A DNA stretch of 64,000 nt from Candidatus Bathyarchaeota archaeon (GTDB taxonomy: Archaea; Thermoproteota; Bathyarchaeia; Bathyarchaeales; Bathycorpusculaceae): contig CAVZIW010000004.1 of the NCBI GenBank assembly GCA_963775465.1, positions 128,040 through 192,039 on the forward strand. The letters are read 5' to 3'. Position numbers and translations under genes: made by a program. The notes below the pieces were generated by a model that worked only from the letters and a program-made list of their open reading frames with translations, ran no database searches and was not told where the DNA came from. Position 1 is the stretch's first letter. Each line of letters starts with the position of its first letter. Shown here piece by piece: positions 1 to 64,000 of the stretch.

Positions 1-1115
1 TCTAGTCGCAGATCATAATGGAGTCTTCGTGCATGGTGTTCTTGGATAACAAAGATTAGTTTGCCTTTCTTTTTTTCTATGGAGGCTTTTGGTTCGGGGG
101 TTTCTTCAAAACGGCGTTTTGAGGCGTATTCTGATAGTGGTGTTGAGTTTGTGTGACCAGTTTTTTTGTTTTCCACAATCTGGTCGATTATGCATTCTGA
201 TGGCAGTTTATCGTCTCTTAGGCGTTTAAATCGTGCCATCCTCAACCTCATGTCCCGGGTTAAGACTTGATAGGCTACTTCGCAAACTAGCTTGGGTTCA
301 AGCCAAGTAACTATATCGCCCGTTTCTGGTTTGAATGGAGCAACTTGTGTTTTTATTTTTTCAAATTTGTCAATTAAGAGTCTGATCATTTCCTGTGTGA
401 AACCCGTTCCGACCTTCCCCAAATAAACGGGTTTGTTCCCGTCGTAAACCCCAATCAGGAGCGCTCCGAAGGTTGCGTTTCGGGATTTGCTGCCTTTTGA
501 GTAGCCAAAGATTACGCAGTCACATGTTTTTAGTTTCTTTATTTTCAGCCAGCTCCCTGTCCGTAAAGCTTCCTCATACTCGCTATCCTTTCTTTTCGCC
601 ACAATCCCTTCCAAGCCCTTTGCCAAAGCGGATTCAAAGTAAGCTTCCCCTTTTTCCTCTATAAAATCGCACAAGAGCACGTTAGCTCCTTCTTTCAACG
701 AGTCCTTCAGAATTTCTTTGCGCTTCATCAAGGGCAGATTAGTGAGTGATTTTCCATCTTTTTCTAAAATGTCAAAAACGATGTAGACTGCAGGTAGTTT
801 GCTTGAATGCCTTTGGATTTCAAGTTTGGAAACTGCTGCCCCACGCTCCAGCAGAGATTGGAAGTCGGGTTTGCCTTCACGCATGACAATGATTTCCCCG
901 TCGACCACAATGTTACTGGCAAGCTTTTTTAGTTCTATAAGTTCGGGAAAGCTTTGTTTTAGCTCTTTCATGTTTCGGCTCTTGAGGCTAAAGGGTTCTT
1001 CAATGTAGGCGATTGCCCTAAATCCGTCCCATTTTACCTCAAAAATCCAGTCTTTATTCGAAAAAGCTTTCTCGGCAACCTTTGCAAGCATCGGGCGGTA
1101 GTTGTGGCGACTCAT
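1..1115 (-). CDS. ligD: NHEJ ATP-dependent DNA ligase fused to a C-terminal 3'-phosphoesterase (PE) domain; 3' end runs off the window
   Basis: Absent from the ORF track, presumably because it runs off the window; both ends hand-translated in one frame. ATG at 1115-1113 overlaps the Ku stop. MSRHNYRPMLAK...WIFEVKWDGFRA (KxDG adenylation motif)...RFKRLRDDK (motif VI), then LSEYASKRRFEETPEP...FVIQEHHARRLHYDLRLE (PE signature). Confidence 0.92.
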   Translation of the reverse strand, partial: MSRHNYRPMLAKVAEKAFSNKDWIFEVKWDGFRAIAYIEEPFSLKSRNMKELKQSFPELIELKKLASNIVVDGEIIVMREGKPDFQSLLERGAAVSKLEIQRHSSKLPAVYIVFDILEKDGKSLTNLPLMKRKEILKDSLKEGANVLLCDFIEEKGEAYFESALAKGLEGIVAKRKDSEYEEALRTGSWLKIKKLKTCDCVIFGYSKGSKSRNATFGALLIGVYDGNKPVYLGKVGTGFTQEMIRLLIDKFEKIKTQVAPFKPETGDIVTWLEPKLVCEVAYQVLTRDMRLRMARFKRLRDDKLPSECIIDQIVENKKTGHTNSTPLSEYASKRRFEETPEPKASIEKKKGKLIFVIQEHHARRLHYDLRL

Positions 1116-1969
1116 TTCTGCTCCAACTGCTTGAGGGTGTCACGTAGAGCAACCATAAGACTCTTCGCTTCGACTTCTGGAGGCTTCTCGATGTGGATTT
1201 TTTCGCCTTTCACCTTTTGCTTAACCAGTTCTTGGACGCGTTTCATGTAGGTGTCTTCGAATTCTGTTATGTCAAATTCGCCTGAGAGGTCAGATACGAT
1301 TTTAACTGCAAGATCTAACTCTGTTTTCTGTGGAGTCTCGAGTTTGTGTAAGGGTTCAAAGTCTGTAGGGTCTACGACGTCGTAGGCGTAGCGGAGTGTT
1401 GTTATGACTAGAGCGCCTTTGTAGGTGTGTAGTAATGCGGGGTATTCTTTGGTTCGTAGGGTTATGCGGGCAGCACCTGCTTTGTTTGTTTTTTCTAATG
1501 CGTTAAATAGTAGACTGTAGGCGTCTTTGCTTTTGTCAGGTAACAAAGCGTAGGTTCGGTCAAAATAGACGGGATCTACTGAAAAGTAATCTACAAACTT
1601 GCTGATTCGGATGCGCCTGTCCGATTCGGGTTTGGCGGCGTTGAGTTCTTTTTGGTCAAAGGTTATGTATTCGTTTTTGGCGACTTCGTAGCCGCGGACA
1701 ACTTCATTCCAAGGGACAATCTTGTCGTCTTTAGTGCACATTTTAACGTATTTTAAGGGTTGACCATCGACCTTATGCAAAAAATGAAACGATATACCCT
1801 TGTCATAAATCATCGAAAATAACTTAACAGGCACATTTACTAAGCCGATGGTGATGTTTCCCGACCAAATAGACCTGCTTGGGGCGGGCGCACTGGTTTT
1901 TTCTGTTTCGGATCGCTCCGAGTTTTTTGTTTGTTCTTCTTGCTCTGAACCCAAAAGATATCTCTCCAA
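1112..1969 (-). CDS. ku: Ku DNA end-binding protein (NHEJ)
   Basis: RSIWSGNITIGLVNVPVKL N-terminal Ku motif; VDPVYFDRTYAL; FDITEFEDTY; SLMVALRDTL C-terminus. Exact start uncertain. Confidence 0.95.
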   Translation of the reverse strand: MERYLLGSEQEEQTKNSERSETEKTSAPAPSRSIWSGNITIGLVNVPVKLFSMIYDKGISFHFLHKVDGQPLKYVKMCTKDDKIVPWNEVVRGYEVAKNEYITFDQKELNAAKPESDRRIRISKFVDYFSVDPVYFDRTYALLPDKSKDAYSLLFNALEKTNKAGAARITLRTKEYPALLHTYKGALVITTLRYAYDVVDPTDFEPLHKLETPQKTELDLAVKIVSDLSGEFDITEFEDTYMKRVQELVKQKVKGEKIHIEKPPEVEAKSLMVALRDTLKQLEQK

Positions 1970-2079
1970 AAATCTTAAAAATCAAGCACTAGATCTATAC
2001 GTTTTCAAGGTTTTAACCTTTTTCAAAACAGGAAGAAGATTATAGAAAAAGCAGTTCTGTCCCTATTTTCATGAGCAGT

Positions 2080-3288
2080 TTATTTTTTCTTTTTTGGTTG
2101 CTTCATATTGTTAGCTTTAAAGGCAGCCAATGCGGCTTCTGCTTTTGGACCGCCTAATTCTTTTGCGACTTCTTTGAGTTTTTCAGGTATGTTTATGCCT
2201 TGTGGACACCGCACCATACATTGTTTGCAGTCTTTGCATAGAGCTGCATCCGCGCGAATACCGGTCAATCCGCCCATCAAAAACATGGCGTACATGCCAC
2301 GAGCCTGCTGTTCATCGCCTGAAATGTAGAGGTCATTGTAGGCTTGAAAGTTTCGGGGGATGCTAACGCCATTGGGGCAGGGCATGCAATATTGGCATCC
2401 TGTGCAGGGTACTTTGAGTAGTTTGCGATATGCATCGGAGACAGATTTTATCACTTTGAGTTCATTTGGATTCATGGAGCTGGGCAATGCGGATTCAGCA
2501 GTTTTGATGTTTTCGAGTATTTGCTTTTCCTGGTTCATCCCTGACAAAACGAGGGTTACTTCAGGATGATTCCAAACCCATCGCAGCCCCCATTCAGCAG
2601 GAGTCCGCTTAATTGGCACTGCATCGTAGATTTTTTGGGCTTCAACTGGCAATTTGTTGGCTAAGCTGCCGCCTCGCAACGGCTCCATAACCATAACCGC
2701 GAGTTTTTTGGAAGCCGCATACTTTAGGCCTTCAGTGCCAGCCTGTAATTTCTCGTCAAGAAAGTTGTATTGGATTTGGCACATAGTCCAATCGTTGGCT
2801 TCTATGATTTCTTTGAAGGTTGAAATGGAACCGTGGAATGAGAAGCCCATGTTAGCGATTTTGCCTTCTTTTTTGGCTTTTTCAAGGAATTTTAGAGCTC
2901 CGAACCTTTGCATTTTTTTCCAGAACTCTGCCTCAAGTCCATGCAGCAGGTAATAGTCTATGTGGTCGGTTTGGAGTTTTTGAAGCTGTGTATTTAACAT
3001 TTTTTCCATATCTTCAGCTTTATGAAGCATGAAGGGTGTAAGTTTAGTGGCGATTTTTACTTTGTTTCGGTAACCGTCAAGTAACGCTTTTCCCAGTATT
3101 TTTTCGCTTTCGCCCATATGGTAGGGTGGAGCAGAATCAACATAGTTTACGCCGTTTTCTATGGCTAAGCGGATTTGTTTGATGGCGCGTTCTTCATCAA
3201 CAACTTGTTCTTTCATGGGGAGACGCATACATCCGAATCCGAGAACAGATAGTTTGTCGCCGTTTTTTGGAACAATCCTGTATTGCAT
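2080..3288 (-). CDS. Aldo/keto reductase with C-terminal 4Fe-4S dicluster domain
   Basis: LSVLGFGCMRLP, DYYLLH, CQIQYNFLD, VMEPLRGG; CTGCQYCMPCP and CKDCKQCMVRCPQ. Confidence 0.93.
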   Translation of the reverse strand: MQYRIVPKNGDKLSVLGFGCMRLPMKEQVVDEERAIKQIRLAIENGVNYVDSAPPYHMGESEKILGKALLDGYRNKVKIATKLTPFMLHKAEDMEKMLNTQLQKLQTDHIDYYLLHGLEAEFWKKMQRFGALKFLEKAKKEGKIANMGFSFHGSISTFKEIIEANDWTMCQIQYNFLDEKLQAGTEGLKYAASKKLAVMVMEPLRGGSLANKLPVEAQKIYDAVPIKRTPAEWGLRWVWNHPEVTLVLSGMNQEKQILENIKTAESALPSSMNPNELKVIKSVSDAYRKLLKVPCTGCQYCMPCPNGVSIPRNFQAYNDLYISGDEQQARGMYAMFLMGGLTGIRADAALCKDCKQCMVRCPQGINIPEKLKEVAKELGGPKAEAALAAFKANNMKQPKKKK

Positions 3289-3322
3289 ATTCTACACTCC
3301 GTCTAACCAAAAACACATTTTA

Positions 3323-3338
3323 TTGACTGAGTAGTCAA
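3323..3338. promoter_or_regulatory. Palindromic operator candidate upstream of the aldo/keto reductase
   Basis: TTGACT-GAGT-AGTCAA (6-4-6 inverted repeat) next to an AT-rich TATA-like stretch. Confidence 0.45.
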
Positions 3339-3387
3339 CATAAAATATTTTTACCTTTAAACCTTACCGAATCTACTTGCGAAAATC

Positions 3388-4260
3388 TTAAATTTTCAGT
3401 TTGCATTTTTTCTCAAAAATATCTTTCCACGGATTACTATTCCGCTTGGCTACACTAAAAATAGTGTAATCAGAAGGAGTTATGCCTTTTTTTACTTCGC
3501 TCCATTCCATCGGCGTAGAAACTGTTGCGTTTGGAGTAGACCTCAAACTATATGGTATTACCATGGTTCGCATCGGAGAATTCTGAAGGTAATCAGCGAA
3601 AACTTTTCCCGGCTTTTTGGTATCTTTGAATTCGGAAACAACCAAATCGTTTTCTTTAGCTAATTCGATTCCTATGCTGTGAACGAAAGCGCGGGTTTTC
3701 TCAAACGAGTGTTCAGGAAAGATGGGGATCACAACATGCAAGCCTTTTTTGCCTGAAGTTTTGACAAAGGGTGTTAGCCCAAGCTCTAAGAGTTTGTCTT
3801 TTAGAAGCAAAGCAACTTCGGCTGCGTCACTTAATGTTGCAGGCGGTTCAGGGTCAACGTCAAAAAAGAGCAGGTCTGGTTTGTTCAAGTCTTCCGTAGT
3901 GGAAAATGGCATGTGAATTTCGATTGAAGCCAAGTTTGCAAGCCAGATTAAGGTGTCTAGGTCATTGCAAACTATGTAGGCTACGTCTCGTTTGGATGCT
4001 GGAGAATAGATGCTTTTGGTTTTTACCCATTTTGGTGTGCCTTGGGGAGCGTTCTTTTCGTAAAAGCTTACTTTTTTGTGATCTACTCCATCGGGATAAC
4101 GAGTTAAAACTAGAGGTCGATTAGCGATGATTGGAAGAATTTTTGGAGCCATTTTGATATAGTGTTCGATTACTTGGGCCTTGGTTACTTTGATTTCTGG
4201 GTAGAATGTTTTATTCAAGTTTTTTAAGCCAACTTTAGTTAAGTGTTTGAGTTCTTCCAT
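3388..4260 (-). CDS. Stand-alone LigD primase-polymerase domain protein (NHEJ polymerase)
   Basis: LVLTRYPDGV, FYEKNAP, LIWLANLASIEIH, PDLLFFDVDP (DxD), KTSGKKGLHV, FADYLQN, PYSLR, VSTPMEW. Confidence 0.93.
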   Translation of the reverse strand: MEELKHLTKVGLKNLNKTFYPEIKVTKAQVIEHYIKMAPKILPIIANRPLVLTRYPDGVDHKKVSFYEKNAPQGTPKWVKTKSIYSPASKRDVAYIVCNDLDTLIWLANLASIEIHMPFSTTEDLNKPDLLFFDVDPEPPATLSDAAEVALLLKDKLLELGLTPFVKTSGKKGLHVVIPIFPEHSFEKTRAFVHSIGIELAKENDLVVSEFKDTKKPGKVFADYLQNSPMRTMVIPYSLRSTPNATVSTPMEWSEVKKGITPSDYTIFSVAKRNSNPWKDIFEKKCKLKI

Positions 4261-4519
4261 AAGGTGCGCTCCAAAAATTGGGGTTTAGAATATTTTATGT
4301 GCAGTCAACTTCTTTTGCTTTTTGGAGAAAAAATTCTGTAAAAGTGTATAAAAGTAATCTTTTCCTTACAAAAAGTGTTTTTTTTACAGTTACATCTATA
4401 TACTCAGCACAATAGTATTAAATTGCAGAATTTAATCAAGAAAAAGTAAATTTTACTAGCTACAGTTTGCTTTTTTCGAGATGATTCGCTAAAAATAAAT
4501 GGAGAAATAAGATAACATT

Positions 4520-5143
4520 ATGAAACCAAAAAAGCCGACCTTAGAAGATCAACTCGCATTTATCTCAGCCCAAAACGATATTTATCCAACTGAGCTCTTC
4601 CAAGCTTTAGTTTCATCAAAAGAAGAAGGCAAAACAGCAGTAGCAAACTTAACAATAGAATATAGAGGAAACATTAACGATCAAGCTATCTTCCTCATAA
4701 AGAAAGACGACAAAGTCGTTGCACAATTCAGAGTCCCAGAAGAAACACTATCAAGAAAAGACGTTTCTTTTGACAACTGGATGGATACAAGCAGGATACG
4801 CAAAGAAATCGCCAAACAAAACCCATTGCCCTCGCATCTAAAAATCGAGGATTTGCGGGTTGGAATGAAAAAAATAAACTTAAACCTGGAAGTTTTAGAG
4901 ACCGCCGAACCAGCAAGGGTTCACACTCAGTTTAGGGACAATGCAATCGTTTCAAATGCAGTTGTTGGAGATGAAACTGGAAAGATTCTGTTGTGCCTCT
5001 GGGATCAACAAATTAACTCTGTTGCTACAGGCGATTTCATAGAGGTCAAAAATGCACACGTTGCCATGTTTAAAGGCGAAAAACAATTGCGACTGGGCAA
5101 AAACGGAACAATCACTGTTCTTGAAAAACCACTCAGCAACTAA
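4520..5143 (+). CDS. OB-fold single-stranded DNA-binding (SSB/RPA-like) protein with N-terminal extension
   Basis: C-terminal half KIEDLRVGMKKINL...VGDETGKILLCLWD...GEKQLRLGKNG matches the archaeal SSB OB fold. Confidence 0.8.
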   Translation: MKPKKPTLEDQLAFISAQNDIYPTELFQALVSSKEEGKTAVANLTIEYRGNINDQAIFLIKKDDKVVAQFRVPEETLSRKDVSFDNWMDTSRIRKEIAKQNPLPSHLKIEDLRVGMKKINLNLEVLETAEPARVHTQFRDNAIVSNAVVGDETGKILLCLWDQQINSVATGDFIEVKNAHVAMFKGEKQLRLGKNGTITVLEKPLSN

Positions 5144-5321
5144 TCCAGCTTTCTTTTTTGAAGTTTTTTTGACTTAATCTTTTTAGTATTAAATAATTTG
5201 AAAGCAGCATAATCCTTTAGCTCTTGACAAAAAAAAGTACACGCAATGGACAACCGATTTTTTTGAAACTTTAACTTATTGCCTAAATAGAAGTGGGATT
5301 TTTGAAGTAAAAAAAGGAAGA

Positions 5322-5693
5322 TTAGACATATTTCTTGTCGTTATAGCAGTACCATCGTTGGTATTGAGGTATCCACGTTAATGGTTTGCCGCATGTTGGA
5401 CATGTTGGTTGAGTTGTTTGTTCTTGTTGAGGGGCTTGAGTTTGTTGAAGGGGCTGATGAGTCCTAACAGATTCAGCTACTGGTTTTAAGACTATGAAAT
5501 CGCAGGCAGCTTGAACCTCGTCCCAGCCAATGGTTTGAACTTCTCCGTCTTTTTTCTCAATCGTTATTGAGATGCCCATTTTTCCAATGGCGAAAACGAC
5601 GTCTTTGACTTTTCCAACTAATTGTCCTTTTGCGTTTATGACTTGCATAGAAATTAGTTCATCGCGGGTTAATGGTTTGTCGGTTCCTTCCAT
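5322..5693 (-). CDS. PRC-barrel domain protein with C-terminal zinc ribbon
   Basis: Start re-assigned to ATG at 5693 (MEGTDKPLTRDELISMQVINAKGQLVGKVKDV); Q-rich linker; CPTCGKPLTWIPQYQRWYCYND. Confidence 0.75.
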   Translation of the reverse strand: MEGTDKPLTRDELISMQVINAKGQLVGKVKDVVFAIGKMGISITIEKKDGEVQTIGWDEVQAACDFIVLKPVAESVRTHQPLQQTQAPQQEQTTQPTCPTCGKPLTWIPQYQRWYCYNDKKYV

Positions 5694-5767
5694 TTCAGGT
5701 TCACTTCTGATCTGAATAGCTGTTTCTTGTTTAAAGTTTTTTCGTTTCTTGCTAGAACCAAATTTGT

Positions 5768-6319
5768 CTATTGCAGCGGAATTTCCCAGTAGCTGATTAT
5801 GTCGCCTTTCACCCATTTGCCGCCTAGACTTCGCACAACTTCGTTTATGTCATCCCATTCAGTTTTTAAAAAAGTCACGGGCTTAACTATGACATAATCG
5901 TCTTTTACAGAGAAGTTGAGTAGTTTCTGTTGATCTGGAGTAAACTCGTTTTCCATTTTCGATGCATATCGACTTAATGGTGGCTTAGTATGTCTGGGGA
6001 TTAGTGGTTTGCTTTCCTCCAAAACTTCGGTTTTGACTGTTATTGTAGGCTTGGGCATAAGTTCAGGTTCTGAGGCTGAGAGGGTAAGTTCAGGAATCGG
6101 AATTGATTCGGCTACGTCAGCAAAACTGTCACTTCTTACAACAAGTAATATTTGTTTTGCAAACAAGTCCATTTTTGCACTCAATATTTCAGCATCATTT
6201 GGTAGATTTTGGGCAAAAGAGGCTTGTTTTGCCTTTAGTAGAGAGATTAAATATTCAGGCGTTAACTTTATGATTCTTAGTTTCATGATAATTTCTGGTT
6301 TGTTTTTATTGGAGCGCAT
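5768..6319 (-). CDS. Hypothetical protein
   Basis: 183-aa ORF, co-oriented with neighbours. Confidence 0.65.
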   Translation of the reverse strand: MRSNKNKPEIIMKLRIIKLTPEYLISLLKAKQASFAQNLPNDAEILSAKMDLFAKQILLVVRSDSFADVAESIPIPELTLSASEPELMPKPTITVKTEVLEESKPLIPRHTKPPLSRYASKMENEFTPDQQKLLNFSVKDDYVIVKPVTFLKTEWDDINEVVRSLGGKWVKGDIISYWEIPLQ

Positions 6320-6378
6320 AACTTAAAAGTATTGGACAGAAATTTGGCAAAAGAAAAGGAAGGAAAAAGATGTTAGTT

Positions 6379-6960
6379 TTAGTTTTTTTGGCGGTTTCGC
6401 CAGTCGGCAAAGTTACCTACGTACATGCCCCATGCTTTTAATTTTGGTGAAATAGCTCTTATCAAAGCTGGGCAAGCAATAATGGCTATAGGCAAGTTCA
6501 ATACAAAGGTTCCCGGCAAAAGAGGCCAAGCGATTTCTGCAGGCAAAAGACCAACAAGTGTAAATTGCCATAAGATTGCGACCGTTCCTGCGAATAATGT
6601 TAAGGCGTAGATGCTTGAGAGTATTGTTATGCCTTTTGCTGAGTTGGCTTTGGAAGCAATTTTTGGGATAAGCAGCCAGTTTAGGCCATAAATTACTATT
6701 GCAGTCGTTACTTCAACCCAAGCTAGATGCAAAGGTAAACCTTCAACGTAAACTCCGCCTATGAAGGCGCCGATCATGCTTCCTACTAGACCGCTCCATC
6801 CAAACCAGAGTGGAAAGACTCCGAGAAGAATTATTGGAAGGTATAGAACAGTGAAGTTGGGTACGGGTGTTGCAAATGATAGGAAAAAGAATACTGCGTA
6901 TAGTGCAGCTGATATGGCGATGATTGAGGCACGTTTTGCGCTGCTTTGTTTTTGAATCAT
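6379..6960 (-). CDS. QueT-like / ECF S-component-like membrane protein
   Basis: Multiple TM helices; AISAALYA...FPLWFGWSGLVGSMIGAFIG resembles the QueT at 56956. Confidence 0.6.
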   Translation of the reverse strand: MIQKQSSAKRASIIAISAALYAVFFFLSFATPVPNFTVLYLPIILLGVFPLWFGWSGLVGSMIGAFIGGVYVEGLPLHLAWVEVTTAIVIYGLNWLLIPKIASKANSAKGITILSSIYALTLFAGTVAILWQFTLVGLLPAEIAWPLLPGTFVLNLPIAIIACPALIRAISPKLKAWGMYVGNFADWRNRQKN

Positions 6961-7017
6961 TTATTTTCAATCCTGTTTGACGCTTCAAAGCATGAAATAC
7001 ATAAAAGCATTTCCCAG

Positions 7018-7037
7018 TGTATTACATTTGTAATACA
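7018..7037. promoter_or_regulatory. Perfect palindromic operator candidate in a divergent promoter region
   Basis: TGTATTACA-TT-TGTAATACA (9-2-9). Confidence 0.55.
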
Positions 7038-7123
7038 TTAACCTTGGGGAGTACCCGACAACCAAATATAAAAGATTCAACCAAATCACTTAATCAAAAA
7101 GAACCAACCCAGAGAAAACACCC

Positions 7124-8038
7124 TTGAATCAAACATTAACCAAGAAGATCCTCATAGTTACAATAGTCTTGCTCATCACCCTAAACCTATACACACTAAT
7201 CACTGCATACCCTGAAACTTATACACCGAGCCCAGGAATAAACACCGCAGGCGACATACTATCCAAAGACTTCTCTGCCTACTACGTCGGCGCGTGGAGG
7301 TTTTGGAACAACCCGTCACAAATTTACCATTTCGGCGCACTAGGTGGGAATGAACCAGTTACGCCACCGCAGCCTGAAGCCTACAAGTATCTACCCTCTT
7401 TTTTGCTCCTTGTTTCCCCATTTCTTATGTTAGATTACCAACAAGCCCTAACAGCTTTTGACATCATTCAATTCTTGCTATTGCCCTTGATGGCTTACAT
7501 GCTCTACAAAATACTTAGAGACAAACATCTGGCAGCAAATGTTGTGGTTATGACTATTGCTCTGTTACTACCTCTTCCTGGAACGCAATGGGGGTTATTT
7601 CCAAGTTATTATTGGCAATGGGGTGAAGGACAAGCCAAAGTCTTCCTAACATTTTTGCTTCTGCTTAGCTTCTATCTTGGCAAAAGAGGCAGACCCGTCT
7701 TGTCAGGCATAGCTTTCGCCTTTGGATTTTTTGATCCCCGATTTGGGCTACTTGCAATCCCGCTTTACTTAATGTATAATCGACGAAACCTTAAACTTGC
7801 AGCTGCCAGCGCAATAGTCTCTTTGGGTTTGTCTAATTTGATTCTTTTTTACCCAGGGCTGGGAAGCAGTTTCATAGGAATGGCTTTCAACAACGCTGTT
7901 GCCACGCCACTGTATTATTACTCCTTGATTCCATTCTTGACTTTGATTGCGCTTATAGCAGTTAATTTCAAAGAATTGGTCGCAACGTTTGATTACAAAG
8001 GTGTATTCGCTAACTTCACAAAACCTTCAAGAAAATAG
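7124..8038 (+). CDS. GT87/DUF2029-like integral membrane glycosyltransferase
   Basis: DFSAYYVGA, YKYLPSFLLLVSPF, GQ motif; polytopic membrane protein. Confidence 0.75.
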   Translation: MNQTLTKKILIVTIVLLITLNLYTLITAYPETYTPSPGINTAGDILSKDFSAYYVGAWRFWNNPSQIYHFGALGGNEPVTPPQPEAYKYLPSFLLLVSPFLMLDYQQALTAFDIIQFLLLPLMAYMLYKILRDKHLAANVVVMTIALLLPLPGTQWGLFPSYYWQWGEGQAKVFLTFLLLLSFYLGKRGRPVLSGIAFAFGFFDPRFGLLAIPLYLMYNRRNLKLAAASAIVSLGLSNLILFYPGLGSSFIGMAFNNAVATPLYYYSLIPFLTLIALIAVNFKELVATFDYKGVFANFTKPSRK

Positions 8039-8127
8039 GTCGTTTTTGTCAGGGAAATCGAAAGCTTGGATTAATCAATTTGTGAATAGATTGTAAAAAA
8101 ATGTTTGTCTCATCAGTCAAAAGAAGG

Positions 8128-8706
8128 TTAAATGTGTTGGTTTATCAACTTTACAGTGTCTATAACGGTTAAGTCGAATTCGCATTTTGGACAAGTTTTC
8201 AGAATTTCATTTTTCCCGCCCAGTTTTAGTGGTTCTCCACAATGACAGCAATAGTAGGTTAGGATTTGTCCCATTCTAGATAATTGCTCTAAGAGTACAT
8301 CGATGTCGGTTTCCGGAAGGTTTTGTTTTTTGATTTTTTTGCGCGTTTCTTCTGCTTTTTCTGGCATTCCTATTTTAGCGTATTCCTCGGCTGCATCCTC
8401 AAAGCGTCCAGTCATCTCGAACTTTTTGATCCTTGCTTTAGCTACATTGGCTGGGTCGGGATCGTTAGTGAAATATTCGCATTTTAAGTTCTGTAGATAA
8501 GGTTCCTCAAGTTCGGTACCAAAGAGTTCACAAGAGTCTATATTGAAGAAAACGCAGGCTAAACAACTGTTCTTTTTATAAGCGGCATCTAGTGCATTGT
8601 AACAGTTAGGACAAACTTCGACTTTCTTACCATCTTTAACAGTGTTTAATGGTATACCACGGAAACTTTCATCACAAACTTGACATTGGGATTTCATTGT
8701 TCTCAA
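8128..8706 (-). CDS. Cys-rich multi-zinc-finger hypothetical protein
   Basis: CQVC, CPNC, CLAC, CCHC, CPKC pairs. Confidence 0.7.
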   Translation of the reverse strand: MRTMKSQCQVCDESFRGIPLNTVKDGKKVEVCPNCYNALDAAYKKNSCLACVFFNIDSCELFGTELEEPYLQNLKCEYFTNDPDPANVAKARIKKFEMTGRFEDAAEEYAKIGMPEKAEETRKKIKKQNLPETDIDVLLEQLSRMGQILTYYCCHCGEPLKLGGKNEILKTCPKCEFDLTVIDTVKLINQHI

Positions 8707-8974
8707 GAGGCTCTGTGAGTCATCATTTATTTGGGTTTCTCAAGAACAAGCAAAATTACCCTTTTGTTGAAGACAAGTTATATTTGAAACCTAAGAGACT
8801 ATAAAATTTATGAAATTTCCTTTCAGACAAACCGTGAAAGTAACATTCTGACAAGGTGCAATTATTAAAAATGCATCGAGCTATGCAATTTTTTGCAAAC
8901 AAAATTTAAATAACTATTAATTTATAAATTCTTACTGAAATTTTGTGTTTTATTGCAGAAGAGGCGAGTGTTAA

Positions 8975-10162
8975 TTGGATATTGAACAAGGAAGAATAAG
9001 TCGAATTCATGATTATTCTATGAATTTTGATTACTTAAAATCGAGGTTGACTGAGTTACGTGAAAATCATCCTTCAGGGGTAATAATTCCACTCATTGAA
9101 AGTGATCTTGAAACGCCCGCAATCGAAAAAATAATTGACGGGTTAAACAAATGCGATTACCTAAAAAAAACATACATTGCTTTATCTGCAAAAACTGAAA
9201 ACGGGTACGATAAAGCAGTCAACTCTTTCTCTAAGTTAGAAGGTCCACATGATATAGTGTGGTGCAATAATCAAAATGTAGCAAATGTTTTGGGTGAACT
9301 AAGAAAAAAAGGGCTTGATGTCACTAATTTACAAGGAAAAGGAAAAGATCTTTGGATAGCGCTTGGAATCGCGTCACTTGAACTTCAAGCAATCGCAATT
9401 CATGATGCGGATATAACAACTTACTCAGAGCTGTTACCGACCAAGCTTCTTTATTCAGTGGTTGAACCACGATTAGATTTTTGGTTTGCTAAAGGCTACT
9501 ACGCGCGAATCAGTCTTGAAAAAAGGTTAATCTATGGAAGGATATACCGTTTATTCATTAATCCATTACTGGAAGCGCTCCATAAGAAAATGCCCCAAAA
9601 ATCGGCATTCGTTCGTTACTTGCAATCTTTTAGATATACACTTTCAGGTGAAATGGCAATATTTACTGATATAGCATTGAATCTGAGAATTCCAAGCGGT
9701 TGGGGTTTAGAAATAGGGATCCTATCTGAGCTCTACAGGAACGCTTCAAGCAAACGGATATGTGAGGTTGATCTGGGCTTCTTTGACCATAAGCACAAAC
9801 CAATTGACCCCGATGCATTGATAAAAACTGCTGAAACAAGTTTGATTACGTTGCTTAGAACCTTAACAGAAACCGAAGCAATTAACATATCTAACTCATC
9901 ACTTTTGAGCCTTCAAGTTACTTATCGAAGGTTTGCGCAGGATAGAATTCGTCAATATTATGCTGATGCGATATGTAATGACTTAAATTATGATAGGCAT
10001 GCAGAAGAAACGTGTGTGGAACTATTATCGGATGCGATAATTACTGCTGGACAACAGTATATGAAATGCCCCACTGGCGCCCAGTTGCCTGATTGGCTCC
10101 GAACATTGTCGGCAATGAGTGATGCACGACAGAAACTAAGAGATGCCGCGATTCAAAAATGA
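8975..10162 (+). CDS. gpgS: Glucosyl-3-phosphoglycerate synthase (GpgS-type; sugar specificity inferred)
   Basis: GKGKDLW, HDADI, FAKGYYAR, GRIYRLFINPLL, YTLSGE, WGLEIGILSE, DHKHK; coupled to the downstream phosphatase. Confidence 0.8.
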   Translation: MDIEQGRISRIHDYSMNFDYLKSRLTELRENHPSGVIIPLIESDLETPAIEKIIDGLNKCDYLKKTYIALSAKTENGYDKAVNSFSKLEGPHDIVWCNNQNVANVLGELRKKGLDVTNLQGKGKDLWIALGIASLELQAIAIHDADITTYSELLPTKLLYSVVEPRLDFWFAKGYYARISLEKRLIYGRIYRLFINPLLEALHKKMPQKSAFVRYLQSFRYTLSGEMAIFTDIALNLRIPSGWGLEIGILSELYRNASSKRICEVDLGFFDHKHKPIDPDALIKTAETSLITLLRTLTETEAINISNSSLLSLQVTYRRFAQDRIRQYYADAICNDLNYDRHAEETCVELLSDAIITAGQQYMKCPTGAQLPDWLRTLSAMSDARQKLRDAAIQK

Positions 10163-10905
10163 TCTCTTCAAAAATAGTAATCTTTAGTGACATTGATGGA
10201 ACCGTCATCGATGACAATTATAGTTTAAGAGAAACTGAAATCATCATTTCTGAAATATTAGAAAAACAAGTTAATTTCGTTCTATGTAGCAGTAAAACGA
10301 GAGCAGAAATAGAATATTATAGAAACCAATTAGGCATAAAAGATCCCTTCATTTCAGAGAACGGCGCGGCGATCTTTATTCCGAAGGGGTACTTTGATTT
10401 TTCTTATGATTACTCGAAACAAACCAGCGAGTTTGACGTTATAGAATTAGGCTTGGCTTATTCAGAAATTAGAGAAAAAATTAGGGTAATAGAAGAAAAA
10501 GGGTCTTTTAAGATAGTTGGTTTTGGGGATATGACTGCGGAGGAAGTTTCGAAAGGCACTGGACTTCCCCTCGATCTAGCAATGCTGGCTAAGCAAAGAG
10601 AGTATAGTGAGCCTTGCATCATTTATGGGAAAAATGAAGAGGAGTTCTCCGGTTTACTAAGAAACGAAGGTTTGCGTTATGAAAAAGGAAAAAAATACTA
10701 CAACCTAATTGGAATTCATGATAAAGGAAAAGCTGTTGCACGTCTTAAGGATCTTTATGTTTCTAAGTTTGGAGCGATCAAGAGTTTCGCAGTAGGTAAC
10801 GATAGAAATGATATTTCGATGTTAAAGATTTCAGATTGTTCCTTTTTTGTTGAAAAAGAGCAAAGCCTTAAGACTGTCTGGACTCGTGTTTACAGCAGCC
10901 TATAA
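10159..10905 (+). CDS. mpgP: Mannosyl/glucosyl-3-phosphoglycerate phosphatase (HAD IIB)
   Basis: DIDGT, CSSKTRAEI, FISENGAAI, QREYSEP, GNDRND; ATGA overlap with the synthase. Confidence 0.88.
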   Translation: MISSKIVIFSDIDGTVIDDNYSLRETEIIISEILEKQVNFVLCSSKTRAEIEYYRNQLGIKDPFISENGAAIFIPKGYFDFSYDYSKQTSEFDVIELGLAYSEIREKIRVIEEKGSFKIVGFGDMTAEEVSKGTGLPLDLAMLAKQREYSEPCIIYGKNEEEFSGLLRNEGLRYEKGKKYYNLIGIHDKGKAVARLKDLYVSKFGAIKSFAVGNDRNDISMLKISDCSFFVEKEQSLKTVWTRVYSSL

Positions 10906-10976
10906 ATACGATCTTCAACTTTCGAATTGGTTAATTAAAATGTTTTTTTGTAAATGTGAGAGACAACTTTTCTTCC

Positions 10977-11288
10977 TTATTTCGGTGGTTCGTTTATGAC
11001 TAGAATAATTTTTTCTACAGTGGAATCGCATATTTTTCGGATTCCTCTTTTTCCTCGTTCATAAGTAATGTTGATTAAGCCTAGATCTTCTAGGGCGCGA
11101 ACTTGCTCACTTATGTAGGCTTCGCTTAATCCTATTTTCTTGGCTATCGTTGTAATGTCTAAACGTTCCGTTGATAATATTTGAAGCATCAAGAAAGTCG
11201 TAGTGTTTAGCGCTTCAGCTAGGGTCAGCGCTTTTTCTCCAGACACTATTACTTCTTTGGGAGATGGCAGAGTTTCACCGGTAACCAA
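10977..11288 (-). CDS. ArsR-family winged-helix transcription regulator
   Basis: LDITTIAKKIGLSEAYISEQVRALEDLGLI HTH. Confidence 0.85.
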   Translation of the reverse strand: MVTGETLPSPKEVIVSGEKALTLAEALNTTTFLMLQILSTERLDITTIAKKIGLSEAYISEQVRALEDLGLINITYERGKRGIRKICDSTVEKIILVINEPPK

Positions 11289-11458
11289 TATACTTTCCAG
11301 TTGTATTAATCGATTACTCTTTTTCGTAAAGAAATTAATTATATTTTGACTATTTTACAACAATAAGCATTTAGTCAAAAGTTCTCGAATACTTTTTTTA
11401 TTTTTGACTTGCGAATCATTTTTAAAAAATGGGTGCATAAGAATCGTGACAAAAGACT

Positions 11459-12706
11459 TTGGGATTGCCAATGAGTGAAAATCAATCAGCATTATCTTTA
11501 GATGCACACATTTATCTCCACGATATAGAAAGAGCAGATATTTTGGTTGGGATTCCAGCGTTCAATAATGTACTTACAGCTAGCTATGTCCTCTCTCAAG
11601 TGGTCAAAGGATTAGACACATACTTTCCAACATTGAGATCAGTAATTTTTGTTTCAGATGGAAACTCAAACGATGACACCCTAACTTCTGTCAAGAAGAT
11701 TAACTTGCCTTCGGAAGTTAAGCTAATTCCAGCTATTTATATGGGGCTTTCAGGCAAAGGAACAGCGGTTAGAGCAATATTTGAAGCAGCGACTCACCTG
11801 AAAGTTAAGAGCGTTGCGCTTGTCGATTCAGATTTACGTAGCATAACTCCTGAATGGATGAAACTGTTAATTACGCCTACCTTGGGTGGAACAGGTTTTG
11901 TGGCTCCTTACTACAATCGTCGCAAGTATGATGGAACAATAACTAACTTCTTGTGCTATCCAGTGACGACAAGCTTGTTTGGTAAGGATATAAGACAACC
12001 TATAGGTGGCGACTTCGGATTATCAATAGATTTAGTGCAAGACCTGTTAGACTCCCCGATCTGGAAAAATCCGGATGTTTACCGTTTTGGGATAGACATC
12101 TTTGAAACTTGTACTGCGTTAGCGAAGGGGTATGAGGTCAAAGAAGCCTTCTTGGGGGTAAAGAACCATGATGCCAAAGATCCATCCAGTCAGTTAGCAT
12201 CAATGTTTAGACAAGTCATGAATGTTATGTTTAGCTGTATTGAATATTATGAACCAGTATGGAAGGACACAAAGGGCGTTTCTAAGGTCGAAATGTTTGG
12301 TGAATCTAAAAATAGCTCTACACCCGAACCCATCCCAGTCTCTTTACCTGAAACAATTGAAGCTTTCAGAAGCAAGTATGACCAGTACAAAATCTTCTAC
12401 CAATCATTTCTAGAACAGAAAATTCAAGAAAAGTTTGAGGAAATAAAGCAAATAGAAACCTGTTCGGTTGATTTTTCTTCGGAAATTTGGGCTAAAACAG
12501 TCTATTCGTTTATTGCTGAATTCCATCAGAACCCCAGCTATGGAAAAGACAAACTCATCGATGCACTGCGTGTGCTTTGGATCGGCAGAGTTGCCGTTTT
12601 CTTAAAAGAAACTGCGGATCTAACCAGAGAGGAAGCGGAGCTTAAAATAGCGGAAGAAGCAAAGGTATTCCAAGATTTGAAAGGTTACCTTATCGCGAAA
12701 TACTAG
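11459..12706 (+). CDS. Glucosylglycerate synthase-like glycosyltransferase (copy 1)
   Basis: ADILVGIPAFNN, SDGNSND, SGKGTA, VDSDLRSITPEW, RRKYDGTITN, RQPIGGDFG, FGIDI, HDAKDP. Confidence 0.8.
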   Translation: MGLPMSENQSALSLDAHIYLHDIERADILVGIPAFNNVLTASYVLSQVVKGLDTYFPTLRSVIFVSDGNSNDDTLTSVKKINLPSEVKLIPAIYMGLSGKGTAVRAIFEAATHLKVKSVALVDSDLRSITPEWMKLLITPTLGGTGFVAPYYNRRKYDGTITNFLCYPVTTSLFGKDIRQPIGGDFGLSIDLVQDLLDSPIWKNPDVYRFGIDIFETCTALAKGYEVKEAFLGVKNHDAKDPSSQLASMFRQVMNVMFSCIEYYEPVWKDTKGVSKVEMFGESKNSSTPEPIPVSLPETIEAFRSKYDQYKIFYQSFLEQKIQEKFEEIKQIETCSVDFSSEIWAKTVYSFIAEFHQNPSYGKDKLIDALRVLWIGRVAVFLKETADLTREEAELKIAEEAKVFQDLKGYLIAKY

Positions 12707-12916
12707 ATTTTTATTTTTAAAGCACAAATAGCTCTACTTTTTACCTTTTTTCATGTTAGTGATAATAGTATTTTAGAAATGTCTTACCAATTCAATCATT
12801 TGTTAGATACTTGTTGCTCTGGCTTTTTTCAAACATAAGTTATTGTCTAGTAGCTCTGTTTTAGGAAAAATTCTTAAGCTATTAAAAGTAAAATTTGAGT
12901 TGATAGGAAAATCAAC

Positions 12917-13684
12917 ATGTCTCAAGAAGAAGAACACTATCAGACTTTTGTAAATTTAGGGCTTACTTATCTTCAAGCAAAAGTGTATGTAACATTACTC
13001 AGACTGGGAGATGTTGGAACGGAGGTAAGAAAAATCGCCAGTGCCTCAGCGATTGCTCGTCAAGATGTGTACAGAATTTTACCTGTGCTTCAAAAAATGG
13101 GGCTTGTAGAGAAAGTTGTTGCAATTCCTACAATCTATAGACCTATACCATTGGAAGAGGGAATTTCTAAATTAATGAAAAAGAGGACTAAAGAGTATCA
13201 AGATGTTCAAAAGAAAGCAAAGTTTCTTTTAGAGAATTTCGTGGCTCCAGAAGTAGAACCTAAAGAGGATTCATCACAATTCGTTATTACGTCCGAGAGA
13301 TCTCTTTTTCTGAAAAGAGTCAGAGAAGATACCGCTAAAACAGAATCATCTATAGATATTATTTACGGTGATGAAAGGTTAAGGACAATTGTATTTCATA
13401 CGTTTGATGAGTTTCAGAAAGCAAGCGCAAGAGGGATAAAGATACGAGCGATAACGTACAAAACGGAGGAGGAGCCATTAGATAAAAATCTCCAAATTTT
13501 GTCAAGCAAAGCTACCTTTGACCTTCGATTTATCAACAGAGACATTCCAGTTGGTTTAGTTATTTTTGATAATACAAAAGTGAATATTCGTACAATGCGT
13601 AGCATAGTTCCTAGTTTATGGACAAATAACGGTAATGTCGTTAGATTGTCTAAATTCTATTTTGACTGTTTATGGGAAATGTAA
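12917..13684 (+). CDS. TrmB-family transcription regulator
   Basis: LGLTYLQAKVYVTLL...IARQDVYRILPVLQKMGLVEK plus C-terminal effector domain. Confidence 0.9.
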   Translation: MSQEEEHYQTFVNLGLTYLQAKVYVTLLRLGDVGTEVRKIASASAIARQDVYRILPVLQKMGLVEKVVAIPTIYRPIPLEEGISKLMKKRTKEYQDVQKKAKFLLENFVAPEVEPKEDSSQFVITSERSLFLKRVREDTAKTESSIDIIYGDERLRTIVFHTFDEFQKASARGIKIRAITYKTEEEPLDKNLQILSSKATFDLRFINRDIPVGLVIFDNTKVNIRTMRSIVPSLWTNNGNVVRLSKFYFDCLWEM

Positions 13685-13823
13685 ACAGTTGCAGTTAGTG
13701 CTTCTTACTGGAAAAATAACGTAAATTTTTTGGGTAAATCATATTTAAAGTTGGCAGTTAAGCTAATTATTAGTTTTATTGAATGTCGAAGGCATAAACT
13801 AAATACTTGAGAAAGATTACGTT

Positions 13824-14690
13824 TTGTCTATGGGATACCAGCCGCGGAAAAAGCTGTCAAGAGACGCAATTCATCAGTACAGAAAGCCTCTTCGGGAAAA
13901 AAGCAAAAATAGAAAATGTATCCGTAACCTTCATGGAAGTCCGCCGGCTGAAAAGGCACAAATTTTTACTGAAAAAGAAATTTCGGAGGCAACCCTCAGG
14001 CGATTACATACCTTAGGAAGTCAAAAATTTGGTTCTTCTCCATTCAGTGAGCATTTTAACCGCTGGTTGATGAATGTATCCATCGTGCTAGATGAGTTTC
14101 AGGCGCACCCAAATATAAATGTGGACAAACAATTCGTAACGGAATGTAATCAAACGCTCTCCACCATTAATTTTCAACTTAAAGCAAGACATCGCCAAGA
14201 AACTTCGCTTGATCAGGAACTAAAAAATTTGGCATATTACAGAGAACGCCTAAAACAAATCAATACAGAATATTCAATCGAGGCTTCAAAGATTAAGGGT
14301 CAAAAAAATAGAGAAATCAGGCGTCTTAACAGCAGCATAAATCGTTTAAAAAGAGAACAAGACGAAGTTATTCGGATGAAAACGGGTCTTTTTCGAAGCG
14401 TCTCAAAGAAAGACAGGGAACAGAGAGAAATCGTGATAGTAGAGGAATTGAATAATAAGCAAACAGAACTCGAAATGGTTATTTTAGATTTCAAAAATCA
14501 ACAAAAAATTCTTCAAGACAATTATGAAAAAAACAAAGAGCCCGTTCTTGACCAGATATATGATTTTAAGAAAAAAATTCGGCATATGGACGCGGACGGT
14601 TCTTTGGAAGAGCGATGGTTTGCTTGTGAAGCACTCATCGATTCGATAAACAGTTTTTTACAAAGAAAAGCAACAACTAAGTTACCCTAA
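13824..14690 (+). CDS. Coiled-coil hypothetical protein
   Basis: 288-aa charged, helical ORF. Confidence 0.65.
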   Translation: MSMGYQPRKKLSRDAIHQYRKPLREKSKNRKCIRNLHGSPPAEKAQIFTEKEISEATLRRLHTLGSQKFGSSPFSEHFNRWLMNVSIVLDEFQAHPNINVDKQFVTECNQTLSTINFQLKARHRQETSLDQELKNLAYYRERLKQINTEYSIEASKIKGQKNREIRRLNSSINRLKREQDEVIRMKTGLFRSVSKKDREQREIVIVEELNNKQTELEMVILDFKNQQKILQDNYEKNKEPVLDQIYDFKKKIRHMDADGSLEERWFACEALIDSINSFLQRKATTKLP

Positions 14691-14756
14691 AAAAGTTAAT
14701 AGTTGTAAAAATCAAGAAGAAATAAAGAATATTGTCAAACTTTGCGATATTTTGGT

Positions 14757-14882
14757 TTAGCCATCTATTAAATGGACTGTGCCATCTGGACAGTAGACCT
14801 TTTCTCCGACAGATGTTTTCTTATAACGTCTTTTACATTCAGAAGACATTTGAGAGCATCCGTCGCAATCTCGTGATAACAT
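14757..14882 (-). CDS. 41-aa Cys/His microprotein (putative metal-binding)
   Basis: Hand-translated MLSRDCDGCSQMSSECKRRYKKTSVGEKVYCPDGTVHLIDG; preceded by GAGGCGAT RBS-like sequence. Confidence 0.6.
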   Translation of the reverse strand: MLSRDCDGCSQMSSECKRRYKKTSVGEKVYCPDGTVHLIDG

Positions 14883-15200
14883 TTTATCGCCTCTTTAATT
14901 GAATCTGAATATTTAAGATTAAAGTTGGAAGAAATAAACGTTTCGAACCAACAATCTTGATTTCAACGAACATCTACCAAGTTAAAAGTTGATCTGAGAA
15001 TTAGCTAAAACTTCGGTTTTACTCATAAAACTTACCAACGCGTTAGTTCTTTAATAAGCCTATACATAATCTAATTGGCAGCAGTGCTTTTTAAGCGCAT
15101 ATAAATCAAGAAAAGAAGGGTGCATAAAGAGCAGAAAAAAATAACCATTTATCTTTTTTGCTTCTCATGTTCTAGCGTATGATTAAAAAATGAAAAAGAA

Positions 15201-15485
15201 TTATGGGGGTTTAAGATAAATGTGAAGCTGCCCCTTTGAAACCTGAAGGTCAACTCTATTCTTTGAAGTACAACATTTAGAAGCTGGTCCAACAGCCGAA
15301 ATAGCCAATAGGTTTTTAAATTTGCTATTTACGCCAATTATCTCTTTTGCTGCCTCTTTAGTTAATTCGATTTCAAAATGAGTTATTTTCCACTCTTCAG
15401 CATCGATAATTACGTCTGTAACAATACCCACTTTTAGGTTTTCAACATAGATTTCTTTATAGAGTAATTCGTAACGGAAATTCAT
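15201..15485 (-). CDS. PRC-barrel domain protein
   Basis: ELLYKEIYVENLKVGIVTDVIIDAEEWKITHFEI. Confidence 0.7.
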   Translation of the reverse strand: MNFRYELLYKEIYVENLKVGIVTDVIIDAEEWKITHFEIELTKEAAKEIIGVNSKFKNLLAISAVGPASKCCTSKNRVDLQVSKGQLHIYLKPP

Positions 15486-15770
15486 AGTGTATCAGACACT
15501 CCACCAGACGTTATATCGATGATTTATTAATAAAACTTACCAAAACCATAATAGATTTTCAGTTCTTATTTTTCTATTTCATTGTTAGCTTATCAAAACT
15601 GCTTTTCGGTAACCTTCATATTAGCCTAGTTTATGAAAACGTATCTCTTTTCAAATTCTACCATATTGTACTATCTTGTGCAAGTTTTCAAAGATAGCAG
15701 ATACTTGCCACCTAAACCAATTAAAGTATAAATTAATTCAAAAAAGTCCTTAAAAAAAGGAAGGGGTTGT

Positions 15771-16619
15771 TTAGTTTGTTTCTTTGGATATTTTTTTAGC
15801 GAGTGCGTACCCGATTGGAATCAACATTATTGCGAGTGCAATAGCAAAAGCCCAAGAAATGTTAGCAATGACATTTGTGACACCTGGAAAAGTGGCGAAA
15901 ATTGCGCCAGCGCCTATAATCAAGAATATGCTGTATAGTACGAATTTTGCGTAGCCTGCAACTGTTTTGAATTCTGCGTGATCTTCAGTAATCGACTGGA
16001 TCAATGTGTCAGTTAAGGCAATACCAGCACCGATAATTACGAAGCCAAGTATTAATGGATAGATTGTGTTGCCTGAAAGCAGCATTGTATCGAGAGCGAG
16101 TAGTATTATGAATGCTATTAGTCCAATTAGAAGCAAGTTCTTTAGCATATCGGCAATTTCTACTTTGGCTTCTGGGAACATAGGTCGTAGCATTTTACCA
16201 ATGAATGTTGCTAGAAAATCTACGAATACTGTTCCAAAGACGATTATCAGTATACCTCCGAGAAGTCTTGGCAAATAGTCAGCTATTGAACTAAGATATC
16301 CACCGAAAGTTCCTCCGATGTTCAGGACTTGAATGGCCAGTATTATTGATAGTATTACAATGAATGCTTTAGTTACTGCTCCGATAAAGTTAGATAGGTC
16401 AAGACCAGCAGCCCTGAAAGATTTTCCAGTTACTGTTTGGTCAAAGCTTTTTTCCATCCCTAATTTTTCAACTATTTTGTTTACTGCTTTGCCAACGAAA
16501 GTTCCGACAAACCATCCAATTATAATGATTATGATTGCAGCGATCACAGCAGGAAGGGCATTGACTATATCCGTCGCGACATTACTAAAAACTTCAACTA
16601 TGTCAACCAAGAATATCAC
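15771..16619 (-). CDS. TM-helix repeat membrane protein (mechanosensitive channel/CmpX-associated repeats)
   Basis: ALPAVIAAIIIIIIGWFVG and YLPRLLGGILIIVFG repeats. Confidence 0.75.
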   Translation of the reverse strand: MIFLVDIVEVFSNVATDIVNALPAVIAAIIIIIIGWFVGTFVGKAVNKIVEKLGMEKSFDQTVTGKSFRAAGLDLSNFIGAVTKAFIVILSIILAIQVLNIGGTFGGYLSSIADYLPRLLGGILIIVFGTVFVDFLATFIGKMLRPMFPEAKVEIADMLKNLLLIGLIAFIILLALDTMLLSGNTIYPLILGFVIIGAGIALTDTLIQSITEDHAEFKTVAGYAKFVLYSIFLIIGAGAIFATFPGVTNVIANISWAFAIALAIMLIPIGYALAKKISKETN

Positions 16620-16812
16620 TAATCTCTTATTTGTATAGATTATTATTAAAAGTTATCCATTTGATAAAAAGCGTGATTAGTAATTTTTTTGCTATTATCG
16701 TTATACGCATTCATAGCAGAAGAAAGCAATATTTTATCAACATTTCTGAATCTCCTCTCCAACGTTAACAAGGTACAAGATAGATTTTTAAAGCGAGTTT
16801 GATGAACTAATA

Positions 16813-18084
16813 ATGTACATTTCTAAGGAGACGCTGTTAATGAGGAAAAATCCAAGTTTAATTTCTTCGAATGAAGCCTCCAAATATTTACAAGATATTG
16901 CTATTGCAGATATCCTTGTAGGCATGCCCTCCTACAACAACGTAATCACAGCAAACTACGTAGTATCTCAGATAGTCAAGGGATTAGATACCTACTTCCC
17001 AGACTACAAGTCAGTAGTTTTCGTATCAGACGGGGGTTCTGGAGACCAAACACTAACTTCAGTTAGAAAAATCGACATTAAATCAACCAACGTCAAACTA
17101 ATTCCAACTATATATATCGGAGCTTCCGGAAAAGGAACAGCTGTTCAAGCTATTTTTGAAGCGGCCAGGTACCTTCAAGTGAAGAGTGTTGCGCTTGTTG
17201 ATTCAGATCTGCGGAGTATAACGCCTGAATGGATGAAACTGTTGATTGAACCCACATTAACTGGAACAGATTTTGTAGCGCCTTTGTATAATCGAAGCAA
17301 ATATGACGGAACCATTACAAACTTTCTGTGTTACCCTTTAACCGTTGCGCTTTTCGGGAAGAATGTTAGGCAGCCAATAGGTGGAGATTTCGGATTGTCA
17401 TTACCTTTAGTGGAGGAGATTTTGGAGTCTTCGATGTGGAATTATTCTTACGTTAGCCGTTTTGGAATCGACATTTTTGAGACCCACACGGCATTGGCAA
17501 AGGGGTTTAAGGTTAAAGAGGCAAGGTTAGGTGTAAAAGAGCATGACCCAAAAGACCCCTCCAGCCAGTTAGCAGGCATGTTTAGACAAGTAACGGGTAC
17601 ATTGTTCAAATGTATTGAGAAATACGAGCCAATTTGGAAAAAAATCAATGGTGTATCTGAGACTGAGAAAATTGGCGAAGATACATCGAACGGCATTCCC
17701 AAAGCAGTCGAGGTTTCTCTACCCAACACGATAAAGGCATTTAGAGCCAACTATGAAAATTATGCACCCACTTTTAGGTCACTATTAAGCAAAGACATTA
17801 CATCCAAGTTTGAACAATTAAAGAGTCTTGAAACATCAAACGTTGACTTTCCCTCGGAGGTTTGGGCTAACACCGTCTACACATTTATCGCAGAATTTCA
17901 CAAAGAGAAAGACACTAGAGCAGCACTACTGTTGCTAGATGCGCTACGAATTTTATGGATCGGAAGAGTCGCTGCTTTCATCAAAGATACGTGGAACCTT
18001 GAGCGAGACCAAGCAGAAGAAAAAGTTCTACAAGAGGCAAAAGTTTTCACATCATTAAAACCCAATCTCGTTGATGTGTATTAG
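16813..18084 (+). CDS. Glucosylglycerate synthase-like glycosyltransferase (copy 2)
   Basis: Clear paralog of 11459..12706 (VKSVALVDSDLRSITPEWMKLLI is identical); start may be 16840. Confidence 0.8.
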   Translation: MYISKETLLMRKNPSLISSNEASKYLQDIAIADILVGMPSYNNVITANYVVSQIVKGLDTYFPDYKSVVFVSDGGSGDQTLTSVRKIDIKSTNVKLIPTIYIGASGKGTAVQAIFEAARYLQVKSVALVDSDLRSITPEWMKLLIEPTLTGTDFVAPLYNRSKYDGTITNFLCYPLTVALFGKNVRQPIGGDFGLSLPLVEEILESSMWNYSYVSRFGIDIFETHTALAKGFKVKEARLGVKEHDPKDPSSQLAGMFRQVTGTLFKCIEKYEPIWKKINGVSETEKIGEDTSNGIPKAVEVSLPNTIKAFRANYENYAPTFRSLLSKDITSKFEQLKSLETSNVDFPSEVWANTVYTFIAEFHKEKDTRAALLLLDALRILWIGRVAAFIKDTWNLERDQAEEKVLQEAKVFTSLKPNLVDVY

Positions 18085-18163
18085 CATAAATTTCAAGATT
18101 AGCTATGGCTGAGATTAATTTTGGCTGAGAACGTGGTTTTTAAAGATTTGGATAGGATAAGAA

Positions 18164-19105
18164 ATGCAAGAAGCAATCAAGACACTATTGAACACAGATA
18201 ATGAAGCATTAATAGCGTTTACCAAACGGAATTTGCTTGAGAAAGAAGTGGATATCGAAGAATTATGGACCTTGCCAAGAGTGAAAAAAATATTGAAAGC
18301 CCAACAATCCAATGGTTCATGGATCTATCCAAACAAGAAAGCAGCGTTGCGTTCACCCACAAACTATGACCAATACCAAACATACAAGACGATAGCCGAA
18401 CTGGTGGAATTCTACGGACTAAATAGTAAACATGAAGCAATAAGAAAAGCAGCTGATTATCTATTTTCATTTCAAACCGAAGAAGGAGAATTCAGAGGTA
18501 TGTACGGAAACCAGTACAGCCCCAATTACAGTGCGAGCATTACGGAATTTTTAATAAGAGCCGGATATGGCAACGATATAAGAATCGAAAAATCACTCAG
18601 TTGGTTGCTTGGAATGAGGCAGTACGATGGAGGATGGGCTATTCCTCTGAGAACCAGAAACAGAGAATTGGAAGCTCTGAAAGAGGAAGACACAATTGAG
18701 CCAGATAAAACCAAACCGTTCTCTCACTTAGTTACAGGTATTGTGCTAAGACCATTTTCATTAATGCCTCGGTTCAGAACAAAAGTAAAAGATGCAGGAA
18801 TACTATTAGCAGATAGAGTCTTCACCAGAGACAAATACTCTGATAGAAGAGGCGTTGAGTACTGGACAAAATTCACTTTTCCATATCATTGGACAGACCT
18901 ACTGTCAACAATAGATGCATTGACGCTTCTTGGAATCAATAATCACCCAAAAATCAACGAAATAACAAAGTGGTTTGAGAGGCACAAACAAAACAACGGA
19001 ATATACAAAGTAAATGTGATGGCGGGAGCTAAGTACAAGGATGTCAAGTACTGGATAACCTTACATTATTCATATGTGCTTAAGAGAATGATTCAACAAA
19101 GATAG
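18164..19105 (+). CDS. Prenyltransferase/squalene-oxidase repeat (alpha-alpha barrel) protein
   Basis: QW-like repeats AQQSNGSW, FQTEEGEF, MRQYDGGW, HKQNNGIY. Confidence 0.7.
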   Translation: MQEAIKTLLNTDNEALIAFTKRNLLEKEVDIEELWTLPRVKKILKAQQSNGSWIYPNKKAALRSPTNYDQYQTYKTIAELVEFYGLNSKHEAIRKAADYLFSFQTEEGEFRGMYGNQYSPNYSASITEFLIRAGYGNDIRIEKSLSWLLGMRQYDGGWAIPLRTRNRELEALKEEDTIEPDKTKPFSHLVTGIVLRPFSLMPRFRTKVKDAGILLADRVFTRDKYSDRRGVEYWTKFTFPYHWTDLLSTIDALTLLGINNHPKINEITKWFERHKQNNGIYKVNVMAGAKYKDVKYWITLHYSYVLKRMIQQR

Positions 19106-19231
19106 CTGGAAATTTTTTACTTTGCCCAAGCTTTCAGAATGATCCTTTTGGTTTTTGAAGAATAAAATATTCGGACTACAACTGCAGGTCCGTTAAAAAA
19201 ACGCACTTCCATAAACTCTCAGCTTATTTTA

Positions 19232-21313
19232 TCATATTAGAGGCGGGGGATATGTTGTCAAGATCATATCTCTCCCTATTACTCCGTCAGTTCCAGGACC
19301 TGAATATTTTGCTTTTGAGTGAAAAAGAGTTACGAAAGAGTCGAAACCATTTCCTTCTATTAAGACCTTTACGCCAGAAGGCATAACGGATTTTGTGACA
19401 GAAGTTTTGAGCCTACTATAGCCTTCAAATAGTAAGCCCGCAGGTGGGAGAATATATTTGGGAGGAAACAAAGGTATCGACACAGTCCAGCCCGCGAACA
19501 GAGTATTGCCATGTATTTGAACTTGTAACTGGTCCTTTTTTAGTAATTGGCAGTTTTGTGCGGCAGGAGTACCACTGTAATAATTGTTTTTTCGCCATTC
19601 GACACTTTTAGAGTTATCTCCAACCACTGCAACGGGTACATAAGCGTGACCTTTTGGTGTTTCAAGCCACAGGTAGACTTGGAACCAATCTTCGACACCG
19701 AAAGAGGATTGCTTGTTGCAATGATAAAAAACCATGATCATATCTGGTACACCAAGACAGTTTGGTGTGTGAATGACTGCAGAAGCCATACTTCCATAAA
19801 CCTTTACCATGTCTTTTGAAGGATTTCTGGCGAGGATTCTTTTGGCGTTTATTATTTTGTTTAGAATGTATTCTGACGTTACAGCCCCACCCTTTTCGTC
19901 GATGTCAACTATCATCTTTCTATAAGGGCTGCCTTTTCTCGACATAGAGTATTCATTATCATTTACGGGAATATTTGAGGGTGCAGGGGGTCTTGTTATT
20001 TCTTCAAGCGTTATTGCAGTTGGCACTCGAGCATTCTTCCAAAGATCGTTTAGCATTTTCTTTGTCTTGTCTACGTATTCAAAATCGTCAGTGTAGAAAG
20101 CATTTTCAAATGAAAGATCATTTCCTTTATCGTTCAGCGTAGGGTTCTTAAACTGAAAAAGATGTTGGCTGTCAACAATTGTTGTTCTAAAGTAATTATT
20201 TGGTATATGCTTCACTTTATGATGCTTTGCCAACTGGATTGCAGCGTCCAAGTTGTCTTTGGTTATCGGGGCCATAATTTTTATTGATACATCTTTAGCA
20301 ATTTCTGTGAGTAGAAAAGGCGCGTTTCTGAAATAATCCAAAAGCCCTTCAGACGAGGTTAACATTATGATTTCTTGGTTGGCTTCATTCATTTTTTCAT
20401 AGTACTTCTTCTCTGCTACTTTGGCGTCGTTTATAATGCAGGTTTTTGGTGCTGGTTTGCCACTTTTAATCTCGCTTATTTTCCTTCCGATATCTATTGA
20501 TTTAGACCAGAATTCTTCAAACAGAGAGGAAAAGGCGATTGTCAGTGTTTTGCTATTCGTCCAAAGACAGGTCCCTTCTCTCTCGGTTGTCAGGTCCTCT
20601 TCTTTTGTGATGAAAAAAAGGGCTTCGTTGTCGTCTTTTATTATCACGCGGTTGGTGAGTTTTAAACCTAAATCGGGGGTTCTGACTTCAAAATTTGAAT
20701 TCTTTAATTGATTTTTCAGTAGCCAACTCTCTATTAAAGTTGCGTTATGCTCAGATATTTCGGTTAGACATTTGAACTTAATGTCTCTTTCTAATGAATG
20801 CTTTAGAGCAGTATCTATAACTCCAAATTGATCAGCACGAAACAAACTGGGAATTGTAGTAATTGCTAAGAGTTGTCTTTCTGTTTCTCGTATCATCTGC
20901 TGAATTTTTGAGAAAATATAGTTTCTACCTTCTAAAACCATAAATTTTGAAGTTGGTGAAGCATAATCTTCAACAGACAGTGCTTTCCAATCAGAGAGAA
21001 TTTTACTCTTTTTTCGCTTCAAAAGTTTAGCTTCTTCCATCTTCACTTCTACGAACAAGTCAACTATTCTTTCTATCGATAATGCAGAAAAGCGTGCAGG
21101 TCGCTCCATAGTAACGCTGAGCACACCTTTTTTTTCCAGTTTTTTGAGAATAGGGTAGAGCGTCTGTTTTTGAATCTTCAAGATTTTAGATATATTGACG
21201 GCTTTTTGGGGACCTTTCTTAGCGAGAAGCACGTATACATTAGCTTCAAGTGGTGAAAATCCGAGATTTTCAAGAGCTTCCAGTATTTTATTTGGAGGCA
21301 TAATATCCACCAA
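19232..21313 (-). CDS. Large multidomain TrmB-family regulator
   Basis: N-terminal TrmB HTH, two TrmB-like effector repeats, extra ~220-aa C-terminal domain. Confidence 0.85.
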   Translation of the reverse strand: MVDIMPPNKILEALENLGFSPLEANVYVLLAKKGPQKAVNISKILKIQKQTLYPILKKLEKKGVLSVTMERPARFSALSIERIVDLFVEVKMEEAKLLKRKKSKILSDWKALSVEDYASPTSKFMVLEGRNYIFSKIQQMIRETERQLLAITTIPSLFRADQFGVIDTALKHSLERDIKFKCLTEISEHNATLIESWLLKNQLKNSNFEVRTPDLGLKLTNRVIIKDDNEALFFITKEEDLTTEREGTCLWTNSKTLTIAFSSLFEEFWSKSIDIGRKISEIKSGKPAPKTCIINDAKVAEKKYYEKMNEANQEIIMLTSSEGLLDYFRNAPFLLTEIAKDVSIKIMAPITKDNLDAAIQLAKHHKVKHIPNNYFRTTIVDSQHLFQFKNPTLNDKGNDLSFENAFYTDDFEYVDKTKKMLNDLWKNARVPTAITLEEITRPPAPSNIPVNDNEYSMSRKGSPYRKMIVDIDEKGGAVTSEYILNKIINAKRILARNPSKDMVKVYGSMASAVIHTPNCLGVPDMIMVFYHCNKQSSFGVEDWFQVYLWLETPKGHAYVPVAVVGDNSKSVEWRKNNYYSGTPAAQNCQLLKKDQLQVQIHGNTLFAGWTVSIPLFPPKYILPPAGLLFEGYSRLKTSVTKSVMPSGVKVLIEGNGFDSFVTLFHSKAKYSGPGTDGVIGRDMILTTYPPPLI

Positions 21314-21408
21314 TCACTTTGAAGTTATTATGGAAACTAAATAAAATAATATTTTCCAATAAAACCTTGAAGTGGTATAAATATTTTGGTCTTTTTAGAT
21401 TTGTAATT

Positions 21409-21723
21409 TCAATTAATCTTAAAAAGCTCTTTTGTTGAGTCCACTTTTTGTGCTTGCTCAATCTTGGTTTTGATTATCAAATCTAAAATTACTTCCAGTG
21501 GTACTGCAGAAAAGGTGGCGGGCCGTTCGGTGTTTACTTTTACCATGTTTTGATCTTGAAGCCTTTTTAGAATACGGTAAAGTTGTCCCTTTGTTAACTC
21601 CAAAGAATACGCCAATTCTTTTACTTGTTTAGATCCATTTTTCTCAAGGAAAACATAGACTTCAGCACCTATTTTTTTAACACCAAAATCTTCAAGGACT
21701 TTAACTATATGCTCTCGAATCAA
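21409..21723 (-). CDS. TrmB-type HTH-only protein
   Basis: AEVYVFLEKNG...GQLYRILKRLQDQNMV...ERPATFSAVP. Confidence 0.8.
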   Translation of the reverse strand: MIREHIVKVLEDFGVKKIGAEVYVFLEKNGSKQVKELAYSLELTKGQLYRILKRLQDQNMVKVNTERPATFSAVPLEVILDLIIKTKIEQAQKVDSTKELFKIN

Positions 21724-21803
21724 TTTGTCGACATCCGATATTTTCTTAAAACTTCAAAAAAAGGAAATCGGGATTGATTTTATTGGTCATTTAGTTTTTT
21801 TCT

Positions 21804-22382
21804 CTAGGAGACTATGGTTGTTGTTGTCCACCACCAGTCAAAGAAGAACGTATAGCCTTCAACAGACACCCATTTGATGTTCAAGTTACCATCTACAGGG
21901 AACAATTTTGCTGTATCCCATGTTTCAAAACTGAATTCATTGATGTTATAGTCCCAATTCAATTTAGCAATGCCTTTAAGAGTCCCAGATCCGTACGGAC
22001 CATTATCAAGTACAAGCGTGTATTGATAAATACCATATCCAATACCAATACTAATAGAATTAGGAATTTCAACGTGCATTATGCTGTATACTGTCTTAAA
22101 AAAGAGCCTACCTGCCCCCAATGGACCATTATAGTCACACTGTCGTAGGTTTCCATGGGCGATTCTAATTGTTCCCTCACAGACATATTTTTCTGAACCA
22201 GGCTCTAAGTCTTTCATATTGGTCATAGTCGGCGGATCTACGAACGGGGTTGCAGTAAATTTATCAACAGCAGATGATCTACACGTTTGCTTTGCTGAGA
22301 CGGGGGTTATTCCAAAAATCGAAACGATCAGCATAGCTATCATAAGAATAATAACAGCTGAACTCATAACTTTCTTGTTCAA
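21804..22382 (-). CDS. Secreted hypothetical protein
   Basis: N-terminal signal peptide; GGAGGTG RBS upstream. Confidence 0.7.
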   Translation of the reverse strand: MNKKVMSSAVIILMIAMLIVSIFGITPVSAKQTCRSSAVDKFTATPFVDPPTMTNMKDLEPGSEKYVCEGTIRIAHGNLRQCDYNGPLGAGRLFFKTVYSIMHVEIPNSISIGIGYGIYQYTLVLDNGPYGSGTLKGIAKLNWDYNINEFSFETWDTAKLFPVDGNLNIKWVSVEGYTFFFDWWWTTTTIVS

Positions 22383-23085
22383 TTATTCACCTCCGTCTAC
22401 TGAAATTGTTTCAAGAATTTCCTAAGCAAACAATCGATTTATTTTCTAGTCAGTCAAGTCACGGACTGACCAACTTCTCTCAGAGTGCTCTCCACTTTGT
22501 CTCGTGTTTGAGCCAAACCCACGTTGGGATAAAGTGGTACCTAAATTGAAATTATCTGTATCTATTCTGACGTCCAAGTTCACAGCTTCTCGGTCAGAGT
22601 ATGCCAACGGAAAATAGACAACGATCTTGTTCAAAATTTTAGGTTGATCCGCCGAGTATTTTCGCGGAATCGGCGTCGCGACTAGAACGATTTGACAAGT
22701 ATGAATCACGATGTCCAAACAAATCGGACAAGCCAACCGTCGAATCCAAAGTAACATGAAAAATAAAAAAGCTAACATCGGCACCTCCACAAACGTGCCA
22801 TCATCGCCGCCATGCCTCCGATCTCCGCTATTTCTTTTTCCCCATACACCCAGTACAATAACCGCCAACAAGTATGCCGACCCATACGAGTCAGGAACTT
22901 GATAATACAATATACATCAAAACTCTCTCAAAAGGTAAAAAGAGAAAATGATTTTCATAAAAAGTATACCTGTTCCTCGGCGCGACGGCGTATCCGATTG
23001 TCGTAATTTCAAACGGTCATCATACTTTTGCTACGGGGAGCGCTTAAATCTAGGCATACATAATCATATATATGAGGAATCAAGG

Positions 23086-23343
23086 ATGGCAACGAAGAAA
23101 CAAACCTTGCTTTATATCGATATTGAAGTAACTAAAAAAGCGAAGGATTTAGGCTTAAATCTTTCTAAAGTATCTGAAAACGCCTTAAAAGAGGCAATAT
23201 GCCGCCTAGAAGGCATGAATTCTGAAACAGGGTGCCAAGATGACACACATTGCAACGAAAACGCGGGGCATTGGTGGCGGGGGTGGGACTTGAACCCACG
23301 AAGGCCTGCGCCAGAGGATCTTAAGTCCTCCTCCATATCTTAG
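23086..23343 (+). mobile_element. CcdA-like small ORF reading antisense into the tRNA-Leu 3' half; probable intN-type integration remnant
   Basis: MATKKQTLLYIDIEVTKKAKDLGLNLSKVSENALKEAI, then WWRGWDLNP (tRNA antisense); no toxin or intC gene seen. Confidence 0.5.
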
Positions 23344-23390
23344 GTGTAGAGATCTGGCCACCTATTTAGACCTGGCTCGGATACCCCGCC
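23272..23390 (-). tRNA. tRNA-Leu(UAA) with a 31-nt non-canonical intron at the D-loop/D-stem junction (23335..23365); CCA encoded
   Basis: Acceptor GGCGGGG/CCCCGCC; anticodon arm GAGGA-CTTAAGA-TCCTC; long variable arm; GTGGG-TTCAAGT-CCCAC; removing the intron restores the D-arm TCC...GGA. Confidence 0.93.
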
Positions 23391-23536
23391 ACCAGCACCG
23401 ATACATCTGCGCGCTATTGTTTAAGTTTTTTGATGTTTTGTGCGTAGTCCAACGGTGTCAATATATCGTTTTTTTTTGAAAAACTAATGTGAAATTAACT
23501 GCGAAAGCATCTATATCAATTAATTGACACTGGGAC

Positions 23537-24373
23537 TTAAAGTGAAGAATATTCAAGTGTTTTTAACATGCTGCCTGAACGAAAACCTTCCAAATCAAAT
23601 GTTATATAATCGAAACCCAGACTTTTCAACGCTACCACAATTCTGTCTACAACCTCCATATCGAAAAAGAGCCCGCGTTGGTCTTTGGAAATTTCTATAC
23701 GCGCTAAACCGTTATGGTCTCTGACTCTTAGATGACTCACTGGCACAATCTGTTTTATGGCTTGTTCTGCTTTTTCGATGCGCTGGAGTTTTTCAGCGGT
23801 AATTTTCTCATTGAAAGGTATCCTAGATGCTAAACACGCCAAAGCAGGTTTGTCGTGTACACTAAGACCCATCTGTTTAGCTAATTGACGAATCTCGTTT
23901 TTAACGAAACCGGTAATCATCCAAGGACTGTACACATCTTTAGATTCTAAAACTGCTCTAAAACCTGGTCGGTGGTCTTTTAGATCGCTAAAGTTTGTGC
24001 CTTCGAAAACTGCTTGGAATCCAAGTTTATGTGCAAACTCAACTAGAGTTTGGAGAAGCTCCTTCTTGCAAAAATAGCATCTGTTCTCGGGGTTTTTGAT
24101 GAATTCCGGGTTGTGTAATTCGTTTGTTTTCACAATGTGCAGTTTGATGCCGATGTTTTTGGCTGTTATTTTGGCATCCTGTAATTCTTCAGAAGTGTAA
24201 GTAGGAGACGCAGCGATGATCGCTACTACTTTTTTGTCCCCTAAAACTTCGTGAGCGACCGCAGAAAGAGTTGAGCTGTCCACGCCGCCTGAGAAAGCAA
24301 TAGCAACTCCATTCTTTCCTTTTTCTGCGATAAATTTTCTGAGTCTTTCTAATTTGACGTTTAGATCTGACAT
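23537..24373 (-). CDS. larE: ATP-dependent sacrificial sulfur transferase LarE
   Basis: PP-loop AFSGGVDSS; NRCYFCK; DHRPG; ACLASRIP; LRVRDH. Confidence 0.93.
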   Translation of the reverse strand: MSDLNVKLERLRKFIAEKGKNGVAIAFSGGVDSSTLSAVAHEVLGDKKVVAIIAASPTYTSEELQDAKITAKNIGIKLHIVKTNELHNPEFIKNPENRCYFCKKELLQTLVEFAHKLGFQAVFEGTNFSDLKDHRPGFRAVLESKDVYSPWMITGFVKNEIRQLAKQMGLSVHDKPALACLASRIPFNEKITAEKLQRIEKAEQAIKQIVPVSHLRVRDHNGLARIEISKDQRGLFFDMEVVDRIVVALKSLGFDYITFDLEGFRSGSMLKTLEYSSL

Positions 24374-24381
24374 TTTTTCAC

Positions 24382-25629
24382 CTATTTGAGAAACTGTTCC
24401 TGGGTGGCTGAGACTGCAAGGTCTAATAGTTCTCGCAAAGGTTTCTTGGTTTTCTCTGCAAGGCGTTTTAGATCTTCATATTCAGGTTTTATACGGATAA
24501 TTTCTCCGTTTTGGTCTTTAGAGATCTTAACTTTAACGGTTTCTTTGTTGCCCAATATGAGTAAATCGACCACATGGAGTTCTCTGTTTATGATATGTCG
24601 TTCACAATAGTAGACCCTTACACCAAGTGTGCCTGTTTCGTCAATTAGAACTTTTGATAGACGTTGGATATCTTTTTGTTCCGCTATTACTTTAATTATT
24701 TGTCCTGGACGATTTTTCTTTGTAAACATTGGAATTATGCTTACGTCTTTAGCCCCTTCATTTAGGAGTTTGTCGATTACGTATCCGAGTACTTCGCCAG
24801 TTGTATCATCAAGGTTAGTTTCCAGAACGGCTATTTCATCTCTCAATGGCTTTTCAATAGACTCTTCACCCATGGTTAATCTAAGAACTGCGGGTAATCC
24901 TGGGAAATCTTTGGTTCCAGCACCATAACCTAACTTCATAGGAACAATGGGAGGATAAAAACGGCTTACTTCATCTGTCAAGTTTACTAGGATTGATACT
25001 CCCGTGGGTGTAGCGAGTTCTGCATTGATTGGGCCTCCATGGAAAGGGAAGTTTTTTGATTGAAGAATTGCTAACGTTGCTGGTGCAGGGCTTGAAACGG
25101 TGCCGTGTGAAAAATTGAATGTTCCACCGCCTACGGCTACGGGTGTTGAGTAGATTCTTGATTCAAAAAGCTTTAAGTCTTCAAGGGCAACTGCAACGCC
25201 TAGTATTTCAGCGGCAGTATCGACAAAGGCTACTTCGTGTAGGTGGGCATCATCGAAGGAAACTTTATGCAGATCGGCTTCAACACTAACTAATGAGCGG
25301 ATCGCTTTGGAAACAAACTCTTTGGCTTTCGTTGGAAGACTCAAGTTTGCTGCAGCGTTTTCAACTAGATCGACCAGTTGGCTACCACTGTTTTTCGATG
25401 TTGACTCAGAGGTTACATCAATCTGTGTAGCTTTAAATTGACCCCGTGTTACTTTTTTTAAATCTATTTTGATCTTACCGTAGCCGAGATCTGGGTGCTC
25501 TAGAGATTTAATCGCCAAAATTACTTTGTTAGCGTCTGCGCCGAGATCAATCAAAGCGCCTAAAATCATATCTCCGGCAACACCGGAAACTTGACAATCA
25601 ATTATGAGAACTTTTTTGGGTCCTGACAT
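24382..25629 (-). CDS. larC: Nickel insertase LarC
   Basis: SGVAGDMILGALIDLG, HLHEV, ELATPTG, LETNLDD, KKNRPG, ETGTLGVR, KPEYEDL; uninterrupted ORF. Confidence 0.93.
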   Translation of the reverse strand: MSGPKKVLIIDCQVSGVAGDMILGALIDLGADANKVILAIKSLEHPDLGYGKIKIDLKKVTRGQFKATQIDVTSESTSKNSGSQLVDLVENAAANLSLPTKAKEFVSKAIRSLVSVEADLHKVSFDDAHLHEVAFVDTAAEILGVAVALEDLKLFESRIYSTPVAVGGGTFNFSHGTVSSPAPATLAILQSKNFPFHGGPINAELATPTGVSILVNLTDEVSRFYPPIVPMKLGYGAGTKDFPGLPAVLRLTMGEESIEKPLRDEIAVLETNLDDTTGEVLGYVIDKLLNEGAKDVSIIPMFTKKNRPGQIIKVIAEQKDIQRLSKVLIDETGTLGVRVYYCERHIINRELHVVDLLILGNKETVKVKISKDQNGEIIRIKPEYEDLKRLAEKTKKPLRELLDLAVSATQEQFLK

Positions 25630-25705
25630 GATTTATCACAAAAACTTAGTTAGTAAGACAAACATAATAGATATATTGTGTTGTCTTTTTTTAAATTGCT
25701 TGTTT

Positions 25706-26494
25706 ATGTCATCGCTTAAAGATATTTTAGACAAGGTTGCTAACCAAGAAATTACACCAATACAAGCTGAAAAACTTTTGAAGTTAAATGCAATCGATCA
25801 AGTAGGATGCTTAGCCAAGATAGATGGAAACCGAGAAATACGTAAAGGCGTTCCAGAGATTGTTCTGGCTGAAGGTAAAACACCAATCGAAGTCTTAGAC
25901 ATAACTAAGGGTATGCTCAGTAGAACCGGCAGAGTCATCATCAGCAGATCAACAGAAGAATACGTAAAAGCCCTCAAAGAGGCTTTTGATAAAGATGCCA
26001 CACTTGAGGTACATAACAAAGCGAGAATAGTGGTTGTGAAAAAGAAGGATTACATAATGTGCCAAAGTGGCGGCAGAGTGGCAGTTTTGACAGCAGGAAC
26101 TTCGGATGTCCCGGTAGCTGAGGAAGCAAAAATTATTGCTCAAGAAATGGGATGCAGAGTTTGGTCAGCCTACGATGTGGGAGTAGCAGGAATTCACAGA
26201 CTACTCGACCCGATTAAAGAAATTATTGCAAACGACGTTGATGTAATTGTTGTGGTTGCTGGCAGGGAAGGCGCTTTGGCATCCGTTGTTTCTGGACTCA
26301 TTGATGTTCCTGTAATCGCAGTGCCGACTTCCAACAGTTTCGGTTTTGGAGGAAAAGGCGTGGCTGCATTGATGGCGATGCTTCAGTCTTGTTCGTTGGG
26401 ACTGGCGGTTGTTAACATTGATGGCGGAGTTGCTGCAGGCGCAGTAGCTGCATTGATTGCCAATCGCACGGGCAAATTAAGAAAACAGGCTTAG
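25706..26494 (+). CDS. larB: NaAD carboxylase/hydrolase LarB
   Basis: Start re-assigned to ATG 25706; RKGVPEIVLAEGKT, AGTSDVPVAEEA, DVGVAGIHRL, AGREGALASVV, PTS, VVNIDGG. Confidence 0.93.
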   Translation: MSSLKDILDKVANQEITPIQAEKLLKLNAIDQVGCLAKIDGNREIRKGVPEIVLAEGKTPIEVLDITKGMLSRTGRVIISRSTEEYVKALKEAFDKDATLEVHNKARIVVVKKKDYIMCQSGGRVAVLTAGTSDVPVAEEAKIIAQEMGCRVWSAYDVGVAGIHRLLDPIKEIIANDVDVIVVVAGREGALASVVSGLIDVPVIAVPTSNSFGFGGKGVAALMAMLQSCSLGLAVVNIDGGVAAGAVAALIANRTGKLRKQA

Positions 26495-26637
26495 AAATTT
26501 TTCCTTTTAACACTCTAAGCGAACGGGTTTGCTAAAAAACTCGAGCACCCATTTTTTAGGTTCGCTCATATTATTAGTATAATTTGAACAAAAATTTGGA
26601 TGAAAAATTTAGAGGCCTAAAAAATAGGCTGGTGAAA

Positions 26638-26910
26638 TTAGCTGTCCTCTGCGTCTTCTTTTGCCAATTCATCTGAAATACTATCATCATGACTCTGAGC
26701 GTTCTTGCGTGTTTGTTTTTTGCTCGGAGCTCCTTGTTCTCGTCCTAACATGAACCCTTCCTCGGCGGGCGTGATTTCGTCATCTTCAAGCATTGTGTCT
26801 CTTTCGCCTGCATCGTAGATGTCATCAGTTTCTTCTTCTTTGTCCTCTTTATCGAGTGGAGGGCCTTGATAGAAATGAGGAGGTGCTTTCTTCTTTGTTT
26901 TATTACTCAA
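26638..26910 (-). CDS. Small acidic hypothetical protein
   Basis: GGAGATG RBS; DIYDAGERDTMLEDDEITPAEEGFMLG. Confidence 0.65.
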   Translation of the reverse strand: MSNKTKKKAPPHFYQGPPLDKEDKEEETDDIYDAGERDTMLEDDEITPAEEGFMLGREQGAPSKKQTRKNAQSHDDSISDELAKEDAEDS

Positions 26911-27258
26911 ATCATCATCTCCATTTTAACTTTTTTTAAGTTCTGTTTTAGACAAATAGACATTGTAATTTTAACGTCTTTTATGAGTATGTGATTACAT
27001 AATGACAATCACAAATAAAACTGTTCAAACAAAATTAAAAGTTGCCATAAATCCTTGTGTATTACAAAGGTTACCAATCGTAAATTTTTAAGTGATGCTG
27101 CGTCTAATTGCACAAATTATTTAAAAAATGTAAATTCTAACCATGTACTTTGCAATAAAACTTACTAAAGATTTTTATACTCAAAAACAAACCTTTGAAA
27201 TGTCACATTAACTCAGTATCACAAAGCCCAACAAGCTTTTAGGATAAGAAAAGGATCT

Positions 27259-28437
27259 GTGGCAGAAGAAAACAAGCAAATGCAAACTCAATCATTTAAG
27301 GATTTACCTTTATCTAGGGAAATCCAGAGAAGTATCGAAGAACTCGGGTTTGAAAGTCTTTTTCCGATTCAAGCTCAAGCAATAATCCCCCTGCTCGAAG
27401 GCAAAGACGTCATCGGGCAAGCCCAAACCGGCACAGGTAAAACCGCAGCTTTTGGCTTACCAATGGTTCATTGTATAAACCGCGAAGTCCGCGGCGTCCA
27501 AGGACTTATTTTGGTACCAACACGTGAACTCGCAGTTCAAGTCGCCGAAAACATGACAAAATTCGGCAAATATGCCAAACTAAAGGTTTTAGCTGTCTAC
27601 GGAGGAGAATCCATAAACAAACAAATCCACTCACTATCAAGCGGTGTCCAAATTGTAGTTGGAACACCTGGCAGACTCATTGACCTCATGGAAAGACGCG
27701 TACTGAATTTAGCGTCTGTGCGTATTGTGGTTTTAGATGAAGCTGACCGAATGCTCGACATGGGCTTCACAGAAGACGTTGAATACATTTTGTCAAAAAC
27801 ACCAAGAGACCGTCAAACAAGTCTTTTTAGCGCAACCATCGACGATTCTGTAATGCGTGTGTGCAACAAATACCTAAAAAATCCTCAAAAAATTCTTGTT
27901 AGCAAAGACGAAATTGCACTAACCCAAATGAAACAATACTATGCCATCGTCAATCAAGGCGGCAAACTCAACGCGCTCTGCGATTTTCTGCAGGATGACC
28001 AAGTAGACAAAGCCATCATTTTCTGTAGAACCCGCCATGAAACAAGCCGGTTAGCGGACCAACTCTACAAACGAGGTTTCAAAACACAAGTCCTCCATGC
28101 AGGCTTTACGCAAGCCCAACGCGACCGATCAATCAACGATTTTCGCCGCGGCACACGCAACCTTCTAGTAGCAACCGACGTAGCCGCAAGGGGCTTAGAC
28201 ATCGAAGGCATAACCCACATAATCAACTACGACGTACCAAACGACCCCCCAGTATATTTCCACCGCATAGGCAGAACTGCACGTAAAGGCGAAGAAGGCA
28301 CCGCAATAACCCTTGTAAGTTATGGTGAAATGTCAAACTTTAACAACATCAAATGCTTAACCAAAACAAAAATAGAAGAAATCAAAAAAGCAACAACCAC
28401 CCGAATAGAAGACTCTCCAATCCAGAGCTTCTACTAA
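27259..28437 (+). CDS. DEAD-box RNA helicase
   Basis: Q motif, AQTGTGKT, PTRELA, TPGR, DEAD, SAT, ARGLD, HRIGRTAR. Confidence 0.97.
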   Translation: MAEENKQMQTQSFKDLPLSREIQRSIEELGFESLFPIQAQAIIPLLEGKDVIGQAQTGTGKTAAFGLPMVHCINREVRGVQGLILVPTRELAVQVAENMTKFGKYAKLKVLAVYGGESINKQIHSLSSGVQIVVGTPGRLIDLMERRVLNLASVRIVVLDEADRMLDMGFTEDVEYILSKTPRDRQTSLFSATIDDSVMRVCNKYLKNPQKILVSKDEIALTQMKQYYAIVNQGGKLNALCDFLQDDQVDKAIIFCRTRHETSRLADQLYKRGFKTQVLHAGFTQAQRDRSINDFRRGTRNLLVATDVAARGLDIEGITHIINYDVPNDPPVYFHRIGRTARKGEEGTAITLVSYGEMSNFNNIKCLTKTKIEEIKKATTTRIEDSPIQSFY

Positions 28438-28552
28438 ACCCACTTTTCTGGTTTTTCAACCATCAACCCAGCATTGTAAAAGTCTTAATACTTGCAATTC
28501 AGCTATTAGACAACAAAAAAATCCATACAATAAAATATACCATTTTTGGCTA

Positions 28553-28921
28553 CTAACATTCTTCCGTTGAACTCGGCTTTATAGTTAAAGCTGATTTGTC
28601 TGTTGTAGCTAACTCATATTGGTTTGAATGTTTTATGGCCTTTTTAGGGCAAATATCAACACAATGGTAGCAGAATATACATTTATCCAAGTGAACCTGA
28701 GGCTTCTTTTTTCCATCCACTTCAACCATTTCGATTGCTTTAGAGGGGCATTCTTTGCAGCATAAACCGCACCCGATACAAAGTTCTGAGTCAAACATTG
28801 GTTGGCCACGGTAATCGTCAGGCAAAGTAGGCTTAGTAGACGGATATTTGGTCGTTGCTGGTTTAGAGACAAGTTCGTGCGCAGCTCTCTTAAATAATCG
28901 GGGGATACGCGGTTTAGGCAT
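28553..28921 (-). CDS. 2x[4Fe-4S] protein, NuoI/EchF-like
   Basis: PATTKYP...YRGQP; CIGCGLCCKECP; CIFCYHCVDICP. Confidence 0.88.
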   Translation of the reverse strand: MPKPRIPRLFKRAAHELVSKPATTKYPSTKPTLPDDYRGQPMFDSELCIGCGLCCKECPSKAIEMVEVDGKKKPQVHLDKCIFCYHCVDICPKKAIKHSNQYELATTDKSALTIKPSSTEEC

Positions 28922-29307
28922 TTAATTACACCACTTGCTAATTCTCTGGTATAAACCATTATTTTAATGCAACTAAAAAAGCAATCTATGAAGTCTGAAA
29001 ATCGAATAATTGTGGTCATCATTCTCTTTTTTGCCGAGATCCTTAGCGCCGTTGATAAGACTGCGCTCTTTCTCAAATATGCTCTGCCTTCTTTGAGGGT
29101 AGCTTTTGATCAATATTGCATTTCCTTCTTTTTCCTGATTTTCTGCAAAAAATACTCCTTGTGCAAGACAGTTTACTCAGTGAAAGTTTGCTCGCAGCAA
29201 GTTGTTGTCTGCGTTGCTCTAATAAAATGCTAATAACTCACAGAAAGCATTATTTGATATCATGTGGTTTTTTCGCTCGGACAGTTAGTATTTAAAAGGC
29301 AAGGAAA

Positions 29308-30348
29308 ATGAAACAAGTTTCTAAGTATGCAACTGCTAAAGAAAGGAGAAATATGACCCAGCAAGAAAAGATACGGCTAGGTCTAAGAATGTGTCGCGGA
29401 GTAATCTCAAACCTGGTTGGTGCGAGAACTCCACTGTTCTGTGGTCATAAACTAACTTATAATTGTAACCTCAAATGTAGAATGTGCCCATTTTGGAAAA
29501 GATCGACAACAGATTTGAGTCTAGAGAAAGAAAAAACCATTCTGAGGCAAATTTATAATTCAGGAGTTTGCGGAATCGCATTTGAAGGCGGAGAGCCACT
29601 TCTGAGAAAGGACTTGGTTGAAATTCTTGACTATGCTAGGTCTTTACCTTTGCAAACGAGCCTTATCACAAACGGCACTATGTTGGAACCCAGAATAGAT
29701 GAAATAACACCATACATTAACGGTGGCATTTATGTTTCTCTAGATGGAATAGGCAAAACTCATGATTTAATCAGGGGTGTCAGCGGCTGTTTCAAAAAGG
29801 CAATAGAGGGAATAAGCGCAGCCTCCAAAAAAATTCCTGTTGCAATTAATACGACGATAATGGCTGAAAATATCTATGAGATTGAAGATCTGGTTAAGTT
29901 GGCAAAGGAATTAGATGTAAAAATATCAGTTGCTGTTGCCCATGAATACTGCAACGCTGAAGTCTCTACACCTCAAAGTCAAGAAATCATTGACACAGCC
30001 AGAAATCTCATCGAATTAAAAAAGAAAGGTTATCCTCTCATAAATTCATTAAGCTATTTTAAAGTAATTGCTAAAGAGAAAAAATGGAACTGTAAACCTT
30101 GGTCGACAATTAACGTAAGTCCGGAAGGATATTTAGTTCTACCTTGTTATGTGCTAAATGGATATGCGAAATCTATTTCCGTTTTTAAAACTAGTATCAG
30201 AACTGCTATATCCGATTTTGATTGGAGAGAAATACAGAGGTGTCAAATTTGCAGTCTCCACTGTTATGTGGAACCGTCACTGGTGCTTTCTTATGATTTT
30301 GGAACCCTACGGAATTGGGCTTTTCCAACAAAGGACAATCTAGCTTAA
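29308..30348 (+). CDS. Radical SAM protein with C-terminal SPASM/twitch-like domain
   Basis: CNLKCRMC, GGEPLL, VSLDG; C-terminal CKPW...LPCY...CQICSLHC. Confidence 0.9.
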   Translation: MKQVSKYATAKERRNMTQQEKIRLGLRMCRGVISNLVGARTPLFCGHKLTYNCNLKCRMCPFWKRSTTDLSLEKEKTILRQIYNSGVCGIAFEGGEPLLRKDLVEILDYARSLPLQTSLITNGTMLEPRIDEITPYINGGIYVSLDGIGKTHDLIRGVSGCFKKAIEGISAASKKIPVAINTTIMAENIYEIEDLVKLAKELDVKISVAVAHEYCNAEVSTPQSQEIIDTARNLIELKKKGYPLINSLSYFKVIAKEKKWNCKPWSTINVSPEGYLVLPCYVLNGYAKSISVFKTSIRTAISDFDWREIQRCQICSLHCYVEPSLVLSYDFGTLRNWAFPTKDNLA

Positions 30349-30395
30349 GCATATTGGTCTTTGCAGAGATAATCTAGGACGCGTTTATTCTTGTT

Positions 30396-30608
30396 TTATT
30401 TGATTTTTTGGTTTTCAAAAATAAAAAGTTCATCTATTTTGGTTTTTAGAGTTTCAGCTATTTGGTAAGCAAGTATTAGTGATGGATTATACTTTCCCTT
30501 TTCTAGATAAAGGATGGTTTCTCTTCTAACACCGACCGCTCTTGCAAGATCTTCTTGAGTTAAATCATATCTTGCTCTGAACTCTTTGATTCTGGTTTTA
30601 AACTTCAT
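30396..30608 (-). CDS. XRE-family HTH regulator
   Basis: Start re-assigned to ATG 30608: [44 protein letters not shown]. Confidence 0.9.
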
Positions 30609-30943
30609 CACAATTCTCCTTTTTTGGCGTAATACCAGCTTAATAAACCATAAGAAAATCCTGATACCAGCATTATGGCAATTACAGCCCATCCAGCTTC
30701 TATCTCTGGCAAGTTTAGAAACTCGTTTCCAACTATGATCCAAACCAACGTTGAGACCATAAATGCCAAACCGATATAGTAGCTTCCCAAAGCTGCTTTC
30801 CCCTGAATCTTTGACGTTCTTTCATCTCTTAACGGGTATCCTGCTTTTCTATCTCTCTGGGTTCTCCAGATTACAAATATTCCCAGTAGAATAATCAGCA
30901 AAGCATTTATGATAAGAATTATTGGCCATCCGAAGGCACCCAT
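30608..30943 (-). CDS. DUF2178-like small membrane protein
   Basis: RDERT...KAA motif, three TM helices, coupled to the XRE gene. Confidence 0.75.
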
Positions 30944-31439
30944 AACTATTCACCTCCACTATTCATTATTCCTCTTTGACCTGAAAGAGGACATATTCCA
31001 GTTATTCCCAGTACCAGCGTAGTTTTTGCCTGTTGTTTCGCCCAGAATTGCTCCATCAAAATTCTTCTTGATCCAAGTAAACAAATCAAAATTCCCAAAA
31101 CGAACATTGTTTTCAAGTTTTTGTCCATATTTCCCGGGCTCCATTTATCCAAATCCAACATTTTATTATCTTTATCTAACAAAATGTTATGTTATTCTAA
31201 CTAATAAATTTTTTGCGCAGACTTCTTAGACCCACCTCAGCCTCAACATTAAATAGCGTGTGTCTTTGGGTCTTGGAAAGCGCAACGTGCTCCTTCTAAT
31301 TCGACTTCTGAGGGGGCTATCTAAGTTCAGTATTCGTTTCTCCTTCCTGTCGGTTAATTCGAGGTTAGCTAAGGTTTTTTCAAATGCACATACTTTATGA
31401 GTTAAAAGCAGAATGTTAATTGCGGTGGCACAGTAAGCT

Positions 31440-31871
31440 ATGAGTAATTCTCGATTATCAAGTGAATTACAAGGAAATACCCTTCGTGTGTACTGGTATT
31501 TAATCAACTCGTCCAAGACGGCTGTTGGTCCTAGAGATGTTCAAAGGAAATTGGGTTTTTCAAGTCCTAACTTGTCGGTTTATCATTTGGATAAATTAGT
31601 TGATTTAGGTATAGTTGAGAAAGTTACGGGTGGGTATCATGTAACTGAAATAGTTGATGTGGGTGTCTTAAAGCAGTTTACAAAGGTTCGGGGTTTTGTT
31701 TTTCCTAGACAGATCATCTATGCTTCGATGTGGACATCGTTGTTTATTTTTTATCTTTACGAATTTAGAACTTTGAATTTCTATAGTTTCTTTGCTTTTC
31801 TACTTGGGATTCTTGGTACTGTGATTTTTTGGTTTGAAGCTCTGAACAATTGGCGGAACCGCCCCCGCTAA
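31440..31871 (+). CDS. Membrane-anchored winged-helix regulator
   Basis: GPRDVQRKLGFSSPNLSVYHLDKLVDLG plus two C-terminal TM helices. Confidence 0.8.
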   Translation: MSNSRLSSELQGNTLRVYWYLINSSKTAVGPRDVQRKLGFSSPNLSVYHLDKLVDLGIVEKVTGGYHVTEIVDVGVLKQFTKVRGFVFPRQIIYASMWTSLFIFYLYEFRTLNFYSFFAFLLGILGTVIFWFEALNNWRNRPR

Positions 31872-32095
31872 TTTTAATGTGCTTTTTTGTTTCGCCGGCC
31901 AGGTCAATTAATGTATCAAAATTTTCGTTTAGTTTGCATACATTGAAGTATATCTTATTGAGTATGCGAACATAGCTATCATTCATAGTGTAATTTTTTC
32001 TTTTCAAATCTTAACCTTCTTGAATCCTTTCTATCAAAGAAAAAGGTTGGTTTGGTTACTGTTTTTTCAGCATAGGGTTTAGTTGCCGGTTAACG

Positions 32096-32821
32096 TTATG
32101 ATATTGTTGTGGGTTCGGGAGTTGGTGTGGGTTCAACGGTTTCTGTGGGTGTTGGAGTTGGTGTGGGTTCTACAATTTCTGAGGGTGGCTCTGGGGTTTC
32201 TGTTGGAGATGCCGAGGGTGCAATTAAGTCTGGTGAGTTATCGGTTGTGGAAGCTTGGGGAAGGTTTGTGGATGTTGCTTTGAATACTGGTTTTAGGTTT
32301 CCTTGGTTGCTGATGGAGGCGGTCATATCGATGAGTACAGTGGTTGTTTCTCCTTCATTGATTTGGAATTTGATGATTATGTCAATTTTGTCGGAGGGTA
32401 CATTCAGATCAGCAGTGGTGTCGTCTGAGTATGTTGCTGTTGCATCTTTAATATGTAAACGGATTTTTGAGTAGTCTCCTTCTGGAAGTAGGGTAGTTGA
32501 CAAATCTTCGCTGATATCTGTAAGGCGTAACAAATCAAAATTCACGGATTCTTTCCCTTCCTTAAAGGGCAATTTTGTCCAGCCGCTGCCTTGATTTTGA
32601 ACTTCGACACTATCTATTGTCACGTAGAGTTTTGATAGTTCTACAGGGGCATCTTTGATGGCTACCACAAGAGTTCCCAAAGCTATTGGGTTCTCCGGAG
32701 CTGCGTTGCTTGGAAGCTGTATCCCCGACGTGGATATAGCAGCTATTATTATGATTGCTGTGGCTATTCCTGCGATTGCATAGATGCTTAGTTTTTTGGC
32801 GTTCATTGACATTTTATTCAC
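32096..32821 (-). CDS. DUF4382-domain exported protein with Pro/Thr tail
   Basis: GTLVVAIKDAP, FDLLRL, GDYSKIRL, VPSDKI; EPTPTP repeats. Confidence 0.8.
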   Translation of the reverse strand: MNKMSMNAKKLSIYAIAGIATAIIIIAAISTSGIQLPSNAAPENPIALGTLVVAIKDAPVELSKLYVTIDSVEVQNQGSGWTKLPFKEGKESVNFDLLRLTDISEDLSTTLLPEGDYSKIRLHIKDATATYSDDTTADLNVPSDKIDIIIKFQINEGETTTVLIDMTASISNQGNLKPVFKATSTNLPQASTTDNSPDLIAPSASPTETPEPPSEIVEPTPTPTPTETVEPTPTPEPTTIS

Positions 32822-33121
32822 TAACTAACCAAAATGTAATCGCATGATTTAATACAATGCTTTTGAACAACCTGTTCAAGAATTTGAACGGATATAAAAG
32901 GCCTCATTAGCATGCGCACTAGCTAAGAGATTTTTAATTCATGAAATTTTATACCAAACTCTGTTATTAGTATACATCAAATTCTTTCTCAATTTTAATT
33001 CATTTTGCGGAAACAGAGTCCTCAGGCACGATGAGATGCTCATTGGGAGGAGCATAATCTACTTGAGTGTTTTTGCCTGAAGATAAATTTAGGTTGAGAG
33101 TTCCGCTCTTTAATTCTATGT

Positions 33122-33580
33122 ATGATAAGAAGGAGCACTAAATTTAGGTTTCACACAAGAATCAGCATGAAGTTTAAATTTGTAGAAAACAGCAAATATG
33201 TGATGCTTATGGGGTTCTTTCCAATCGAAAAATGTCAGGTGATTTGGCGAAAAGACGTTTCGTCTGACAATGATAGGCAAGCGATTATCAGAAAATTAAA
33301 GGGAATGGCACTTGAACTTCAAGAAGCTATAGATTTTACTGTAAGGTTGAGTAATCGAAAAATGAATGAAGTAAAATACTGGCTTGAAACAAGCACTGAT
33401 AGCAGTTATACTTTGTCAATTTATTATGATTCTCATGCATCAGCATGGGGAATGCTTATTGAAATGATGGAAACGGAAAAAATGCCTTCCCAGGTGGTGG
33501 GTGAAATTGCCTGCAATGACCCAGTGACTTTTCAGTTTATTGAGCAGAAAGATATCCTTAAGACAGAACCCATTTCCTAG
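33122..33580 (+). CDS. Hypothetical protein (start uncertain)
   Basis: 152-aa ORF, no recognised motif. Confidence 0.4.
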   Translation: MIRRSTKFRFHTRISMKFKFVENSKYVMLMGFFPIEKCQVIWRKDVSSDNDRQAIIRKLKGMALELQEAIDFTVRLSNRKMNEVKYWLETSTDSSYTLSIYYDSHASAWGMLIEMMETEKMPSQVVGEIACNDPVTFQFIEQKDILKTEPIS

Positions 33581-34082
33581 TGGAAATGGGTGCCAAAAAC
33601 AGGCTGTCTGATTACTCTTGTGCAAACATAGAAATTCATTTCAAGGTGCCTTCTTTATGATAATTCAATACTACCCTATCTTAATACATGCAGAGTTTCT
33701 GCATTACCTGGCTCCCATCCTTTAGAGATGGAAGTCTCTTTTTTGCATGACCATAACCCGTCTAACCATGCTTAAGCTTGTTTAATCCTAAATTTAACAC
33801 AACTTTTCATCGCTCAGGCCTCTAGTGCTGGTATGAAAATAATGTTAATTCACCAGCCAAGACAGAAAACAATTTTCAGGAAAGAAAAACCATTTTGGCA
33901 GATGAAAGATACAGAAAGACAACAGAGACAGTTATCTTAAGCGAATTGGAGATTGGTTTATAGAGCGTTTTCTGTCTGATATTGCTAATTATAATATTTT
34001 TTAAGATGTATCAGACTAAGGGAGCATATTTAGAGCATATTTGCTTTAATTTTATAAGCAGACAAAACCAATAGTAGCTACT

Positions 34083-34400
34083 ATGGCAACTAAGAGACTA
34101 ACAAACTACATTATCCTATTCAATGTCCTAATGGCAATCTCTCTCTTTCTCTCTAGCCAATTTATGCTGATTATCCTAAATGGAACAATAGTGCAAGGTG
34201 TAGGTATTTACATAGATTATGGATTTCCATACACTGATTCCCCTATTCCAACAACTCATGCACCTTTGCTAAACTATCCATTGATTTTATTTATCTTTGA
34301 ATTGATAGGTAATGCTATCCTAATTCTATTAATAAGAAGAGAAAGCAAAGCAGAGTTACGTCCCAAAACTAGTTCTAAACTACAGAATTATCAGGCTTAG
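34083..34400 (+). CDS. Small membrane protein
   Basis: Two hydrophobic segments; TATA-like TTTATAA upstream. Confidence 0.55.
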   Translation: MATKRLTNYIILFNVLMAISLFLSSQFMLIILNGTIVQGVGIYIDYGFPYTDSPIPTTHAPLLNYPLILFIFELIGNAILILLIRRESKAELRPKTSSKLQNYQA

Positions 34401-35176
34401 CTGTACTTTTCTTCAGGTGCCTAACATACAGCAGTAAAGAGATAACAACTAGCACTGAGACTGTAGCGGCTACCAAGACTAAAGATGAATCAGCAGAGGT
34501 TGCATTTGAAATCAAGGTTGGTTGAGATTCAGTTGGAGCTGGTGAGCTAGAGGGTTCAGGAATTGTGAATGTCTGGGTGGAACTCCAGTCACATAGCAGC
34601 CACACTTTCATAATTATAGCTATAGAGTGGAATAACAGCGCTTAATGAATAATTGTAACCATAAGCTAAAATAGCCATAACTTGAAAATCAATCTCATCA
34701 CCAGCTTTCAGATATTCCATATTTTCTCCATAAAGAGTTGCAACTCTGTAGCTAGTTGGAAGAGAAAGCACTGTGTAGTCTGAGTCTGATTGTTTTGGAT
34801 AAGAATTAATTGCATGATCGTATGGGTATGTCCAATTCCCCCCATAATGCCCTCTTTGTCTAACATAGAAAAGGAAGTAGGATTTGTTACCGTCAATACT
34901 TGAGGGATAGGGTTGGTTTTTGATAGTTAAATCTATGGTGTCTTTTTGGACATGGTAACCTGGTATAGTTGTAGTTGTAGTCTGATTGTTGTATGAGTTT
35001 GTTGTGGAAATCTCTTTTGGCGGCACATCGTAAGAATGGTCAGCAAGACTAACTGAGAATTTAGGTACTGACGGTTTAGGTATTGACTGAGCACTTGCAG
35101 GTTTAAACAACAGCAGACTTGAGAGTGCCAAGAGGGTAACAAGCAAAATAGAGAGAACTCTACCCAAACAAATCAT
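34375..35176 (-). pseudogene. Frameshifted secreted, membrane-anchored surface protein
   Basis: Signal peptide plus SIPKPSVPKF domain (34589..35176) stops at GCT ATG TGA; the continuation DWSSTQTFTIPEP, a P/S/T linker and a TM anchor lie in another frame (34375..34611). Confidence 0.65.
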
Positions 35177-35213
35177 AGATGCAATATGGAAACTTTGATA
35201 ATTAAAGCCTTAT

Positions 35214-35258
35214 CGTAAAGGATCCTTGACCATCCTTAGTCAAAGTTTCTTTACTAAA
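35214..35258. promoter_or_regulatory. Tandem palindromic operator array (copy A)
   Basis: TCGTAAA-N6-TTGACCAT-CC-TTAGTCAA-N6-TTTACTAAA; the core matches 56797..56829 at 28/33 nt. Confidence 0.55.
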
Positions 35259-35306
35259 AGGTAGAAGCAAACCTAACGCTCCAAAACTAATTCTCAGATT
35301 CTAATT

Positions 35307-35546
35307 TTATTTGAAGTGCCTAGCTATACCAATTTTATTATGTATAATTAGATATGAGAAAACTGAAACAAACACGCCAATAATCACAATTACAGAGCCA
35401 ACATACAATCTAGGGTACACTGTGACTATTCGATTATCTGAAGGATAAGTTGTAATTGAAAACATTGCATTAGAAATTCCACTTACAACTAAAATAACAC
35501 CAAATAGCATCAAGAACGCTGGAATAAGGTGTATCAATTTACCCAT
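35307..35546 (-). CDS. Small two-TM membrane protein
   Basis: Two hydrophobic helices. Confidence 0.5.
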   Translation of the reverse strand: MGKLIHLIPAFLMLFGVILVVSGISNAMFSITTYPSDNRIVTVYPRLYVGSVIVIIGVFVSVFSYLIIHNKIGIARHFK

Positions 35547-35636
35547 GTAACCAACCTTCTGACATCTAATACCTAATATGAATCAGCGTATATATAATCA
35601 TTAAATTCTTTAAAATCAACGTAACAAAATTGTTCT

Positions 35637-36182
35637 TTAATGGAGTTCTTCTGAATAATCGACAGCTAAATAATCAAGGTCTTCTAAATCCACCTTAAAG
35701 TATCCTAAAAAAACTAGTTGAAAGGACTCCATGGGTCCAAGACGAAGATGGTTGAGTAAAACCATCCCTTCTTTGATGCTCAAATCTAATCTTTCATTGG
35801 CAGGTTCAACAACCAAAGCCTTAATGTGGTCAAGTTTTCCCCTTACAGCTAAATTGAAGCCCAGTGGTTCATTAGTAACATCTGTATCAATAGACGAAAA
35901 ACCTTCATTTTTAATAGTTAAAGATATCTTATTACAAAAGAAGAGCTTAAAAATACGGAAAGAATCTCTATCCTTCCAAGGTTCCCTCTGTGCTTCTCCT
36001 TTTACGCTAACCAATTGGTTGTTAAAGACAACAGTAGAGTTGAGACTTTTCTTCTGTTTCTTAGTCCTAATGCTATCAACAATAGAAAGGACTATTGGTA
36101 TCAAGATAACAACGATAATTACAGCCAATACTATGGGAGATATTACTTTTGGAGCATTTCCATCTATTTGAATTATGCTCAA
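35637..36182 (-). CDS. Hypothetical protein with N-terminal TM helix
   Basis: 181-aa ORF. Confidence 0.55.
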   Translation of the reverse strand: MSIIQIDGNAPKVISPIVLAVIIVVILIPIVLSIVDSIRTKKQKKSLNSTVVFNNQLVSVKGEAQREPWKDRDSFRIFKLFFCNKISLTIKNEGFSSIDTDVTNEPLGFNLAVRGKLDHIKALVVEPANERLDLSIKEGMVLLNHLRLGPMESFQLVFLGYFKVDLEDLDYLAVDYSEELH

Positions 36183-36328
36183 TTATAGTCTTTTAGCAAC
36201 ATAGTTAAATGATGTTTAAGAGTTTATAACCTCCATCTGCACTCCTAATATCCATCCAACGCTCCAAAATTACTTTTTAAGGGTCTTTATATTCTGAGTT
36301 GACCAGTCCAGGTGACCAGCCCAATTAA

Positions 36329-36814
36329 GTGGGCAGGCAACATAGAATGAAATACAAATGTTTTAAAACAGAATGCCCAATCTGCCACAACACAGGCTCC
36401 ATCCAACTATTCCTAAACAAAAAACAAGAAGTAAAATACGCCAGAATCAGGCACTACAGCAATATCAACAAAGACTCCAAAAAGCCACAATTCACCTACT
36501 GCAAAATAAACAACAAAGAAGAATTGAAAACTTTATTATCCAAGCAAGGAATCTCTCTGACAACAACAGCCTCAGGTCAAGCTGGTCAAACACAGGGATT
36601 TGCAAACCTTGACCACCAACATGGAGGCTGCGCCACCAAACAACAAAACAAGCCACGGGCGAGTAGCTCAGCACGGATAGAGCACCAGCCTCCTAAGTTG
36701 GGGGTCGAGGGTTCAAATCCCTCCCCGCCCGCCACGAATAATCCCCCCCGTTTTTGGTTTACTTTCTACACCAAGGGGGTTATTTGCGCTTGCGGAAAAG
36801 TTTGCTGCCGCTAA
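36329..36814 (+). CDS. Zinc-finger-like ORF that reads through tRNA-Arg (possible mobile-element remnant)
   Basis: CPICHNTGSIQ...YARIRHY...FTYCK; RASSSARIEHQPPKLGVEGSNPSPPA is the tRNA read in the sense frame. Confidence 0.5.
   Translation: MGRQHRMKYKCFKTECPICHNTGSIQLFLNKKQEVKYARIRHYSNINKDSKKPQFTYCKINNKEELKTLLSKQGISLTTTASGQAGQTQGFANLDHQHGGCATKQQNKPRASSSARIEHQPPKLGVEGSNPSPPATNNPPRFWFTFYTKGVICACGKVCCR
36657..36734 (+). tRNA. tRNA-Arg(CCU), CCA encoded, A6:C67 acceptor mismatch
   Basis: GGGCGAG TA GCTC AGCACGGATA GAGC A CCAGC CTCCTAA GTTGG GGGTC GAGGG TTCAAAT CCCTC CCCGCCC G CCA. Confidence 0.92.
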
Positions 36815-37018
36815 AGTCACAGACAAATTCAAAGCCGGATTCTATAAGTTGGCAGGTTTCTTATTCAGTATGTGTAACTCTAGTAACAAATCGTTTTCTT
36901 TGAAATCGACAAGCTGCGAGGGGTTCAAAGCTCTGCTTCCGAAAAAGCTTGACGCATTCAATCAATATCCAGGATTCTGAAAATTTATTAACACTAAATC
37001 CAAGATGGATTAGCGGTT

Positions 37019-37336
37019 TTGGCATTGGTTGTAGAAATTACAATAAAATCTGATTTTACTGCAGCTGATATAGTTAGTCACCTAAGTAAACTGAAGAATA
37101 GTCCGTGGCATGCTGAAAAAAGAAGCAGAGGCGGATTCAGATTGTACCACAGTACGACTGAAAAGCAGGGACGGGAAGGCAACATTAGATTGCGCAGAAC
37201 CAAAAATACAGAGGATGGTCATAAGAGAATTTACGCAACATCTGTTGGAGTTGACGAAGTTGATTTGGCTAGTAAATTCATATATTGGGTGCTAACACAT
37301 TTCCGCGACAAGACAATCAGGATAACCATCGTTTAG
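37019..37336 (+). CDS. Hypothetical protein
   Basis: 105-aa ORF with TATA-like TTTATTAA upstream. Confidence 0.5.
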   Translation: MALVVEITIKSDFTAADIVSHLSKLKNSPWHAEKRSRGGFRLYHSTTEKQGREGNIRLRRTKNTEDGHKRIYATSVGVDEVDLASKFIYWVLTHFRDKTIRITIV

Positions 37337-37555
37337 ACAGAATATTTTATTCTATTTTCTCATATTCTAATCCTAATAAGAGGTCTTCTTCCAAGACTTC
37401 TTTTAATGGCTTACTCTTAAGTCCCTGTGTGAACTCGCGAACCAATAGAAAAAAGAGATTTTTGCGGGTGATCTCGCCACTTGAATCAAGGTTCAAATCT
37501 ACTATTATACTAAACAGAACCGAAGGGAAACAGAAACGAGGTGTACATTGAGTCT

Positions 37556-37634
37556 GCTGAGGCTCTGGCCAACTAAATGGAGAAGAAAAATGAACTAATA
37601 GCTATTTGCTAATTCTAATCAGAGCCTTCTCAGC
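37556..37634. repeat. Short inverted-repeat element, GCTGAGG...CTTCTCAGC family
   Basis: GCTGAGGCTCTG / CAGAGCC-TTC-TCAGC; same termini at 41517..41628. Confidence 0.5.
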
Positions 37635-37660
37635 CCCATCTTTTTCCAATGCAACTAAAC

Positions 37661-37676
37661 AAAAAAAGGGAAAGGG
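37661..37676 (-). terminator. Pyrimidine/U-tract terminator of beta-propeller gene 1
   Basis: CCCTTTCCCTTTTTTT on the minus strand just after the stop; near-identical at 41642..41656. Confidence 0.6.
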
Positions 37677-37698
37677 ATTGTAGTTGAGTTTGTATTTT

Positions 37699-40329
37699 TT
37701 ATGGTCGTTTCTTTATGAGCAACAGAGCCATCATTATGCCGACAATAACTATAGCGATAATGATGCCTGCGACTGCGGGAACAAAGTACATGTCAGCTGC
37801 AGACTGCAGATTTAGAGCTTCTGTAGGAACTGGTGTTGGAGCTGCGAGGTCAACTGCAAACGCCGATACTGCGTGTGATGGCCAGTAGGATTCGCTGCCG
37901 GCAAATGATGCATAGACTGTGTATGCTCCTTCTATGTCAGGTTTCCAATTCAAACTAAAGAATCCATCTGCATCGCTAGTGACGACACCGATGTCTCTGT
38001 AGTTTCCGTTAGCATCAACAACGCTGATAGTAACGGGTACACCAACTGTGTCTGTTGGACGCGGCTTTTGCATATAGACGTATTCCATCCAGCCTTTCAT
38101 GCTTGAATCAGAGACAGCTGCCACACCATTGGGGAACCGCGCTGCTTGCTCATCTTGATTTGTTCCAGCTGCAATATCAAGAACTGTGCCTTCAATGATA
38201 ACGCTGCTACCAAAGGTTGTCACTTTTGGAGAGGCAGTAACTGATGTAGTGCTTGGACCTTTGCCGACCGAATACACTTGCATGTCGTAGCAATTTAGGT
38301 ATGTAAAGTAGCCGTCTGCAACCATGTCAGAGGTACCAACATACATTCCAGTACCCCACCCAGTCAATGTCCAGATTTCTTCGCCAGTAGTGGCATTGAT
38401 GCAGCGATACTCTGAGTCCTTATACCAAGGTGAATCAGGGGAGTGCTCTGTTGTGCCCAAATATACTTTGCCATCCGCTATAACGTCGACGAAGATCGGA
38501 TAGTGACCGTAAGCAGTATCAAGCCCAGCATAAGTCGAGTTTCCTGCTCCTCCGTTTCCATAGGTCCAGAGTAACGATCCGTCTTTCATGCTGTAGCAGT
38601 ATAGTATTCCATCAAAGCCTGAGCGGTAAAGGTTTCCATATGCATATAGTGAAACGCATCGCATTGTATCCCAAAGTGCTACTTCAGGAGTGGTACTCCA
38701 AACTTGGCTTCCATCCGTTAGGCTATAAGCTATTAGTTGCATAGTTTCTTTTGCTTCAACGATAAATACGCCAGAATCGGCATCGACTGCAGTGACTGAA
38801 GCTGTTTCATTACCAGGCATTGGAGCATAGTGACGTGTCCATAATACTTGTCCAATGGAGTTTGGTTTAAGACTCAATACTGTAACGTTTACTCCTTCAC
38901 CGTTTGTTCTTGGACCCGTGCCGAAGCTGCCTTGCGTCAAGAGCAACAAGTTGTCAAATGCAACATCTCTGTAAATGCTCCACTGTCCCTTCAGAGAAGA
39001 TACTGAAATATTCCAATCATACGCAGATACAGCGCTTGCGTTTGTTGTTCCAGAATACCATGTTCCAACTCCGTTTCCTGAATTAGTGCCAAATACATTC
39101 GTTGAGTTCCATTGCGATAGGTAGTATTGGATGTTTGATGTAGTTCCGCAGTTAGTTAAAGTGTAGATTAGATATTCGCCTTTAGGTCCTGCTGTCGATG
39201 CTGCTGACCCCGAGTTTGGTGCTAAAGTGCCTGTTGCGGTTCCTGATGGTACATTTGTTATGTTCATTGAAGTCAACTTTCCAGTCATTGGGTCATATGC
39301 TCTCCAGACCGTTCCTTGACCTGCAACATTTGAAGATGCAATTAATGCGCCGTTTGGCAGAACTCCGTGTTGGTTGCCTGTATCAAAAGCATAGAAGTAG
39401 CCAAATGTTGGGACAAGATTAACACCTGATGCGGTTGGGTCTACTCGCCAGAGTTCTTCGCCTGTTTGTAAATCAACAGCAACGATGTCTCCGCCTGCAC
39501 CCGAGTTTCCGTAGGGTTCTTGGTAGTAGAGATTACCGTACATTATTATGCCAGTGTTGAATCGAGTTTGGTAAGAGCCTCCTGTGTAGAATGTCTTTCC
39601 ATCATTGCCAGCCAAGCTGCCTCCAAGAACACCACCGAATTGAATGGGCTTTGTCCACATTACATGTGCACTGTTTGGTCCAATTCCATCTGACTGGAAC
39701 CGACCGTAACCAGCACCACCACTAGATGTTGCTCCGGATCTAATGTACGGACCATTTAGCCAGTTAGATGCTATGGTAAACCAAGCCGTGTTCTCTCCTT
39801 CGATTGGTCTACTCCAATATTCTGTCGGAAGAGGATAGCTCACTTTTGCTGCTGGAAGTTGTTCTTCTTGAGAAACAAAGGTTGTTGAAGCTTCTGCTGC
39901 TTTGAAGTTGTCACCTTGGTAGGCACCTGACCATGTGTATATTTGTCCTGTATAACTGAAATCTAATGTATATGTTCCGACCTGTGATGGCGAGTATGGG
40001 AACATTTGAATGCCTGTTGTATCATCGATGATCGGCCATGACTGCGTTTCTTTGGTTCCGTCAGGTTTAGTTATTATCAATGAATAATCGTGGCGTCTTA
40101 CATCGTTGGCAATGTTTGCTGATGGCATTGGGATATCAACCCACATGTAAATCATAACACGTTGACCAACACCAACAGGATTGGGTTGAGCAACAACGTA
40201 GGCAAAAGAGGGAATGTCCCAAGCCGGTGTATGGGCAGTTGTAGCAGGAATAGCTGCAAAGGGGATAACCATTGATAGCATTAGAAACAACGAAAGCAAA
40301 GAAAATGATTTCTTGTTTAATTCTTTCAT
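37699..40329 (-). CDS. Secreted, membrane-anchored PQQ-like beta-propeller protein (paralog 1)
   Basis: Signal peptide; PLPTEYWSRPIEG; repeated A.D..TG...W blades; ADGKVY...EHSP; C-terminal Ig-like segment, TM helix, KKRP tail. Confidence 0.9.
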   Translation of the reverse strand: MKELNKKSFSLLSLFLMLSMVIPFAAIPATTAHTPAWDIPSFAYVVAQPNPVGVGQRVMIYMWVDIPMPSANIANDVRRHDYSLIITKPDGTKETQSWPIIDDTTGIQMFPYSPSQVGTYTLDFSYTGQIYTWSGAYQGDNFKAAEASTTFVSQEEQLPAAKVSYPLPTEYWSRPIEGENTAWFTIASNWLNGPYIRSGATSSGGAGYGRFQSDGIGPNSAHVMWTKPIQFGGVLGGSLAGNDGKTFYTGGSYQTRFNTGIIMYGNLYYQEPYGNSGAGGDIVAVDLQTGEELWRVDPTASGVNLVPTFGYFYAFDTGNQHGVLPNGALIASSNVAGQGTVWRAYDPMTGKLTSMNITNVPSGTATGTLAPNSGSAASTAGPKGEYLIYTLTNCGTTSNIQYYLSQWNSTNVFGTNSGNGVGTWYSGTTNASAVSAYDWNISVSSLKGQWSIYRDVAFDNLLLLTQGSFGTGPRTNGEGVNVTVLSLKPNSIGQVLWTRHYAPMPGNETASVTAVDADSGVFIVEAKETMQLIAYSLTDGSQVWSTTPEVALWDTMRCVSLYAYGNLYRSGFDGILYCYSMKDGSLLWTYGNGGAGNSTYAGLDTAYGHYPIFVDVIADGKVYLGTTEHSPDSPWYKDSEYRCINATTGEEIWTLTGWGTGMYVGTSDMVADGYFTYLNCYDMQVYSVGKGPSTTSVTASPKVTTFGSSVIIEGTVLDIAAGTNQDEQAARFPNGVAAVSDSSMKGWMEYVYMQKPRPTDTVGVPVTISVVDANGNYRDIGVVTSDADGFFSLNWKPDIEGAYTVYASFAGSESYWPSHAVSAFAVDLAAPTPVPTEALNLQSAADMYFVPAVAGIIIAIVIVGIMMALLLIKKRP

Positions 40330-40385
40330 ATTATTTTCTCCTTTATTGTGAAGAAAAAATAGGCTTTGAAATGCTAATAAGACTG

Positions 40386-40402
40386 ACTCACGTATCGTGA
40401 GT
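40386..40402. promoter_or_regulatory. Palindromic operator candidate beside the TATA box of beta-propeller gene 1
   Basis: ACTCACG-TAT-CGTGAGT (7-3-7); second IR AGTCA-GAT-TGACT at 40431..40443. Confidence 0.55.
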
Positions 40403-40460
40403 GTGTTAGAAAGTGCTTGTTACTAATTTCAGTCAGATTGACTTTTGTGTTTAATCAAGA

Positions 40461-41168
40461 ATGGAAAAAAAAATAAGCACGGACATTCATGTTAGTTGCA
40501 TGTCTGAGATCGAAATTAGAGCTACTGTCGAATTTGTTTCGGCAGCAATTTGTTTTATTCTTGTATGGTTTATGGCTAAACCTTATCACTTAACAAGGGA
40601 AACCCGCTACTTGGCTTTACCCTTAGGTTTTGGCTTTTTAGGCATCTCATATTTATTTTCAGGATTTGCAATGGGGATACCGGGTATTTTTTACAACGGT
40701 GGAGCATGGTTACAGCTTTTTCCAAGAGCATTTGCATTTATTTTTCTTGCTATGACATACTATTTTTCCAGGCAGCCCTCAGGCAAGTCCAGCATTATCT
40801 GGAACTTGACTATTAGTCTCTTGATAGTTACTCTAATTGTTGGTATGGCTATCTCTATCATTATTCCCTATTCTTCAGGCAACTATCTGGTTGCCTCAGC
40901 TTCTATTCGAGTTCTGAACTTAATTTGCATTTCATATATCTCAATTTACCTTCTTAGAAATCAATTCAGAAATCCAGATTCAAGGGTCATTTGGACTCCT
41001 TTAGGTTATTTTCTTCTCGGGGTTGGGCAATATCTATTGCTAACTTGGCTTATCGATAAGAGTTTGTTCGCTTTTTGGAGTGCTTTAGCTGCTCGATTGA
41101 TTGCACTTACAGTTTTCCTCACACTATCCTACCTAACCTTCTTTTCCTCAAAAGAAAAGGATTCATAA
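40461..41168 (+). CDS. Multi-pass (about 7 TM) membrane protein
   Basis: About seven hydrophobic segments; its stop overlaps the start of the wHTH gene (TAATG). Confidence 0.75.
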   Translation: MEKKISTDIHVSCMSEIEIRATVEFVSAAICFILVWFMAKPYHLTRETRYLALPLGFGFLGISYLFSGFAMGIPGIFYNGGAWLQLFPRAFAFIFLAMTYYFSRQPSGKSSIIWNLTISLLIVTLIVGMAISIIIPYSSGNYLVASASIRVLNLICISYISIYLLRNQFRNPDSRVIWTPLGYFLLGVGQYLLLTWLIDKSLFAFWSALAARLIALTVFLTLSYLTFFSSKEKDS

Positions 41169-41443
41169 TGAAAAAAATTCCGCGCAGGGACAAAATGAAA
41201 ATATATGGCGATTTGTTAGCTGCGATCAGTGAAGAAGCTAAGAACCAAAAAATAGTTTTAACTCGAGTACAAGTGCGAATTAATGTCCCTTATGATCGTT
41301 TAAAGGCGTACATTTCGGAACTCACAGAATTGCAGCTTATTCGCAGCGATGCATCACTGGAAATTACAGATAAAGGTAGAAAATACCTCAAAGAATACAA
41401 GAGAATTATCGATTTCATGAAATATATGGGTCTTACCTATTAG
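41168..41443 (+). CDS. Winged-helix DNA-binding protein
   Basis: Start ATG 41168: MKKIPRRDKMKIYGDLL...LTRVQVRINVPYDRLKAYISEL...EITDKGRKYL. Confidence 0.85.
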   Translation: MKKIPRRDKMKIYGDLLAAISEEAKNQKIVLTRVQVRINVPYDRLKAYISELTELQLIRSDASLEITDKGRKYLKEYKRIIDFMKYMGLTY

Positions 41444-41516
41444 GAACTTGCAAAACTATCAAATTAAAAATTTCTTTCGGAAACTAAAAACTTCAGGTTT
41501 CCATGCAGAAGGGTTT

Positions 41517-41628
41517 GCTGAGGCTTTGGCAACAAAACAGGTGAAAATAACAAAATGCAATGCTTACTAACACAATTTCTTGCTGCCGTTATTTTTAGAT
41601 AGTGCCTACTTTGCAGCATCTTCTCAGC
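41517..41628. repeat. Short element with GCTGAGG...CTTCTCAGC termini
   Basis: GCTGAGGCTTTGGC vs GCTGAGGCTCTGGC at 37556; GCAGCATCTTCTC is the exact reverse complement of 58138..58150. Confidence 0.45.
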
Positions 41629-41679
41629 GCGTCTGATGACTAAAAAAAGGGAAGGGTGTTGTGTTTTTGATTGCTGTTT

Positions 41680-44265
41680 TTATGGTCGTTTTCTGAGCAC
41701 TAGGATTATTATCGCGCCGACTATAGCTATTGTGACGATTATTCCTACAACTGCGGGAATAAAGTACATGTCAGACATCGATTGGGTTTGAGTTTCGAGT
41801 GGCGCTGCGGTTGGTGCTGCTTCGTCTACATTGAATACTGTTTTTGCGTGTGACGGCCAATAAGATTCACTACCAGTAAATGTAGCGTAGACTGTGTATT
41901 TGCCTTCTATATCTGGCTTCCAGTTAAAGCTAAAGAATCCATCTGAATCGCTTGTAGCTGTTCCGATATCGCGGTAGTTGCCGTTAGCATCAAGCACACT
42001 AATAGTTACATCAACACCAGTTGCGTTAGTTGGTCGAGGATGATGCATGTAGACGTATTCCATCCATGCACTCATGCTTTCGTCAGAAACAGCTGGAACT
42101 CCATTTGGAAAACGAGCAGCCTGCTCATCTTGCGTTGTACCCGCAGAAATATCAGTAACGTAGCCTTCAATCATCACGCTATCTCCTTTTGTCGAAGTCT
42201 TAGGTGAAGCTGTAACTGACGTTTGGCTTGGACCCTTTCCAATTGAGTACACTGAGTTGTCATAGAAGTTATAGTAGACAAAGAAGCCATCAGCAAGAAT
42301 GCAAGTTGATACACCGTGTCCTCCGATTGTGCCTGCCCAACTGTCCATCTTAAAGAGTTCTTCTCCTGTGAAAGCATCAATAGCGTATACTTTGTATCCT
42401 CTGTACAGCGGTGAGTTAGGCGAGTGTTCGTTGTTAAATACGTAGACTTTTCCGTCAGCTACGCTGGCTATCAAAGTAGGCAAGTAGCCCCAAGGCGATT
42501 GTAGACCACTATAAGTGTCGTTGAATTTCCACAGTAAAGATCCGTCTGTTGTGTCATAGGCAAAGATTTCGCCGCCGTAACCTTGAACGTAAATGTTACC
42601 GTATGCAGTGACAGCTCGCTGGCCAGCACCTGATCCGCTGCTAAAGTATTGCATATCACGAATCTCGGTAGTTGTTGGACCCCAGAGGGGGGTGCCTGTG
42701 TCTACGCTAAAGCCTCTCCATTGCATGGTTTCTGCTTCTGCCATCGTCCAGACTCGGTTAACTGGGTCTAGAGGACCAAAGGTTAGTCCGATGTCTCCTG
42801 CGGGTGCCGGATAGTCCTTTAGCCATAGAAGATGACCTCGACTTTGAGGATTATCACTTATTGCCCAGACTGTCCATGGATTAGTCATGCCTCTGTTTGC
42901 CATGCCATAGGTGCCTGTTGTAACTGGGGAACTTATCCCAATTATTATGTCGTCTGGCAAAATGTAGATAATCTGTGGATTAGCAGAGCCAGGCAAGTCG
43001 GGTATGCTTACGTTCCAGGTGTAGGCATCGCTTGTGTCAATTGTTTTACCATTAGGTCTCCATGATCCTGTGTTATATCCTGCAGTCCCTCCATAGTTGT
43101 CAATTGCTGCTGTCCAGTTCCAAAGGGCCATCCAACGTCCTTGGTAATTGAACACGTAACGGACGATTTCGCCTTTGTTAGTGTAGACCTCTGTTCCTGA
43201 TGGAACACCTGTTATATCGTACATCCATTTTCCTGAGAACCCATCGTAAGCTGACCAAGTGCTTCCTGAAATCTGCCAGATTATTCCTCCGCCCGCGCCG
43301 TGTTGATTTTGAGAGTCAAAGTCGTATAGTTCACCTTTGCTGTCACTGTAACCTCCTGCAATACCGGTTCCTAAAGTTTCATCGTACCAAATTTTTTCGC
43401 CTGTGCGAAGATCCAAACAAACGTATCCTCCTCCGCCGCCGGAATGACCTAATGGCATGGTAAAGTAGAGTCGCCCCTGCATAATCATAGCATCGCCGAA
43501 TCTGCCCTCATATGAACCACCTGAGTAGTAGGTGCTGCCGTTTACTCGCAGTTCTGTGCCGCCGACAATTCCTCCAAACTCAATGGGTTTTGTCCACATT
43601 ATATGTCCAGTGTTTGGTCCAGCACCGTCTCTTTGCCAGAGGTTAAGACGCCCTCCAGGAAGTGCAAAAGTACCAAAGTGGGCTCCACGTAGCCAATGCG
43701 AAGAAATAGTGTACCAAGCAAGGTTCTGCCCTTCAATGGGTCGGCTCCAATATTCTGTTGGAAGGGGGTAGCTGTACATTGGGGCTGGCAGTGGATCTTG
43801 TTGAACTGTTAAATTGAGTGTTCTGGTTGTGGGCAAAAATGTTGTTCCTGTCCATTGTCTTTGTGCAGATGTGGCGTTCCAAGTGTAAACTTGACCACCA
43901 TACTCGAATAATATGGTATAAGTGCCTACTTCAGAAGGTGTGAAACTCATGAATGCTACTCCTGTAGTGTCGAAAACTATTGGCCATTCCTGTATAGTTT
44001 TTTCTCCGCTAGGAGATGTTATCGTAATTTTATAGTCAATTCGTCGAATGTCGTTTTCGTATAGTGCGTCAGGTAAAGAGGCGTCAACCCAAACCGAAAT
44101 ATCAGTGTTTTGACCAACACCTACAGGGTTAGGTTGCGCATTAAGGTACGCATAAGATGTCACTTCTCGATCACTTTGAGCAAGAGCAGACGGCACAAGC
44201 AAAATTGAAGTTGTCATAGCAAATAATAGAATCATAGCGATAGCTTTTTCATTTCTATTTCTCAT
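41680..44265 (-). CDS. Secreted, membrane-anchored PQQ-like beta-propeller protein (paralog 2)
   Basis: Same architecture as paralog 1; shared QPNPVGVGQ, YPLPTEYWSRPIEG, QDEQAARFPNGV, GSESYWPSHA; RKRP tail. Confidence 0.9.
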   Translation of the reverse strand: MRNRNEKAIAMILLFAMTTSILLVPSALAQSDREVTSYAYLNAQPNPVGVGQNTDISVWVDASLPDALYENDIRRIDYKITITSPSGEKTIQEWPIVFDTTGVAFMSFTPSEVGTYTILFEYGGQVYTWNATSAQRQWTGTTFLPTTRTLNLTVQQDPLPAPMYSYPLPTEYWSRPIEGQNLAWYTISSHWLRGAHFGTFALPGGRLNLWQRDGAGPNTGHIMWTKPIEFGGIVGGTELRVNGSTYYSGGSYEGRFGDAMIMQGRLYFTMPLGHSGGGGGYVCLDLRTGEKIWYDETLGTGIAGGYSDSKGELYDFDSQNQHGAGGGIIWQISGSTWSAYDGFSGKWMYDITGVPSGTEVYTNKGEIVRYVFNYQGRWMALWNWTAAIDNYGGTAGYNTGSWRPNGKTIDTSDAYTWNVSIPDLPGSANPQIIYILPDDIIIGISSPVTTGTYGMANRGMTNPWTVWAISDNPQSRGHLLWLKDYPAPAGDIGLTFGPLDPVNRVWTMAEAETMQWRGFSVDTGTPLWGPTTTEIRDMQYFSSGSGAGQRAVTAYGNIYVQGYGGEIFAYDTTDGSLLWKFNDTYSGLQSPWGYLPTLIASVADGKVYVFNNEHSPNSPLYRGYKVYAIDAFTGEELFKMDSWAGTIGGHGVSTCILADGFFVYYNFYDNSVYSIGKGPSQTSVTASPKTSTKGDSVMIEGYVTDISAGTTQDEQAARFPNGVPAVSDESMSAWMEYVYMHHPRPTNATGVDVTISVLDANGNYRDIGTATSDSDGFFSFNWKPDIEGKYTVYATFTGSESYWPSHAKTVFNVDEAAPTAAPLETQTQSMSDMYFIPAVVGIIVTIAIVGAIIILVLRKRP

Positions 44266-44643
44266 CAGATCTCATTTTCTCCTTTAGTAATTTATGTAGA
44301 GCAAATAACGCTTTATTGCTCAACAAAAAACTGATTCATTTGCTTTAATATATATAATTTTGCAATATGCGAACGAAGCTGGTAAAAATATTTTTGTAGT
44401 AAAATTGTTAATTAAGGAATACCCAACTATTTTCATCTAGTGTTTAATTAAATATCTAATTTCAATGCACTTGCAAGAAGATAACACTCATTTCAAGCAT
44501 TTATGCAACGAAACAGATATCAAAAAAGGGAAAAATGATTTTGCGGAAGACATCCCCACTTAGGATATGTTCCTCCAAACAGTAGGTGTTAGGAGCTGGG
44601 ACAAAAAGGGGGAAGTGCAGGCGATATTTCCACTTGTCCCTAA

Positions 44644-44665
44644 GTTCAAATCCCGCCCGCAACTA
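44644..44665 (+). mobile_element. tRNA 3'-end fragment (degenerate att-like site)
   Basis: GTTCAAATCCCGCCCGCAACTA, without a tRNA 5' half. Confidence 0.4.
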
Positions 44666-44927
44666 TTTTAGCAACAAAGGCTCGAGTTTTGTTTGATCAA
44701 TGGATTTAGTATATATGCTTCATCTGGGTCAACGGGTGGATCAATAGATCAACTCAAGTTTTCTGTTACCATATTCTAGGCTCTGCTAAGGCGATAGAAC
44801 TTCTTTGATTTGTCTCGATGCTTGCCTAGAATACATATTTCCCCATTCTTTCTACCGTGGCATTAGCAAAGTTTTTTAAGTAAAATAGTAAGCAAAATAC
44901 TATTTTAATATCTGAATGGGGATTATT

Positions 44928-45032
44928 ATGGTAGAAGAGAACTCTGAATTTGAGTCTACAAAGTTTTGTGTACGATGTGGGGCTAAGGTAGATATAAAAG
45001 TCTACAAGTGTCCTAAATGCGGATATAGTTAG
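44928..45032 (+). CDS. 34-aa zinc-ribbon microprotein
   Basis: Hand-translated MVEENSEFESTKFCVRCGAKVDIKVYKCPKCGYS. Confidence 0.55.
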   Translation: MVEENSEFESTKFCVRCGAKVDIKVYKCPKCGYS

Positions 45033-45160
45033 GTTATATGATATATTTTACTGACTTGAACCTGTCTTTTTCTTATTTACAAACTCTAAAATAGGTAATT
45101 TAAGCTAAAGACAACTCCAGCCATTAAGAGTTGTTTTGGAGCATAAAGAAAAAGGTTGAA

Positions 45161-45418
45161 TTAGTTTTCTTTGAATAATTTCATGATCTTTCGGTCTGTT
45201 TTCTTTAGTACTTGGTTTACAGTTTTCAATCTTTCCCTCAAAGATGTAATTGTTTTGAATTTTTCAATAGCTGATACAGATGTTATTGTTTCAGCACTGT
45301 CAACAGTTAAAGACTCATAGGATCTGAGAATCTCATTTTCTAACTCTAACCTTTCAACACTTAATGCTTTATACTGTTTTAGTAATTTGTTGAATTTATC
45401 TCGCGAGATATTCCTCAT
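45161..45418 (-). CDS. Small coiled-coil hypothetical protein
   Basis: GGAGGATG RBS upstream. Confidence 0.55.
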   Translation of the reverse strand: MRNISRDKFNKLLKQYKALSVERLELENEILRSYESLTVDSAETITSVSAIEKFKTITSLRERLKTVNQVLKKTDRKIMKLFKEN

Positions 45419-46191
45419 TTTAAGTCATCCTCCTACTTAACCAACCTTAGTTTGTGTATTTGAATTTTAGAAAAGCCAAAAGAACAAAGCTATGGACTAA
45501 ATATTTAATCCAGCAAAAAAATATACCAAGCTTCAACAAAGTTAGCTAAGGAAAAGCATCTGATTTCCAATTCATTCTAAATAGGAAGTTGAAGAAAATA
45601 GCTATCTATTTAATGCCTTTTTGGCACTGGGACAATACTGCCATAAGATCGTTCCAATGCTTTTCTGCATTTTTCAGCAAGTTCGTTATTAAATTTTTGA
45701 GAAGGTTTTTTGTTCATCAGTTTATTCCTCAATTACTCTAAGAGTCGTTTCTCCAAAAGAAGCGAGAAAATTTGTGGTTAACTTCTGGACCTGTTTTCCA
45801 AATTTTATCATAACCAGCGAATAAGTCTTTGTTTGATTTTTTACTCACCGTTTCACCAACCCACCAATATTAACACATAAGACACAATATATAACCCTAA
45901 TTTCAGAAATAGAATATATCAAAAAACGATACTTCAAGAAACGATATTCCAGTCACATCCACTAAAAGCCTGCAATCAAAAACCTTACTAGATTTACGAG
46001 ATAACCTTCTTAGACCCAAAAAATGTCTAAGCAGTAGCAGATCAAGTATTAAGATCTCAAAGCTACGACCCTTACATAATTTGAACTGAGAATCTTTTGA
46101 ATAAACATGAACCAACAAAACAGGTTCTTACATTTCAACATCTTTGCCTATAGAAATCCAATACATAATATTAGCTTAACAAACAAAAAAA

Positions 46192-46602
46192 TCAGGAACT
46201 TCGCCTAATTTTCATTTTGCAAGCTTCACAGATTCTTTGAACATAACGCCCAGACTTTTTAGCCTCAAAAACACAGCCACAATCAACACAGGTGACTTTT
46301 ACTAATGGTTTTGGCAGATTATCTTTAAGACGTTTTTCAATCTCAAACTTTACTTCAGGGTCACTCTCACGCTTTAGAGCATCATTCAATAGTTTTATGG
46401 CAATTTGCTGACTTGCTTTACCAAAGATCTTTTGAAAGTTACTGTTGTTTTCACCTTTTTCAAAGGTCTTTGGCAGAATACAAACAAAATTTTTTGGGTA
46501 CGCTTCTCCCTTATCTAAATCGAGTACTGTAAAAACGATTTCTTCTTTATTTTGTGATACTCTTGTAACCCATCTCTTTGAAGTTGAAAGCTCTAGTTTC
46601 AT
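46192..46602 (-). CDS. Hypothetical protein with C-terminal zinc ribbon
   Basis: CVDCG...ICEAC. Confidence 0.7.
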   Translation of the reverse strand: MKLELSTSKRWVTRVSQNKEEIVFTVLDLDKGEAYPKNFVCILPKTFEKGENNSNFQKIFGKASQQIAIKLLNDALKRESDPEVKFEIEKRLKDNLPKPLVKVTCVDCGCVFEAKKSGRYVQRICEACKMKIRRSS

Positions 46603-47455
46603 ATCAATTGCTCGAATTGTTGAAATAAACAGTCCTTATCCAAATAGACTGATTATAGACTATCTTTCAAATGTAGCATGACTTAAATTAGTTTAGCAAG
46701 AAAAGGATCGTAAAAAAGAAAGAATAGTTAGTTTGCTAAAAATTCTTTTGTTAGCTAAGAAAGTGCAAGATCCAACCAATCACAAAGATCAGTATTATCG
46801 TCGGGAGAAGGATAACTTTTCTAATTTTACTGTAGGTTATTTCTTGTTACCCCCAAGTTTGTTTATTGTATGTTGTGCAAATATAAGATTTTCTATCGGA
46901 TCAATTTGGTCAAAATCGATCCTATTTATTTTGAAGATTAATTACTAATTGAACCCATTAACACGAGTAGTAGAAAAGACAAATCAACTATTTTTTTGAG
47001 AACAAAGACTAATCCAATCAAGAAGAGATTGTGGTACAATAGCCACTCAGGACTCAACACGTCAGATACTTAGATTCATTATTTGTAACTTTAAAGCTAT
47101 GATGGCACTTTCCGCAAAAATAGACTTCAATAGTGAAACAGTAATTTGTTACTACTCTTGAAGGCTTGTCAACTAATTTGCCGCAATTGGGACAATGTGT
47201 CAATTAGCATCCAACATAATTTTTGAAGGATGTTCAGAATAAAAACATAATTTCAAAACACGTAATATTACGATCCTGAATTAACAACACAAATTATTCA
47301 ATAAATCCAAATTATAAGTAAATTCCATATTATCAACTCTTTCAAATCTACCTATTTCTGCACATATAATTTAGATGTCAAAGGTCTAAATTCTACCTTC
47401 AAATAATCTAAATTATTTAAGCAACAAGCGACATAAATTATTCACGTGAATATTT

Positions 47456-47785
47456 ATGGTCTTAGCCAGAATGAGTAAATGGAATTTTAAGAAAGGGAAA
47501 CGCAAAGAAGCTTTTTTGGAGCTTGACCATCTACTAAACACCATGGTCCATCAATACAAGGGATTCCGAGGCTCCATGTCTTTGCTTTCAGCAGACTTAG
47601 ACTCAGCAACAATCCTAACTCTGTGGGCAGATGCAGAGTCGTTGGAAAGTTCCGAAAAAGAAGTATTTGCAAAAGCCATCGAAAGAGTCCAAGATATGCT
47701 CGAAGGCCCTCCGAAAATGGATAAATTCATGGTATTCCGAACAGAGCTATTTCAAAGTTCACGATGGCCAACTCACTGGGAATAA
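47456..47785 (+). CDS. ABM (antibiotic biosynthesis monooxygenase)-fold protein
   Basis: KGKRKEA...KGFRGSMSL...TLWADAESL pattern. Confidence 0.7.
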   Translation: MVLARMSKWNFKKGKRKEAFLELDHLLNTMVHQYKGFRGSMSLLSADLDSATILTLWADAESLESSEKEVFAKAIERVQDMLEGPPKMDKFMVFRTELFQSSRWPTHWE

Positions 47786-47889
47786 TTACTACAGCATTCT
47801 AACATCTATGCGGCTTTGACTATAAAAAGAAAAGTGAGCAAAAGCTTTTCAGAGGATAAACAGATAGATTATTCACAAAGAAAGCTAAA

Positions 47890-48117
47890 GTGAGAAACAG
47901 AATGCCTGCACCCACTGTGAAAGATGGCAAATGGAGCAAGGAACGTGAGAGAACAAAGTCTGGGAGATGGCGAAAGAAGCGTTCTGACGCAAACCAACCC
48001 AGAAAGAAGAAATCGAACCGAAAGTACGTCACTGTCATTGCAGCTGTAACTATTGTTGTCGTAGTTTTGCTAGTTATTTATATCCTGTTTCCAAATCTGT
48101 TAAGACTCCCATGGTAG
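47890..48117 (+). CDS. Small basic protein with C-terminal TM anchor
   Basis: RTKSGRWRKKRSD basic segment plus a hydrophobic helix. Confidence 0.55.
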   Translation: MRNRMPAPTVKDGKWSKERERTKSGRWRKKRSDANQPRKKKSNRKYVTVIAAVTIVVVVLLVIYILFPNLLRLPW

Positions 48118-48404
48118 CCACGCCGCAATAGACTCATCAAACTAACCGTCATTTCAAACTTAATATGCCAATATCAATCTTCTACAACAGCTCCAATTCA
48201 GATATACTTTGAACCTTTCATATCATTCGTGAACTTCTAAAAAACTCAGTACAGGTTGAACTTAGACAACTCAAAGCTAAACTTAAGGAGGTCAAATCAA
48301 AACAAGCTAAACCAACTCAAAAATAAACACTAATTTAGCATACAAACATCGCTTTCAAAAAATCAGCCAATCAATCAATCTCTTAATTAACTCAAGAATA
48401 AAAC

Positions 48405-48474
48405 AAAAAATGAGGGGAGCAAAGGGGAATTGTACCGTTGGGCAGGATGCAATCAATCTAGGCCCCCACTCACT
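48405..48474 (-). ncRNA. Candidate ~65-70 nt structured small RNA
   Basis: TTATA (48502-48498) about 25 nt upstream; terminal stem UGAG-U-GGGGGC/GCUCCCCUCA with nested stems; U6 tract at the 3' end. Confidence 0.45.
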
Positions 48475-48728
48475 TAACATAACACTGTTATTTGTTCTAT
48501 AAGAGCTTTGCCCCTTACACATACGGGTCTCCAAGCGTAAAACAACCAACATCTAACCAGCAATAATGCGAGGATAAAACCAACAACAACATAAAAAATC
48601 TTGATTTCCATAAAACGTGAACTCAACACCAAAAACACTGCGTAAATTCACGTATCTTTATGTCTTAGACACCACTAACCATAAAAGGATGAACAACGCA
48701 ATCAATGCGTGAGGCAAAAAGACAACAG

Positions 48729-48875
48729 ATGTCAATGAGAGACCCAGTTTGCGGCACAGTACTAGACGATAATACTGCAAAGTTCAAAATTACATATGAC
48801 GGAGAAACCATCCATTTCTGCAGCCTAGTCTGCAAAAAACGCTTCAAAAGACAACCAACAAAATACCTAAAATAA
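48729..48875 (+). CDS. YHS/TRASH-domain metal-binding microprotein (48 aa)
   Basis: Hand-translated MSMRDPVCGTVLDDNTAKFKITYDGETIHFCSLVCKKRFKRQPTKYLK. Confidence 0.88.
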   Translation: MSMRDPVCGTVLDDNTAKFKITYDGETIHFCSLVCKKRFKRQPTKYLK

Positions 48876-48902
48876 TAAAAATCCACCCAAATTATAACAT
48901 AC

Positions 48903-50213
48903 TCAGATTTTCTCGTCAACCGCAATATCCATCATCATAAAACCCGACACTAGTTTCGGATAAAAATCAGTGCTCTTTTCAGGCAAAAGTCCATGCTGCA
49001 ATGCAATTTCCGCTACCGTTTTAGCGCTAATTGGATTAACCAAAAAAGCAAGATCAGCTTCTCCACGATTAACTTTCTCTACAGCAACATCAGCCCAACG
49101 CACATAGAGAATGTCATCGTCCATAGATAGTTCACCAGTTTTGAGGATAAACTTGAAAACGATGTCCCGCAGTATAACAACATCAAAAATCTTGGTCTCT
49201 TTAGAGACAGTTTCATTCACAAATTCGTAAACTGCTTTATCATGCTTGAGAAGCAATCCATAAGCTTTGGAACCATCATAAACGCCAAAAGCATGCTCAG
49301 CTATGTGGTCTTTCAAAAAACTCTCTAACGCCTCAACAGATGGCGCAACATCCACAACGTCGAAGAAAAACTTGAAAGCATGAACCAAATCCTCCGTAAG
49401 CCGATAGTTTTTCAACAGTCTATGGGTAGGTAAAACAAGAAGACCCTTATCCTGAACCGGGACCAAATAACTCATATGAAAGTTAAACGCTGAATCTTCG
49501 GTCCAAGCGCCTTTGTTGCGCATCTCATCACGATAAGCCAAAGCACTCTCATAACGGTGGTGACCATCGTTTATCACCAAAGTCTTGTCTGCAAGGATTC
49601 CTTGAAGCTTTTTGATCTTCAAAGGGTCATTTACCTTCCAAACGGTGTGCTTAACGTTTAAAGCATCAACAGTTAGAATTATAGGCGGAGTTCTACATGC
49701 CTCCTCTATGAAAACCTCCGTCCTACACTCAGGATCTTGATACATTAAAAAAATGCATTCAAGATCTTTCTGCACGATGCGAAGCATTTTTAATCGATCA
49801 GCTTTGGGTGCACTGTAAGTTGCTTCATGAGGATAAACTATGTTTTCACTGTAGGGATACAAACGAAGAGCTGCAATTATGCCAGTTCGCTGGTATTTTA
49901 CGCCATCTAATCTAAATTCTTGCCGTGAAACAAAAATGGTCGGTTGAGTTTCTTTTTCTATTATTCCTTCTTTGAGCCACTTAGTAATGCGTTGACCTGC
50001 CATTTCGTACTTGTTACCTTCAAGAGGCAAAATTAGGCGGCAATAGTTGTAAAGCGATTTTTCATAGTACTCTTTTTGCATCTGAAGATCGATTTTATCA
50101 TATGGCTGAGTAATAAGATCCTCTACGTCTCCTGCCTTGCTTGTGTATGTTATAGCTTTGAAAGGTCGAACGTCAACCAAACCAGTCAACTCACTTTTTT
50201 TCCAACGCATCAA
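48903..50213 (-). CDS. DUF1015 family protein (true start probably slightly downstream)
   Basis: VRPFKAITY, QPYDKI, PHEAT, INDGHHRYESAL, PTHRLL, PEKSTDFYPK. Confidence 0.9.
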   Translation of the reverse strand: MMRWKKSELTGLVDVRPFKAITYTSKAGDVEDLITQPYDKIDLQMQKEYYEKSLYNYCRLILPLEGNKYEMAGQRITKWLKEGIIEKETQPTIFVSRQEFRLDGVKYQRTGIIAALRLYPYSENIVYPHEATYSAPKADRLKMLRIVQKDLECIFLMYQDPECRTEVFIEEACRTPPIILTVDALNVKHTVWKVNDPLKIKKLQGILADKTLVINDGHHRYESALAYRDEMRNKGAWTEDSAFNFHMSYLVPVQDKGLLVLPTHRLLKNYRLTEDLVHAFKFFFDVVDVAPSVEALESFLKDHIAEHAFGVYDGSKAYGLLLKHDKAVYEFVNETVSKETKIFDVVILRDIVFKFILKTGELSMDDDILYVRWADVAVEKVNRGEADLAFLVNPISAKTVAEIALQHGLLPEKSTDFYPKLVSGFMMMDIAVDEKI

Positions 50214-51099
50214 TAACGGATTCAGCTATCTGAATGCTAGCTTTAAGCTGCGCTTCACGAGTTTGGGCACCCATATGCGGAGTAGCAATAACATTATCTA
50301 AGGTTAACAATTTGCTGTTGTTTGGGGGTTCTTCCTCAAACACATCCAACGCTGCACCAGCAACCTTACCAGATACAATAGCTCGATAGAGAGCTTCCTG
50401 ATCTACTACGCCACCACGAGAGCAATCGATCAACATAACGCCTCTTTTCATAAGTTCAAACTCTTTTACAGAAATCATATGATAAGTACGCGGAGTAAGG
50501 GGAACATGAATCGTAATAAAATCAGCTTTAGGCAACATCTCATTAAGCGAAACAAAACGGTCAAAAACACATTCCTCAACGGGAATTACTTGCATGCCAA
50601 GAGCTATTGCCAAACGCTCCACATCCTTGCCAATATACCCACAGCCAATAACACCCAAAGTCTTGCCGCTGACTTCAATACCCATCAATTCTTCCTTTTG
50701 CCATTTGCCTTGCCGCAGACTAGTTGTTCCCTGAACAATATTCCGAGCCAACGCCAAGATGTAGCCAATAGTTAATTCTGCAACACTTACAAAAGAAACA
50801 TGCGGTGTATTGATGAGCGTAATCCCCAATGCCTTAGCCTTCTCGTAGTCAACGTTATCTAAACCTTCGCCTGCACGCCCGATTACCCGTAGGTTCTTAG
50901 CATTATCTAAAAAGTCATCTCCAACTTTGGTAGCGGACCTTACAATCATAGCATCATAGGCACTAATAATTTTAGGCAAATCAGCTTTGGGCATGTCCCA
51001 TGCACAAGTAACTTGATAGCCTTTTGCTTCAAGAATTTCAATGCCTTCATAAAATATTCTGTCGGTAATGAGAATTTTAATGGTCACTATAGTCCCCAA
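50191..51099 (-). CDS. serA: D-3-phosphoglycerate dehydrogenase
   Basis: VRSATKV, GRAGEGLDNVD, GVIGCGYIG, HVPLTPRT, ALDVFEEEP, TPHMGAQT. Confidence 0.88.
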   Translation of the reverse strand: MGTIVTIKILITDRIFYEGIEILEAKGYQVTCAWDMPKADLPKIISAYDAMIVRSATKVGDDFLDNAKNLRVIGRAGEGLDNVDYEKAKALGITLINTPHVSFVSVAELTIGYILALARNIVQGTTSLRQGKWQKEELMGIEVSGKTLGVIGCGYIGKDVERLAIALGMQVIPVEECVFDRFVSLNEMLPKADFITIHVPLTPRTYHMISVKEFELMKRGVMLIDCSRGGVVDQEALYRAIVSGKVAGAALDVFEEEPPNNSKLLTLDNVIATPHMGAQTREAQLKASIQIAESVIDALEKK

Positions 51100-52160
51100 A
51101 TCTGATCAATTAAATGTATCACTTCTTTGATTCCAGCCAGGTTCCATTCGCCCATATGCCCGATACGGAAGGTTTTCTCAGCCAATTTACCGTAGCCACC
51201 TGAAATCATATAACCCTTCTCCGCCAACTTTTGATTAAGCTCCTTGACGTTCCTGCCTAATGTGTTACACACACAACTCACAGTTATAGATTCATAGCCC
51301 TCTTCGGGGAACATAGCAAAATGTTTCCTTGCCCACTGTTGTGTATAAGTTGCCATATCTTTATGTCGCTTGTACACTATGTCATATGTTTCTTCCAAAA
51401 GCAAATCCATCCGTTTATCTAGGGCATACAGAAGTGAAATGCATGGTGTAAACGGAGTTTGGTGCTTCTTTTCAAACTCAAATATATCCACAAGATCGGT
51501 ATATGAGCCTCTGTTGGGAACCTCATTAGCGCGTTGAATTGCTTGCTCAGACACAAGTGCCACTGCTAATCCAGGGGGTAACGCAAAACATTTCTGCGTA
51601 GAACCAAAAACTATATCACAATTCATCTCCGAAGGCAAAGTTTTATCGCCTGCCATCGATGAAACAGCATCTACAGCAAAGACAATATCGGGGTATTCTT
51701 TTTTCACCATTTTGCCGATTTCCGCAATTGGATTTCGCACACCCGTAGATGTCTCATTATGACAAACTGACAATGTGTCATATTTACCGCTGGCAAGTTT
51801 CTCTGCAACCATATCAGGTTTTATTGCTTTACCCATTTCAACTTCTATGATATCGGTTTCTCTGCCGCATGCCAATAAAGTTTGAGCACTTCGCTTAGAA
51901 AAGGCACCGTTTACGCATGCCAATGCTTTCTGTTTTACAATGCTTCTGCCGATAATGTCAAACCACAAGGTTCCAGATGAAGTAGTAATGGTTGGTTTGA
52001 AGTCCGATGGTAACTGAAAGAATTCTGTTAGTTTATCGGTTATTCCCCCGTATAAATCAGAAAACTGTTTTTCTCTGTGACCAATCATATAATGAGTTTG
52101 TTCATTTAGTAACTCTTTACTTACTTCGGTTGGACCAGGAATCAAAAGTTTCTTGTGCAT
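51087..52160 (-). CDS. Class V PLP aminotransferase (probable phosphoserine aminotransferase role)
   Basis: LLIPGPTEV, HNETSTG, VDAVSS, STQKCFALPPG, FRIGHMG; operon with serA and DUF1015. Confidence 0.88.
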   Translation of the reverse strand: MHKKLLIPGPTEVSKELLNEQTHYMIGHREKQFSDLYGGITDKLTEFFQLPSDFKPTITTSSGTLWFDIIGRSIVKQKALACVNGAFSKRSAQTLLACGRETDIIEVEMGKAIKPDMVAEKLASGKYDTLSVCHNETSTGVRNPIAEIGKMVKKEYPDIVFAVDAVSSMAGDKTLPSEMNCDIVFGSTQKCFALPPGLAVALVSEQAIQRANEVPNRGSYTDLVDIFEFEKKHQTPFTPCISLLYALDKRMDLLLEETYDIVYKRHKDMATYTQQWARKHFAMFPEEGYESITVSCVCNTLGRNVKELNQKLAEKGYMISGGYGKLAEKTFRIGHMGEWNLAGIKEVIHLIDQIWGL

Positions 52161-52438
52161 GAGTAAGCCTTCAGCAACAAAGGTTAAGGCTTAAAATATA
52201 AGGCTTATGTGGAGAAAAACAGGGGATTAAATCGTCAAAAAAGCCTTAAAGCAATTTTAAATACAATCAACAGCTTTCTCACTAGACAAAAAACATATTT
52301 TACCTATAAAAAACCAATATTTAGAAAAAATTCTTGAAGAGAGCCTATTACTCTTCTTTTTGGGAATATGTCGAGTTTAACAATTTCCTTCTTAAGGCAC
52401 AATCACAAAACAAGATCTGAGAAGAAAGGAGAAGCTTC

Positions 52439-52789
52439 ATGTACAGGATAAAGCTAGATATGCTTCCAAGCTACATAATCGTACTAATGGGCACTATCGA
52501 CGCCCTAACCACAGTCATCGGAACTCTTTACTTTGGAGCCACTGAATTAAACCCTTTAATGACTAGCATAATAAATACAAATATTGCCGGCTTCTTGATC
52601 CTAAAACTTCTGGCAAGTTTCTGCATTGGAGGGACATACGTTCTTGTGAAACGCATTTTAAACGATGCTACAGATAAAAGCAGTAAAACCTACAAATACG
52701 AAAGCAGATTAATGAAAATTGCTTACACTATCGTAATTGTATCCTTAATTATAGTTGTCACAAATAACTTAGTCGTACTCTTAACCTAA
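52439..52789 (+). CDS. DUF5658-like membrane protein
   Basis: DALTT...GATELNPLM...VVTNN. Confidence 0.7.
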   Translation: MYRIKLDMLPSYIIVLMGTIDALTTVIGTLYFGATELNPLMTSIINTNIAGFLILKLLASFCIGGTYVLVKRILNDATDKSSKTYKYESRLMKIAYTIVIVSLIIVVTNNLVVLLT

Positions 52790-52966
52790 ACCGGCTCTTT
52801 AATTCTAATTTTGACATTTTATCTCTAAGAGAAAAGTGGAAAACTCTCAAAAAACAGAAGATACTAACCTGGAAAACACAAATCAAATATGCATGTACAA
52901 ACAAACTTAAAATATACAACTCAAAAGAAAGAAACGCTTAACTGTTAAACTCCAAATAATAACGGG

Positions 52967-53530
52967 TTGAGAGAACAAAAAATGCCATTCAATCTATTCC
53001 GCAAGAATAAACAGTCTGAACAGGAAAAACCAACCATGACGCCGCAAGAAGAATCAGTCGAGTCTAATTCAGAAGAATCACAGCCTGAACAAGTCTTTGT
53101 ACCTCAAGATGCAACATCAGAAACAACTGAATCACCTCCCGAGCCAACCTCAGAACCAGAAGCACCCGCCCTAGAACAACCACGACCAACCGATACACTC
53201 GCTGACGAACAAAATCAAGAAATCGAGCAACCACCAAACAAAACCTACCTAAAAGCGATGCCTCTCAAAGAACTCTCAGACCTTGAAAACATAAAAAAGG
53301 AAGTTACAAACGGCAACATAATAATTCTGAAGGTTGTACCACTGGCAACAAAAAGCATCGAGGATGTAAAGAACGCAGTAAACGAATTGTTTTTGTTCAC
53401 GGAATCAATAGGCGGCGACATTGCACGTCTGGGAGAAGAACGTATTGTTATCTGCCCGAAAACCGTGAGAATTTGGAGAGAAAAAACTCCAAAGCCAACA
53501 TCAAACGAAAAACTACCTACAGCAGCCTGA
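52967..53530 (+). CDS. sepF: SepF-family cell division protein with acidic Pro/Glu-rich linker
   Basis: IKKEVTNGNIIILKV...IGGDIARLGEERIVICPKTVRI SepF core; likely start MPFNLFRK at 52982. Confidence 0.8.
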   Translation: MREQKMPFNLFRKNKQSEQEKPTMTPQEESVESNSEESQPEQVFVPQDATSETTESPPEPTSEPEAPALEQPRPTDTLADEQNQEIEQPPNKTYLKAMPLKELSDLENIKKEVTNGNIIILKVVPLATKSIEDVKNAVNELFLFTESIGGDIARLGEERIVICPKTVRIWREKTPKPTSNEKLPTAA

Positions 53531-55442
53531 AAGTTTCCAGTATAGCTGGAACTATGGTATTTATACCTGCTTTATTGTCCAAAAAATTAGCAAAACCCAT
53601 AGTTTTCTGCTTTTCACCATGGACAACAAAGATGCGCTCCGGCTTCGGATTTAGATGAGTTAAATAATTTACCAATTGGCGTCTATCAGAGTGCCCTGAA
53701 AAACCTTCAATTGATTCAACCTGCATTTTTACTGAGAGCGCCGCCATTTTACCTTCATTATCCATCATGGTTACTTCACCAATACCTTTCTGGACACGTT
53801 TACCCATAGTACCTTCAATCTGGTAGCTGACAAAAATAATCGTATTACGCTCATCATTTGCCCAATTCTTAAAGTATTCAATGACAGGACCGCCTTCAAG
53901 CATACCTGAAGTTGCCAACACAATACATGGCTCACCATCAATTATACTTTGACGAACGCTAGGGTGTTCAACAATAGTAAAGTAGTCTGACTGGAAAGGG
54001 TTAATCTCTTCATGCAAAATGCTATGACGCACTTCCCTACCCAAATATTCGGGATAAGCAGTATGGATGGCCGTTGCTTCACTTATCATGCCCTCAATGA
54101 AAATGGGAGCTTCCTTCATTAAACCACGCTTCATGTAATCATCGATTATAAGCATGATTTCCTGTGCCCTACCCACAGCAGGAACTGGAATCAGAACCTT
54201 ACCCTTCCGCTCCAACGTTTGGTTAACTATACGTGTTATAGCTTCCTCGGCTTCAACGCGACTAGGCATAAAATCATCCGAACCACTGTAAGTGCTTTCA
54301 GTGATGACTGTTTCGATACGTGGAAACTCAGTTGCCGCCGCCTCCAAAAGCATCGTACGCGCAAACTTGTAGTCGCTGGTGTAAACAATATTGTGCAAAC
54401 CTTCACCAATATGAAGATGAACCATAGCGCCACCCAAGATATGTCCAGAATTATGCAGAGTTAAACGCATGTCTGGAGCAATATCGGTAACAACACCATA
54501 CCTAAGCGGAATCGTGTGCAAAACACATTCACGAACGTCTTTTTGATCATAAACCGGAGTAACACCCTGCTTGCCGGCAACATCAAGATAATCAAGCTGA
54601 AGCATAGTCATCAAATTACTCGTCGGCGCAGTACAATATACTGGACCATCGTAACCATACTTATACAAAAACGGAGTTAAACCACAATGATCCAAATGAG
54701 CATGACTAACTACAACAGCATCCAAAGAGTCTATTTGAAATTCGGGACAATCAAACCGCGGAAAACCTTCAAAAGGTCTATTTGAACCAGGATTGATCCC
54801 GCAATCAAGCAAAACACTACTTTCACGTGTCTTAACCAAGAAACACGAACGCCCAACTTCCTGCGCACCACCCAAAACAGTCAAACGTATATCGCCAACA
54901 TCAAATATTTTAGGCCGAAAAATGCGCTCTCCAACAGTACGCAAAATGCGTTCGCGCTCTTTGCTTTCTGAATGAAGATAGTGACGCATGTGAGTAACAA
55001 TCTTAGATTTAATCGGTGGACTCCGCAAGACATGCGGACGCCATTTGGTTTTCTTTATGATTTCCTGCAAAACCGCACCATTTCTACCGATAACTAAACC
55101 TGGCTTTTTAGTCTCGATAATTATTTCTCCAAGGCTAGGATCAAAGTTAATGTCAGTTATTTCAGCCTCAGAAGGAATGAGTTCACGAGTGATCTTTTCA
55201 GCTTCCACTTCAGGGATACGCACCGAAGGATCAGGCCGAATAACAATGCGTTTACGAATTACGCCCACAATTTCTGCAACGATACTGCTATGATCAACCA
55301 AAATCTCAGGACGTTTGGTATAAACCGCAAGCATAGGACCCTCATATTCAATCCGAGTAACCTCTGCTTCACGGGGAACTTTTTGAAGAATAATTTGACT
55401 AATTTCTATTTTTTCGTTGCGTTTATCTTGTGTTCGAGCCAC
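53517..55442 (-). CDS. fttA: Archaeal beta-CASP ribonuclease aCPSF1 (transcription termination factor)
   Basis: Two KH domains, GGAQEVGRS, HAHLDH, GHILG, GFSGHSD, VHGE. Confidence 0.97.
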   Translation of the reverse strand: MARTQDKRNEKIEISQIILQKVPREAEVTRIEYEGPMLAVYTKRPEILVDHSSIVAEIVGVIRKRIVIRPDPSVRIPEVEAEKITRELIPSEAEITDINFDPSLGEIIIETKKPGLVIGRNGAVLQEIIKKTKWRPHVLRSPPIKSKIVTHMRHYLHSESKERERILRTVGERIFRPKIFDVGDIRLTVLGGAQEVGRSCFLVKTRESSVLLDCGINPGSNRPFEGFPRFDCPEFQIDSLDAVVVSHAHLDHCGLTPFLYKYGYDGPVYCTAPTSNLMTMLQLDYLDVAGKQGVTPVYDQKDVRECVLHTIPLRYGVVTDIAPDMRLTLHNSGHILGGAMVHLHIGEGLHNIVYTSDYKFARTMLLEAAATEFPRIETVITESTYSGSDDFMPSRVEAEEAITRIVNQTLERKGKVLIPVPAVGRAQEIMLIIDDYMKRGLMKEAPIFIEGMISEATAIHTAYPEYLGREVRHSILHEEINPFQSDYFTIVEHPSVRQSIIDGEPCIVLATSGMLEGGPVIEYFKNWANDERNTIIFVSYQIEGTMGKRVQKGIGEVTMMDNEGKMAALSVKMQVESIEGFSGHSDRRQLVNYLTHLNPKPERIFVVHGEKQKTMGFANFLDNKAGINTIVPAILETFRLL

Positions 55443-55447
55443 ATCAG

Positions 55448-56089
55448 TTAACTTCCTGCTTTGAGGAGACTACTTTTCTCCTCATCCGATAATTCCTTGT
55501 AGCCATTGTTGTCGATAACGATGATGTTGTAGCTGTTACCAGAAGCAACATCCCGCTTCATGGCAGCATTAACTGCTCTAGCAATAATGGGTAAGAGCTC
55601 ATCAATAGTCATACCTTCATGATACTTATCTTCAAGAATGCCGTAAGCAATCGGGGAGCCAGAACCGGTAGAGACAGATTTTTCTTCAGTTAAACTCCCA
55701 TACGGATCTAAATTGTAAACGTGTGGACCTGTTTCGTCAATTCCACCGACCAACACCTGCGTTGCCAAAGGAATGTATCGAGCAGAGAAAAGCAAGTTTG
55801 CAACTAGCCTCGCTGCCGAACTGATGGGTATAGGGCGATTTAGGTTTATTTTGTAGAGACGAGCATTAGCAGTTAAGATGTCAACTACACGTTGGGCATC
55901 GGCAACTGTTCCAGCAATGGTCATACCAATGTGATCATCGATTTTGTAAACTTTTTTGCCTGCTTTATGCGCAACATAATACCCCATTGTGACCCGGGTG
56001 TCTGATGCTAAAATTACACCGTCTTTACAGACAACACCCATCGTTGTAGTTCCCTTTAACACTAGTTGGTCAATTGTATTTTGTGACAT
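55448..56089 (-). CDS. psmB: Proteasome beta subunit
   Basis: Propeptide-KG/TTT, ASDTR, GSGS, RDVASG; conserved adjacency to aCPSF1. Confidence 0.97.
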   Translation of the reverse strand: MSQNTIDQLVLKGTTTMGVVCKDGVILASDTRVTMGYYVAHKAGKKVYKIDDHIGMTIAGTVADAQRVVDILTANARLYKINLNRPIPISSAARLVANLLFSARYIPLATQVLVGGIDETGPHVYNLDPYGSLTEEKSVSTGSGSPIAYGILEDKYHEGMTIDELLPIIARAVNAAMKRDVASGNSYNIIVIDNNGYKELSDEEKSSLLKAGS

Positions 56090-56560
56090 AGTTTTGTACT
56101 CCTAAAACTCCGTTTGCGGAATGCCATCCAATAGGAAGTAGCACCATGTAATCTTTCCGAGCACCTAATTAATATTTCGCCAGTATGCAGATAGAAAATA
56201 GTTATTGACCTGAAGCTTTTTTCAGCCCAAACATAACCAGAAGGCCAAACATCAAGCGCTTTTAGTTCTTCTAATCTGCCAAAATTAAACCTTCTAAATT
56301 ATCTAATAGAAGAGCAAAATCTCCAGAAAAATTTTGTAATCTTAGACTCAAAAAGATGCCCCTCTGTTGACGGAAAGGTTGGAGCAACAGCAAGAAATTT
56401 CAAAGTGTTGTTCTAGCAGACAAACTAATTATCGGATAAACAAATGATGACGATGATTATAGAAACACATTTTGCACAAAAATGTCATTCAACTTTCTCA
56501 GAAAAAATCAAAGGAACACTATAACCCAACAACCCAAGATAAGAGAAAAAAGAAGATTGC

Positions 56561-56731
56561 TTAAACAAACGAACGCTGATAACACTCTTCATGCCGCATT
56601 GAGGTACCCTTTCGAGAAGCAACACGCTGCCCCTCAACAATGGGCTGATGACAAATAACACAGAAAACGCAACCCCGTTTTTGCATGCGAATTAGGAGTC
56701 TATGGTTTATTACATAATGGTTTAACGCCAT
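56561..56731 (-). CDS. 56-aa zinc-finger microprotein
   Basis: Hand-translated MALNHYVINHRLLIRMQKRGCVFCVICHQPIVEGQRVASRKGTSMRHEECYQRSFV (CxxC...HxxC); GGAG upstream. Confidence 0.7.
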   Translation of the reverse strand: MALNHYVINHRLLIRMQKRGCVFCVICHQPIVEGQRVASRKGTSMRHEECYQRSFV

Positions 56732-56784
56732 GCCACACATCTCTCCTTGCTCTTGATTGAATCACCATCAATAAAATGCTTTTT

Positions 56785-56829
56785 CGTAAAATTTCTTTGA
56801 CTAAACTTAGTCAAACTTTCTTGACTAAA
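56785..56829. promoter_or_regulatory. Tandem palindromic operator array (copy B)
   Basis: TCGTAAA-N6-TTGACTAA-AC-TTAGTCAA-N6-TTGACTAAA. Confidence 0.6.
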
Positions 56830-56885
56830 TAAAAACCGCCTACAGCTCGCAAAGTTTTTATCCAAGCAATAAGTTTTGGATGGCT

Positions 56886-56955
56886 AATTGGCGGGTGAGT
56901 GTGTCTCATGCCCGTTCCGCCAACAAAAAAATAAATCCCGGGAGAAAAGAGACAA
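56886..56955 (+). promoter_or_regulatory. Structured 5' leader of queT-queC; candidate translational riboswitch
   Basis: P1 TTGGCGG/CCGCCAA; loop CCCG and TGTCTC complementary to CGGG and GAGACA around the RBS; A-rich linker; TATA-like TTTTTATC at 56855..56862. Confidence 0.55.
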
Positions 56956-57459
56956 ATGTCCAATAAAATAAGTTCAAAAAGCCTAGCTTTAATTGCAATC
57001 TACGCTGCACTCTACGCAGCACTTGTAGTTGGTTTTGGAGGAATCTCTTATGGACCTGGCCAAGTCCGAATCGCAGACTCAATGATTGCCACCGTGCCCC
57101 TATTGGGTATAGCAGGAGTTCTCGGCCATACACTCGGCGTGTTTGTCGCAAACATTTTTTCGACAGCAGGCCCCTTAGATTTGCTTAATACCATTCCATC
57201 TTTTGCCATGTCATTTGTAGTCTACTACGTATACAAGAAAACTCAAAATGACTACACTGTAATCGGAACATGCATAGCATACTCAGCTGTTCTAGGAATA
57301 ACTGTAGGCTGGATGCTATCATACGTATTCGGTGCACCCCTACTTCCAACCATGCTATATGTAACCTTAGGAAACACAATAGCCAGCGTCCTCATCGGAT
57401 GGCCAGTCTTTAAAGTTCTAAAGAAAACAGGCATATTCCAAAAATGGTTTCCAAAATGA
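56956..57459 (+). CDS. queT: QueT-family (COG4708) 7-deazaguanine precursor transporter component
   Basis: AIYAALYAAL...ISYGPGQVRIAD...GHTLGVFVANIFS..GPLD. Confidence 0.85.
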   Translation: MSNKISSKSLALIAIYAALYAALVVGFGGISYGPGQVRIADSMIATVPLLGIAGVLGHTLGVFVANIFSTAGPLDLLNTIPSFAMSFVVYYVYKKTQNDYTVIGTCIAYSAVLGITVGWMLSYVFGAPLLPTMLYVTLGNTIASVLIGWPVFKVLKKTGIFQKWFPK

Positions 57460-57468
57460 GGAAAAGCC

Positions 57469-58125
57469 ATGAAACAAACACAAAAAGCAGTAATCGTTCT
57501 TAGCGGCGGACCAGACTCCGCCACAGTTGCCTACTGGTCAAAACAGCAAGGCTACCAAATTTACCCCATAACCTTCAAATACGGACAAATCGCCGTCAAA
57601 GAAACCAAAGCCGCCCAAAAAATCGCCCACACACTTGACACATCAACAAAAATAATCGACCTCTCAGCCCTCAAAGACATCTTCAGCAAAACAACCTCCC
57701 TAGTCAACCCAGACATACCACTAACAACCGAATTCAGCACACCAATAATTGTCCCCTTCCGAAACGCCATCTTCCTCTCCGCCGCAGTAGCATACGCAGT
57801 CACCCTTAAAGCAACCAAAATCTTCTATGGCGCCCAAAGCTCAGACGAACCCTTCTACCCCGACTGCCGACGCGAATTCTACCAAGCCTTCGAAAAAGCC
57901 GCACAACTAGGAACCTGCGAAGACATCACCATCCAAGCTCCCTTTAGCAAACTAACCAAAACCCAACTAATCAAAAAAGGCGCAAAACTAGGCGTACCCT
58001 TCGAACTCACATGGTCCTGCTACCTTGACGACGCCAAACACTGCGGAAAATGCGAATCCTGCATCAACCGAAAAAAAGCCTTCCAACAAGCAGCAATCCC
58101 AGACCCAACAATTTACCAAACATAA
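57469..58125 (+). CDS. queC: 7-cyano-7-deazaguanine (preQ0) synthase
   Basis: LSGGPDS, YGQ, VPFRNAIFL, YPDCR, TWSCY, CGKCESC. Confidence 0.96.
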   Translation: MKQTQKAVIVLSGGPDSATVAYWSKQQGYQIYPITFKYGQIAVKETKAAQKIAHTLDTSTKIIDLSALKDIFSKTTSLVNPDIPLTTEFSTPIIVPFRNAIFLSAAVAYAVTLKATKIFYGAQSSDEPFYPDCRREFYQAFEKAAQLGTCEDITIQAPFSKLTKTQLIKKGAKLGVPFELTWSCYLDDAKHCGKCESCINRKKAFQQAAIPDPTIYQT

Positions 58126-58233
58126 ACGCATAACCCCGAGAAGATGCTGCTGACGCTGCTGCAACAACGTTTTGAATTTCAACTGTTGCATCTACAACAC
58201 ACAAACTAATATCCACAAAATACCAGACCTAAA

Positions 58234-59316
58234 CTAAAACAAAGTCTTCTGCTTCTCAAAAGAAACAAAACCAGAAACCCTAACACCCACAAGCCTCACC
58301 TTACGCGAAGACAACAAAAAAGGCAAAACAAGATCCATTGCAACCTTCTTCAAATCCTCCAAACGACTAGTAAAACGAGGCAACGTTACACTTCTTGTAT
58401 GGGTCTCAAAACCCCGATAACGAATCTTAACGGCTACGTTCTTGAACAACAGGTGCTGAATATTGATTTCTTTCGAAACATCCTCACAGAGCCCACCCAA
58501 AGCCTGAAGAACGATGCCAGAATCTGCAGTGTCTTCTTCGAACGTAATTTCATGACTTACACTCTTAACACCCACACGTTCATCAACTTCACTTCGATCA
58601 AGACCTTTTGCCATCAAATACATCTGCAAACCCATCACCCCAAACATAGAGCTCAATGCCGCAGGATCAAAACGCGCTAAGTCGCCAACAGTGTTTACAC
58701 CCAAAGCTTTGAGTTTAGCTTCAGTTTTTCGTCCAACCCACAACAATTTGCGCACAGGCAAAGGATCAAGAAAATCTACCACACACTCATCTCTAACCAC
58801 CGTTAAACCATCAGGCTTCTGAAAATCACTAGCCACTTTAGCAACAAGCTTATTGGAACCTACACCACTTGAGGCAGTTAGACATTCTTTTTCTTTTATT
58901 TCAAGCTTAATCTGCCGAGCCAACATTTCAGCTTCAACCCAATCCCTCACCCTGCCCGTGACATCCAAAAAAGCCTCATCAATGCCCCACTGCTCAAACT
59001 TTACCGCAAACTTACATGCTATGGCCATGATTTCACCCGTAACTTTCCCATACAATGGAAAATTAGGTCTCAAATACACCGCTTCTGGACACAAACTCCA
59101 CGCTTTAGAAATCGGCATTCCAGAAAACACACCAACCGCTCGAGCTTCATAATTGCTGGTGCTAACTACACCTCTACCCTTGCCTTCTTTGGGATCAGAA
59201 CCAACAATAACCGGGCATCCTCTAATTTCAGGGCGTTCCCGCTCCTCAACAGCAGTATAGAAATGATCCATATCTAAAAGAAAAATAAAACGCTTTTTCC
59301 CAGTCATACAAATCAA
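58234..59316 (-). CDS. dinB: Y-family DNA polymerase IV (DinB/Dpo4)
   Basis: DMDHFYTAVE, STSNYEAR, GIDEAFLD, AKVASDFQKPDG, VRLVGVRV. Confidence 0.96.
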   Translation of the reverse strand: MICMTGKKRFIFLLDMDHFYTAVEERERPEIRGCPVIVGSDPKEGKGRGVVSTSNYEARAVGVFSGMPISKAWSLCPEAVYLRPNFPLYGKVTGEIMAIACKFAVKFEQWGIDEAFLDVTGRVRDWVEAEMLARQIKLEIKEKECLTASSGVGSNKLVAKVASDFQKPDGLTVVRDECVVDFLDPLPVRKLLWVGRKTEAKLKALGVNTVGDLARFDPAALSSMFGVMGLQMYLMAKGLDRSEVDERVGVKSVSHEITFEEDTADSGIVLQALGGLCEDVSKEINIQHLLFKNVAVKIRYRGFETHTRSVTLPRFTSRLEDLKKVAMDLVLPFLLSSRKVRLVGVRVSGFVSFEKQKTLF

Positions 59317-59884
59317 AATACAAATACTTATTTGAAAATTTACCGCTCAAGGTAATCTTACGCACTTGCGTTTCTGACAAGCCGCATCAAATTGCAGATA
59401 ACAAAAATTAACTAAAGCCTACAAATAGCGCGATGGCATTATCCACTATGCTTTTCTTTTTGACCTCTTTTCAGATCCCTTGGCAAAAGCTTCCTCAACA
59501 ACCTGCTCAACAAGATCCAAACCCACAAAGCTGTTAACAATAGGAAAATCTAAACTACTGACTCCAAGATACTGCTTGCTCTTCATTTTGCCTCAGAAAT
59601 ACGTGCTCCAAAACCATAGATAGACTTTATGAAGCCACAATTCAGTAAAAAATCTTTAGCAAACAGAAAAATCCCAATAGCAAAATAATAATTCCAATTA
59701 CCCCAAAAACAATACAACACAAAAACAAACCACCAATAACCCAACAAAAACAAAGTTACTCACAAACTAACAACAAAACAAACAATCAAAAAAAGTAACC
59801 CACGCACAGACCAACATACCGCAAACGCTCACACCGTCGAAACATGCGTCTCAGCCAAATATCGCTCAGACACTACATTGACTC

Positions 59885-62905
<3,021 letters not shown>

Positions 62906-63475
62906 TTCGGGCCAATGGTAGTGTCTGTTTGGCGTTTGGTGAAACACATGTTTCAAATTTTGTAGTGTATTGGCGTCGTTGTATATGTTGATCCTGTGCA
63001 TGGTGTCATTTTAAGCGCCAGTGCGCCCATTCACCGCTTCACTCCTCATCGTGTTATGGTGTGGAGTTGCATCTATTTTTTATTATTACTAACCCATTTC
63101 TGGGATTGCATAAGAAGCAGACTCGGCGAATATAAGTCTTACGTTGAGGTTTTCTCGTGTTGATTGACATGGATTTGATGCGTCAGCTGTTGCTTCCCCC
63201 ACAAATTTTGCCCCTACAACATAATTTTTGATGTTAAGGTTCAAATGTTAGGGATTATAAAGAAGGGTTTATGAATAATATAAGACTGTTGACATAATTG
63301 GAACAATGGTGTAGTTTTTTGTTGTAAATGAATCGTGGAGAAAAGTAAAAAGATGCTTTGCCGTGTTTACTTGTGCGGCGTTTAGCTAGAGTTTTTTTGT
63401 GGTGTTGAGGTTAGGGTTTTTCTGTTATGCTTATATTTACCGTTTACAGTTATTGGTTTTTAGGAGACTTAAATT

Positions 63476-63739
63476 ATGCCCGCTATTGAAATTGGACGGT
63501 TATGCGTTAAACAAGCTGGTCGAGAATGCTGTCACAAATGTGTCATCATCGACGTTATGGACAAGAGTTTTGTCTTAATTACGGGACCAAAAAAATTAAC
63601 AGGTGTAAAACGTCGCAGAGTGAACATTAATCACCTGATGCCATTAGAAGAGAAAGTTGAAATTAAACGTGGAGCCAGCGACGAAGAAGTTGCCAAAGCC
63701 CTAGAAGAGCAAGGCAAACTTGACCTCGTAAAAGAGTAA
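63476..63739 (+). CDS. rpl14e: 50S ribosomal protein L14e
   Basis: MPAIEIGRLCVKQAGRE...GVKRRRVNINHL. Confidence 0.95.
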   Translation: MPAIEIGRLCVKQAGRECCHKCVIIDVMDKSFVLITGPKKLTGVKRRRVNINHLMPLEEKVEIKRGASDEEVAKALEEQGKLDLVKE

Positions 63740-63800
63740 ATCCCGTTTTAAGGTTTAATTACTTAAACATCTTTTTCTTATTTTATCTGGAGATTAGACT

Positions 63801-64000
63801 TTTGCCACGTACTTTGCCACCTTGGGAAACTAAGAGGGATTTGTTGATTAAAGCTGAAGACTACACTGATCCTAAGTACGGATGCAGACCTTCTGAACGT
63901 ACCGCGAAAGAGTTGATCCGATTTGGGACGATTAATTTGGATAAGCCTGCTGGACCGACAAGTCATGAGGTTGCTGCTTGGGTTAAGCGGATTATGAAGT
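63801..64000 (+). CDS. cbf5: H/ACA pseudouridine synthase Cbf5 (5' part; runs off the window)
   Basis: Hand-translated from TTG 63801: ...TDPKYGCRPSER...INLDKPAGPTSHEVAAWVKRIM. Confidence 0.93.

Follow-up and report, generated by a model that had tools for sequence, protein, structure and literature searches.

A conserved leader of archaeal queT genes as a candidate riboswitch for 7-deazaguanine

The queT-queC locus and its leader

The 64,000-nt stretch of a Candidatus Bathyarchaeota genome analysed here (the window; all coordinates are on its forward strand) contains the genes queT and queC behind a 5' untranslated leader with several complementary segments. The question raised by this locus is whether the leader folds into a regulatory RNA and, if so, what it senses. 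The leader is one copy of a widespread archaeal RNA motif, here called the archaeal queT motif. In our judgment, which is made without binding data, this motif is probably cis-regulatory and a translational OFF-riboswitch of a new structural class that senses a 7-deazaguanine.

The queT gene (56956-57459) encodes an ECF-type S component of 167 aa, and queC (57469-58125) encodes a 7-cyano-7-deazaguanine synthase of 218 aa; the gap between them is 9 nt. A preliminary description of this DNA had given the genes these names, and the Pfam profiles agree (PF06177, E = 3e-22; PF06508, E = 5.8e-63). The TATA-like box reported there, TTTTTATC, is present at 56855-56862 by direct reading, 29-36 nt 5' of G56891 in the P1 stem, and was assigned to the queT-queC promoter. 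In 112 distinct regions upstream of motif copies, the A/T fraction had its maximum (0.86-0.90) at -35 to -30 from the P1 G equivalent to 56891, and the best TATA-like 8-mer began at -39 to -33 from the same G in 66 of them. This conserved position of the TATA box supports a putative start site immediately 5' of P1; start-site data are not available. The leader spans about 56886-56955, up to the ATG of queT at 56956.

The helix strands and the A-rich linker of the preliminary description were all located. The 5' strand of P1, UUGGCGG (56888-56894), faces the 3' strand CCGCCAA (56917-56923). The 5' junction GUGAG (56895-56899), which is either unpaired or the 5' strand of an inner hairpin, is conserved in an alignment of 27 sequences: G10, U11, and G12 never change, and conservation is 90% or more at A13 and G14. 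The variants GUAGG and GUGG occur in a wider sequence set. The inner hairpin, UGAG/CUCA in the window (56896-56908), is predicted in relatives by single-sequence MFE folding. The strand UGUCUC (56902-56907), the anti-RBS strand, is the 5' half of P3, and CCCG (56911-56914) is that of P2. P2 and P1 are separated by a UU junction (56915-56916). In the 27-sequence alignment, its second U never varies and its first is conserved to 90% or more; the P2/P1 junction reads CCGUU in nearly all of 100 matches.

The A-rich linker (L3, 56924-56938) varies in length in its earlier part, and the ANAAA before the C-run is conserved in the alignments. By analogy with preQ1-I, the linker might lie in the minor groove of P1; this placement is an inference. 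The segment 56939-56944 contains, by direct reading, the 3' strand of P2, CGGG (56939-56942), and an overlapping Shine-Dalgarno (SD)-like word, GGGAG (56940-56944). The window leader has no other good SD-like word, and this one is 11 nt 5' of the ATG; most relatives instead have GGAGG as the SD, 4-9 nt before the start codon and within P3. The 3' strand of P3, GAGACA (56949-56954), is directly 5' of the start codon and is compensatory with respect to the family consensus.

Distribution of the motif and evidence for its helices

A covariance model (R1) was built from 27 orthologous leaders, and genomes with matches were counted in the genus, the order, the class, the rest of the phylum, and one second archaeal phylum. 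The leader is kept in 25 orthologues of the same genus, whose QueT proteins are 61-98% identical. The genome of the window has one copy (72 bits; the next match has 11.6 bits). In the genus, 90 of 120 genomes gave strong matches. The order gave matches in 131 of 151 genomes at E ≤ 1 and in 115 at E ≤ 1.5e-7, with all 12 families represented, and the class in 97 of 151, 92 of them at E ≤ 4.8e-6. Elsewhere in the phylum, 15 genomes carry the motif, in the families f44 (9/15), f56 (3/3), f60 (2/2), and f64. In the second phylum, titled Promethearchaeota, 23 of 121 genomes matched. The conservation of orthologous leaders, which had been set as a check on the original proposal, therefore extends through the genus and far beyond it.

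The motif is almost always present as a single copy per genome. A loose DNA pattern run over all prokaryote species gave at least 120 stretches, mostly chance matches in G+C-rich bacteria; 80 of those listed became loci, and these numbers are not a census. Among the matches listed, 17 of 80 loci were full-length (≥40 bits), all of them archaeal according to their record titles, and from bacterial loci there were only five matches, all partial and of no more than 21 bits.

The association with queT is close. QueT is the ORF directly downstream of the motif in 84 of the 88 loci tested; it is directly 3' of the motif in 10 of 10 ORFs tested from the second phylum and in 9 of 9 tested behind second motif copies. 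In 46 of 66 motif loci, the ORF that follows QueT is QueC.

Pairing and covariation were tested with 98 distinct sequences drawn from the two phyla, with controls slid by 1-3 columns and with 500 shuffles. The proposed pairs had standard pairs in 87.5% of cells, compared with 41.9-59.8% in the slid controls, and the observed covariation score was reached by none of the 500 shuffles. It should be mentioned that shuffle counts overstate the significance, because the sequences are related. For P1, compensatory changes had been asked for, and they were found: four of the seven pairs show changes in both partners. The other three, in the center of the stem, form an invariant GCG/CGC core. The innermost pair is GC in 88 sequences and CG in 10, and the outer pairs are GC66/AU14/CG2 and UA26/AU20/GC7/CG4.

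P3 has both-side changes in six of its seven pairs across the family. The preliminary helix UGUCUC/GAGACA covaries and is replaced as a whole in relatives by other complementary pairs: GUCUC/GAGAC of the window corresponds to CCUCC/GGAGG, CUCGC/GCGAG, CUUCC/GGAAG, or CCGAC/GUCGG. Earlier alignments agree with these results on pairing and covariation. The outer pairs of P3 are often open: 21:78 is unpaired in 36 of 93 cells and 22:77 in 22 of 96. The alignment is also poor at the junction of P2 and P3, where 45 of 86 cells are unpaired at 29:66. In most relatives, the anti-SD strand reads CCUCC, identical to the 3' end of 16S rRNA; the 16S rRNA of this genome ends in CACCUCC. Since any SD pairs with an anti-SD-like word, the ribosome itself imposes part of the P3 complementarity, and independent evidence for P3 lies in the flanking pairs and in the lineages with altered SD words.

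The case for P2 is weaker. The two strands of the CCCG/CGGG helix are complementary, as originally proposed, and conserved, and covariation support for the helix is lacking: the core CCG:CGG never varies in a compensatory manner (CG95, CG78/UG5, and GC98 of 98), and the outer pair (CG45/UA8/UG4) is unpaired in 41 sequences. Because the CCG:CGG helix is invariant, P2 remains unproven.

This limit is relevant to a structured leader that needs no ligand, in which the SD/anti-SD pseudoknot would set a low constitutive level of translation, shield the 5' end of the mRNA, or act as an RNA thermometer. Occlusion of the SD by an anti-SD word is all that has strictly been demonstrated, P2 would be the expected wall of a binding pocket and does not covary, the folding energy is ordinary, and there are no binding data. 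However, GUGA, CCGUU, ANAAA-CCC, and the GCG/CGC core of P1 are kept across two phyla, in carrier lineages that differ greatly in G+C content and probably in habitat. Long invariant unpaired stretches would be unusual for thermometers or simple attenuators, as would so strict a tie to one gene family as that with QueT. We regard a ligand-independent leader as distinctly unlikely.

Two possible leader states, a proposed ligand, and a possible salvage context

The inner hairpin within P1 is predicted in most of 92 leaders by single-sequence MFE folding. Its family version, GUGGG/CCCAC, is 88.2% paired, and covariation is slight, amounting to one or two compensatory events. The 3' side of this hairpin shares nucleotides with the P3 strand that pairs next to the start codon. 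In the preliminary description, a larger hairpin (Fold B) was the alternative to the pseudoknot. Its outer pairing, GGCGGG/CCCGUU, was rejected: it is broken in GGCGCG variants, where the change is compensated in P1 instead. Only the inner part of Fold B was retained, as a hairpin that competes with the SD helix and coexists with P1. Since this hairpin competes for the anti-SD strand, a two-state switch is plausible. The lengths of the C-run in the tail and the G-run in the inner hairpin are loosely correlated, with counter-examples. A K-turn at GUGA/CCGUU was rejected by eye, as the unbulged strand has no GA.

The calculated energy of P1 plus the inner hairpin is -11.9 kcal/mol in the window (range, -11.9 to -15.5), that of P1 alone is -9.7 kcal/mol, and that of the loop-tail duplex is -14.0 kcal/mol (RNAduplex). 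By these rough estimates, the two states may be near each other in energy. The folding energy of the window leader is not unusual compared with shuffled sequences (z = -0.26); since folding energy alone is unremarkable, the case for more than chance rests on comparison.

The fold of P1 and the inner hairpin could also be an operator for a protein, in that ArcTGT, QueC, or an unknown regulator binds it and controls translation; in the extreme form, ArcTGT would recognize or modify the leader as a tRNA-like substrate. The only false positive of R1 among the fetched loci was the T-arm and acceptor 3' half of a tRNA (L137, 23 bits), which indicates some sequence likeness between P1 plus the inner hairpin and a tRNA minihelix. 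In addition, a census of riboswitches (PMC5473149) indicates that archaea regulate mostly via proteins and that riboswitches are rare in them. The tRNA mimicry suggested by L137 was rejected, however: the inner loop has 4-6 nt and no T-loop consensus, and the two stems are separated by the 5-nt CCGUU insert, unlike in tRNA. No candidate regulator gene travels with the motif, which is followed by QueT and then mostly QueC, and the arrangement of P1, A-rich linker, and tail-into-loop pairing is that of small-molecule pseudoknot riboswitches. A protein-binding operator is thus considered very unlikely.

The preferred riboswitch model is as follows. The 7-bp P1 stem would enclose the GUGA junction, the small inner hairpin, and the CCGUU junction, and the A-rich linker would come next. 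The tail would pair back into the P1 loop twice, CGG with CCG as P2 and the SD region with its flanks with the anti-SD strand CCUCC as P3. It is inferred that P1 forms together with P2 and P3; this would give an H-type pseudoknot burying the ribosome-binding site. In the alternative state, the inner hairpin is inferred to hold the anti-SD strand, so that the SD would be free. Binding of a 7-deazaguanine at the P1/P2 junction might stabilize the pseudoknot. As a result, translation of the QueT transporter would be turned off, and that of QueC by coupling; both the binding and this direction of regulation are inferences. General features of riboswitches are present: a conserved and covarying 5' leader, genes of one pathway, and an expression platform that overlaps the putative aptamer.

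The ligand would most likely be preQ0 or possibly its precursor CDG. This identity is a guess, because it is taken from gene context. PreQ0 is the base put into tRNA by ArcTGT for archaeosine. In this genome, TGT is present and QueF was looked for and not found, and this combination fits preQ0 better than preQ1. QueT and QueC may form a salvage module, in which QueT would import a 7-deazaguanine and QueC would finish the synthesis. QueD is absent from nearly all genomes of the order; as these organisms mostly lack QueD, de novo synthesis of the base is not expected in them. For QueE, two NCBIfam models gave only generic radical-SAM matches, the best being NrdG adjoining NrdD, and therefore its absence is likely and not firm. 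With QueD missing from nearly all genomes of the order, the motif points to dependence on environmental 7-deazaguanines. Such dependence has not been studied in these uncultured archaea and could matter for their cultivation.

Comparison with known riboswitches

The preliminary description had not recognized the leader as a canonical preQ1 class, and the Rfam searches bear this out. A cmscan of 56600-57200 against the 4227 families of Rfam 15 at E ≤ 10 gave only six chance-level matches to unrelated families, with none to preQ1-I/II/III or SAM-II/V (RF02680, RF00521, and RF01826 for preQ1-III, SAM-II, and SAM-V, respectively). Eight related loci gave only chance-level matches to unrelated families, without preQ1-II at E ≤ 1. 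When five whole genomes (G000 and four relatives) were searched with RF00522, no match was found at any queT leader; the best scores, no more than 23 bits against a family cut-off of 39 bits, were elsewhere. In a literature search, which did not extend to subscription-only papers, neither an archaeal riboswitch for preQ1 or preQ0 nor a leader motif of queT was found to have been reported.

One comparison is with preQ1-I (RF00522). This class controls que genes and transporters, and its H-type pseudoknot is built from a short G+C-rich P1, an A-rich linker after P1, and a 3' tail entering the P1 loop; in its translational versions, the tail overlaps the SD. Of this layout, the queT motif has a covarying P1 and a conserved A-rich linker, whereas the invariant CCG:CGG core leaves the pairing of the tail as P2 undecided. 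The minimal preQ1-I aptamer comprises about 34 nt; its L1 is short, and its L2 ends in a C that pairs with the ligand. In contrast, the loop of the queT motif has the conserved GUGA junction and an inserted hairpin, so that L1 is 14-20 nt, L2 is UU in nearly all copies, and P3, an additional long helix, spans the entire SD. The motif is in archaea and not in bacteria among the matches listed.

The motif might be a very divergent preQ1-I, in which an inserted hairpin has enlarged L1 and the expression platform has merged with P2, rather than a new class. Its elements come in the same order as those of preQ1-I (P1, loop strand pairing with the tail, P1 3' strand, A-rich linker, and tail at or in the SD). 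A second, rarer leader type in the same archaeal family has the look of an intermediate between bacterial preQ1-I and the queT motif: it has no insert, a 5-bp P1, and a 14-nt loop containing CCG, followed by an A-run and a CCGG merging into the SD. When 151 genomes were searched with a model of this type (R2), a single additional real copy was obtained, the remaining matches being no more than 22.5 bits and within ORFs. An Rfam cmscan of this leader type gave no PreQ1 match at E ≤ 10, only chance-level ones to unrelated families. The silence of RF00522 at the queT leaders of the five genomes, where nothing reached the cut-off, and an aptamer about twice as long do not fit well with a divergent preQ1-I. 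The position of the ligand-pairing C is U in the queT motif, and therefore the preQ1-I pocket is not simply transferable. A divergent preQ1-I seems unlikely on balance.

PreQ1-II (COG4708, RF01054) is not known outside Lactobacillales. Its SD is the 3' strand of a helix of the pseudoknot, in which a hairpin is embedded. PMC5372724 places bacterial queT genes behind preQ1 riboswitches, with preQ1-II upstream of queT. The queT motif shares this position and the SD within the 3' strand, with QueT following in 84 of 88 loci and with a compensatory SD helix. It differs in that RF01054 gave no match at E ≤ 10 and in hairpin placement and conserved nucleotides. PreQ1-III (RF02680) is likewise a pseudoknot aptamer for a 7-deazaguanine that controls the SD by helix formation; it differs in its length of about 100 nt and distal SD, and its Rfam model did not match the queT leader. 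It is very rare: PMC5473149 gives 86 examples, which come from one lineage of bacteria or from metagenomes. SAM-II and SAM-V are classical H-type pseudoknots in which the ligand stabilizes the SD-containing helix, and they have a major-groove triplex with a U-rich strand, not an A-rich linker. Their gene context is that of methionine and SAM, and no Rfam match to them was obtained at the queT leader.

In contrast to their abundance in bacteria, riboswitches are strikingly scarce in archaea, and the motif would change that picture. It occurs in roughly 60-75% of the sampled genomes of an archaeal class that is among the most abundant, and it reaches a second phylum. If the model is true, it would be a fourth solution for 7-deazaguanine sensing and would establish SD-based riboregulation in archaea; the motif also offers a compact part of 60-70 nt for archaeal genetic tools. 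A fuller reading, on which we are evenly divided, is that this is the first archaea-specific riboswitch class, a pseudoknot aptamer distinct from bacterial preQ1-I/II/III that senses preQ0 or CDG and gates QueT/QueC salvage. Such a class would be present in most Bathyarchaeia, in other Thermoproteota, and in part of the second phylum titled Promethearchaeota (Asgard). In the accessible part of the 2017 census (PMC5473149), the archaeal riboswitches are mainly TPP and fluoride, with occasional FMN, Mg2+-I, and guanidine-II; all are shared with bacteria, and no preQ1 class is among them. The queT motif resembles these known archaeal riboswitches as a cis-acting leader, whereas among the matches listed it is restricted to archaea.

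Leader elements and comparative support for the pairing

The elements of the leader named in the preliminary description are all present in the window sequence on the forward strand: the TATA-like box TTTTTATC (56855-62), the P1 stem UUGGCGG/CCGCCAA (56888-94/56917-23), the A-rich linker (56924-38), the P2 loop-tail helix CCCG/CGGG (56911-14/56939-42), the P3 or Shine-Dalgarno (SD) helix UGUCUC/GAGACA (56902-07/56949-54), and the queT start codon ATG (56956). The first ORF after the leader encodes QueT (PF06177, E 3e-22) and the second QueC (PF06508, E 5.8e-63). The surrounding genes are ordinary: a proteasome subunit gene lies on the opposite strand upstream of queT (55448-56089, -), and a Y-family DNA polymerase gene with IMS domains is convergent with queC (58234-59316, -). 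The folding energy of the leader does not stand out from that of shuffled sequences (z = -0.26). The single sequence is thus no proof in itself, and the argument depends on comparison.

The family consensus begins with P1 GGCGG, GUGA, and an inner hairpin GUGGG/CCCAC with a 4-6 nt loop; it continues with CCG, UU, the P1 3' strand CCGCC, 0-10 variable bases, ANAAA, and a C-run, and ends with CGG, 2-4 bases, and the SD GGAGG located 4-9 nt before the start. In 98 distinct sequences from two phyla, standard pairs fill 87.5% of the cells of the proposed helices, vs 41.9-59.8% when the partners are slid by 1-3 columns. The covariation score was reached by 0 of 500 shuffles; the sequences are kin, and hence such counts are not probabilities. 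Covariation of P1 and the UGUCUC/GAGACA helix had been set as a test of the fold, and it is found in both. Three central pairs of P1 are invariant and the other four vary on both sides (GC88/CG10, GC66/AU14/CG2, UA26/AU20/GC7/CG4, and UA14/AU7/GU7), and in the SD helix, both partners change in 6 of 7 pairs (for example CG85/GC5, CG53/UG10/UA7, and GU24/GC19/UA7/UG4/AU3). The usual words of the latter, CCUCC/GGAGG, are also swapped as a whole: the second phylum has CUCGC/GCGAG, the window and two relatives have GUCUC/GAGAC, and CUUCC/GGAAG and CCGAC/GUCGG are found in further copies. Numerous cells at its outer pairs are unpaired, and the P2/P3 junction aligns poorly.

Of the two loop-to-tail helices proposed initially, only the SD helix gains this support. 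The other, CCCG/CGGG, is conserved, but its core CCG:CGG never varies in the 98 sequences, so that P2 is backed only by conservation and by its predicted direct stacking on the SD helix. As judged from the alignment alone, the putative SD-sequestering pseudoknot has good support in P1 and P3.

The anti-SD word is identical to the 3' end of the 16S rRNA from the same genome, which reads ...GGAUCACCUCC, an ending consistent with SD-dependent initiation at GGAGG words in this lineage. The 16S rRNA gene (G000:C4:86581-88073 of the window's own genome; L308:1500-2993, -, as fetched) is on the same contig, about 41 kb before the window. In most motif copies the SD is within the distal helix. In the window, unlike these, the SD word of this helix has degenerated to AGAGAC, with a matching change in the loop strand; the sole good SD-like word is GGGAG (56940-44), 11 nt before the ATG and overlapping a P2 strand. 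Both P2 and P3 would still block initiation there.

Distribution, promoter, and downstream genes

Searching 61 related genomes for QueT yielded 25 orthologues within the genus (61-98% protein identity), and between P1 and the SD their leaders can be aligned with hardly a gap. A covariance model (R1), built on 27 leaders with P1 as the only annotated structure, finds one copy at 72 bits in the window's own genome, the second-best match being at 11.6 bits. Conservation in orthologous leaders, on which the initial proposal was to stand or fall, is met by R1 matches in 90 of 120 genomes of the genus and 97 of 151 of the class (92 at E<=4.8e-6). Within the order, 131 of 151 genomes match at E<=1 and 115 at E<=1.5e-7, with all 12 families represented. 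Outside the class, 15 genomes of the phylum sample match (families f44, 9/15; f56, 3/3; f60, 2/2; and f64). A loose two-word DNA pattern, applied to one genome per prokaryote species, gave at least 120 stretches, and 80 loci were made from those listed; R1 recognizes at least 17 full-length copies (40 bits or more) on these. Among the matches listed, 17 of 17 full-length copies are archaeal by record title (13 Bathyarchaeota/Bathyarchaeia and one each of Methanomethylicota, Nitrososphaerota, unclassified archaeon, and Promethearchaeota), and bacterial loci have only five partial matches of 21 bits or less, with no full-length copy. In the phylum of the Promethearchaeota-titled genome, 23 of 121 genomes match.

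The sole R1 false positive among the fetched loci (L137:1501-1568, 23 bits) is the T-arm and acceptor 3' half of a tRNA gene. Through this match, some sequence likeness of P1 and the inner hairpin to a tRNA minihelix was seen.

In 112 distinct upstream regions, counted back from the second G of P1, the A/T fraction peaks (0.86-0.90) between -35 and -30, and 66 of them have the start of the best TATA-like 8-mer between -39 and -33; TTTTTATC in the window is at -36 to -29. The usual archaeal TATA-to-start spacing would put the transcription start a few bases before P1. This start is inferred, there being no RNA data over the window, and agrees with the earlier placement near 56886. An inverted repeat, TTGACTAA/TTAGTCAA (56797-56814), precedes the TATA box by about 40 nt, with a third copy, TTGACTAAA, at 56821-29. 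This region (56797-56829) could be bound by a transcription factor acting on the queT promoter, or it could mark where the upstream unit ends.

By a simple ORF rule, 88 of 99 R1 matches have an ORF directly 3' of the motif; the other 11 include the tRNA false positive, unusual start codons, and contig-end truncations. This ORF is QueT by Pfam in 84 of 88, as it is in 10 of 10 tested in the second phylum, and where a genome carries two copies, it also carries two QueT paralogues (9/9). The motif is therefore tied to one transporter family, in the manner of riboswitches. QueC follows QueT in 46 of 66. The remaining four ORFs, all from one family of the class (L094:1570-2271, L095:1570-2271, L099:1567-2262, and L103:810-1496(-) of the fetched loci), encode a multi-pass membrane protein of 229-234 aa that has no Pfam or NCBIfam match and does not resemble the window's QueT by BLASTP. 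This protein may be a 7-deazaguanine transporter that has gone unrecognized.

Alternative pairing in the P1 domain

Single-sequence folding of the P1 domain predicts an inner hairpin within P1 for the majority of 92 leaders. Its pairing reaches 88% across the family, but compensatory events number only one or two (U:A to C:G in the fetched locus L206 and G:C to U:A in the window). The 3' strand of this hairpin is the anti-SD word, and hence the hairpin and the SD helix are mutually exclusive. This retains the central part of the alternative fold proposed earlier, in which the ribosome-binding site is free. Its outer pairing, GGCGGG with CCCGUU, is not supported: GGCGCG variants break it, and the compensation falls in P1 instead. 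Rough energies in the window are -9.7 kcal/mol for P1 alone, -11.9 kcal/mol for P1 with the inner hairpin, -15.5 kcal/mol for the MFE, and -14.0 kcal/mol for the loop-tail duplex without the pseudoknot penalty. Since these values are close, the hairpin and pseudoknot states are plausibly balanced, as far as such calculations can indicate.

Putative function and relation to known riboswitches

The motif is best read as a translational OFF riboswitch sensing a 7-deazaguanine, in which both ligand binding and regulation are inferred. This reading is based on the exclusive association with queT, the resemblance of P1, the A-rich linker, and the tail-into-loop pairing to small pseudoknot riboswitches, the long, invariant unpaired junctions, the invariant P1 core, which suggests tertiary contacts, and the fusion of the expression platform to the aptamer. 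Ligand sensing seems rather probable, and is the most likely function, in the absence of binding data.

In the window's own genome, a 546-aa ORF carries TGT and QueF was not detected, which fits archaeosine made from preQ0, not from preQ1. Neither QueD (PTPS, PF01242) nor a convincing QueE was found there, whereas QueC and TGT are present, as is an ECF T component; in the order, QueD was found in only 4 of 101 genomes, or in 3 of the 78 of high quality. Such a gene set suggests reliance on salvaged 7-deazaguanines, perhaps CDG, that QueC would complete: queT-queC may be a salvage module importing CDG or a related base for conversion to preQ0. The sensed ligand could then be preQ0 or CDG. Both proposals are inferred from gene presence and absence in incomplete genomes.

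A shorter leader precedes a QueT paralogue (about 32% identical) in same-genus genomes without the main motif (fetched loci L027:1448-1496, L028:1448-1496, L030:1452-1500, L139:619-667(-), L140:597-645(-), L142:413-461, and L282:1501-1548(-)). It consists of a 5-bp P1, a 14-nt loop with CCG, an A-run, and a CCGG that merges with the SD; a variable hairpin and a TTAATATAG box lie ahead of it. No Rfam family matches this leader, which is also rare: a model of it, run on 151 genomes of the class, added a single real copy. The short leader resembles a pared-down form of the main motif's design and lends support to the view that archaeal queT genes are riboregulated.

The queT motif is real and widespread, and apparently undescribed. 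No Rfam 15 family matches the window leader, in keeping with the earlier suspicion that it belongs to no canonical preQ1 class; the Rfam PreQ1 model finds nothing at the queT leaders of five genomes, and no report of the motif was found in the full texts searched. In the available part of a 2017 census, no preQ1 class is listed for archaea (PMC5473149). PreQ1 riboswitches are known ahead of bacterial queT genes (PMC5372724). When the folds of the bacterial classes are compared with the queT motif, preQ1-II shares the queT context and the SD inside a pseudoknot, but its conserved nucleotides and layout are unlike those of the queT motif. PreQ1-I shares the order of elements and the A-rich linker, whereas the queT motif has an inserted hairpin, a UU junction, a long SD helix, and about twice the length. 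The queT motif is thus best placed as a new structural variant within a known kind of system, and may be a distant offshoot of preQ1-I.
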